Positions 1 through 36,076 of a DNA stretch of 36,076 bases are shown one piece after another. The translations under genes were made by a program, and so were the position numbers. Position 1 is the stretch's first letter, and the number at the start of each line of letters is the position of its first letter. A model generated the notes under the pieces. It did no database searches. It was not told where the DNA came from and worked only from the letters and a program-made list of their open reading frames with translations. The DNA comes from a virus (taxonomy: Duplodnaviria; Caudoviricetes), in the IMG/VR virus record IMGVR_UViG_3300025654_000023, positions 1-36,076 of that record. One strand, 5' to 3'.

Positions 1-120
1 GAGCGTGAGTATATTGAGAGACTAGAAAAGTTAGTAACAGATTTGTATACTTTTAAAATTCAGAGTAACATCAACATTGCAGAGGTGGCATATCGTGAGC
101 GACACAGCACAGAACGGTAA
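1..120 (+). CDS. Partial hypothetical protein (5' end outside window)
   Basis: Frame 1 is open from base 1 (EREYIERLEKLVTDLY...) to TAA at 118-120 and overlaps the next ORF. Confidence 0.45.
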   Translation, partial: EREYIERLEKLVTDLYTFKIQSNINIAEVAYRERHSTER

Positions 121-421
121 AGGCAGCAAGCAACGACCGACAGACACACAATCATTCAATGATAACTACGACAGAATCTTCTGTCAGAAATCTAACAACA
201 AGCACGACCAAGAGGATAACACAATGTTCGCACAGAATTCAGCACCACACATGGACTATGACGCAGCTCGATACAGTTGGGTGCCAGCAGCAGGTGGCTC
301 AGAGAAACCATTCGAGTGGGCTGACAAGGAATATCTATACATGTACAATACTGTCACGGGCGAGCATTCGTATTACAATGCTACCGATGATGTCTTTGAA
401 CCTAATGTGGAGTTTAACTAA
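95..421 (+). CDS. Early hypothetical protein (GTG start; possible second start at 224)
   Basis: GAGGTGG RBS precedes GTG at 95. The N-terminus GKGSKQRP...FNDNYDRIF resembles a recurrent small phage protein. A second RBS (AGAGGA) and in-frame ATG lie at 224. Confidence 0.6.
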   Translation: MSDTAQNGKGSKQRPTDTQSFNDNYDRIFCQKSNNKHDQEDNTMFAQNSAPHMDYDAARYSWVPAAGGSEKPFEWADKEYLYMYNTVTGEHSYYNATDDVFEPNVEFN

Positions 422-576
422 TGGCTATATATATTTGTGATTTTTGTGACGGGATGAAAGACGATGATTATAATCCGCCAGTATCGCTGGCTGGTAAGTA
501 CGACTTACTTTGTGATGATTGTAATGTCAAGTATTTTAATGAAGAAGGAGAAGAAAATGAACAGAGAAAAGATTAA
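421..576 (+). CDS. Small zinc-finger protein, 51 aa (not in ORF track)
   Basis: Manual translation MAIYICDFCDGMKDDDYNPPVSLAGKYDLLCDDCNVKYFNEEGEENEQRKD has two CxxC motifs. TAATG overlap with the upstream stop. Confidence 0.7.
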   Translation: MAIYICDFCDGMKDDDYNPPVSLAGKYDLLCDDCNVKYFNEEGEENEQRKD

Positions 577-712
577 AGATTTTTTCATAGGAGTATTCCA
601 TCTTATTATCTCACCAGTCTACGTGCCCTTGGGTTTATGTTGGGAGCATCGTGACGAGATTGTCGACTACTATATACAATGCTTTAGAGCTGTAACATTT
701 AGGAGAATATAA
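557..712 (+). CDS. Small hypothetical protein with hydrophobic segment
   Basis: AGGAG RBS before ATG 557 (preferred over 464); TAATG coupling to the next ORF. Confidence 0.65.
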   Translation: MNREKIKDFFIGVFHLIISPVYVPLGLCWEHRDEIVDYYIQCFRAVTFRRI

Positions 713-897
713 TGTATCTAGTATCATATGGCAGTAACACAGGCTATCACGAGCAAGAGTTCCAAAGCTACGAAGAAGCTGCAAAGTTTGTAGAAGATTA
801 CGAGGATGAGTATAATGGCATGGGTATTGAGTGCCTTGATGATGGCAGTGACCTGTATTGGTCTAATGAGATGAGGGATTATGTGCAAAGAGGATAG
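712..897 (+). CDS. Small acidic early protein
   Basis: AGGAG RBS; 61 aa with 15 D/E against 3 K/R. Confidence 0.7.
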   Translation: MYLVSYGSNTGYHEQEFQSYEEAAKFVEDYEDEYNGMGIECLDDGSDLYWSNEMRDYVQRG

Positions 898-1051
898 AAT
901 AGTCGTACCTGATGCTGCCATACGAGAGTTCAATGAGAAGTATGGTAAGTATTTTGTCAATCCAGTGAAGCCATACAAACTACCTTTGCTAGTGGATGAG
1001 GATGCAATGTACTTACAAGCTATGGGTTTATCAACAGATAAAAGTGAATAA
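881..1051 (+). CDS. Small hypothetical protein, 56 aa (not in ORF track)
   Basis: Manual translation MCKEDRIVVPDAAIREFNEKYGKYFVNPVKPYKLPLLVDEDAMYLQAMGLSTDKSE; GAGGGA upstream; fills the gap before the RNAP gene. Confidence 0.55.
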   Translation: MCKEDRIVVPDAAIREFNEKYGKYFVNPVKPYKLPLLVDEDAMYLQAMGLSTDKSE

Positions 1052-1094
1052 CGCCACATATACACCAACTCGTGTCCCAAAAAGAGGGTTAGAC

Positions 1095-1877
1095 ATGGCC
1101 ACAATGCAGCAACAATTGGAGTTAGAATATCTGATGTTACAGTCAGGTATCGATAGATATAATAAACAGCTTGATGATCTAGTAGGTAAGAGTTTAAGTT
1201 CTAAAACTTTACACGGGAGAACAATCATATCAGGAGTATGTGAACCTTTAGCTGACGGCATTAAGAAATTAGTAAAAGATAAAACAAGTAACAGAGATAT
1301 TACGTACAAACTACTTCAGGGTATTAAACCTGAACAAGCAGCATACCTTACACTTATCTCAGTCATTGATAAGGTAGCCCAGAACGTACCACTATTAAAC
1401 GTAGCCCGTTTAGTTGGGGTCAACATTGAGACACAGAAGCGTCTTGATCAATGGCTTACTATGGACAAAGAGACAGCAACTAACTTAATCAACATGGCTA
1501 ACAAGAAATCAGACAAAGGTTTTGATCACAAGCGGCATGGTCTTAACCATAAGATGAAGGTTGATAACATCGACATACCTACATGGTCGGACACAGATAG
1601 AATACACGTAGGCTTACGCTTGATTGATATAGTTATACAGCACACAGGCATCGTAAGGATACGTAAGGAGTATCACAGACGCAGAGCAGTGGCTTATCTA
1701 CAAGCAACAGAGGACACACTAGATTGGATAAAGGCTTTCAATGATACAAACCAAAGTAACCTACCTCGTTACAGCCCTTGTATTATCCAGCCTAAAGATT
1801 GGACAGAGTTCTTCGGTGGTGGTTACTACAGTGACCACATAAATAAAAAACCTTTCTTGCGAGTACATGGATTATGA
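1095..1877 (+). CDS. T7-type RNA polymerase, N-terminal part (260 aa)
   Basis: AGAGGG RBS before ATG 1095. Contains QQQLELE at the N-terminus, W...DRIHVGLRLID, and PCIIQPKDW...GGGYY, matching the T7 RNAP N-terminal region. Confidence 0.9.
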   Translation: MATMQQQLELEYLMLQSGIDRYNKQLDDLVGKSLSSKTLHGRTIISGVCEPLADGIKKLVKDKTSNRDITYKLLQGIKPEQAAYLTLISVIDKVAQNVPLLNVARLVGVNIETQKRLDQWLTMDKETATNLINMANKKSDKGFDHKRHGLNHKMKVDNIDIPTWSDTDRIHVGLRLIDIVIQHTGIVRIRKEYHRRRAVAYLQATEDTLDWIKAFNDTNQSNLPRYSPCIIQPKDWTEFFGGGYYSDHINKKPFLRVHGL

Positions 1878-3532
1878 AGAAGCACGTTGAGGAATACATA
1901 GAAAAGTTTAACCAACGAGATGTTAGCGTTGAATACAAATGTGTGAACGCCTTACAACGTACACCTTGGAGAGTTAATAGTTTTGTTTGTGATGTCTTAC
2001 GTACAGCATGGAATAGCGGACAACAGTGGCAAGGTCTACCACCAAGAGACAATGCACCAGTACCACCTTATCCGTTTGCAGTTGATCCTAAGTTTCTAAG
2101 AGAAGACCAGAAGGCAGAGTTCAAAGAGTTTAAGAGTAAGCGGAACAAAATATACACGGAGAATGCACGTAACCTATCAAGACGTATACAGGTTGAGCGT
2201 ACAATCCAACTAGCAGAAGAGTATTTAGCCCATGATGATTTTTGGTTTGTATGGCAGTTAGACTTTAGAGGCCGTAAGTACCCAGTTGAATCTTTTTTAT
2301 CACCACAAAATGCTGACTACAGCAAAGCATTATTAGAATTCAGCCAGTCAGTTACTATGGACAGTGCAGCTAGTGCTAAATGGTTAGCAATTCACGGCGC
2401 TAACGTCTTCGGTGTTGATAAAGTAAGCCTAGAAGACCGAGAAATGTGGGCTTACATGAATACTGAGAACGCTATCAGTGTATATAATGATCCATTAGGC
2501 AGTAAATGGTGGCAAGAAGCTGACAAACCATGGCAAGCATTAGCATGGTGTAAAGAATGGGCAGAGTACAACATCGCCAGAGCTGCTGGAGAGCCGTATG
2601 AGACACGCTTACCATGTGCTAGTGATGGTTCATGTAATGGCTTACAACATCTCTCAGCGATGCTCAGGGACTATGAGGGCGGTAGAGCTGTCAACCTTAC
2701 ACCTAGCAAAGAACCACAGGATATATATTCTGATGTTGCAACTAAAGCTACAGCCTTGTTAGAAAAAGAGGGGACGTTGATGGCTAGGCAGCTACTTGAA
2801 ATAGGTATATGCCGTAAGATATGTAAGCGACCAGTAATGATTGTCCCTTATAGTGGCACACGTCACTCATGTAGGGACTATATCATGGAGGCTTTAGAAG
2901 AAAAATGTAAAGGACGTAACCCTTGGGGTGACAACTTCTTTCAACCGTCTCTTTATTTATCAGGTTTTGTTTGGCAAGCAATCAGTGAAGTAATTGTCTC
3001 AGCTTTTGATGCAATGAAATACATTAAAGATATTGCAAAGCTATACGTAGAGAATGGTTTATCCTTTAGTTGGGAAACACCTACAAACTTATTAGTAAGG
3101 CAGCACTACCCTAACAGTACGTCTAAGCGTGTGAAGTCACACCTTAACGGATCGTTGGTGTCACTGCGATACAGAGAGACTGATGATACTTCTATCGACA
3201 AGCGTAAGATGTTATCAGGAGCAAGCCCAAACTTTGTACACTCTCTTGATGCAGCAGCGTTGACTATAACTGTAAGCAAATGTTTAGACGCAGGTATAAC
3301 TGACTTTGCTATGGTGCATGACAGCTATGGGACACACAGTCCAAACATGCCACTACTAAACGATGAGCTACGTAAAGCCTTTGTTGAGATGTACGAGGAG
3401 CATGACGTGCTTCTTAATCTCTACACAAGCGCAGTAGCTACATTACCGAAAGAGGTATTAGTACCACCTCCACCAGTCAAAGGTACTCTTGATTTAAAGG
3501 AGGTGCTACAAAGTGATTACTTTTTCGCCTAA
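1874..3532 (+). CDS. T7-type RNA polymerase, catalytic C-terminal part (552 aa)
   Basis: Motifs DFRGRKYP, DGSCNGLQH (motif A), RKICKRPVMIVPYS (motif B), NFVHSLDA (motif C) and C-terminal YFFA. Confidence 0.95.
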   Translation: MKKHVEEYIEKFNQRDVSVEYKCVNALQRTPWRVNSFVCDVLRTAWNSGQQWQGLPPRDNAPVPPYPFAVDPKFLREDQKAEFKEFKSKRNKIYTENARNLSRRIQVERTIQLAEEYLAHDDFWFVWQLDFRGRKYPVESFLSPQNADYSKALLEFSQSVTMDSAASAKWLAIHGANVFGVDKVSLEDREMWAYMNTENAISVYNDPLGSKWWQEADKPWQALAWCKEWAEYNIARAAGEPYETRLPCASDGSCNGLQHLSAMLRDYEGGRAVNLTPSKEPQDIYSDVATKATALLEKEGTLMARQLLEIGICRKICKRPVMIVPYSGTRHSCRDYIMEALEEKCKGRNPWGDNFFQPSLYLSGFVWQAISEVIVSAFDAMKYIKDIAKLYVENGLSFSWETPTNLLVRQHYPNSTSKRVKSHLNGSLVSLRYRETDDTSIDKRKMLSGASPNFVHSLDAAALTITVSKCLDAGITDFAMVHDSYGTHSPNMPLLNDELRKAFVEMYEEHDVLLNLYTSAVATLPKEVLVPPPPVKGTLDLKEVLQSDYFFA

Positions 3533-3552
3533 GTTCTAAAAGTACCGTTAAG
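3528..3552 (+). promoter_or_regulatory. Putative phage RNAP promoter (replication module)
   Basis: CCTAAGTTCTAAAAGTACCGTTAAG matches 12036-12060 at 22/25 positions and lies at the RNAP stop, upstream of SSB. Confidence 0.65.
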
Positions 3553-3596
3553 CCCAACACCCCCGTTCAACATTAACTATATAGGAAAGAGATAAC

Positions 3597-4217
3597 ATGG
3601 CTAAAAATATATTAGTATTAGAAGGCAGCGCATTATGGGCTAAAGTATTTGAACCTGATACAAAGTTCAACCCATTGGGTGACTACAGTATCAATCTACA
3701 AATGCCAGTGGCTGATGCTGCCGCAATGAGTGAGCAACTAGAATCAATAGTTCAAGCAAAGTTTAATGAGGCGATTAAAGAAGATCCCCGCCTCAAGAAT
3801 ACGCTGACCACTCAAGACGTATACACTACAGTCTTTGATCGTGAGACAGGTGATGACACAGGCTTAGTCGAGTTTAAGTTCAAACTCAAAGCTAAGGTAC
3901 AGAAACGTGACGGCACTTACTACGAACAACAACCTGCTGTACTGGATTCAAAGAAAGTACCAATCAGTAAAGACGTACTGGTAGGCAATGGCTCTCGTGT
4001 TAAGGTAGCCTTTGAACCAATCCCGTATGTTATGGCGAGCACTAAGAAAGCTGGTGTCTCACTACGATTGAAAGCAGTGCAAGTAATTGACCTAGTAGAG
4101 TACGGTAACTCCGCTGCTAGTGTCTTTGATGAGGAAGATGGTTTCGTAGCGCCTCCTGCTACTGAAGCCGCTAATGCTCCTGTAATAGAGGAGCTTGCTG
4201 ATGTCGCTGACTTCTAG
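3597..4217 (+). CDS. Single-stranded DNA-binding protein (T7 gp2.5-like)
   Basis: EPDTKF, VGNGSRVKV and GVSLRLKAVQVIDLVEY motifs; acidic tail ending in Phe. Confidence 0.92.
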   Translation: MAKNILVLEGSALWAKVFEPDTKFNPLGDYSINLQMPVADAAAMSEQLESIVQAKFNEAIKEDPRLKNTLTTQDVYTTVFDRETGDDTGLVEFKFKLKAKVQKRDGTYYEQQPAVLDSKKVPISKDVLVGNGSRVKVAFEPIPYVMASTKKAGVSLRLKAVQVIDLVEYGNSAASVFDEEDGFVAPPATEAANAPVIEELADVADF

Positions 4218-4578
4218 ATCGACCCTAGAAGAACGTGTGCAGCTTAACCTCAATGCCCGTGGGATAGCTTATGAGTATGAACCTTGTAAGCTACCCTACG
4301 TGGTAGAACGTAACTACATCCCTGATCTAAAGATTGGGGACATTTACATCGAGGTCAAAGGTTACTTCCGACAAGATGCTCAACGTAAGATGAGAAGCAT
4401 GAAGGAACAACACCCTGAGCTGGACATACGTTTTCTATTCCAACGTAACAACAGCACAGTACAAGGTGCTAAGAAAAGAAAAGATGGCACTAAGATGACG
4501 TGTGCTGAGTGGGCAGAACGCCATAACTTTATATATGCAGAGGAGATTATCCCAGATGAATGGTTCAACAGGTTATAG
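4201..4578 (+). CDS. Endonuclease I / Holliday junction resolvase (T7 gp3-like)
   Basis: RSTLEE, YIPD, IEVKG and HPELDIRFLF motifs; GAGGAG RBS favours ATG 4201. Confidence 0.92.
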   Translation: MSLTSRSTLEERVQLNLNARGIAYEYEPCKLPYVVERNYIPDLKIGDIYIEVKGYFRQDAQRKMRSMKEQHPELDIRFLFQRNNSTVQGAKKRKDGTKMTCAEWAERHNFIYAEEIIPDEWFNRL

Positions 4579-4735
4579 AATTGAAGTTGCAATTATTGAT
4601 AACAATAGTGATGCGGATGGCGCAACAGCTACTATCACGAGACGAGGCGATAATCTATCTCATGACGATTTAGAAGAGGCGTTCACCGCTGCTATTAGAG
4701 CAGTAGGCTTTCAATCAAAAGTAGATATTGATTGA
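4556..4735 (+). CDS. Hypothetical protein
   Basis: GAGGAG RBS before ATG 4556; stop overlaps the primase start. Confidence 0.6.
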   Translation: MNGSTGYRIEVAIIDNNSDADGATATITRRGDNLSHDDLEEAFTAAIRAVGFQSKVDID

Positions 4736-6315
4736 TGCCTGATCAGGAGAGTGAGTTCTTAATGCACACTCCATGCGAGAAGTGTGGCTCGTCAGATGCA
4801 AACAGTTTGTACACTGATGGTCACACCTTTTGCTTTGCGTGTAATACATATGGGCAATCCCAAGAGGAGGCTAAGGTGATCGAGATTAAACCAGTAGATT
4901 TTTTAACTGGAACACATGAAGTATTAGTTAAGCGCTGTCTCACAGATAAGACAGTTAAGTTTTGGGATTATCAAACAGGAACCTTTAATGGTCAGACAAC
5001 GCAGATTGCAAATCACAAAACCAAAGACGGCAAAACCGTTGCTCAGAAAATTAGAACAGCAGGAAAGAATTTCTCAGTACGTGGGGCAATTAAAGAAGCT
5101 GGACTCTACGGACAATGGTTATGGAGAGACGGTGGCAAGAATGTCACCATCGTTGAAGGGGAACTAGATGCCCTCTCAATGTCACAAGCGTTCGATCACA
5201 AGTGGCCTGTAGTAAGTTTAAAGACTGGTGCAGCAGGTGCTAAGAAAGATATTAAGCAAGCTATAGAATGGTTAGAGAAGTTTGAAAGTGTCGTATTTAT
5301 GTTCGACAATGATGAGGTAGGACAGGAAGCAGCTCTTGAATGTGCAGCCCTACTATCACCTCGCAAAGCTAAGATTGCAAAGCTACCACTTAAAGATGCA
5401 AGCGATATGATTATGGCTGGCCGACACGCAGAGTTAATAGATTGCTTCTGGTCAGCTAAAGGTTTCCAACCAGATGGTATCATTAATGGTGCTGATCTAT
5501 GGGAAGAAGTGTCGACGGAGAAAGAGGTACACAGTGTCCCTTACCCGTATGCAGAGCTTAATGAAAAGATAGGCGGCTGTAGGTTAGGTGAGATTGTAAC
5601 AGTAACAGCAGGATCAGGTTTAGGTAAGAGTCAGCTCACACGAGAGTTTGCATATCATCTACTGAAGGAGGGCGCTACCATAGGCTACGTTGCGTTAGAG
5701 GAATCTAGTAAACGCACAGCTCAGGGATTGATGTCCTTGCACCTGAACCAATTAGTACATTTAAAAGAAGTACCCAAGGCTGATCTTAAAGAAGCCTTTG
5801 ACGCTACTATGGGCACAGGCAGAGTCTTTATGTATGACCATTGGGGATCAACAGAGGGTGATAACTTACTCGCTAAGATCCGATACCTTGCAAGAGGTTG
5901 TGGTTGTCAGTACATTATCTTAGATCACATTAGTATTGTTGTTAGTGGTCTTGAAGGTGGTGATGAAAGACGTATCATCGACAACATGATGACAAAGCTC
6001 AGATCAATTACAGAAGAATTAAATATAGGTATGATTGTTGTATCGCATTTACGAAGACCTAGTGGTGACAAAGGACATGAAGAAGGTGTGATGACTTCTC
6101 TATCGCAACTCAGGGGCAGTGCCGCCATAGGCCAGCTATCTGATATTGTTATAGGGTTAGAAAGAAACCAGCAAGATGAAGAGTCATCTAACATTACAAC
6201 ACTACGAGTATTAAAGAATAGGTGGTCAGGTGAGACTGGTATAGCAGGTCAGTTATCCTACTCCGCAACAACAGGTAGAATGTCCGAGGGTGTCTTTGAC
6301 GACACACCTTTTTAA
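4735..6315 (+). CDS. DNA primase-helicase (T7 gp4-like)
   Basis: Zn ribbon CEKCGSSD...CFAC, TOPRIM motifs EGELDA and FDNDEVG, Walker A GSGLGKS, ILDHISI, VVSHLRR, LRGSAAIGQLSD, KNRWSG. Confidence 0.96.
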   Translation: MPDQESEFLMHTPCEKCGSSDANSLYTDGHTFCFACNTYGQSQEEAKVIEIKPVDFLTGTHEVLVKRCLTDKTVKFWDYQTGTFNGQTTQIANHKTKDGKTVAQKIRTAGKNFSVRGAIKEAGLYGQWLWRDGGKNVTIVEGELDALSMSQAFDHKWPVVSLKTGAAGAKKDIKQAIEWLEKFESVVFMFDNDEVGQEAALECAALLSPRKAKIAKLPLKDASDMIMAGRHAELIDCFWSAKGFQPDGIINGADLWEEVSTEKEVHSVPYPYAELNEKIGGCRLGEIVTVTAGSGLGKSQLTREFAYHLLKEGATIGYVALEESSKRTAQGLMSLHLNQLVHLKEVPKADLKEAFDATMGTGRVFMYDHWGSTEGDNLLAKIRYLARGCGCQYIILDHISIVVSGLEGGDERRIIDNMMTKLRSITEELNIGMIVVSHLRRPSGDKGHEEGVMTSLSQLRGSAAIGQLSDIVIGLERNQQDEESSNITTLRVLKNRWSGETGIAGQLSYSATTGRMSEGVFDDTPF

Positions 6316-6335
6316 TCAATCCAGCGAGATGATAT

Positions 6336-8048
6336 ATGTTAATTTTTGATTTAGAAACAGATGGCTTATTAGATGATGTAACTAAGGTTCATTGTATGGT
6401 TACACATGATACAGAGACAGGCGAGGTCAAGACGTATGACCCTGATCATATAGAAGATGGGATAGAAGCATTGCGTGATGCACAACAGATAGGTGGCCAC
6501 AACGTAATGTCATATGACCTACCAGTGTTAGAGAAATTATATTTCTTTGGTTACTATGGACAAGTGTTCGATACGTTAGTAGCCTCACGATTGATCTGGC
6601 CTAACATGAAAGAGAAAGACATGCTCAAGCGTACCGTTGACAATAAGTTAATTGGGTCGCACTCGTTAAAGGCATGGGGACAACGCTTAAAGTTTCATAA
6701 GGGTGACTACGGAGAGCAGGACGAAGCATGGGATGCCTACACACAACAGATGCTAGATTATTGTGTGCAAGATGTAGCTCTTAACGTCAAGTTGTACGAG
6801 TTGATCTTATCGAAGAAGTACCCTGAAGAACCTATGCGTCTTGAACACGAGATGAACCGCTTACTAAACAGACAACAACGTGCAGGTTTTCCTTTTGATG
6901 TACCAAAAGCACAGAAGCTCTACACTCTCTTATCAACACGTAAGTTAGAAATAGAAACAAAGCTTGTTGAAACTCTTGAGCCTACTATCATTGTGCTCAA
7001 GACCAAAACAAAGACTATACCTTTTAACCCTGCATCACGACAACAGATTGCAGACAGGTTACAGAAGTTAGGTTGGAAGCCTGAAGAGTTCACTCCATCT
7101 GGAGAACCAAAAGTTGACGAAAAAATCTTGGCAGGAATTGACTTGCCTGAAGCTGCATTATTGACTGAGTTCTTAATGCTAAACAAACGACTGGGGCAAT
7201 TAGGAAATGGAAAACAAGCATGGCTTAAACTGGAAAAAGCTGGACGCATTCACGGGCGGGTTAATCACATGGGCGCTGTTACTTCCCGCTGTACTCATAG
7301 TGATCCTAATGTTGCTCAAGTACCATCCGCAGGAGCTGCCTTTGGTAAGGAGTGTAGAGAGTTATTCCATGCACCAAGCGGCTACTCATTACTCGGAGCA
7401 GATGCAAGCGGCTTAGAACTACGCTGCCTAGCTCACTACATGAATCGCTTTGACGGTGGTAAGTACGGTAAAGAAATATTAGAAGGTGATATACACACAG
7501 CTAATCAAGAAGCGGCAGGACTTGCTACTCGCCCCCAAGCCAAGACATTTATCTATGGCTTTTTATACGGAGCAGGGAATGAGAAGATAGGTCAGATCAT
7601 TGGTAAAGGTGCGAAGGAAGGAGGTCAGATTAAGAAACGCTTTCTGGCTAAGACTCCAGCGTTAAAGAAACTAACAGAAGCCCTTAACAATAAACTAGAC
7701 AACCAGCGTGGTGAGAAATTCATTAACGGTTTAGATGGTAGGTTGATTCCTATCCGTCACCCACACGCAGCATTGAACACTCTTCTCCAATCAGCAGGAG
7801 CGATCATCTGTAAGAAGTGGTACGCAACTGTAGAAAATATGATAAGAGCTAAAGGCTACACTAACGAAGAAGTTACTATAGTGGCGTTTGTTCATGATGA
7901 GGTTCAGATACTTGTTAAGAAGGGGCTAGAGGATAAAATAGGTGAAATCACTAAAGCAGCCATTAAAGAAACAGAGCGAGCATTCAATTTTAAATGTCCT
8001 CTCGACTCAGAATTCCAAGTCGGAAGTAGTTGGGCAGAAACTCACTAG
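6336..8048 (+). CDS. Family A DNA polymerase with 3'-5' exonuclease (T7 gp5-like)
   Basis: FDLETDG exonuclease I motif, DASGLELR (motif A), RPQAKTFIYGFLYG (motif B), VHDE (motif C). Confidence 0.96.
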   Translation: MLIFDLETDGLLDDVTKVHCMVTHDTETGEVKTYDPDHIEDGIEALRDAQQIGGHNVMSYDLPVLEKLYFFGYYGQVFDTLVASRLIWPNMKEKDMLKRTVDNKLIGSHSLKAWGQRLKFHKGDYGEQDEAWDAYTQQMLDYCVQDVALNVKLYELILSKKYPEEPMRLEHEMNRLLNRQQRAGFPFDVPKAQKLYTLLSTRKLEIETKLVETLEPTIIVLKTKTKTIPFNPASRQQIADRLQKLGWKPEEFTPSGEPKVDEKILAGIDLPEAALLTEFLMLNKRLGQLGNGKQAWLKLEKAGRIHGRVNHMGAVTSRCTHSDPNVAQVPSAGAAFGKECRELFHAPSGYSLLGADASGLELRCLAHYMNRFDGGKYGKEILEGDIHTANQEAAGLATRPQAKTFIYGFLYGAGNEKIGQIIGKGAKEGGQIKKRFLAKTPALKKLTEALNNKLDNQRGEKFINGLDGRLIPIRHPHAALNTLLQSAGAIICKKWYATVENMIRAKGYTNEEVTIVAFVHDEVQILVKKGLEDKIGEITKAAIKETERAFNFKCPLDSEFQVGSSWAETH

Positions 8049-8058
8049 CAAAACACGT

Positions 8059-8328
8059 ATGGGAGATATAGCAGAACACTACGCAATCACTTGGTTATGG
8101 GACGAAGGTTTTGAAGTCTTTAGTAACAGCGGTGGCTCAGGTGCTATTGATATTGTAGCTATTAAAGATGGTGAAGTTTATCTCTTCGATGTCAAGACAC
8201 TCACGTTTCATAGAGGGATTTATATGATCAAGACAGCTCGGACAAAACAACAAATAGAAATGGGTGTTCAGCTACTTAGCTTCAATCCTAAAACACGCAA
8301 GCTGCGCTTAGTAAAACATAGGAAATAA
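8059..8328 (+). CDS. PD-(D/E)xK nuclease, Hjc-resolvase-like (start uncertain)
   Basis: GDIAE...L.DEGFEVF...IDIVAIKDGEVYLFDVK pattern; the real start may be further upstream in the same frame. Confidence 0.7.
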   Translation: MGDIAEHYAITWLWDEGFEVFSNSGGSGAIDIVAIKDGEVYLFDVKTLTFHRGIYMIKTARTKQQIEMGVQLLSFNPKTRKLRLVKHRK

Positions 8329-8330
8329 TT

Positions 8331-8519
8331 ATGGAAACAAGTACACTCAATTTAATCTTAGGTTTTGGTTTTGGTGCCGTCTCTTTTGCTTTCGCTTTTA
8401 AATGGATTGTTGAGTCTATCATCCACTGGAAGATGACTAACAAAGTAAGCACGATGATTACTATGGACGCACAAGAGTTTGAAAAATTTATGGAAGGACA
8501 AGACGATGAAGAAGTCTAG
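8331..8519 (+). CDS. Small predicted membrane protein
   Basis: AGGA RBS; one N-terminal hydrophobic segment and an acidic tail. Confidence 0.65.
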   Translation: METSTLNLILGFGFGAVSFAFAFKWIVESIIHWKMTNKVSTMITMDAQEFEKFMEGQDDEEV

Positions 8520-9231
8520 AACACTATTAGTTGACGGTGACATTGTAGCCTACAAAGCTGCAACCATTGCTGAGACTCCTATCAATTGGGGTGATGGTAT
8601 ATGGACACTACACGCCCATGAGAAAGATGTCGCAGGGTCGATGGAAGAGTTCATGAGTAAGATCATAGCACAGTCAGGGTGTGATAAAGTTATCACCTGT
8701 CTTTCAGGAGACAACCTGTACCGCAAAGATGTAGCTCCGTATTACAAGGCTAACCGAAAGCTTACCCGTAAGCCGATGCTGCTCAAGTACGCTAAAGATT
8801 ATTTAGCAATAAATTATAACGGCATGGTTGAGGACAAGTTAGAGGCTGATGACTTACTAGGAATCCTCGGTAGTAGAAGTTTTGATACTGTTATCTGGTC
8901 ACTTGATAAAGACTTACTTACTATTCCTGCATACCACTTGATTGATGGTAAGGTACAGGACGTAGATTTAGAAGAAGCTGATTATAATTTTCTTTATCAA
9001 ACATTAGTAGGCGACTCTACGGATAACTACAAAGGTTGTCCAACAGTAGGCGCTAAGAAAGCAGAGCAACTGCTCAGTGATAAAGGGGCAACATGGAAAA
9101 CCGTTGTCGATGCTTTTGCATCTAAAGGTTTAGGTGAAGAGGTAGCAATAGAGAATGCAAGACTAGCACGTATACTACGTGATGGTGAATATAACTTTGA
9201 AACAAAGGAAGTAAAATTATGGGCGGCATAA
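8506..9231 (+). CDS. 5'-3' exonuclease (T7 gp6-like)
   Basis: LLVDGD, YKANRK, LEADD, SLDKDL and GDSTDNYKGCPTVG motifs; GGAAGGA RBS before ATG 8506. Confidence 0.93.
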   Translation: MKKSRTLLVDGDIVAYKAATIAETPINWGDGIWTLHAHEKDVAGSMEEFMSKIIAQSGCDKVITCLSGDNLYRKDVAPYYKANRKLTRKPMLLKYAKDYLAINYNGMVEDKLEADDLLGILGSRSFDTVIWSLDKDLLTIPAYHLIDGKVQDVDLEEADYNFLYQTLVGDSTDNYKGCPTVGAKKAEQLLSDKGATWKTVVDAFASKGLGEEVAIENARLARILRDGEYNFETKEVKLWAA

Positions 9232-9557
9232 ACGATGCACCAGTAGACGAGTGGGACTTGGCATGTCAAGTGGGATACAAAAGTGTACACGCTGACCCAG
9301 TAAACAAACCCAGTGTACACGCTGACCCAGTAAACAGACCAGCACATTACAATGCAGGAGAGATAGAAACCATTGACTACATTGTTGATGTGTTAGGTAA
9401 GTATGAAGCTATCTCATACTGCCATGGTAATTTAATTAAGTACACTGGCTCTCGACTATGGACAAAGGGGAACCCTATCCAAGATGCAGAGAAAGCTCAG
9501 TGGTACTTAAACAAAATGATTGAACTAATGAAAGAAACTAAAGGAGTTAACTGGTGA
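9219..9557 (+). CDS. DUF3310 / T7 gp1.7-like putative nucleotide kinase
   Basis: DPVNRPAHYN.GEIETIDYI...GNLIKY...D.EKAQWYL signature. Confidence 0.85.
   Translation: MGGINDAPVDEWDLACQVGYKSVHADPVNKPSVHADPVNRPAHYNAGEIETIDYIVDVLGKYEAISYCHGNLIKYTGSRLWTKGNPIQDAEKAQWYLNKMIELMKETKGVNW
9282..9340 (+). repeat. 30-bp in-frame tandem duplication
   Basis: AGTGTACACGCTGACCCAGTAAACA(A/G)ACC occurs twice and encodes SVHADPVN(K/R)P twice. Confidence 0.95.
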
Positions 9558-9910
9558 ACCAAGTATCTTACGAATATCTACAAGGCATGTTTGAAGGTTT
9601 TGATTACTTTCAAGCAAAGTGTAATGACACAGCAATCTTCCCTGAAGACTTAGCCATTGAGTATCTTACTCTTGGTCTAGTATCTGAAGCTGGTGAAGTA
9701 GCTGATAAAATTAAGAAAAAAATTAGGGACGGTGAGCGTCCAAACCATAAGCAAGAAGTTAGTGATGAGCTAGGTGATGTCTTCTGGTACTTAGCAATGC
9801 TTGTTGATCGCATGGGTTTAAATCTAAGTGACGTAGCATTCGAGAACATGAACAAAACAATGAAGCGTAAGCTTGCTAATAAACTTAAAGGCTCAGGTGA
9901 TAACCGATGA
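9554..9910 (+). CDS. mazG: MazG-like nucleotide pyrophosphohydrolase
   Basis: LGLVSEAGEVADKIKKKIRD...DELGDVFWY...GSGDNR signature. Confidence 0.88.
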   Translation: MNQVSYEYLQGMFEGFDYFQAKCNDTAIFPEDLAIEYLTLGLVSEAGEVADKIKKKIRDGERPNHKQEVSDELGDVFWYLAMLVDRMGLNLSDVAFENMNKTMKRKLANKLKGSGDNR

Positions 9911-10044
9911 CTAACGAAGTAAAAGAAGACAAGTGTAGAGCTTGTTATGGCACAGGATTATATGGTTATGAACCCCAAGGTGATGGTTTGTATAAGGCTG
10001 CAAAGCCATGTCCAGTTTGCATGGGAGTAGGCACGAATGGATAG
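9907..10044 (+). CDS. Small DnaJ-type zinc-finger protein, 45 aa (not in ORF track)
   Basis: MTNEVKEDKCRACYGTG...CPVCMGVGTNG has two CxxCxGxG motifs; ATGA overlap with the mazG stop. Confidence 0.8.
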   Translation: MTNEVKEDKCRACYGTGLYGYEPQGDGLYKAAKPCPVCMGVGTNG

Positions 10045-11944
10045 TTATCAGCAGTACATACACAAGTCACGTTACGCACGTTGGAGAGAAGACGACAACA
10101 GACGAGAGACGTGGGCAGAAACAGTCCAGAGATATATTGATTTCTGGAAGGGACGCAAACAGCTAGATGAAGCAACAGGTAAGAAACTTTATGATGCTAT
10201 CTACAACCTAGAAGTAATGCCCTCTATGCGCTGCTTAATGACAGCAGGTGTTGCACTTGATCGTGACAACATGGCTGGCTTTAACTGCTCATACATAGCA
10301 GTAGATCATATCAGAGTGTTCGATGAAATATTATACGTATTAATGTGTGGCACTGGTGTAGGCTTTTCAGTCGAACGTCAGTCTGTAAATAAACTACCAG
10401 AAGTAGCAGAGGAATTTAATGAAACAGATACTACGATCCATGTTAGCGACAGTAAAATTGGTTGGGCTAAAGCTTTCCGTGAGCTGGTTAGTCTTTTGTA
10501 TTCGGGTCAAGTTCCTAGTTGGGATATTTCTAAACTACGTGGCAAAGGCGAAAGACTCAAGACATTCGGGGGTCGTTCTAGTGGCGCTGATCCTCTTGTT
10601 GCTCTTTTTGATTTTACAGTTAGCACTTTCAAAGGTGCTGCTGGTCGAAAGCTAACGAGTATCGAATGCCATGATATTGTATGTAAAATTGCAGAGATTG
10701 TTGTCGTGGGTGGCGTTCGTCGCTCTGCGCTTATTAGTCTGTCTAATCTTTCTGATGATCGGATGCGTCATGCTAAGTCGGGTAATTGGTGGGAAACTGA
10801 TACGCAACGTGCGCTCGCTAACAATAGTGCAGTGTATGATGAACGCCCTGACTTCGAGACGTTCCTAGAAGAGTGGACAGCTCTCTATAAATCTAAAGCA
10901 GGTGAGCGTGGTATCTTCTCCCGCAAGGCAGCAAAGAAACAATCAGCCCGTCACGGACGTAGAGATATTGAGCACGACTTTGGGACTAACCCATGTAGTG
11001 AGATCATCCTACGCTCTGCACAGGTTTGTAATTTGTCGGAAATCGTTATTCGTAGTACCGATACATACGGAGATTTAAAACGTAAGGTTGAGCTTGCTAC
11101 AATCCTTGGCACCCTACAGTCTTCTTTAACAGACTTCCGCTACGTGCGTAACATCTGGAAGAAGAACACACAGGAAGAGTGCTTGCTCGGTGTAAGTATG
11201 ACAGGCATCATGGATCATCCAGTAATGTCAGGACAACAAGATTCAGGTACGTGGTTTGATCACCCTAACCTGCCTATCTTACCTGAGATACTAGAGCGCC
11301 TTAAAGCTGTAGCTGTAGAGACCAACAAGAAGTGGGCAGAGAGTTTAGGTATTAATCAGTCTACGGCTATTACCGCCGTGAAACCAAGCGGTACTGTATC
11401 ACAGTTAGTGGATAGTGCGTCAGGTATACACGCTAGGTTCTCAGCTCAGTACATACGAACAGTACGTAGTGATGGCAAAGATCCTATCTCAGCCTTCCTC
11501 AAGGACGCTGGAGTGCCTTGGGAGAAAGATGTAATGAATGAGGATAACTATGTGTTCTCGTTCCCCATAAAGGCTCCTGCTGGCTCTACGAGCGTTGATG
11601 ACCTTAACGTACAGACACAGCTAGACTTGTGGGAAATCTATCAGAACCATTGGTGTGAGCATAAGCCTAGTGTGACTATTTATTACTCAGATGAGGAGTT
11701 CCTTGCAGCAGGTCAGTGGCTGTGGGATCGACTAGATAGTTGTTCAGGTATTAGCTTCTTGCCCCGCACAGATCATGTGTACAAGCAAGCACCTTACACA
11801 GCTATTACGGAACAAGCTTATGACGAAGCCTTAGCTAAAATGCCAGAGACTATTAACTGGAATGACTTGGGTAAGTTTGAAACAGAAGACACTACAACCG
11901 GTACGCAAGAACTCGCTTGTGTAGCAGGGCAGTGTGAAATATAG
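10037..11944 (+). CDS. nrdJ: Class II (adenosylcobalamin-dependent) ribonucleotide reductase
   Basis: FNCS, LMCGTGVGFS, GGVRRSALI, TNPCSEI, VKPSGTVSQL, WCEHKPS and C-terminal CVAGQCEI; no beta-subunit gene follows. The class call comes from family resemblance only. Confidence 0.85.
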   Translation: MDSYQQYIHKSRYARWREDDNRRETWAETVQRYIDFWKGRKQLDEATGKKLYDAIYNLEVMPSMRCLMTAGVALDRDNMAGFNCSYIAVDHIRVFDEILYVLMCGTGVGFSVERQSVNKLPEVAEEFNETDTTIHVSDSKIGWAKAFRELVSLLYSGQVPSWDISKLRGKGERLKTFGGRSSGADPLVALFDFTVSTFKGAAGRKLTSIECHDIVCKIAEIVVVGGVRRSALISLSNLSDDRMRHAKSGNWWETDTQRALANNSAVYDERPDFETFLEEWTALYKSKAGERGIFSRKAAKKQSARHGRRDIEHDFGTNPCSEIILRSAQVCNLSEIVIRSTDTYGDLKRKVELATILGTLQSSLTDFRYVRNIWKKNTQEECLLGVSMTGIMDHPVMSGQQDSGTWFDHPNLPILPEILERLKAVAVETNKKWAESLGINQSTAITAVKPSGTVSQLVDSASGIHARFSAQYIRTVRSDGKDPISAFLKDAGVPWEKDVMNEDNYVFSFPIKAPAGSTSVDDLNVQTQLDLWEIYQNHWCEHKPSVTIYYSDEEFLAAGQWLWDRLDSCSGISFLPRTDHVYKQAPYTAITEQAYDEALAKMPETINWNDLGKFETEDTTTGTQELACVAGQCEI

Positions 11945-12032
11945 AAAAGCGGTAATGGTATTGGAGGTAGTAACCTGCCTCCATATCATCGCAAACGTCT
12001 GGTTACACCTCCCCTATAACCCCTTGATTTAA
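11934..12032 (+). CDS. Possible 32-aa hydrophobic mini-protein
   Basis: GTG start overlaps the RNR end: MKYRKAVMVLEVVTCLHIIANVWLHLPYNPLI; RBS is weak. Confidence 0.4.
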   Translation: MKYRKAVMVLEVVTCLHIIANVWLHLPYNPLI

Positions 12033-12035
12033 TTA

Positions 12036-12060
12036 CCTAGTTTCTAAACGTACCGTTAAG
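12036..12060 (+). promoter_or_regulatory. Putative phage RNAP promoter (structural module)
   Basis: CCTAGTTTCTAAACGTACCGTTAAG, 22/25 identical to 3528-3552, directly before the first late gene. Confidence 0.65.
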
Positions 12061-12070
12061 AGAAACAACT

Positions 12071-12250
12071 ATGAATATAAAACCTATTATATCTAAAGAA
12101 TTAGTGGATATGTTTAAGAAATTATATCCAAACCAATTGCCCCATAACCTCGGTGTGAAAGACACACAAGTGGCTTTTCTACAAGGGCAACAATCCATCA
12201 TTCAAAAGCTAGAGAACATGCTTGAGGATGAGTTAACCAATGAGAATTAA
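12071..12250 (+). CDS. Small hypothetical protein upstream of portal, 59 aa (not in ORF track)
   Basis: MNIKPIISKELVDMFKKLYPNQLP...FLQGQQSIIQKLE; pattern and position resemble a recurrent podovirus pre-portal gene. Confidence 0.75.
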   Translation: MNIKPIISKELVDMFKKLYPNQLPHNLGVKDTQVAFLQGQQSIIQKLENMLEDELTNEN

Positions 12251-12252
12251 TT

Positions 12253-12459
12253 ATGTGCATGTCCTCCCCTGATATACCTAAGCCACCACCACCACCACCA
12301 GCCGCTAACCTAGCCCCTGACGAGATTGAAAACGCAGTGGACTCTAATGCTGAACAACGTAAGAAGAAACGCAAAGGTTCTAAGCAATTATCTAGAGGTC
12401 TCTCTGGTGTACAAACGGCTGCGTCATCTGCTGGTGCAGGTCTTACAATTAATAAATAG
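12253..12459 (+). CDS. Small virion protein (T7 gp6.7-like)
   Basis: Met-Cys start, Pro-rich segment, basic KKKRKG...L, C-terminal GLTI; located before the portal. Confidence 0.75.
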   Translation: MCMSSPDIPKPPPPPPAANLAPDEIENAVDSNAEQRKKKRKGSKQLSRGLSGVQTAASSAGAGLTINK

Positions 12460-12469
12460 GAAATGAATT

Positions 12470-12712
12470 ATGTGTATGATTACAAAAGCGCCTAAACATT
12501 TTGGAAGTACGGGTGTAGGTCAACTATTAAGCCAAAGGGATAACCTAGGCATCGTAAAAGCTGGAAAAAATTTAGACAAGACCTTAGTTGGTGGCGCTGC
12601 CCAATCTGATGAAGTTAAGAGAGTAGCCAAGCAAACAGGTGCTGCTAAGATAGGTCAGAGAGTTGGTAAGAATGCTCGTGCAGGTCTACAAAATGTACAA
12701 AACGATTACTAA
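12470..12712 (+). CDS. Small basic putative virion protein (gp7.3 position)
   Basis: AGGA RBS; Met-Cys start; Gly/Ala/Lys-rich; immediately before the portal. Confidence 0.6.
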   Translation: MCMITKAPKHFGSTGVGQLLSQRDNLGIVKAGKNLDKTLVGGAAQSDEVKRVAKQTGAAKIGQRVGKNARAGLQNVQNDY

Positions 12713-12721
12713 GGAACAATT

Positions 12722-14299
12722 ATGACAATGACCGAGAAAGGTGTAGCACACGCCTACGAAAATATGGAAGCAGATCGTGATGTCTTTTTAACGAGGGCAA
12801 GGGCGGCTGCTGAACTAACCATACCGACTTTAATGCCTCGTGACGGTCACACCTCCTCTACCCAATACGACACACCTTTCCAAGCTGTAGGTGCTAGAGG
12901 TGTAAACAACCTCGCATCAAAACTTCTAATGACACTCCTGCCTCCTAACAGTCCGTTCTTTCGTTTAACGATAGATGACTTTGACTTAGTTGAGTTAGCA
13001 GGGGATGACGCTAGAGGTAAGGCTGAAGATGCTTTAGCTCGTATTGAGCGTTCAGCCGCACAGCTTGTAGAAGCCAAGGCTATCCGAGTACCAGCTTTCG
13101 AGATGCTCAAGCAGCTTATCGTTAGTGGGAATGCTCTTGTACATATGCCTAAAGATGGGGGGATGAAAGTCTTCCGTCTTGATAGTTATTGCGTCAAGCG
13201 TGATACTATGGGCAACCTACTTAAAATCGTTGTCAAAGAGACAATCGCTTTTGAAGCTCTCCCTGACATTGTTAAGGCAGCTTTAGTAGAGAATGAAGAG
13301 TACATCGCACAGCAAGATAAAAGAGAGTGTGAACTCTACACCTGTATTAAACGAGAAGATAAAAAGTTTGTTGTACATCAAGAGGTACATGGTGAAATTA
13401 TACCTAAGTCTGAAGGCAGTTATGCAGCAGATAAACTACCGTGGTTAGCTTTACGTTTCATTGCTATTGATGGTAACGATTACGGACGCTCTTTCGTGGA
13501 AGAGATTATCGGTGATCTAAAATCATTAGAAGCTCTGACTCGTGCTATCGTAGAAGGAAGCGCAGCTAGTGCTAAACTTCTCTTCATGGTACGACCTAAC
13601 GGTACAACTAAGATACGTAACATTGCAGACTCTGCTAATGGTGCAATCATCTCAGGTGATGCCAATGATGTTACTACATTACAAGCAAATAAATTTAATG
13701 ACTTCCGAGTAGCTCAAGAAACAATGCAAGTAATCACTGAACGCTTGTCTTTTTCTTTCTTACTTAACAGCTCAGTCCAGCGCCAAGCTGAACGTGTGAC
13801 GGCTGAAGAAGTACGCTACATGGCACAAGAACTAGAGACTGCTTTAGGTGGTATCTACTCTGTCTTATCTCAAGAATTCCAACTCCCCCTTGTTAACCTA
13901 CTGCTCGCTAAGATGCAGAAAGAAGGCAAGATGCCCAAGTTTCCAAAAAATACCTTAAAGCCTCAAATCGTAACTGGTTTAGAGGCACTAGGTCGTGGGC
14001 AGGATCTTAATAAACTATCAGCGTTCTTGGAGTACCTCCAACCTTTAGGCCAAGAGATAATTCAACAGAACCTAAACATTGATGATTACTTAGATCGCTT
14101 AGGCGCATCACTGGGTATTGATACTCAAGGTTTAATTAAGTCTCCTGAACAGAAAGCAGAAGAACAGGCAGCAGCAGAAGCTAAGATGCAGGAACAACAG
14201 CAACAACAGCAGATGATGCAGATGGCTGAGAAGGTTGCCCCTACCGCTGTTAAAGGTATGGTAGAAGGCGCACAACAACAGCAACCTGTGGAGGAGTAA
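12722..14299 (+). CDS. Head-tail connector (portal, T7 gp8-like)
   Basis: QAVGARGVNNLASKL, YGRSFVEE, AERVTAEEVR and GLEALGRGQD motifs. Confidence 0.96.
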   Translation: MTMTEKGVAHAYENMEADRDVFLTRARAAAELTIPTLMPRDGHTSSTQYDTPFQAVGARGVNNLASKLLMTLLPPNSPFFRLTIDDFDLVELAGDDARGKAEDALARIERSAAQLVEAKAIRVPAFEMLKQLIVSGNALVHMPKDGGMKVFRLDSYCVKRDTMGNLLKIVVKETIAFEALPDIVKAALVENEEYIAQQDKRECELYTCIKREDKKFVVHQEVHGEIIPKSEGSYAADKLPWLALRFIAIDGNDYGRSFVEEIIGDLKSLEALTRAIVEGSAASAKLLFMVRPNGTTKIRNIADSANGAIISGDANDVTTLQANKFNDFRVAQETMQVITERLSFSFLLNSSVQRQAERVTAEEVRYMAQELETALGGIYSVLSQEFQLPLVNLLLAKMQKEGKMPKFPKNTLKPQIVTGLEALGRGQDLNKLSAFLEYLQPLGQEIIQQNLNIDDYLDRLGASLGIDTQGLIKSPEQKAEEQAAAEAKMQEQQQQQQMMQMAEKVAPTAVKGMVEGAQQQQPVEE

Positions 14300-15009
14300 T
14301 GGAGTATAACGAAGCATTAGGTGCAGGACTTGTACAACAGTTCTATGATAATCGACCTAGAGTTAATTATGCAGAAGAAGACCCAGCGTTTGTTAAGCAG
14401 CCTTACAAAGTCCACTATGGACAAGATGCTATTAATGAAGTGACTAAAAGGGAAGGCCAACTTACTCCCCCAATGGAAGCTGTTATCAGAGAGGAAGGTT
14501 TCGTGGATGGCGTGTATGAAGACACTAAAGGTATAAAAACTTCAGGTGTTGGTCAAACAGGTGGATACATGAATATGACCTTTAGAGAAGCCTTCTTAGA
14601 TCACGAAAAATTAGTTAAGGATATTATACCTAATTTTATGATTTTTGATGACAACACACAAGCTCAGTTATTATCACTAGGTTACAGAGGTGATACTAAA
14701 TCTAAAAAAGGCAAACCTCTTAAATGGGTAAACTTATTTAATCAAGGTGAGTACGCTCTAGCGGCTGCTGAACTATTAGATCATAAAGAATACAAAGATC
14801 TAGTGAAAAAGTTTGAAGAAGAGGGTGAAGACAGTGGTATCATCCACCGTTTAGAAGCAGCAGCTACTCAGATAGCAAGTTTACAAGCAGCCCCTCGTGA
14901 AGAGGAGGTTGAGGAAGAAACTTTTTCTAATGCTTTCCGCAAAGCCAGCAAAGAAGGTGCTAAAACTTTCGACTGGAATGGTAAATCTTATAGCACTAAA
15001 CAAGCTTAA
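14299..15009 (+). CDS. T4-type (GH24-like) lysozyme with C-terminal extension
   Basis: EEGFVDGVYEDTKGIKTSGVG gives E-x8-D-x5-T catalytic spacing; also NQGEYALAAAELLD. Confidence 0.8.
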   Translation: MEYNEALGAGLVQQFYDNRPRVNYAEEDPAFVKQPYKVHYGQDAINEVTKREGQLTPPMEAVIREEGFVDGVYEDTKGIKTSGVGQTGGYMNMTFREAFLDHEKLVKDIIPNFMIFDDNTQAQLLSLGYRGDTKSKKGKPLKWVNLFNQGEYALAAAELLDHKEYKDLVKKFEEEGEDSGIIHRLEAAATQIASLQAAPREEEVEEETFSNAFRKASKEGAKTFDWNGKSYSTKQA

Positions 15010-15027
15010 CAAACTAAAGAGACTATT

Positions 15028-15819
15028 ATGGAACAAATATCTACACATGAAGAAGTAGCCCCTAATGCAGATGCACAAGCGGCACACGAAGCTGAGATGG
15101 TAAAGGTTGCTGAAGAGTTAGAGGTTAAGAATAACCCTAACGCTGAACAACGTCCTGATTGGTTGCCAGAAAAATTTAAGTCTGCCGAACAGATGGCAGA
15201 AGCGTATGCGAGCTTAGAATCTAAACTAGGTAGCAACGAGCAAACGCAAGAGACGACTGAAGAAACTACTCCTGAAGTTACTAGAGAAGCTGAGGCTTCC
15301 GAAGTAAAACAAGTACTAGATAAAGCAGGTGTTGATTTTAATGCGTTACAAAGTGAATATACTGAACAAGGAGAAGTTAGTGCAGACTCTTACGCTAAGT
15401 TAGAGGAAGCAGGTTTCTCAAAAGATTTGGTAGATAGTTATATTAAAGGACAAGAATCTTTAAATGCTAACTACGAAAAGGCCGTCTACGATACAGCAGG
15501 CGGTCAAGAAGCTTACGGAGAACTTATTCAATGGGCAGGTGATAACCTTCAACAAGGTGAGATCGCTGCTTTTGATAAAGCCGTAAGTTCAGGAGACGTT
15601 GATATGGTCAAGATGGCTGTGTCGGGATTACAAACAAAGTATCAAGCTGCCGAGGGTACAGATCCAACACTACTAAGTGAAGGGCAATCCAGTAACTCTA
15701 CAGGTGGTGTGTTCAACTCATGGGCAGAAGTAACTGCCGCTATGAACGACACCCGATACGAAAGTGATGTCGCATATCGCCAAAAGATTTCTGCCAAGCT
15801 TGGTAGGAGTCAACTGTAA
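15028..15819 (+). CDS. Capsid scaffolding protein (T7 gp9-like)
   Basis: RPDWLPEKF, AGGQEAY...WA and AMNDTRYESDVAYR motifs; acidic. Confidence 0.93.
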   Translation: MEQISTHEEVAPNADAQAAHEAEMVKVAEELEVKNNPNAEQRPDWLPEKFKSAEQMAEAYASLESKLGSNEQTQETTEETTPEVTREAEASEVKQVLDKAGVDFNALQSEYTEQGEVSADSYAKLEEAGFSKDLVDSYIKGQESLNANYEKAVYDTAGGQEAYGELIQWAGDNLQQGEIAAFDKAVSSGDVDMVKMAVSGLQTKYQAAEGTDPTLLSEGQSSNSTGGVFNSWAEVTAAMNDTRYESDVAYRQKISAKLGRSQL

Positions 15820-15830
15820 CAAGTCTCTTT

Positions 15831-15853
15831 GGCCACCTTCGGGTGGCTTTTTT
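15831..15853 (+). terminator. Intrinsic terminator between scaffold and capsid
   Basis: GCCACC-TTCG-GGTGGC stem-loop followed by T6. Confidence 0.85.
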
Positions 15854-15855
15854 AA

Positions 15856-15867
15856 TTCTAAAAGTAC
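15856..15867 (+). promoter_or_regulatory. Partial copy of putative phage promoter motif
   Basis: TTCTAAAAGTAC is identical to 3534-3545 and sits just after the terminator, upstream of the capsid gene. Confidence 0.45.
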
Positions 15868-15870
15868 AAC

Positions 15871-15933
15871 AACACGCAATACTATTACCTTTGACCCTCC
15901 GAGGAGGATAATCTCAGAGAACGCATGAGTGTT
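15871..15933 (+). promoter_or_regulatory. Putative structured RNA in capsid leader
   Basis: Nested pairings AACAC/GTGTT, CTTTGA/TCAGAG and CCTC-CGAG-GAGG. Confidence 0.45.
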
Positions 15934-15988
15934 AAGTGACTGAGTAGAATCTTAATCATTTAAACATTTAACTAAAAGGTAAAACATT

Positions 15989-16915
15989 ATGACAAACTAT
16001 ACAGGCGTATCTCGCTTAGGTGCTAACGCTGGTACTACTGATACTAGCGCCAAGGAACTCTTTTTAAAGACGTTCACTGGTGAAGTATTAACCGCATTCA
16101 ACACTAACAACATCGCAATGCCATTACACCGTGTACGCACAATCTCTCAAGGTTCTAGTGCACAATTCCCATTAACAGGTATCGCTACTACTGATACTCT
16201 TGTAGCTGGTAACGAAGTATCTCCTAGTCCTATTGCTCACAGTGAGAAAGTTATCAACATTAATAACCTTCTTACTTCTAGCGTATTTATTGCCAAAATC
16301 GACGAAGCAATGAATCACTATGATGTTCGCTCTATCTACTCTTCTGAGATTGGCACTGCTCTAGCTAAAGCTGCTGATGTAACTATCTTTGAAAAGATTG
16401 CTGCTGCAACTGATGACACTGCTGAGTACGCTACAGGCACTGGCGCTGATGTTGGTGCAAACGCTGACGTTGAGTTTGCAGGTTCTGGTGGTTCACAAAC
16501 TGGTTCACAAGTAGCTGATGGTATCTTCGCAGCTTTAGAAGCTCTTGATACTAAGAATGTTACTGGTGAGAAGTATGTTGTATTAGATGCTGATACTTAC
16601 TACCGCTTGTTTACTGGTTCGGTTTCTAACCTTGCTGGCGTGATGAGTTCAGACTTCGGCTCTGGTGGTAACTTGAACACTGGTACTGTTCCACAAATCG
16701 GTGGCGCTAAAGTATACATGTCTAACAACCTACCTACAGGTTCTAAAGGCTTAGTATTTACTAAAGACGCTGCTGCAACAGTTAAGTTATTAGACTTAGG
16801 TGTTGAGTCAGAGTACCAAGTTTCACGACAAGGTACACTAATGGTAGCTCGCTACGCAATGGGTCACGACTCATTACGTCCTGAGTGTGCTGTTAAATTG
16901 ATTACCGCAGCTTAA
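15989..16915 (+). CDS. Major capsid protein (T7 gp10-like)
   Basis: LFLKTFTGEVLTAF, RTISQGSSAQFP, HYDVRSIYS and YAMGHDSLRPE motifs. Confidence 0.96.
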   Translation: MTNYTGVSRLGANAGTTDTSAKELFLKTFTGEVLTAFNTNNIAMPLHRVRTISQGSSAQFPLTGIATTDTLVAGNEVSPSPIAHSEKVININNLLTSSVFIAKIDEAMNHYDVRSIYSSEIGTALAKAADVTIFEKIAAATDDTAEYATGTGADVGANADVEFAGSGGSQTGSQVADGIFAALEALDTKNVTGEKYVVLDADTYYRLFTGSVSNLAGVMSSDFGSGGNLNTGTVPQIGGAKVYMSNNLPTGSKGLVFTKDAAATVKLLDLGVESEYQVSRQGTLMVARYAMGHDSLRPECAVKLITAA

Positions 16916-16923
16916 TTGTGGTT

Positions 16924-16960
16924 GAGAGCACCCCTTCGGGGGTGTTTCTCTCTTTATTTT
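16924..16960 (+). terminator. T-phi-like terminator after capsid gene
   Basis: CACCCC-TTCG-GGGGTG stem-loop followed by a T-rich tract. Confidence 0.88.
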
Positions 16961-16975
16961 TTCATTGAGGTAAAC

Positions 16976-17581
16976 ATGACAACTCCTACAACAAAACTGG
17001 AAGCAGTAAATTCCATGCTGTCTACTATTGGTGAAGCACCAGTAAACAGTTTAACATCTGGCTTAGTAGATGCCGATACTGCTGAGACAATTCTCAATGA
17101 AGTGTCAAGAAGCGTCCAAGCTCACGGCTGGAACTTTAACTCGGAACCAGATTATACTGTTGCTGCTGACACTAGCGGTAATGTTGTGCTTCCTACAGAA
17201 ATTCTTAGAGCTGATTTAGCTAACTCTGTAACAAAGTACAGAAGCACTAAGCAAGAATACGTACAACGTGGCAACAAGATGTACGATAAGATTAAACATA
17301 GTTTTAACATAGGCACCCCTCTCAAGCTTGATGTGGTTGTCCTACTAGATTTTGAAGTATGTCCTGAAGTAGCAAGACGCTACGTTACTGTTAAAGCTGC
17401 CCGCATCTTTCAAGAGCGAGTAGTTGGTAGTGATTCACTATCAGCAATGAACAGGAATGACGAACAGGAAGCCTTATTCTCCCTCCGAGAGATGGAAGGG
17501 GATAACGGTGATTATAATATATTTGATGATTATGGCACTACTCGTGTGCTTGATCGTTCCAGTGGAACAAAGGTGATTTAA
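16976..17581 (+). CDS. Tail tubular protein A (T7 gp11-like)
   Basis: LEAVNSMLSTIGEAPV, VQAHGWNFN and KAARIFQ motifs; GAGG RBS before ATG 16976. Confidence 0.93.
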   Translation: MTTPTTKLEAVNSMLSTIGEAPVNSLTSGLVDADTAETILNEVSRSVQAHGWNFNSEPDYTVAADTSGNVVLPTEILRADLANSVTKYRSTKQEYVQRGNKMYDKIKHSFNIGTPLKLDVVVLLDFEVCPEVARRYVTVKAARIFQERVVGSDSLSAMNRNDEQEALFSLREMEGDNGDYNIFDDYGTTRVLDRSSGTKVI

Positions 17582-17582
17582 C

Positions 17583-20500
17583 ATGACGTTAGTTTCTAAA
17601 AATATCCCTAACCTCATTAACGGGGTTTCTCAACAACCGCCCGCTTTGCGTTTAGCAAGCCAAGCAGAAGCACAGGAAAACGGTTTCTCTGATATTGTTG
17701 ATGGATTGAAGAAACGTCCACCTACACGATTAAAGAATAAGTTAAAGAAAACATCTCCAACAGGTACAGCTTACCTCAGTGTTGCTGAGCTTAACAGATC
17801 CCATTTCCATACCTATAAGAGAAGCACGTTTGAACAGTACACAGTTGTGACTGATCCTGTAGTCCCTAAGATGTATGTATACGATATTGAGGGCAGTCTT
17901 AGATACGAGTCTGGTGTAGCAAGTTGGGATGCGACTGGTACGCAAATAACAGACTCTGATAACAGTGATAACACAACCCTAGCTGCTTACTTAGGTACTG
18001 ATGCTATCAATAGCACACAAGTAACTGCAACCTCTGTTGCGGATTACACGTTCTTTGTTAATAAAGATAAAGTAGTTGCAAAGAATACTACGACTCCTTC
18101 CTTTGTAAGACCGCATGAAGCTATCATTTACATGAAGGTAATGAACTACGGTAAAGATTACAAATGGAGGGTAAGTAGAGATAATGATCCTTTAACTGCT
18201 GCTGATGATACTTGGAGTGGGGCGTATGGACAAGCTACCACACTAGATGGAGGTGGAGGAGATGCACATTACGAAGTACAGGGTTTAAAAACAGGTGATT
18301 TCTTTGATATTACAGCAGGAGGTTCTACCGTAAGTCCAGATATACTCGGCAACCAAGTCGTTCTAGCTGATTCAGCTTTAATTGCACAAGGACTTACTAA
18401 AAAGAGAGAATCAGGAAACCCTTTTGTTGTTATAGAAACAACAGGCGCTAATGATGCTGATTTTAAAATTAAAGTAGATGATGATAACGGCGGTAATGAT
18501 TTATTCGGATTTAAAGATCGGTGTAAAAACTTTATATCTCTTCCCCAATACTGTGTTGATGGTTTTACTATACAAATTAATGGAGATAACCAGAAGAAAG
18601 AGGATGACTTTTACGTTACGTATGAAGGATCAAATACAGCAGGTACATGGAAAGAATGTGCAGCACCTTCACGCCCTAACACACCTGTCTACCACACGTT
18701 TGACACAGCAACAATGCCTCACACATTATCACAGAATGCTGACCTAAGTTTTACTTTTGGTGCAAGTACATGGGATGAAAGAAAGTGCGGCGATGAAGAT
18801 ACAAACCCGTTCCCAAGTTTTGTTGGCAGTAAAATTAACAGTGTGTTCTTCCACCGTAATCGTTTAGGTTTCCTATCAGATGAGAATGTTATCTTTAGTG
18901 AAGCCAGTAGTTACTTTAACTTCTTCCGAGTCACAGTAAGAAGCTTACTTGATACAGCTCCTATTGATTTAGCGGTTAGCCAGAATGAGGTATCTATACT
19001 TAAAGCTGCTGTACCTGCTCAAGATGATTTAATACTCTTCTCCGATTTAACACAGTTTACTCTATCTGCTGACTCGCTCTTAACACCCTCAGAGGTTATT
19101 GTAGATCAATCAACAAAGTATGAGTGTGATTTAACATCGACTCCCGTTGGTGCAGGAACAAGTGTATTCTTCACTACTAAGAGTGGTGACTACTCAGGTG
19201 TCCGAGAGTTCTTTACTAAAGATGAGACTGAGAACAAAGATGCTCCGTCTATTACATCACACGTTCCTGAGTATTTAAACGGTACAGTAAGACAAATGAT
19301 AGCGTCTTCTAATGAAGACATGCTCGTTTGTTTGACTGAGGCCAATAAGAAAGAATGTTACGTGTACAGATGGTACAACTCTAGTGAAGAACGAATTCAA
19401 AGTTCTTGGTCTAAGTGGGTATTTGATAAAGAGATAAACCACGTATTTTTTAACAATGCTGAATTAACCGTGATCTTTAGTGATGGTGGTTTTGAAGAAA
19501 TATCTTTAGCCTTTAATGATGTCGATATAACTTATAGCGAAACTAACTCATTCTCTAGTGCAGTTACTTTAGGTACAGCTACTTTGGACTTTAACGGTGT
19601 TCCTCATACTCTTAAAGGAGTAAATACAGTTGTAGGCGATGTGCCTCTTGTGGGGTCTACTTCTAACTCAGATGTTCAGGCTGTTTATGTTTACAAGAAC
19701 ACCTTAGCCAGTACTTATGGTATGTATATTCAACTAGGATTATTAAGTGTAACGGGCGGTGTAACAAACCCAGCTACACCAGCACAACTGCCTACCTCAA
19801 TTACAGTGGGTGGACACACTATACCTATCCCTAATTGGCAGGGTTTGGGTAACGTAAACTTTCCTCACATATCTACAACCCTTGTGCTTACAGCGCAGGA
19901 GTATACTGATTGGTTAAATGTTACTTCTCCGACAGAGGAGTTAATTATTAATATCCCTGAGACTGCTGTAGAAACCTCTGCAAAAGCAAGTGACGTATTA
20001 CTAGACCACCGAGTTAAGGTAACTCAACTTCAAGGTGATAGTGAATTCAATATATCTGACCTTGATGCTCAGTTTGCTTCTACTACTGCCTCCCAGTATA
20101 TAAACCATAAAGGGGATGTTATAGCTATAGGTAACACAGACGCTGAAAAGGACAAGGTTGTAAACTTTATAAACAATAAACAACATAAAGAAAATGGAGT
20201 CCTCGTAAACAATTACGTTACCGCTGGAGAACCTTATATCTTTAAATACAAACTTTCCGAGCAAGTGTTTAAAGCAGGTGATAAGGATCCCACACGTATG
20301 GCTCGTTACCAGTTAAGAAGTATGCTTTTCAACTACACCAACACAGGTAGTTTTGAGGCAACTGTTGCATCAACAGGTAGAACAGATAAAGTAACTAACT
20401 TTACTGGTCGTATCTTAGGGCAATCTACTAACATCTTAGGATTCTCTCCTGTGGTTGAAGACGGTTCACTTAAAGTTGGTATACAGTCTCAAGCAGCAAC

Positions 20501-20597
20501 AACAGATATAACTTTAACTAACGACAGTCACCTACCCAGCACGTTCCAAAATGTTGAGGTAGAAGCCTTCGTAACTCTACGAAATAAAAGGATATAA
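17583..20597 (+). CDS. Tail tubular protein B (T7 gp12-like nozzle), enlarged
   Basis: IPNLINGVSQQP, GLKKRPP, VADYTFFVN, NPFPSFVG, FFHRNRLGFLSDENV and QSSWSKW motifs; 1004 aa. Confidence 0.93.
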   Translation: MTLVSKNIPNLINGVSQQPPALRLASQAEAQENGFSDIVDGLKKRPPTRLKNKLKKTSPTGTAYLSVAELNRSHFHTYKRSTFEQYTVVTDPVVPKMYVYDIEGSLRYESGVASWDATGTQITDSDNSDNTTLAAYLGTDAINSTQVTATSVADYTFFVNKDKVVAKNTTTPSFVRPHEAIIYMKVMNYGKDYKWRVSRDNDPLTAADDTWSGAYGQATTLDGGGGDAHYEVQGLKTGDFFDITAGGSTVSPDILGNQVVLADSALIAQGLTKKRESGNPFVVIETTGANDADFKIKVDDDNGGNDLFGFKDRCKNFISLPQYCVDGFTIQINGDNQKKEDDFYVTYEGSNTAGTWKECAAPSRPNTPVYHTFDTATMPHTLSQNADLSFTFGASTWDERKCGDEDTNPFPSFVGSKINSVFFHRNRLGFLSDENVIFSEASSYFNFFRVTVRSLLDTAPIDLAVSQNEVSILKAAVPAQDDLILFSDLTQFTLSADSLLTPSEVIVDQSTKYECDLTSTPVGAGTSVFFTTKSGDYSGVREFFTKDETENKDAPSITSHVPEYLNGTVRQMIASSNEDMLVCLTEANKKECYVYRWYNSSEERIQSSWSKWVFDKEINHVFFNNAELTVIFSDGGFEEISLAFNDVDITYSETNSFSSAVTLGTATLDFNGVPHTLKGVNTVVGDVPLVGSTSNSDVQAVYVYKNTLASTYGMYIQLGLLSVTGGVTNPATPAQLPTSITVGGHTIPIPNWQGLGNVNFPHISTTLVLTAQEYTDWLNVTSPTEELIINIPETAVETSAKASDVLLDHRVKVTQLQGDSEFNISDLDAQFASTTASQYINHKGDVIAIGNTDAEKDKVVNFINNKQHKENGVLVNNYVTAGEPYIFKYKLSEQVFKAGDKDPTRMARYQLRSMLFNYTNTGSFEATVASTGRTDKVTNFTGRILGQSTNILGFSPVVEDGSLKVGIQSQAATTDITLTNDSHLPSTFQNVEVEAFVTLRNKRI

Positions 20598-20599
20598 AC

Positions 20600-21073
20600 A
20601 TGGGACACCACTACAGACCCGCAAGGTTCGAGGATTGCCGTGAGATGGCTCCTAACATGCGTTCACAGGACGCTAAGGAAGTTATGGCTAGTCATGGCTT
20701 TAAACCCTACGAAGCTCTTGCAGAGTCATACAAGTACTCTACAGAGTGTAATAGCATTATCCATGAAGATGGGAGTGTTGTGGCGATGTTTGGTGTTACT
20801 AACAATGGATCTTTTGCCCTACCTTGGATGCTTGGTACAGACAAGTTAATACAAACTAAACGTACCATGCTGCCAGTAGCAAAGCAGTGGGTAGATGAGA
20901 TTATTGAAAGATACCCTCTTCTCCTTAACTACGTACACGCAGATAATACTATATCGAGGCGATGGCTCAAGTCATTAGGATTCGAGTTTATAAAATTAGA
21001 AAAAGAATATGGAGTAGGGAAAGAACCCTTTATCCAATTCGTGAGGATTAAAAAATGTGTCCACCTTTATTAG
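20600..21073 (+). CDS. Internal virion protein A (T7 gp13-like, GNAT-like)
   Basis: MRSQD..EV, PWMLGTD and LLNYVHADN..SRRWLKSLGF motifs; syntenic position. Confidence 0.85.
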   Translation: MGHHYRPARFEDCREMAPNMRSQDAKEVMASHGFKPYEALAESYKYSTECNSIIHEDGSVVAMFGVTNNGSFALPWMLGTDKLIQTKRTMLPVAKQWVDEIIERYPLLLNYVHADNTISRRWLKSLGFEFIKLEKEYGVGKEPFIQFVRIKKCVHLY

Positions 21074-21639
21074 CAGCAATACCCGTCATCATGGGCGGAG
21101 CGGGCGGTACGGCAGCAGTAGCCGCTGGAACCGCAGCAGCAATAACACCCGCAGCAGCAGTAACAGCAGCATGGGGTACATTAGGTACTGCCGCAACCTT
21201 AGCCGCTTCAGTTGGCGGTACAGTAATGAGTGCAAAAGCTCAAAATGATTCCGCTGAGATGAATGCGAGAAACGCTAACATCGCCGCTATGGAACAAGAT
21301 CAACAAATAAATTTACAAGAGTCACAAATGCAAGAGAAAGCAGCAGGAGAGAAGCTTGATAACGCCACAAAAGTACAACAAGCTTTAGCGAGAGCTGACA
21401 TGGCTGCTATCAACTCTGGTGGTATGTTAAATAATGATGCAGTAGGGCAGAGTATTATGAGGCAGGGGCTTGTAACAGAATCAACAATCTTACAGAACCT
21501 TGATCGTAATGTAGACCAGTTTGGTCTTGATCGTAAAGGCGTAAGGTCTTCAGCGCAATCACGTATTAACTCTGTATCAGCTTCTAGCAATACTGCAACT
21601 GGCCTTCAGATAGTGGGTAATGTCGCACCAGCATTATAA
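21055..21639 (+). CDS. Internal virion protein B (T7 gp14-like)
   Basis: Met-Cys start, hydrophobic Ala/Gly N-terminus, Q/N-rich helical body; synteny. Confidence 0.75.
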   Translation: MCPPLLAAIPVIMGGAGGTAAVAAGTAAAITPAAAVTAAWGTLGTAATLAASVGGTVMSAKAQNDSAEMNARNANIAAMEQDQQINLQESQMQEKAAGEKLDNATKVQQALARADMAAINSGGMLNNDAVGQSIMRQGLVTESTILQNLDRNVDQFGLDRKGVRSSAQSRINSVSASSNTATGLQIVGNVAPAL

Positions 21640-21652
21640 ATAGGATAAATTA

Positions 21653-23233
21653 ATGGCAACTTCAATTGAACAATCTTTAAACTGGCGCAACGTATCAACT
21701 AAGCCAGATTACCAAGTTGCGGCTAGACGAGTAGATACTTTTGTACAACCAGAGCGTAATACAAGGGGCGCTCAAATAGCACAAGCTCTTGATCAGGCCG
21801 CTGGTGGATTTAATACTTTTGCTGATAAGAAAAAAGTAGAACTTAAAGCTCTACAAGTAGCGGAAGCTAAAGCGCAAACAAAAGCAGTGGAAGAAATAAC
21901 TGATCGTGAAAAAATGAAAGCCTCTAACTTAGCTAATTTCTGGTCGCCTCAAATCGAAAGATTTGTACAGGAGCAGGACTATAGTTTGGTAGGAGGAGAG
22001 CGTCCAACTAGAGAGAGTGTATGGGAAGCGTTAAACACCAAGTTCCCAGCATTAGCAACTGATATGAACAACCTCACCACGCTTAAAGGTAAAATAGCAT
22101 TGGGTGATGTTACTGGAGACATCTTTGGTAAAACAGTAGGTGACATGTTAGTTCAAACAGAAATTGATGAAGAAGAACAAGAGTTAAACACGTACATAGC
22201 CACCAGTCTAGGAAATATCCCAATGTCACCTAACGGTGAGCTAGGGGATGCGTTTATAAATGCAGTAAAAACCTTTGATCAAGAAATTAGAGCTAAAGGA
22301 CGAACTAATATAGAAGCTTATACGTCTTTAGGAAACACGGCCTCAATTACAGCAAACCAGCAAGGGGATTTTCGGCTTTATGATTATCTCATAAGTAAAG
22401 ATATTGGTGGGACTGATCAAAAAAAGGCGTGGATTAAAGAAAGAGCAGCTATAAAATCTAAAAGAGCACAGCAACGAAACCAACGTAACACAGAAGTTGC
22501 TGACAAGCTAAAAGCTGATAAAGTTTTATTAGCACAAGAAGCTGTAGCTCTATTTAATACTGATACTCCTGTAACAAGTGAACAAGAAATTGCGTTAATA
22601 CAAAAGTACATTAAGCAAGGTGTACCGAACGCTGATTCTCTAGTTAAAACAATGAGCGGTAACTTCAAGGCTATGAAAGAGGTAAGACTAACGGCTGAAC
22701 AAGAAAGCAAGGTCTGGGAAGGTTTCATTGCAGCAGGTACTCCTGACAACCAAAGAAACTTTATCCAAACTCAAGTAGCCAAGAAAACAATCAGCAAAGG
22801 CTTAATGAGTCAGTTGTATAGTCGTCTAGGCAATGCCAATGACCAGTCACTCTTGTCAGGTTCTTGGTACACTGCTCATAGTGCAGGCATTACACGCTTA
22901 ACTCAATCAGCAGGCCCATTGGGTGCGTTAATAGAGGATAGTGAATACTCATACCTCAAACCTCTCTTCCAACAACGCTACTTACAGATGGCTACAACGC
23001 CTGAGTGGGATGCGCTTGACTTGCAAGGTAAGTATGATGCTATGGCTGGTTTGATCCAGTCGATGGAAACACTTAAAAAACTTAATGCAAGTGGTACAGA
23101 TAACGACCCTTCTACTAACATGCAAAAACTACAGAAGATACAGAACCCTGAGACTCCTGAAGACGTTGCGGAAAGAGCGACAAGAAGGGCTGAGTTACAA
23201 ACACGTCTAGAAGCATTACGTAACGCACAATAA
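21653..23233 (+). CDS. Internal virion protein C (gp15 position)
   Basis: Helical composition, N-terminal ARRVDTFVQP; mainly synteny. Confidence 0.65.
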   Translation: MATSIEQSLNWRNVSTKPDYQVAARRVDTFVQPERNTRGAQIAQALDQAAGGFNTFADKKKVELKALQVAEAKAQTKAVEEITDREKMKASNLANFWSPQIERFVQEQDYSLVGGERPTRESVWEALNTKFPALATDMNNLTTLKGKIALGDVTGDIFGKTVGDMLVQTEIDEEEQELNTYIATSLGNIPMSPNGELGDAFINAVKTFDQEIRAKGRTNIEAYTSLGNTASITANQQGDFRLYDYLISKDIGGTDQKKAWIKERAAIKSKRAQQRNQRNTEVADKLKADKVLLAQEAVALFNTDTPVTSEQEIALIQKYIKQGVPNADSLVKTMSGNFKAMKEVRLTAEQESKVWEGFIAAGTPDNQRNFIQTQVAKKTISKGLMSQLYSRLGNANDQSLLSGSWYTAHSAGITRLTQSAGPLGALIEDSEYSYLKPLFQQRYLQMATTPEWDALDLQGKYDAMAGLIQSMETLKKLNASGTDNDPSTNMQKLQKIQNPETPEDVAERATRRAELQTRLEALRNAQ

Positions 23234-23251
23234 TAAACATGAGATTATAAA

Positions 23252-26200
23252 ATGGAAAAGAACTATAATTATTACGCTGATTTAGCTGAAGAAGCCATCG
23301 AACTTGGGGATGCTGATTTAGCAGAAGAGTTTCTAGGTTTAGCTGATGAAGTGCAAGGTTCATTTTCTCAGCCTACACCTACTGCCCCAGTTGATCCTGT
23401 AGACTACATCCCTGAACCTACAGTAGCTGAAGATTATGTGGCTCCTGTACAAGAGGAAGAAGGCAAAGGTTTCTTTGGTTCAGTTGCAGAAATGCCTGTC
23501 AATATGGCAGGAGCTGTAGGTTCCTTTGCTAAAGAAACTGTAGGCACAGTTATAGATTGGCCTATAGAACTCTTAGCGGACAACCTTGCTCCTATTACAG
23601 GTGATGTAATTGCAACTAATTTAGAGGGTGTTTCTCCTGAAGAATTACAGCTATACAATGACAGTGAAGGTACTAAACTTTTCTCTCTAGGTTCTACAGA
23701 ATTTTCCTACTATAACGGCGATCAAATACAAGAACTTAAAGAAGCTAATCTATACAAACTGTTTAAAGCAGAGCAGGTCGTCGAAGACCTCGTGTTTGAT
23801 CTTGGTGATGTTAGAGACATGGGTATGCAAGAGAGTTTCGTAGGCTCCGCTACAGGCGGTCTTACGCAGTTCATCGCAGGTTGGGTGGCTCTAGCTCCTG
23901 TTAAAGTATTAAGCGTAGCTAAAAATGCAACAATTGCCACTCAAGTTGGCAGCGCAGCACTTAAGGGTGCTGTAGTTGACTTCACAGTCTTTGATGCACA
24001 CGAAGCTCGTCTATCTGACTTTCTTAAAAGTGCAGGTCTTGAGAACGATTGGATTAACTATCTAGCGTCTGAAGGTAACGAAGACGACAGCATCTTTGAA
24101 GGTAAAATGAAGAATGCTATCGAAGGCGGTGTTCTTGGTGTAGGTTTAGACATTGCATTTAGAGCAGTGGTTTATGGTTACAGAGCTATACGTCAGGCTA
24201 AGAGAGCACAAGACCCTAGTCTTACACAAGCACAGCGAGACGAAGCAGCAGCAAAAGCTGTTGAACTACAAGCTAAAGCAGAAGAAAGTTTTAAAGACCC
24301 TTCGGAAGTGGAGCTAGTTACACCTGACGGTACTCCTGTTAAAGTGGAGACTCCTGAGACTGTTGCTGTTAAGTTTGAAGAAAAGGTAGGGACAGTTGTT
24401 GATACACTTCCTCCTGAACTACAGAAAGCTTCTCCTAAATATAACTACGGTCAAACTGCTATTGAGTTAGTGTTTGAAAATGACATCTCTAAAGCTTTGT
24501 ACATCGTAGGTGGTAAAGGTAAGAGCGCTTCACATGATCAGTACATAAAGTTTTTAGAAGATGCTGGTGTTAAGGATATTGTAGGTGAAGCTGCTAAGAT
24601 TAGAGATTTAATTAAAGCACAAGCTAAAGCTGGCAACACAGAAGTAACGGTTCCAAAGGTTAAGCCAAGAGTTAAATATACCCAAGGTTTTGAAGAACCT
24701 GTCGTTACACCAACAGCAGACAAGCCCCGTGTAGATGCAGAAGGTAAGCCTGTTGAAAGTCGTTCACCACAGAACTTAACTGATGCAGAACTTGATCTTG
24801 CTACTAAAGCGGAGAGAGCAGAGTTAGGGAGCTTACGCTCACCTGATGATGTGGGTGCTCCTAAAGTTCACCCAATTAAAGCCACAATTGAACAAGGTAA
24901 CAAGCTTATTGCTAAGTTACTACGTGATGCTGATTCAGATGACATCTTAGGGTTCGTTAGATCACTTAAAGAAGTGACAATCCGTCCTGACGGCTTCGAG
25001 CCAGCTCAGTGGGTTAAAGCTTTAGAATCTTTGAACAAGTCTATTGATGAAGCACTAGCTCTTGTTGATGACTCTGTTGAGTTTAAAGCAGGTGATGAGG
25101 CAGCTATCCTAAGAAAGACGAGGCTTGTAGAAGCTAAGTTAGACCTCCACGCACAGCGTAAAGGCTCAAGCAGTGGCTTAGGTCGTGGCTTAGTTGCAAT
25201 CAAACAAGCCCTTGATGATGCCTTTAGTGCTGACCTTTCAATGTTATGGGGTAAAGACCTAGAGAAAGCTCAGGCTAAGGAAGTTGATAAAGCAGTTAAG
25301 AAACAGAAAAAGAAGAATAAGAAAAAGAAAGAAAGTGAAAAGACAGATATAGATAAGGCAGCAGAAGATAGTGACTTAACTCCTTCAGCAGTCGATGAGG
25401 TAGATCCTTTTACTGAGCGTATGCTTAGAGGTCTTGGACAAACTAAAAATGTAGCAAGCAGACTTATTGACAAAGTTGTTGAGTTTGGTTCTGCTAACTT
25501 GTTGATGGGTTGGAAGACGCAACTTATTAACCCTACAATGAATGCCGTGATGATGAAGTTAAATAACTTTGAAACCCTTGGCGGCGCTGTATGGGCTGGT
25601 GTAGTGCGTAGAGATGCGTCTGCGGCAGCTAGACAAGCAAGGCGAGCTAAATATCAAGCCTTTAGTGTTGTTAATCACAGCCGTGTAGCATCAAGAGCTA
25701 TGTGGGAAACCTTAATGACAGGTTACAACAAACTTGACCCTGACTTCAAAGTTAAAGAAGAAGTTGACGGTGCTACTGATACAGTGGCTATCGGTAAAGG
25801 TGATATTGATTTTAGAAAATGGAAAGAGTCTCTTGATGAAGGTATGACCTTTGAGGACATCCTTGGTAACTACGTTAGACTATCCTACAGAGGTCTAGCG
25901 GCTGGCGATGAGTTCTTTAAACAGCTTAACTTCAGAGGCGTGTACGGTGGCTTAGTCCAAGAAGATTTACTTGCATCTGGTAAGTATGTAGACTTAGATG
26001 ACGCAACCTTCATGAAACTTTTAGATTCTAAAATTGATGAGGGTGTTGAGATACTAGAGAAAGCTCGCTTAGGTGAAGAAGCCTTAGACGAAGCGGAAGA
26101 AAAACTACTAGGTCAACTACTCTATAGCCTACAGCAAACACGAGAAGCTACATTCACTGATAAACTTGGTGGCGTGGGCAGTTCAATTCAAAAAATGATG

Positions 26201-27478
26201 AACGATTTTCCTATTATACGCTTAGGTATGGATGCGTGGTTTATACGTACACCTTTAAACGTGTTTAAGTATGTAGGTAGACGAACACCTCTTCTAAACT
26301 TCGCCTCAAGACGTTCTCGTAGAATGCTCTTTGGTGGTAACGCTGATGATAGAGATAGAGCTTTGTTTGAGCTTGTTTTTATGTCAACAGCTATGCTGAC
26401 ACTACGTCAAGTTGTAGATGAGGAAGTTGATGTACCTGATGGTAAAGGCGGCACTATTAAGATGCACCGCTATCAAGGCACAATGGATCATCTTACATAT
26501 AACAACGTGAAGAACTTAAAGCTTACAGGCTTACAACCTCACTCGGTATACTTTGAAGACTCTCAAACATTTCATAACACAATGCGCTTTGCCCCGATAG
26601 ATAACTTGGTGATGACATTGGTTAACATAAGAGATTTAGAGAACGCTGGTATGTACGATGAAGGTGGTGAGTTAGCAGCAGCAGCTCTTGTATCTTATAT
26701 GAACATGATGAAAGACACTACGTTCACTTCTGGTATGGCTAACTTTGTAGAGTTTATGAACAGTCCTGAAAAGAAGTTTGAGAACTACGTGGAAGCCAAA
26801 GGTAGAACCTTTACTCCTGCAATTCTTAAAATAATGGGTACTGATGAAGGCAGCCGTGAAGTTGATGGGTTATGGGAAGCTTTTAAATCAGGTATCCCTT
26901 TCATGTCTAAAACAATGGAACCTAAGTTTGATAGATTAGGACAGCCTATAATTAAACCTAATCAAGCTGGTTTAGTTAATGGTTTATCTAAAGCTACTTT
27001 CTTATCTAATGATCCAGTACGTTTAGAGTTCTTAGAGATGAATGCTGACATTGCTGACATCCCTCGTAAAGATGGAATACTTGATTGGGAAAGCGATGCT
27101 TTTGTAGTTGATGGTAAGTCTGCATGGTGGCGTTTTAATGAAGTCTATGCGTCTATTGAGTTAAACAATAAGACTCTTGAGGAAACATTAGAAGCCTTAG
27201 TGCTGTCTGATGAGTATCAAAAGTTTGCTACTCCAAGTATAATGACTCCTGATCTACGCACGAGAGGTAGTAAAGAAGGCATACTCTTAAAAGTTCTAAA
27301 CGCTTATGAAGATGCAGCTAAGTATACTGTAGCTAAAGAACGTGAAGACTTAGGAATGCTAGAGATGTGGACAGCCGCTCAAAAAGCTAGGGCTTTAGCA
27401 CAATCCCAACAAACAATGGATCAAGTTATAACTAAACCAGAGACTCTTCTGGATACCTTCTTGAATCGAAATAAATAG
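23252..27478 (+). CDS. Internal virion protein D (gp16 position)
   Basis: 1408 aa with RGLAAGDEFFKQ, REATFT and FIRTPLN motifs typical of large podovirus ejection proteins; synteny. Confidence 0.8.
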   Translation: MEKNYNYYADLAEEAIELGDADLAEEFLGLADEVQGSFSQPTPTAPVDPVDYIPEPTVAEDYVAPVQEEEGKGFFGSVAEMPVNMAGAVGSFAKETVGTVIDWPIELLADNLAPITGDVIATNLEGVSPEELQLYNDSEGTKLFSLGSTEFSYYNGDQIQELKEANLYKLFKAEQVVEDLVFDLGDVRDMGMQESFVGSATGGLTQFIAGWVALAPVKVLSVAKNATIATQVGSAALKGAVVDFTVFDAHEARLSDFLKSAGLENDWINYLASEGNEDDSIFEGKMKNAIEGGVLGVGLDIAFRAVVYGYRAIRQAKRAQDPSLTQAQRDEAAAKAVELQAKAEESFKDPSEVELVTPDGTPVKVETPETVAVKFEEKVGTVVDTLPPELQKASPKYNYGQTAIELVFENDISKALYIVGGKGKSASHDQYIKFLEDAGVKDIVGEAAKIRDLIKAQAKAGNTEVTVPKVKPRVKYTQGFEEPVVTPTADKPRVDAEGKPVESRSPQNLTDAELDLATKAERAELGSLRSPDDVGAPKVHPIKATIEQGNKLIAKLLRDADSDDILGFVRSLKEVTIRPDGFEPAQWVKALESLNKSIDEALALVDDSVEFKAGDEAAILRKTRLVEAKLDLHAQRKGSSSGLGRGLVAIKQALDDAFSADLSMLWGKDLEKAQAKEVDKAVKKQKKKNKKKKESEKTDIDKAAEDSDLTPSAVDEVDPFTERMLRGLGQTKNVASRLIDKVVEFGSANLLMGWKTQLINPTMNAVMMKLNNFETLGGAVWAGVVRRDASAAARQARRAKYQAFSVVNHSRVASRAMWETLMTGYNKLDPDFKVKEEVDGATDTVAIGKGDIDFRKWKESLDEGMTFEDILGNYVRLSYRGLAAGDEFFKQLNFRGVYGGLVQEDLLASGKYVDLDDATFMKLLDSKIDEGVEILEKARLGEEALDEAEEKLLGQLLYSLQQTREATFTDKLGGVGSSIQKMMNDFPIIRLGMDAWFIRTPLNVFKYVGRRTPLLNFASRRSRRMLFGGNADDRDRALFELVFMSTAMLTLRQVVDEEVDVPDGKGGTIKMHRYQGTMDHLTYNNVKNLKLTGLQPHSVYFEDSQTFHNTMRFAPIDNLVMTLVNIRDLENAGMYDEGGELAAAALVSYMNMMKDTTFTSGMANFVEFMNSPEKKFENYVEAKGRTFTPAILKIMGTDEGSREVDGLWEAFKSGIPFMSKTMEPKFDRLGQPIIKPNQAGLVNGLSKATFLSNDPVRLEFLEMNADIADIPRKDGILDWESDAFVVDGKSAWWRFNEVYASIELNNKTLEETLEALVLSDEYQKFATPSIMTPDLRTRGSKEGILLKVLNAYEDAAKYTVAKEREDLGMLEMWTAAQKARALAQSQQTMDQVITKPETLLDTFLNRNK

Positions 27479-27486
27479 GAAAAATA

Positions 27487-28287
27487 ATGGCACTTTCATA
27501 CACTGAATACGTAGCTGATGGATCAACTTCAATGTTTCCATCTAAGCTATACTTACGGCCTGAGCATCTGGTTGTTACCGTTGACACTGTAATTCAAACG
27601 ACCTCAGCCTATACAGTAGAACAAACTCAAGTAACTTTTAATTCCCCACCTCCTGATGGAGCTGTAGTCCGTATAGGGAGAAACACGAGCCAAGAGGGGC
27701 GTTTAACAGACTACCGTGACGGCTCATTATTAACTGCGGATGTACTAGATAATGATGCTTTCCAGTTATTCTATATGGCTCAAGAGGCTTTAGATGCCGC
27801 TATAGATATTATGCCGCTACGTGCTTCTTACGAAGAAAGGTTACTACTTCTTGAGAACGCAGTAGCCTCGCTTGGTGGCTCTACTGGTGGCGGTGTTAGC
27901 TCACCTAATAGAGTAACCTTTAATGTTCAAGAGGCTACTTCAGCGTTTAACACGTCTTTTGACTTAGTATCAACCACTCTAGTGTTTTTAAACGGTGTGT
28001 TATTAGTAAACGGAATCGATCTCACCTTTCAAGCAAATAGACAACTGAACCTAACTACCCCCGCAAATAACGGCGATGTTTTAGAAGTAGTTGGCTGGTC
28101 GACTGTGCCTACTGTTACTCCTGCTCCTGCTCCCGATCCTAATGAACCTGAAACTGTTCGTACTGATACCCCTCTTGTGGATTCGGAAGGTAAAATAATC
28201 TTCGCTAAAGACTATGAAGAACCCCTTACACGTGTCAACATGGACTACACAGTGGCCCAGATTAACACAAAACTAGGACCACTATAA
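27487..28287 (+). CDS. Short tail fibre / adaptor with T7 gp17-type N-terminal attachment domain
   Basis: Y.ADGST..F, VVRIGRNT, DYRDGSLLTADVLD and QLFYMAQEA; then a VFLNGVLL domain; only 266 aa. Confidence 0.85.
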   Translation: MALSYTEYVADGSTSMFPSKLYLRPEHLVVTVDTVIQTTSAYTVEQTQVTFNSPPPDGAVVRIGRNTSQEGRLTDYRDGSLLTADVLDNDAFQLFYMAQEALDAAIDIMPLRASYEERLLLLENAVASLGGSTGGGVSSPNRVTFNVQEATSAFNTSFDLVSTTLVFLNGVLLVNGIDLTFQANRQLNLTTPANNGDVLEVVGWSTVPTVTPAPAPDPNEPETVRTDTPLVDSEGKIIFAKDYEEPLTRVNMDYTVAQINTKLGPL

Positions 28288-30143
28288 TGAAAAAGATGAA
28301 CAATTTGGCAAGCCAAAGCCAAGCTACAAGCAATAACACAACTAAATTATATCACATCGTATTGAAAGAAGGTGTAGATAAAAACTTGTACTTTAACAAA
28401 GTCACTTCTGTTGTAAAACCCCTCAATGACCAACCTGAGACTTTCAAAGCTTTATGTACTAAAGAACAGGCAAAAACTTTATGGGGAGACCCTCAAGTAA
28501 AATGTGCAGTAGATACAGATAAAGTAACAGACAGTGTTTCTGAGCTAGTTACAAAACAAGTCGTTGTTAAGCGTCTATCAAAAGAACACGTTGGTGAACC
28601 ACCTGTAGTTGATGGAGGTTGGGATTATGCAGGTAATTGGGGCTTAATCAGACACTCTAGTCGTACAAACAACATAACCACAAACAATGTGAAGAGCACA
28701 GAGACGTTCTCGTCCAATTATGATGGCACAGGTGTAGATTTAATTCTATTAGGTCGCTCCCAACTAACTGCCGATGATACAGAATTTATGAAAGCTGACG
28801 GCTCTTCAAGACTCCAGCAGTTTCAGTGGAATAGTTTAGACGGGTTGAGCGATCTACCCGCTATAGATTATACTTTTGTTGAGAATAATATTCACACTCA
28901 TTCTGAGTTTGTTCTATATTGTGCCGCTGGTAATACTTATGGTTGGGCAACAGGGGCAAACGTCTATGTCTGGCCCACAGAAACAATGAATGCGGGTGGT
29001 ATAAATACTTGGGACTCCTTCGGACATATTCAAAAGTTCCACGAAACTAAGATAGCAGCGGGCAATACTCGCCCTACCGTACTTGTTTGTTCATTAGGTA
29101 TGAAAAACGATCTTGATCAGGAAGATGGTCTTATGCAAGGGCTAGTGCTTCGAGATAAGGTATACACAAATATAAGTCCTTCAGGTTCGGGTGATGCCCA
29201 TGTATCTAGTGTAAATAAAAACACAAACGGTTCCTTTCCTAGAATGGCCTCACACGTTATTGGTTATTATGCTAATGAGGACGAAAAACCTGAGCTTTTT
29301 GCTGCTATTGATAGTAAAGACCATGCTGCTGTCAAGGCTATTTTAGATGACCCCTCAGAAAACCCTTACCATGTTTTAGGTGCAGGAAAATGTCAAGCCA
29401 TGATGGACGCTGGTGTGCATTATGTAAAAGCAGCGGGCAATTCTTCAGAAAGTGTAGTGAATCTGGGGCATCCTGATTATAATAACTGCCATATAGGTAT
29501 GTGGACTGATACTAATGAATACTTTGCAGATAGACGTTATATAGCTTCAAACTCCAGACCAGATGGGCTACTGGGCTGTCCTGACTCAATCAATGTTGGG
29601 GCTTTGTCTTCTGATATGATGCACAACGAAGGCCAAGAAAAATTAGCAGGTTTTAGTGTTCGAGGTGTAGGTATTGATTGTGTGGCTGTGGGAGAAGATC
29701 TAATGCTTACTTCTCACTCTCGTTCTGCGGTGTATGCAGATTCGCCATCATTAGACGGCGGCCCTTATCTTGTACTTACATCGGGAACTTCCTTCGCTTC
29801 TCCTCAGATAGCTGGAATGGCTTGTTTAGTTTTAGAAAAATACCCAACAACTACACCTAAACAAATGAAGAGGTATTTTAGGTATATCGCTGTTGGTACT
29901 GATAAACTTTTAGATGCTTATCCAACCGACTTAGCCGAGTCTACTAAGTATGGAGATGCGCCTTATTATTCTTCAGCAGGTTTACACGGCTACTCAGGCA
30001 ACATCGCTTATTTAGACCCCACTCTTGACTTTGATCCAACATCTTTGGAGGATACTTCTATTAACTACCCTACGGTGACTGTCACGGATACGTCCTTAAA
30101 TCACACAGTAGCACAAGTTAATACTAAATTAAGCGGTATATAA
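28287..30143 (+). CDS. Subtilisin-like (S8) protein 1, tail module
   Basis: DGTGVD, H...GNTYGWA, AAGNS, INVGAL, FSVRG and SGTSFASPQIAG motifs; N-terminal segment resembles an I9 propeptide. Confidence 0.85.
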   Translation: MKKMNNLASQSQATSNNTTKLYHIVLKEGVDKNLYFNKVTSVVKPLNDQPETFKALCTKEQAKTLWGDPQVKCAVDTDKVTDSVSELVTKQVVVKRLSKEHVGEPPVVDGGWDYAGNWGLIRHSSRTNNITTNNVKSTETFSSNYDGTGVDLILLGRSQLTADDTEFMKADGSSRLQQFQWNSLDGLSDLPAIDYTFVENNIHTHSEFVLYCAAGNTYGWATGANVYVWPTETMNAGGINTWDSFGHIQKFHETKIAAGNTRPTVLVCSLGMKNDLDQEDGLMQGLVLRDKVYTNISPSGSGDAHVSSVNKNTNGSFPRMASHVIGYYANEDEKPELFAAIDSKDHAAVKAILDDPSENPYHVLGAGKCQAMMDAGVHYVKAAGNSSESVVNLGHPDYNNCHIGMWTDTNEYFADRRYIASNSRPDGLLGCPDSINVGALSSDMMHNEGQEKLAGFSVRGVGIDCVAVGEDLMLTSHSRSAVYADSPSLDGGPYLVLTSGTSFASPQIAGMACLVLEKYPTTTPKQMKRYFRYIAVGTDKLLDAYPTDLAESTKYGDAPYYSSAGLHGYSGNIAYLDPTLDFDPTSLEDTSINYPTVTVTDTSLNHTVAQVNTKLSGI

Positions 30144-30170
30144 ATTTTAAATTAAACAAAGGAAACACAA

Positions 30171-30437
30171 ATGACACAATTATCAAATGATAACACTCCA
30201 TACAACCCTAAGATGGGTGATGGGTCACGAGGTTTAGTTCAGTTTGTAAAAGGAAGCTCTGATGGTTATCTTTATGGTAGCTTAAACGGAGCTGACTACG
30301 TACTGATACACACCTTTGCTGAAAGTGAAATGAAAGAACTAGCTCTACCGCCTTTTGTTCTTATTGGGGGTAGTGCCACAGACCCCGCAGTTGACTTAGG
30401 TGCTACTTCAAAGGCTTATCTTAGTGAGACGAGGTAG
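30171..30437 (+). CDS. Hypothetical tail-module protein
   Basis: AAGGA RBS; 88 aa. Confidence 0.75.
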   Translation: MTQLSNDNTPYNPKMGDGSRGLVQFVKGSSDGYLYGSLNGADYVLIHTFAESEMKELALPPFVLIGGSATDPAVDLGATSKAYLSETR

Positions 30438-30439
30438 AT

Positions 30440-31036
30440 ATGGCTCTTATTAAAGATGTAGTCCAACCGTTTGTAATTGATCCTATACATGCTGTAATGC
30501 CTTTAACTCCCTCACCTCGTGGTGGGGGTTTTTATAACCAAATGGCCGCTAATACTAGCTCTCTTATAGACTCTACAACTGTAACAAGTGGCACTGCTAA
30601 CATATTTGGAAACATTTATTCAGGGTACGGCTCAGGTTATCAAAGTTACCACGGCTCAAGAAGTCCATCCACTATCGATCTAGCTGATGGTGTTACGCAC
30701 GGTGTTGAAGCAATGCGTCAACATAACAACAAGTTTGAATTTACGTTAGGGGCTAACTCATCTCAATATGCAGGCGCTCTTGACCCAGCAGGTGGTGTTA
30801 CTAACTCAGACGCAGCAGCATTTAAGACAATTAAGCTGTACAACGTTACGGGTGGCGGTGCTGGATACTTAGTGCTTACCCTTGAGAGGGAAGACATACC
30901 TTACAGTCCGTATACTAAAACAGGTTTTTATGACGGCACTACACAAAGTCTTAAATTCCCTTCATGGAAACAAACAACGGGTGAGCTAGGTGATTACTTT
31001 GCTAACCAAATAATAAGAGTAGAACTCTGGAGTTAA
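30440..31036 (+). CDS. Hypothetical Gly/Ser/Thr/Tyr-rich protein, possible receptor-binding module
   Basis: GAGG RBS; beta-rich composition; within the tail module. Confidence 0.7.
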   Translation: MALIKDVVQPFVIDPIHAVMPLTPSPRGGGFYNQMAANTSSLIDSTTVTSGTANIFGNIYSGYGSGYQSYHGSRSPSTIDLADGVTHGVEAMRQHNNKFEFTLGANSSQYAGALDPAGGVTNSDAAAFKTIKLYNVTGGGAGYLVLTLEREDIPYSPYTKTGFYDGTTQSLKFPSWKQTTGELGDYFANQIIRVELWS

Positions 31037-31037
31037 T

Positions 31038-31559
31038 ATGGCACATTCAGTAAGAAAATTAACCAGTGTCTCTTCAGATGATATTACTCGTTTGTTTGAG
31101 GACTGTAAAACTAAAATACTAGAAGGTACTTTACCCTTTGATGGTACGCCTACGGAAGCGGATGCAGCGGTATACTTTAACATAGGTATTCCTAACGTCC
31201 TTGCGTTACCTCAAGGTGAAGTCTTTGGTTACTTTAAAGATGATCACCTGTGCTTTATACGTTATGCTTTAGTCACTGATGGTGTCTTAGAGCAGTCTTA
31301 CTACCTTGCAGGAAACGATGCAGAAGGTAGCAGGGCTTACTTATATTCACAAGAGTTTGCTGATGCGCTTAAAGCGTACTACCAAGCTAACTTTACATCA
31401 GTAGACTCGTGGGCAATCGCTGGTAAATCTACAGCTACCTATGAAGAGGACGTACTAAAACCTAACCTATACGAGACAGCAGGAGTTAGTTACGTCAAAG
31501 AAGACTTAACTGATCCAGTGTCTAATATAACTTACGAAAAACGCACGATTACTTTTTAG
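31038..31559 (+). CDS. Hypothetical protein (possible degenerate GNAT fold)
   Basis: GGAG RBS; 173 aa; the fold guess comes from sequence pattern only. Confidence 0.65.
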   Translation: MAHSVRKLTSVSSDDITRLFEDCKTKILEGTLPFDGTPTEADAAVYFNIGIPNVLALPQGEVFGYFKDDHLCFIRYALVTDGVLEQSYYLAGNDAEGSRAYLYSQEFADALKAYYQANFTSVDSWAIAGKSTATYEEDVLKPNLYETAGVSYVKEDLTDPVSNITYEKRTITF

Positions 31560-31571
31560 AGGTAACTCATT

Positions 31572-32177
31572 ATGACTAAGGCAAGAACCTTAGCGGATTA
31601 TGTACCGTTTGATCCAACGGGGTTGCTTACGAGCGACTCTGCTTTAGACGCAACAAAACTTACAGGCGATCTACCAGCTCTTGATGGGTCGGCACTGACT
31701 GGCTTAGACACTGGTGAAAGACTTACCCACGCATCTTGGTGGTATCTAACTGAGGACTTTTCAGACTCGGCAGTCCCAATAACTTCTAATTTATCAGAGG
31801 GTATAGCAATGGGAAGCCCTATGATAGAAACTTCAGGTGTCTTCACATTCCCTTCAACAGGGATTTGGCATGTACATTTTCACTGTGGTTGGTTTGGGAG
31901 TACTGATCAAGCAGAGTGGCTAAACGCACGAATACGACACACGGCTGATGGTCAGCTTTCGTGGCAAGGTATAGCTTCTGGCACATCTACAATCCAAAAA
32001 ACATCGACAGGTACTCAAGCTACTGTTGATACGATTATTAATGTAACAGATGTAACTAACCATAAAGTTGCTTTTGCTTCGGAGGTAGAAGAAGTAACCA
32101 TAACAACAAGGGGTGCTAGTGGCAGCCCTAAACATACATATATGACTTTTATCCGCTTAGGCGATGCCGTCGAATAA
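31572..32177 (+). CDS. Tail fibre-like protein with C1q-like head
   Basis: MTKARTLAD N-terminus, LPALDGSALTGL and SGVFTFPSTGIW motifs, as seen in marine phage fibre proteins. Confidence 0.7.
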   Translation: MTKARTLADYVPFDPTGLLTSDSALDATKLTGDLPALDGSALTGLDTGERLTHASWWYLTEDFSDSAVPITSNLSEGIAMGSPMIETSGVFTFPSTGIWHVHFHCGWFGSTDQAEWLNARIRHTADGQLSWQGIASGTSTIQKTSTGTQATVDTIINVTDVTNHKVAFASEVEEVTITTRGASGSPKHTYMTFIRLGDAVE

Positions 32178-32185
32178 AGGACAAC

Positions 32186-32207
32186 ACATGGACGACCTAA
32201 AACAACA
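32186..32207 (+). repeat. Degenerate direct repeat of the 5' end of the gene at 33964
   Basis: ACATGGACGACCTAAAACAACA vs ACATGGACGATTTGAGACAACA (33962-33983), 18/22 identical; MDDLKQ vs MDDLRQ. Confidence 0.75.
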
Positions 32208-32225
32208 AACAATTAGGAGCGCTTA

Positions 32226-33962
32226 ATGAAAAAGTTTCATTTAATATTTAAGAAAGAAGTCGAAAAAGAAGCCTACATAATTAAAGTTTCTAATGTGCTC
32301 GATTTTTGCAAACACCAAAAGAAAATAATGGATGTTGAAGCCACAGAGGAGCAAGTGAAGCTTCTTAAAAAAGACCCAAATGTCCTAGATTTGTTACCTG
32401 AAGAATTTTGGCTAACCGAAGTGAATGAAGCCACAAAAGATGTTTATTACAACAGACCTTCATGGAACAACGAAAAATTTGAAACTGATTTCGGTAATTG
32501 GGGCTTAATTAGACATTCGAGTTTAACTGACGTGGGTACTAGCGATACACCAGTCACAGCAACGTATGAATATAATTACGATGGCTCAGGGGTTGATATT
32601 ATATTAAACATAGCCTCAGTCTTAAACCGCAATGATCCTGAATTTAAAACAGGTGGGGTTAGTAGGCTCCAACAGTTCCAATGGAATACTTTAGCTGATT
32701 TTGAAGATCTTCCTACTATAGATTATAGCAGGACAGGGCAGGGGGTGTCTAAGAATGTTGGCATAGACGACCACGCTGAATCCGTTTCGTATTGCGCTGT
32801 AAGTAACACTTATGGTTGGGCAACAGGGGCTACCGTATACATATACCCTAGAGATCAAATGGATGCGGCTGGAAAATCCTTAAGAAGTTATGGTTGGCAA
32901 GCTATGCAAAAATTCCATGAAACCAAGGGTAATAATCGACCAACCCTAGTCATAGATGCAATAGGCTACTCTGCCACGAATATTATTGGCCACTATGCTG
33001 AGAACATTTTTTATAGAGGTACAACTTATACATCTGTCGCTCCTGCTGGCGCTTCTGAACAAAAAGTTCCACTTATGGCGGAAGCTGGTAGTGGGAAAGA
33101 ATTTGGGATGCCACACTCGAACAGCTACACCTCAACTGGATTTGTATCTGACCCTGATGAACTCATTCCACAGATGACTGACGTAGAGAAAAGAGCGTTC
33201 TTCGAGGATGATGTCAATAATATTTATTATGGTCTTTATGGCGAAGGTATTGATAATATGGTAGCTGCGGGTGTACATCATGTAACATCAGCAGGTAATA
33301 ATTCAGATGCTTCCCACTTAAAAGGCCACCCTGATTATGCTAATAACTATAAAAGAGTTGCAGATGTAACAACTGATGGCGTTCATACAAGATACTTTTG
33401 GTATATGCTGCATGGCAGGGGTAATCCAACCTATGAGGGTGATACAATAGTGGTTGGTGCTTTGGCACAATCATCCAGTGCTGAAGGTTTTGATGGTAAA
33501 GAACACTTTGCACAGTTTTCTACCAGAGGTTCTAGAGTGGACGCTTGTGCTGCTGGAGATAACATTAGGCTTAATATGTATTCTAATGGAGAATATATTG
33601 CTAATGGCACATCTTTTGCAAGCCCTAACGTAGGAGGCATGGCAGCGCTTGTACTTGGAAAGTATCCAACAACTACTACTAAACAATTAAGACGGTATTT
33701 CAGGGAACAAGCTGTTGGTACAGACAAGCTACACGAAGGAAATGAAAATTTAGCTCCAAGTTCTAAATATGGTGATCCACTGTGGTTTGCTCAATCAGGT
33801 GGTTTTGGTTACTCAAATAACATTGCTTATTTAGATCCTGATTTAACCTTTGATCCTACAACGCTTCCTGACACAGCCATTGCGGATTATGTTCCAACTA
33901 CTTCGGATATTCACTTAAATTACACAGTAGATGAGATTAATACGAAATTAGGGGCAATTTAA
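32226..33962 (+). CDS. Subtilisin-like (S8) protein 2, paralog of 28287..30143
   Basis: Shares GNWGLIRHSS, SRLQQFQWN, NTYGWATGA, AGN, GTSFASP and KYPTTT with protein 1. Confidence 0.85.
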   Translation: MKKFHLIFKKEVEKEAYIIKVSNVLDFCKHQKKIMDVEATEEQVKLLKKDPNVLDLLPEEFWLTEVNEATKDVYYNRPSWNNEKFETDFGNWGLIRHSSLTDVGTSDTPVTATYEYNYDGSGVDIILNIASVLNRNDPEFKTGGVSRLQQFQWNTLADFEDLPTIDYSRTGQGVSKNVGIDDHAESVSYCAVSNTYGWATGATVYIYPRDQMDAAGKSLRSYGWQAMQKFHETKGNNRPTLVIDAIGYSATNIIGHYAENIFYRGTTYTSVAPAGASEQKVPLMAEAGSGKEFGMPHSNSYTSTGFVSDPDELIPQMTDVEKRAFFEDDVNNIYYGLYGEGIDNMVAAGVHHVTSAGNNSDASHLKGHPDYANNYKRVADVTTDGVHTRYFWYMLHGRGNPTYEGDTIVVGALAQSSSAEGFDGKEHFAQFSTRGSRVDACAAGDNIRLNMYSNGEYIANGTSFASPNVGGMAALVLGKYPTTTTKQLRRYFREQAVGTDKLHEGNENLAPSSKYGDPLWFAQSGGFGYSNNIAYLDPDLTFDPTTLPDTAIADYVPTTSDIHLNYTVDEINTKLGAI

Positions 33963-33963
33963 C

Positions 33964-34188
33964 ATGGACGATTTGAGACAACACGTTGACCGCCTTGAGT
34001 GGCGAGTCGATGCACATGACGAACAGTTAAGAACTCTCACAGCTCAAGCTGAGGGTCTTAGAAGTATGCTCGACAGTATTAACCGAACCTTAATGCAAAT
34101 TAAGTGGTTAGTAGTGGGAGGAGCTGTTGTTTACTTTGCACAGGAGATGGGATTTTCACAATTCATTAAAGTTATCGGAGGCATATGA
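33964..34188 (+). CDS. Coiled-coil plus single-TM protein (holin/XhlA-like)
   Basis: Heptad-like N-terminus and hydrophobic WLVVGGAVVYFA; adjacent to the holin. Confidence 0.6.
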   Translation: MDDLRQHVDRLEWRVDAHDEQLRTLTAQAEGLRSMLDSINRTLMQIKWLVVGGAVVYFAQEMGFSQFIKVIGGI

Positions 34189-34577
34189 TCGGTATAACAG
34201 ATTTAATAGCAGGCATCTTTAAACCTGCTGCTGACCTAGTTGACAAACTCCACACCAGCGATGATGAACGCTTGCGAGCCAAAGGGCATCTTTTAGATGT
34301 CCAAGCGGCTGCAATGCAACGTGTATTTGATTACGAAACAGAGATGATCAAAGGGCAGCAAGCTATAGTGTCCTCAGAGGCTAAGAGTGAGCATCTCATC
34401 GTTGCTGCATGGCGACCAATAACAATGCTTACCTTCTTAGTACTTGCCGTAGGGGACTCTCTAGGGCTTCTAGCAACACCTCTCAGAGATGAAGCTTGGA
34501 TGCTATTACAACTTGGCATTGGTGGTTACGTTGTAGGCAGAAGTGGAGAGAAGATAGCGAAAGTAATGAAAGGATAA
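34185..34577 (+). CDS. Holin (GTA 3TM-holin-like)
   Basis: EAKSEH...WRP motif, hydrophobic segments, and C-terminal GGYVVGRSGEK. Confidence 0.8.
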   Translation: MIGITDLIAGIFKPAADLVDKLHTSDDERLRAKGHLLDVQAAAMQRVFDYETEMIKGQQAIVSSEAKSEHLIVAAWRPITMLTFLVLAVGDSLGLLATPLRDEAWMLLQLGIGGYVVGRSGEKIAKVMKG

Positions 34578-34579
34578 AT

Positions 34580-34783
34580 ATGAAAGATTTACTAACTGAG
34601 TTACACGACAATGTAACCAAACAATTATTATTAAGAGTCAAGTCAGGAGAAGCTACGTCAGCGGAGTTATCAGTTGCCGTTAAGTTTCTTAAAGACAACG
34701 GAGCAAGTAATGACATTATTACTGCTGAGTCTCCTATGGCAAGTTTACTTACTTCATTGCCCTTTGAAGAGGCTACACACTAA
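34580..34783 (+). CDS. Terminase small subunit (T7 gp18-like)
   Basis: LHD...LL.RVKSGEAT.AEL.VAVKFLKDNG...LPF; AAGGA RBS before ATG 34580. Confidence 0.88.
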   Translation: MKDLLTELHDNVTKQLLLRVKSGEATSAELSVAVKFLKDNGASNDIITAESPMASLLTSLPFEEATH

Positions 34784-35010
34784 TGAGCGAAAGAGACTAC
34801 AAAGCAGAGTACGAAAACTATCATAAGAAACCTGAGCAGCGCAGACGAAACGACAAGCGCAAGCAAGCTAGACGTAACATGGTAAAGAAGCATGGCAAAC
34901 TAGCAATTAAAGGTAAAGATATAGATCATAAAGATCGCAACCCACATAATAACGCTTATAGCAACCTTCGCATCTCAAGTGTGAAGAGTAACAGGAGTCG
35001 TAATGGATAA
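34783..35010 (+). CDS. Small HNH endonuclease-like protein
   Basis: DIDHKDRNPHNN..SNLR.....NR motif; lies between the terminase genes. Confidence 0.8.
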   Translation: MSERDYKAEYENYHKKPEQRRRNDKRKQARRNMVKKHGKLAIKGKDIDHKDRNPHNNAYSNLRISSVKSNRSRNG

Positions 35011-36076
35011 AGTACCAGAGCAGCTCAAAGATTTCCGAAACTTCATGTATATAGTTTGGAAGCACTTAGCCCTGCCTGATCCTACTCCTGTTCAATATGA
35101 TATGGCTGACTTCATCCAGAATTGTCCTCGTAGATCAATCATCGAGGCTTTTCGGGGTGTAGGTAAGTCCTATATCACCGCTGCGTTTGTCGTGCACCAA
35201 TTACTTCTTGATCCCCAAAAGAAGTTTATGGTTGTGTCGGCCTCTAAACAGAGAGCTGACGATTTCTCGACATTCACTCAACGTCTAATCTTAGAACTCC
35301 CAATATGCCAACATCTCATAGCAACAAGTGAGCAAAGGTGGAGTAAGATAGCGTTTGATGTAAGACCCGCACTGGCTAGTGGTAGCCCTTCTGTTAAATC
35401 AGTCGGTATTACTGGCCAGTTGACGGGCAGTCGGGCAGATATTATCATTGCAGATGACATCGAAGTACCTAATAACTCTATGACTCAGATGATGAGAGAG
35501 AAACTAGGTGAAGCTGTAAAGGAGTTTGACGCTGTACTAAAACCAGAAGGGAAGATCCTCTATCTGGGTACACCACAGTGTGAAATGAGTCTTTATAACA
35601 CTCTAACTGAGCGTGGATACCACCTAAGAGTGTGGCCAGCACGTTACCCTACAGTGGAATACGCTGAGAAAGCCTACGGAGCACGTTTAGCACCTACCCT
35701 ATGGGAAGCTATGCACGAGGCAAAGGAGCCCTTAGACGGACAACCAGTAGATCCTCTGCGATTTGACGATGATGACCTCTTAGAAAGGGAGTTATCTTAC
35801 GGCAGATCAGGCTTTGCACTCCAGTTTATGCTCGATACGTCCATGAGTGACACGGATAGATACCCTCTAAAGCTATCAGATTTGATGGTTATGGCTGTTG
35901 ATAAAGATCAAGCCCCTGAGAAGCTCGTGTATGGCGTTTTCAAGGAGATTAAAGACCTCCCTAATGTTGGCCTTAGTGGTGATAAGTTCTACGCACCGGA
36001 GGCCACTGTGGGAGCCTACGTGGACTATGACGGTTCTGTACTGGTAATAGATCCATCTGGTAGAGGTCAGGATGAA
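35003..36076 (+). CDS. Terminase large subunit (T7 gp19-like), truncated by window end
   Basis: Manual translation MDKVPEQLKDFRNF...AFRGVGKS...GSRADIIIADD...YLGTPQ...IDPSGRGQDE; AGGAG RBS. Confidence 0.95.
   Translation, partial: MDKVPEQLKDFRNFMYIVWKHLALPDPTPVQYDMADFIQNCPRRSIIEAFRGVGKSYITAAFVVHQLLLDPQKKFMVVSASKQRADDFSTFTQRLILELPICQHLIATSEQRWSKIAFDVRPALASGSPSVKSVGITGQLTGSRADIIIADDIEVPNNSMTQMMREKLGEAVKEFDAVLKPEGKILYLGTPQCEMSLYNTLTERGYHLRVWPARYPTVEYAEKAYGARLAPTLWEAMHEAKEPLDGQPVDPLRFDDDDLLERELSYGRSGFALQFMLDTSMSDTDRYPLKLSDLMVMAVDKDQAPEKLVYGVFKEIKDLPNVGLSGDKFYAPEATVGAYVDYDGSVLVIDPSGRGQDE

Follow-up and report, generated by a model that had tools for sequence, protein, structure and literature searches.

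A T7-type RNA polymerase encoded by two conserved genes in a clade of uncultured marine T7-like phages

RESULTS

The RNA polymerase locus consists of two overlapping genes

The window, which is the whole stretch of 36,076 nt that was analysed, is a T7-like phage record of ocean origin with a completeness of 90%, and its genes follow the T7-like order: RNA polymerase (RNAP), SSB, endonuclease, primase/helicase, DNA polymerase, portal, capsid, and tail. The RNAP is encoded by two genes (Table 1). The ATG of gene 1 is preceded by GAGGG 7 nt upstream, its product ends with PFLRVHGL, and the product of gene 2 begins with MKKH; the stop of the former and the start of the latter overlap as ATGA at 1874–1877. 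Gene 1 was assigned to PF14700 (RPOL_N, E value 3e-16) and gene 2 to PF00940 (E value 9e-102). Motifs A, B, and C and the C-terminal FFA of the gene 2 product could be aligned to T7 RNAP, so that the RPOL_N and RNA_pol domains, the catalytic motifs, the terminal FxA, and the gene order by which a T7-like RNAP is recognized were all found in the window. In the alignment the gene 1 product ends at T7 residues ~300–302, and by ungapped extrapolation the gene 2 product starts at ~297, which means that the two halves together, with a total of 812 aa, have ~5 extra residues at the seam. The search for another RNAP in this 90%-complete record found none, leaving one RNAP locus only.

Table 1. Features of the RNAP locus and promoter-like motifs in the window
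Feature	Position	Strand	Description
Gene 1 (ORF-N), N-terminal subunit of T7-type RNAP	1095–1877	+	260 aa; RPOL_N; corresponds to T7 ~30–302
Gene 2 (ORF-C), catalytic subunit	1874–3532	+	552 aa; thumb, palm, fingers, specificity loop, DxxGR, A, B, C, terminal FFA
Arm, PxYxPCIIxPKDW-GGGY-LR	1755–1874	+	Codons 221–260 of gene 1; conserved; predicted to need the catalytic subunit for folding
Junction with ATGA stop/start overlap	1856–1877	+	Site of the Shine–Dalgarno sequence embedded in the clade; degenerate here (TTG CGA)
Promoter-like motif, copy 1	3530–3553	+	Overlaps the gene 2 stop; upstream of the SSB gene
Promoter-like motif, copy 2	12036–12061	+	Ahead of the structural block; portal and capsid genes follow

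A preliminary description of this DNA had reported the polymerase as two ORFs with the ATGA overlap, intact catalytic motifs, and 812 aa in total, and the recomputed coordinates, domains, and motif alignments agreed with it; the further ATGA overlaps that it listed at 9907 and 34185 were both present. The ORF that begins at the first of these (9907–10040) encodes a short, zinc-finger-like peptide with two CxxC motifs. Two other regions, 28287–30143 and 32226–33962, encode paralogous late proteins of 618 and 578 aa, with a match to phrog_3677 'protease' near both C-termini.

The split is present in independent samples and in distant relatives

An assembly error had been considered a real possibility in the preliminary description, and the weak ribosome-binding site of gene 2 in the window would be in line with a one-base error or with a decaying pseudogene. 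However, the junction was crossed without an indel in contigs from eight of eight runs, two of which were possibly the source of the window DNA, and the break was kept in all 15 relatives with a match from residue 1 (52–100% identity). An extra base restoring a single ORF, which had been named earlier as the observation that would overturn the split, was found neither in these contigs nor in these relatives.

Further relatives came from five scans, the first one and four that were queried with alignments or a protein, which contributed the best 80 of 535, the best 80 of 397, 22 of 22, the best 80 of 186, and 18 of 18 matches. The resulting 277 entries, which count the window, one GenBank locus, and duplicates, contain 211 distinct nucleotide pairs and 104 distinct junction strings. 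Among these listed matches, duplicates included, 271 were split at the same place, one was fused, and five were uninformative; the single polypeptide that marks a T7-like RNAP is missing from the 271. The sole fused entry in this list, L018, is distant (25%/37% identity). Fused members may be under-represented in this list, since the queries stemmed from split proteins and the three long lists were used down to their 80th match. In the protein collection, 110 of 117 gene 1 matches were 240–292 aa long, and none of the top 120 gene 2 matches exceeded 556 aa, even though lengths up to 966 aa were allowed. Longer proteins containing gene 1 were also sought there and none were found, which is weak evidence because a profile search later turned up fused relatives. 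A fused sequence of 814 aa and 45% identity, L291, was found in the genome collection.

Both polymerase genes are under purifying selection, with dN/dS values of 0.03–0.16 for gene 1 (12 of 12 pairs) and 0.04–0.14 for gene 2 (11 of 12 pairs, the remaining one being saturated). The DxxGR motif and motifs A, B, and C were intact in 87, 85, 85, and 87 of 87 sequences, respectively, and the arm contains many invariant columns. The independent samples and the 104 distinct junctions, found at identities down to 36%, rule out the suspected assembly error, and together with the selection on both genes they reduce the probability of an error or a pseudogene to a negligible level. The two-piece gene arrangement is real and conserved.

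Varied junction layouts argue against programmed frameshifting

The 104 distinct junctions had a −4 layout in 82 cases, −1 in 12, +3 (an in-frame stop and then 3 nt) in four, and +8 in two, with +7, +14, +19, and an inserted gene seen once each. The two genes were adjacent and coupled in 103 of the 104 junction types, and gene 2 started with ATG in 101 and with TTG in three. The inserted gene, which lies between the polymerase halves of L188 at 1729–2421 and is coupled at both ends, encodes a 230-aa ThyX (PF02511); the start of gene 2 in this locus is more likely the ATG at 2418 behind AAGGAG (gap 690) than an upstream ATG (gap 642). An integrase fragment is located upstream of this ThyX gene. 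The +19 layout of L010 (585–631) results from a ~23-nt duplication, either real or an assembly artefact, by which the last part of gene 1 occurs again ahead of the second start.

A programmed −1 frameshift had been proposed earlier as an alternative, and in the subclade of the window it would occur at the A6 run (~1845–1851) and yield one chain. The location of gene 2 in the −1 frame in 97 of 104 junctions could suggest such a mechanism, as could the AAAAAAC sequence of the window, which lies where the −1 frame opens and is not accompanied by a Shine–Dalgarno sequence; the opening of this frame only at the A6 run, 30 nt upstream of gene 2, agrees with the preliminary description. On the other hand, a −4 or −1 stop/start overlap alone produces the −1 frame, and the conserved slippery heptamer and fixed overlap geometry that mark frameshifting were not seen, as the heptamer was present in just three of 94 overlap junctions and the geometry took eight forms. 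Four junctions have the −1 frame open for only 4 nt, and a slip at the A run would swap out the conserved PFLRVH end of gene 1. Layouts that have an in-frame stop, a spacer, or a whole gene between the halves leave no room for frameshifting as a general mechanism, and for the subclade of the window it is very improbable. The junction variety and the conserved break support instead a true two-gene enzyme, which had been the other alternative.

A Shine–Dalgarno site is embedded in gene 1 of most relatives

In counts made across relatives, which are linked by kinship and hence not independent, the arginine at the seam was encoded by AGG in 85 of 93 sequences compared to 381 of 1414 (27%) elsewhere in gene 1, the codon before it ended in G in 82 of 94 compared to 720 of 5552 elsewhere, and the pairing with the anti-Shine–Dalgarno sequence was stronger than in synonymous shuffles in 88 of 94. 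In most relatives these two codons (xxG-AGG) form a GAGG ~7–9 nt before the second start, inside the last codons of gene 1. The window belongs to the minority type with CGA at the seam arginine, and its pairing is the same as expected from synonymous shuffles (−2.5 kcal/mol in both cases), which bears out the earlier remark that the ribosome-binding site of its second ORF is weak. We propose that the translation of gene 2 would be started by re-initiation at the ATGA overlap, and that in most relatives the Shine–Dalgarno sequence inside gene 1 could help this process and lead to roughly matched amounts of the two subunits. In the window, where a Shine–Dalgarno sequence was not detectable, re-initiation would depend on the overlap alone.

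The linker has been cut in several lineages

The clade of the window and two fused singletons, P0242 and P0248, formed a group with a support of 100, marked by a star, in quick LG+G4 trees built from 38 and 24 of 92 rows without L291; P0242 is the sister, and P0248 fell either next to the clade or inside it. The monophyly of the split-only members had a support of 65–75. A single fission at the base of the clade is not rejected by these trees and is the probable origin of the split. All members of the clade are uncultured, no prophage of this clade was found in the genome collection, and the host leads, one Porticoccaceae MAG protein and low-scoring Rhodobacteraceae predictions, are weak.

Two-part RNAP genes were also present in the cultured SAR11 phages Gjalp, Eyrgjafa, HTVC041P, and HTVC025P, and in the uncultured S30-C28 and KM23-C739. 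Joining these group III phages to the clade was rejected in one moderate test (AU p = 0.0198; 24 rows, quick LG+G4 tree). In HTVC025P the RNAP halves are separated by two small hypothetical genes (L286, 1313–1713). The 'single-chain' RNAP gene of HTVC011P (KC465900; L285, 1775–1815) retains AAGGA and, in another frame, the MHYNL start of a second subunit, has one base less than the split HTVC041P, and nests among split phages (AU p = 0.0006); its one-chain state may be a recent re-fusion or a sequencing error.

A third break point, at T7 ~280 after a PPxxW motif, was found in four of 31 genome loci (L296, L300, L308, and L316). These loci (~6400–11600) are prophage-like RNAPs in unrelated bacteria that were left out of the trees, and in L308 and L316 two or more genes lie between the halves. 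An RNAP-like locus of Asaia (L312, 161–2760) consists of three or four ORFs with other break positions and is possibly a decaying prophage. The location of three break points in one linker (T7 297–302, ~292, and ~280) indicates that the linker is a recurrent fission zone.

The natural break coincides with an engineered seam and differs from known natural ones

T7 RNAP (gp1) has the domains, motifs, and gene order in common with the enzyme of the window, and differs from it in being one 883-aa chain, in contrast to two natural genes that are under selection and have their own translation signals. T7 RNAP cut at residue 301 or 302 is active, with the seam given in Supplementary Fig. S3 of the study (Segall-Shapiro 2014, PMC4299498). 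The natural break at T7 297–302 coincides with this engineered seam, as the preliminary description had suggested.

The preliminary description had also pointed to N4 RNAPII (gp15 of 269 aa and gp16 of 404 aa; Schitoviridae), which is indeed a natural two-gene heterodimer of the T7-like family; its break is placed elsewhere, after the thumb (PMC4496689). The first subunit of N4 RNAPII contains the thumb and DX2GR, whereas here DxxGR is in subunit 2, and N4 RNAPII has 673 aa in total and a shortened N-terminal domain, compared to 812 aa here. An N4-type virion RNAP was not found in the 90%-complete record of the window. The identity of the window enzyme with N4 RNAPII was rejected on all of these grounds: the place of the break, DxxGR in subunit 2, the length, and the virion RNAP not being found.

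The expectation that Autographiviridae RNAPs are normally one chain had to be corrected, because the RNAP genes of group III pelagiphages, HTVC011P excepted, have already been reported to be in two parts, with an interruption that is not recent (Chen 2019, PMC6811365); section 7 of that paper gives neither a break position nor a mechanism. The six group III phages listed above, which are of the HTVC019P type, resemble the window in having two genes, a cut in the same linker, a catalytic part of ~556 aa, and genes that can be inserted between the halves. However, they are a separate lineage with catalytic parts ~37–39% identical to that of the window, their second gene starts with MHYN, and their N-terminal part has 298–329 aa compared to 260 here. 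Their break precedes a hydrophobic-hydrophobic-Arg/Lys strand (T7 ~292), which in the window belongs to subunit 1. Equating the two splits was rejected by the AU test (p = 0.02) and by the different breakpoint.

The clade appears to be represented in the marine Autographiviridae group AG-7, which is defined by placement in a tree of seven core genes, comprises 102 genomes, is distributed worldwide, and has no cultured member (Du 2025, PMC12361551). Two split relatives that lie at opposite ends of the clade, L036 and L249, have their contigs assigned to AG-7 in the tables of this study (two of six ids queried). The words 'split' or 'two parts' do not occur in its main text, and 'split' does not occur in the text of Zhao 2018 (10.1101/410191). 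A published description of the split in this clade was not found in a literature search that mostly did not cover subscription papers.

Promoter-like motifs follow the polymerase genes

The promoter-like motif had two matches in the window, at 3530 and 12038, compared to 0.06 expected. A related motif was located at the same position after gene 2 across the clade, and a second copy was found in one of 70 loci, within short flanks. By eye, a partial promoter-like copy was noticed inside gene 1 (1190–1207), which is absent from the computed matches. A lysine at the position of T7 N748 was accompanied by a G at −11 of the promoter in 24 of 25 rows, compared to two of 15 rows otherwise, in a loop/promoter tally that uses a heuristic anchor, does not correct for kinship, and covers neither the window nor loci missed by the anchor or the loop pattern. 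Under the same anchoring the G of the window promoter is at −10.

A C-terminal arm of subunit 1 is predicted to join the two subunits

When subunit 1 was modelled alone, residues 1–220 folded confidently and residues 221–260 had pLDDT values of 40–59, while the stretch matching this arm in the one-chain relative P0242 reached 84–96, in a fold made from a different alignment. Compared with T7 structures (PDB 1CEZ and 1MSW), the model was more similar to the N-terminal domain in the elongation form (TM 0.77–0.80) than in the initiation form (TM 0.47), which fits the retention of subunit 1 during elongation. Charge complementarity of the new subunit ends was sought and was absent, both ends being net positive.

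The N-terminal region of T7 RNAP has roles in promoter binding and refolding, and residues 1–220 of subunit 1 may perform them in the same way, while the arm (T7 ~262–300) would dock on the catalytic body. If the arm clasps the catalytic body, a cut placed after it would leave a stable dimer, and the split is probably tolerated because the cut falls there. From the sequences and the models, we consider it very likely that the only T7-type RNAP of this phage consists of the products of two conserved genes; separate translation of the two, and their assembly into one enzyme via the predicted 40-residue arm, are both likely. The complex would transcribe from the two promoter-like motifs.

Alternatively, the subunits could be partly separate, with the N-terminal one serving as a loosely bound, releasable, or limiting initiation factor, and the catalytic one elongating or acting alone. 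The presence of other genes between the halves in L188, HTVC025P, L308, and L316, the predicted folding of residues 1–220 on their own, and the recurrence of splitting in at least three lineages within ~25 residues could be explained in this way. This explanation is unlikely in view of the nearly universal adjacency and coupling of the two genes, the high conservation of the arm, and the better fit of the lone model to the elongation form, and one enzyme joined by the arm is the reading that we prefer. Similarly doubtful is the idea that a free-standing N-terminal subunit brings an advantage, being sigma-like, exchangeable, or rate-limiting in initiation and open to regulation or swapping by the phage apart from the core, and that this is why the polymerase was cut repeatedly and independently within the 25 residues that follow its promoter-binding domain.

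DISCUSSION

A two-part RNAP had been in print as a remark on group III; found here were a break that falls exactly on the engineered seam, a ribosome-binding site embedded in gene 1 of most relatives, a gene inserted between the halves, and origins of the split that recurred. The data show that the phage polymerase known from textbooks as one chain is routinely two-piece in a group that appears to rank third in size among marine T7-like phages, and that evolution arrived at the seam which a blind bisection screen had found in T7. Such phages will be mis-annotated in surveys that take a single RNAP gene per genome for granted. The naturally evolved halves have interfaces of their own and promoters that differ, and they could be used as parts for split polymerases. 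The reason for the rise of heterodimeric T7-type enzymes was stated to be unclear in PMC4496689; with at least three lineages breaking in one short zone, the origin of such heterodimers becomes testable with natural pairs of split and fused enzymes.

Follow-up and report, generated by a model that had tools for sequence, protein, structure and literature searches.

The window, i.e. the entire 36,076-nucleotide stretch of phage DNA that was analysed, carries a gene for a short T7 gp17-type tail fibre of 266 aa at 27487..28287 (all features given here lie on the plus strand). The assignment was based both on the gene position after the gene of a large internal virion protein and on a gp17 N-terminal tail-attachment domain at residues 4-111 (27496..27819; PF03906, E 1e-21; phrog_2710 tail fibre, E 4e-27). 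Past residue 111, where a C-terminal receptor-binding tip domain was looked for, no family was matched, and a beta-rich part of about 65 aa (residues 140-206), a Pro/Thr/Asp-rich linker seen in the sequence (residues 208-225; 28108..28161) and a C-terminal module termed the anchor (residues 230-266; 28174..28287) remain. The fibre stop codon overlaps (TAATG) the start of the gene for the cognate of the anchor, subtilase-fold (S8) protein 1 (28287..30143, 618 aa; PF00082, E 5e-13). Downstream lies an 88-aa ORF (30171..30437) with homologues, 47% and 38% identical, that also sit behind an S8 gene with the C-terminal tail described below (a tagged S8) in the related podoviruses L040 and L047. It is followed by the gene of a 201-aa protein starting with MTKART (31572..32177), which possibly has a C1q-like domain (a mere lead, from 21% of one Atlas cluster) and has no anchor in the window; a protein of L115 with equal start and position has one. 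Ahead of the gene for S8 protein 2 (32226..33962, 578 aa), nucleotide identity pointed to a 12-codon remnant of an XhlA-like gene start (32188..32226), which agrees with the L040 XhlA-like gene start at 31/36 nt and with the window's own copy at 33964 at 19/36, and which is probably a recombination scar. Among GenBank phages, the nearest nozzle proteins show 29-40% identity.

Both S8 proteins matched PF00082 above the cut-off, and the AlphaFold2 model of protein 2 (mean pLDDT 85.8) matched 2b6n in VIA-align with a Z of 31.2 and an rmsd of 2.4 over 269 aligned residues (residues 69-540). In this model a propeptide-like N-terminal part (1-68), a proteinase-K-like domain (69-540) and a tail (541-578) with a predicted helix at 568-576, outside the catalytic domain, were distinguished. 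Residues 1-58 were modelled as strand-helix-strand-strand-helix-strand, and no Pfam match was obtained there in a comparison with the I9-type propeptide. A signal-peptide-like stretch was looked for in both proteins and none was found. His205, Asn385 and Ser502 are retained in protein 1 and His183, Asn358 and Ser463 in protein 2, which also has Glu185 at position His+2; the catalytic-Asp column is occupied by Gly156 and Ile129, respectively. The two are subtilase-fold homologues and not canonical Asp-His-Ser subtilisins. An earlier note on this DNA had named them subtilisin-like proteases, of which the fold and the His/Ser/Asn residues were recovered but not the catalytic Asp; because the latter is absent, the label 'protease' is uncertain.

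The same note had reported that the fibre (28240-28287), S8 protein 1 (30096-30143) and S8 protein 2 (33915-33962) share a 15-residue tail, and all three tails were verified at these positions, each running to its stop codon; that of the fibre is predicted to be helical. With a looser six-frame pattern, the ORF matches in the window comprised these three tails only, plus one chance match on the minus strand. S8 proteins 1 and 2 are paralogues (39% identity over 620 columns, tail included), so that the likeness between their tails is not independent evidence and only the fibre match needs explaining. When a tail profile was built from 45 S8 tails alone, with the fibre left out, the fibre tail scored 24.2 bits and the best of 2000 fibre shuffles 5.4. 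That the fibre tail is merely what a recent recombination left behind of a protease gene, with no function, an explanation which the earlier note had itself named as one that would undo its proposal, would suit the nearby scar at 32188-32226, but is very improbable: the same codon is used at only 2/8 and 4/9 shared residues, i.e. synonymous sites have diverged, anchor and S8 profiles have only the last 19 columns in common, an 86% identical fibre (P0107) retains the tail, and the anchor type recurs on unrelated carriers from 13 scaffold families. Judged from these sequence comparisons, the match between fibre and S8 tails did not arise by chance, nor is it a recent remnant. Support was obtained for the motif as a conserved, selected protein-level feature that occurs on a virion protein as well as on S8 proteins.

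The conserved unit is larger than the 15 residues first proposed. Profile and alignment delimited an anchor of about 38 residues (residues 230-266 in the fibre), in which D-S-x-G turns are followed by the helix shared with the S8 proteins. The Pro/Thr/Asp-rich linker said to precede the tail is present in the fibre, but a segment of about 22 residues parts it from the helix; Gly/Ser/Pro/Asp-rich linkers are found upstream of the anchor in several relatives as well. With the window row left out of the anchor profile, the window anchor scored 36.4 bits; its turn segment by itself scored only 6.1 bits, which marks this segment as divergent here. A model of a 45-aa anchor placed the helix at 35-42 with low confidence (mean pLDDT 69.8). 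No Pfam family was matched by the anchor and the tails, no solved structure was matched (best E 0.088), and the matches in the Atlas were under 0.9 and unnamed.

In 29 pairs of anchor and S8 genes, the carriers of the anchor comprise 13 families that are unrelated by BLAST, as well as stand-alone forms. They include T7 gp17 fibres (window and L111), a Mu gp48 protein (L031), collar fibres (L043, L139) and PAAR proteins (P0276, E 6e-11; L164, weak), and further carriers in tail or head gene blocks are cadherin, LamG, PKD and GH10/Ig proteins. For several carriers that have no family match, a virion role is deduced from where the gene lies. The motif, first placed in a podovirus setting, is not podovirus-specific. 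In 27/29 cases the anchor is fused in frame to a larger protein, often behind a flexible linker, and in 27/29 pairs the gap between anchor gene and S8 gene is -1 to 7 nt. The stand-alone anchors (L039/L040, L047) are 58-59 aa long, have their own ribosome site and carry no recognisable virion domain. Read-through from a fibre into a stand-alone anchor, which would be in frame, was considered and rejected, as TAA and a GGAG ribosome site favour a separate gene.

These stand-alone forms, the tight translational coupling of the two genes and the S8 proteins' want of an export signal would also suit an intracellular chaperone, inhibitor or recruiting tag, which quiets the S8 protein or brings it to the processing of tail parts during assembly, the S8 protein not being kept on mature virions. 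Such a role is considered quite unlikely: a free inhibitor needs no fusion to larger proteins of 13 families, the S8 protein already has a propeptide-like N-terminal domain, and from a maturation protease one would expect fidelity to one substrate family.

The anchor ends the immediate upstream gene in 37/41 distinct pairs with a motif-bearing S8 protein and in 3/42 other S8 pairs, and the three exceptions all belong to the tagged-S8 clade, as broken or divergent members. Nineteen of the 37 anchor-bearing pairs, three of them close variants, were outside the training alignment. The co-occurrence of the motif on structural proteins and enzymes, a profile check suggested earlier, is borne out, and the proposed system of one fibre with two proteases gives way to a general form of one anchor gene and one S8 gene. 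Of 88 loci that have a tagged S8, only those of the window phage and its near-identical contigs have two. Intact tagged S8s without an upstream anchor are two, i.e. window protein 2, which has no anchor gene of its own, and L062. An unbiased DNA scan of IMG/VR placed 25/25 strict matches within S8 contigs, and the 33 loose matches were 12 S8 ends, 10 anchors before an S8 and 11 chance frames; an anchor without an S8 was found neither among these 33 nor in the strict scan or the pair survey. Searching proteins with the anchor profile gave 28 matches; three of these, P0253, P0277 and P0278, match through D-x-x-G turn repeats alone and were rejected as false positives. In GTDB genomes no S8 relative was confirmed and no motif match (0) was found, and therefore no prophage or host clue was gained; in GenBank phages distant S8 relatives were present in 6 records only, all cyanophage. 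Anchor similarity follows S8 similarity (Mantel rho 0.38, 0/5000 permutations; one per family, rho 0.30, 87/5000), and cognate tails are just slightly more alike than shuffled pairs (665/20000; one per family, 818/20000), but linkage by itself can produce both signals. A description of this cassette was not found in the literature searched, which covered few subscription papers.

The gp17 fibres are trimers, and PAAR and Mu gp48 are present as a single copy per spike or wedge. The tail might also be a self-oligomerisation helix in proteins that are each homotrimeric, with genes that travel together and products that do not bind one another. This would come naturally to the gp17 fibres, which are trimeric anyway, but PAAR and Mu gp48 carriers need no trimerisation, and no anchor was found apart from an adjacent tagged S8. 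The T-x-x-[QE] start suits the N-capping beta-layer, or YTKxE motif, of homotrimeric phage fibres as described by Hartmann et al. 2016 (PMC4786415), where, as in the tagged proteins, an aromatic-T-x-x-[QE] is followed by a short amphipathic helix. The known beta-layers are homotrimers or a pseudo-threefold SLH domain, whereas here two different proteins bear the motif at their very ends. By the rules of that paper, beta3 is D/N/T/S in 29/29 and g is D/E/Q in 24/29 anchors (S8 tails, 29/29 for both); a hydrophobic beta1 was found in 2/29 anchors and 0/29 S8 tails, and K/R at e in 0/29 and 2/29, so that two features of these known beta-layers are missing. Self-oligomerisation without mutual binding is accordingly rated improbable.

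A D/E residue in the catalytic-Asp column was found in 0/73 tagged S8s versus 148/162 untagged relatives; Glu in this column (Glu-His-Ser type) is absent from the tagged clade and present in 14 untagged relatives. Glu-His-Ser subtilases are a class for which no paper was found in the literature searched. The tagged S8s form one lineage in a quick tree, and Asp loss and tag counts are therefore not independent events. A sister lineage that has neither the Asp nor the tag encodes its propeptide as a gene of its own (L134, L136, L160-162), as poor self-processing might yield. Some subtilase folds are non-catalytic, for example those of C. difficile CspC and mature PCSK9. Together with the lost Asp, these observations favour a variant in which docking and display take place but the S8 protein is a catalytically dead or only self-cleaving binder, i.e. 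a receptor-binding adhesin on a protease fold. However, tagged S8s that are only about 37-39% identical retain His in 72/73, Ser in 73/73 and the oxyanion Asn in 73/73 cases, and a Thr-to-Glu switch at His+2 goes with the Asp loss (66/73 vs 0/134). This Glu may compensate for the lost Asp, although a plain helix capping box fits as well. A dead binder is regarded as unlikely.

The preferred reading, held to be just on the probable side, is a two-gene cassette in unrelated marine phages, in which an anchor of about 38 residues on a virion protein binds the helix at the C-terminus of the subtilase encoded next to it, which is thereby displayed. It draws on the gene pairing, the narrow gene gaps, the 13 unrelated scaffold families, the lack of a signal-peptide-like stretch in both S8 proteins and the '(virion protein)' note on a distant relative in cyanophage S-SCSM1; the absent catalytic Asp, the stand-alone anchors and the two intact tagged S8s that have no upstream anchor count against it. 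Of its parts, physical binding of the S8 protein by the anchor is likely and display on the virion probable on the sequence evidence, while the prospects of the displayed protein being an active enzyme are evenly balanced. The anchor, placed at the C-terminal end of its carrier, would capture the matching helix of the adjacent subtilase; the two helices would pack, possibly as a short three-chain bundle, and the turn segment may contribute extra contacts. The complex would hang on a flexible tether from the baseplate, a spike tip or the end of a fibre. A less well supported part of the reading is that the enzyme would retain slow or Glu-assisted activity and cut a host-surface or matrix protein at adsorption. 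The window phage has just the one anchor, on its fibre, which would be used by protein 1 and probably by protein 2 too, whose own anchor gene would have been lost.

A bolder version is doubtful. It would make the anchor a universal plug-in tag of 38 residues, which recombination could graft onto virion parts of any kind (fibres of podoviruses, spike tips of myoviruses, baseplates, capsid-side proteins), where a pseudo-symmetric three-helix bundle captures a new subtilase class with the catalytic Asp replaced by Glu beside His; marine phages would carry surface proteases, and the window anchor would hold two enzymes as a heterotrimer. Phage virion enzymes are known mainly as polysaccharide depolymerases and wall hydrolases. 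If the proposal is true, a portable tag that different morphotypes have on fibres, spikes and baseplates would offer a new way of gaining virion functions, the cassette would hint that marine infection involves barriers or gels made of protein, and anchor and S8 tail would make a very small docking pair. The Asp-less site with conserved His/Ser/Asn poses a separate enzymology question.

Known systems resemble the cassette in parts. The S8 peptidases of T4-like cyanophages (S-SCSM1 YP_010669921.1, S-CREM1 SCREM1_165, S-H38; phrog_9158) are homologous at 24-26% identity and their genes are located amid baseplate and fibre genes; the record of the distant, untagged and Asp-bearing S-SCSM1 protein carries the note '(virion protein)'. 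Unlike the tagged S8s, these cyanophage proteins have an intact Asp-His-Ser triad, no tail motif and no upstream anchor. In T6SS cargo effectors on PAAR/VgrG and in cohesin-dockerin enzyme display, a small portable module puts an enzyme on a structural scaffold, PAAR included, as is proposed for the cassette, but no sequence relation to the cassette was found, and its tag is near-symmetric between the partners and was found in phage contexts only (0 GTDB matches). Branched receptor-binding systems are represented by the K1-5 gp37 adapter, KP32 gp37/gp38, G7C and the CBA120 tailspikes. As in the proposed cassette, a virion-anchored fibre there bears a second, unanchored enzyme via a docking element encoded adjacently. 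The cargo known from these systems is a polysaccharide depolymerase, trimeric and docked through its N-terminus, whereas the cassette cargo is a subtilase-fold protein and the element shared with its partner lies at the C-terminus. In the cassette, moreover, the two partners resemble each other in their C-terminal helices, and the anchor shifts among carriers (fibres, PAAR, baseplate proteins) that belong to different morphotypes.

The gp17-type fibre (27487..28287, + strand), S8 protein 1 (28287..30143, +) and S8 protein 2 (32226..33962, +) end in a common motif of about 15 residues. As the earlier note had described, it lies at 28240-28287, 30096-30143 and 33915-33962 and runs in each case to the stop codon. 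Since S8 proteins 1 and 2 are paralogous (39% identity end to end), the informative match is that of the fibre to the S8 tails, and the fibre tail scored 24.2 bits against a profile of 45 S8 tails (best shuffle 5.4, n=2000). A recent recombination remnant of a protease gene, which that note had named as the refuting alternative, is ruled against by the codons, which are identical at only 2/8 and 4/9 of the shared residues, so that the fibre tail is not a recent DNA copy.

Related loci (54 viral and 74 metagenomic, plus those from further searches) were compared. The gene immediately preceding a tagged S8 gene, i.e. one whose S8 subtilase-fold product ends in the motif, carries a C-terminal module of about 38 residues, here called the anchor, in which two D-S-x-G-type turns are followed by a short strand and the shared helix (alignment A2). 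Against a profile of 16 viral anchors, from which the window row was left out, the window fibre scored 36.4 bits; the anchor and S8 profiles overlap only in their last 19 columns, and the anchor is therefore a module of its own. Across 153 loci with 11,073 ORFs, requiring both ends to be visible and excluding loci with truncated ends, the anchor was present on the upstream gene in 37/41 distinct tagged-S8 pairs vs 3/42 other S8 pairs; 19 of the 37 lie outside the training rows, three of these being close variants. The anchor-less tagged pairs are those of window protein 2, L062, L116 and L148 (in the last two the S8 gene is frameshifted and its own first half counts as the 'upstream ORF'), and the matches among the other pairs are L126 and L148 (S8 stops early) and L146 (tail divergent). 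The intergenic gap from anchor gene to S8 gene was -1 to 7 nt in 27/29 pairs. Anchor similarity tracks S8 similarity (rho 0.38; rho 0.30 with one pair per family, 87/5000), which is consistent with a cassette moving as a unit; linkage could also give this correlation. In IMG/VR, the motif-plus-stop DNA pattern gave 25 matches, 25/25 in S8 contigs, and a looser pattern gave 33 (12 S8 ends, 10 anchors preceding S8 and 11 chance frames), while a search of GTDB genomes returned no matches; such exact patterns detect only the commonest motif variants.

The proteins bearing the anchor are diverse. With the last 60 residues trimmed, the carriers of 29 selected pairs formed 13 BLAST families plus stand-alone proteins of 58-59 aa. 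They include T7 gp17 fibres (window, L111), a Mu gp48 protein next to baseplate J (L031), collar fibres (L043, L139), proteins with cadherin repeats (L029, L030, L159), LamG (L061) or PKD (L118) domains, and PAAR proteins (P0276; L164 weakly); in T4-like phages, unnamed carriers are located between the gp5 hub and PAAR or gp25 genes. The T4-like hub-region protein of L048 (5248-7659) combines a GH10 glycoside hydrolase and Ig domains with the anchor, and here a glycanase and a subtilase would both be displayed together. The carriers L029 7720-9995 and L061 8693-9979 start with M-x-[RG]-L-G and are preceded by a gene of 90-99 aa in podovirus head/tail blocks, possibly forming another attachment pair. 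An M[TS][KQ]AR[DT]L start, possibly a second, N-terminal docking tag, is common to otherwise different tail-region proteins (window 31572-32177; L039 3575-4090; L043 9147-9998; L115 5221-5895; L133 4513-5055; L139 948-1757).

The motif ends 65/65 of the closest S8 homologues, a partly circular count as 45 of them built the tail profile, and is absent from more distant homologues. Protein 2 was modelled (mean pLDDT 85.8) as a small domain at the N-terminus, a proteinase-K-like domain (69-540; Z 31.2, rmsd 2.4, 269 aligned in structure comparison) and the tail; the final helix of the tail (568-576) sits outside the catalytic-fold domain and is of lower confidence. Among proteins with the region present (three tagged fragments without it excluded), Asp or Glu occupies the catalytic-Asp column in 0/73 tagged S8s vs 148/162 untagged relatives, and the tagged S8s retain His (72/73), Ser (73/73) and the oxyanion Asn (73/73). 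The His+2 residue is Glu in 66/73 tagged S8s vs 0/134 Asp-type relatives; it may assist the His or merely cap a helix. In a quick tree of 60 rows with the last 45 residues removed, all tagged S8s fell in one branch (99% support), so that Asp loss and tag are inherited states of one lineage and not many independent events; this branch also holds some untagged rows, of which P0067 and P0128 (the two inspected for sequence) and the L134/L160 group are without Asp or have Glu in that column. In an untagged Asp-less sister lineage, the propeptide-like part is a gene of its own (66-71 aa) directly upstream of the catalytic-domain gene (L134 5726-5926; L136 63-263; L160 710-925; L161 5718-5930; L162 384-599). 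The T4-like phages L006-L023 (e.g. L006 9863-13035) have two S8 genes in tandem behind a gene for a baseplate-fibre connector, with Glu in the catalytic column of the first and Asp in that of the second.

The anchor and S8 genes are coupled, the anchor is fused to its carriers in a modular manner, and the subtilase fold has an altered active site. In the proposed mechanism, the anchor helix would pack against the S8 helix and so tether the S8 protein to the anchor-bearing virion part. The beta-layers under the N-capping rule are all three-chain in the available text of PMC4786415; the motif start matches this rule and two other features of it are absent, so that a trimer of anchor and S8 helices is only a possibility. 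For monomeric carriers, e.g. PAAR, one anchor combined with two S8 tails would be a suitable arrangement. As the weakest step, the displayed S8 may slowly cut a host-surface or matrix protein; slow cutting is preferred to the main rival, a purely binding role, because His, Ser and Asn are still under selection.

Of the two S8 proteins in this phage, protein 1, whose start codon overlaps the fibre stop, is the cognate of the fibre anchor. The gene of protein 2 is flanked by a gene with an MTKART start and an XhlA-like gene. L115 has at the equivalent site an MTKART gene with the anchor and a tagged S8; the window MTKART gene is without anchor, and behind it lies a remnant of 12 codons from the start of an XhlA-like gene, which matches the L040 counterpart at 31/36 nt. 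The simplest history would be that recombination placed an anchor-less gene before protein 2 and left the latter dependent on the fibre's anchor. Of 88 loci, only those of this phage and its near-identical contigs have a second tagged S8. A 7600-base ENA contig is given for both P0003 and P0036 (60% and 66% identical to the window S8 proteins), and another phage with two such enzymes may therefore exist.

The window genome is that of a T7-like podovirus encoding RNA polymerase, primase-helicase, polymerase, portal, capsid, tail tube, nozzle, internal virion proteins, gp17-type fibre, holin and terminase, with a nozzle only 29-40% identical to those of the nearest isolated phages. The nozzle (17583-20597; 1004 aa) matches a 794-position profile in two stretches, and the insertion of about 200 aa past residue 635 may form an additional domain at the surface. 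The T7-like RNA polymerase is encoded by two ORFs overlapping by ATGA (996-1877, N-terminal, 293 aa; 1874-3532, C-terminal, 552 aa), more like a coupled two-subunit enzyme than a frameshift. Between the portal and scaffold genes, a 236-aa ORF (14299-15009) matches phrog_37474 (function unassigned in PHROG, E 4e-28), has no Pfam match and by eye looks like a lysozyme-type domain. A class II (B12-type) ribonucleotide reductase is encoded at 10037-11944.

Known systems for comparison are branched tailspikes, T6SS cargo loading, Glu-His-Ser subtilases and the roles of CspC and PCSK9. Distant cyanophage S8 genes sit among baseplate and fibre genes; unlike the tagged S8s, their products keep Asp-His-Ser and have neither tag nor anchor. 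The S-SCSM1 record labels its S8-containing protein '(virion protein)'; according to the available text on this phage, mass spectrometry identified 45 virion proteins, marked individually only in a figure (PMC9602691). An S8 peptidase is merely listed for two cyanophages in the accessible part of PMC3037559 and not mentioned in that of PMC9964418, and a literature search found no description of the anchor-S8 cassette. The motif seen in the earlier note belongs to a module that is real and conserved, and apparently undescribed so far, but the candidate display system was drawn too narrowly there: the module is broader, and the cargo departs from canonical subtilisins. The cassette would work like branched receptor-binding adapters without being one of them.
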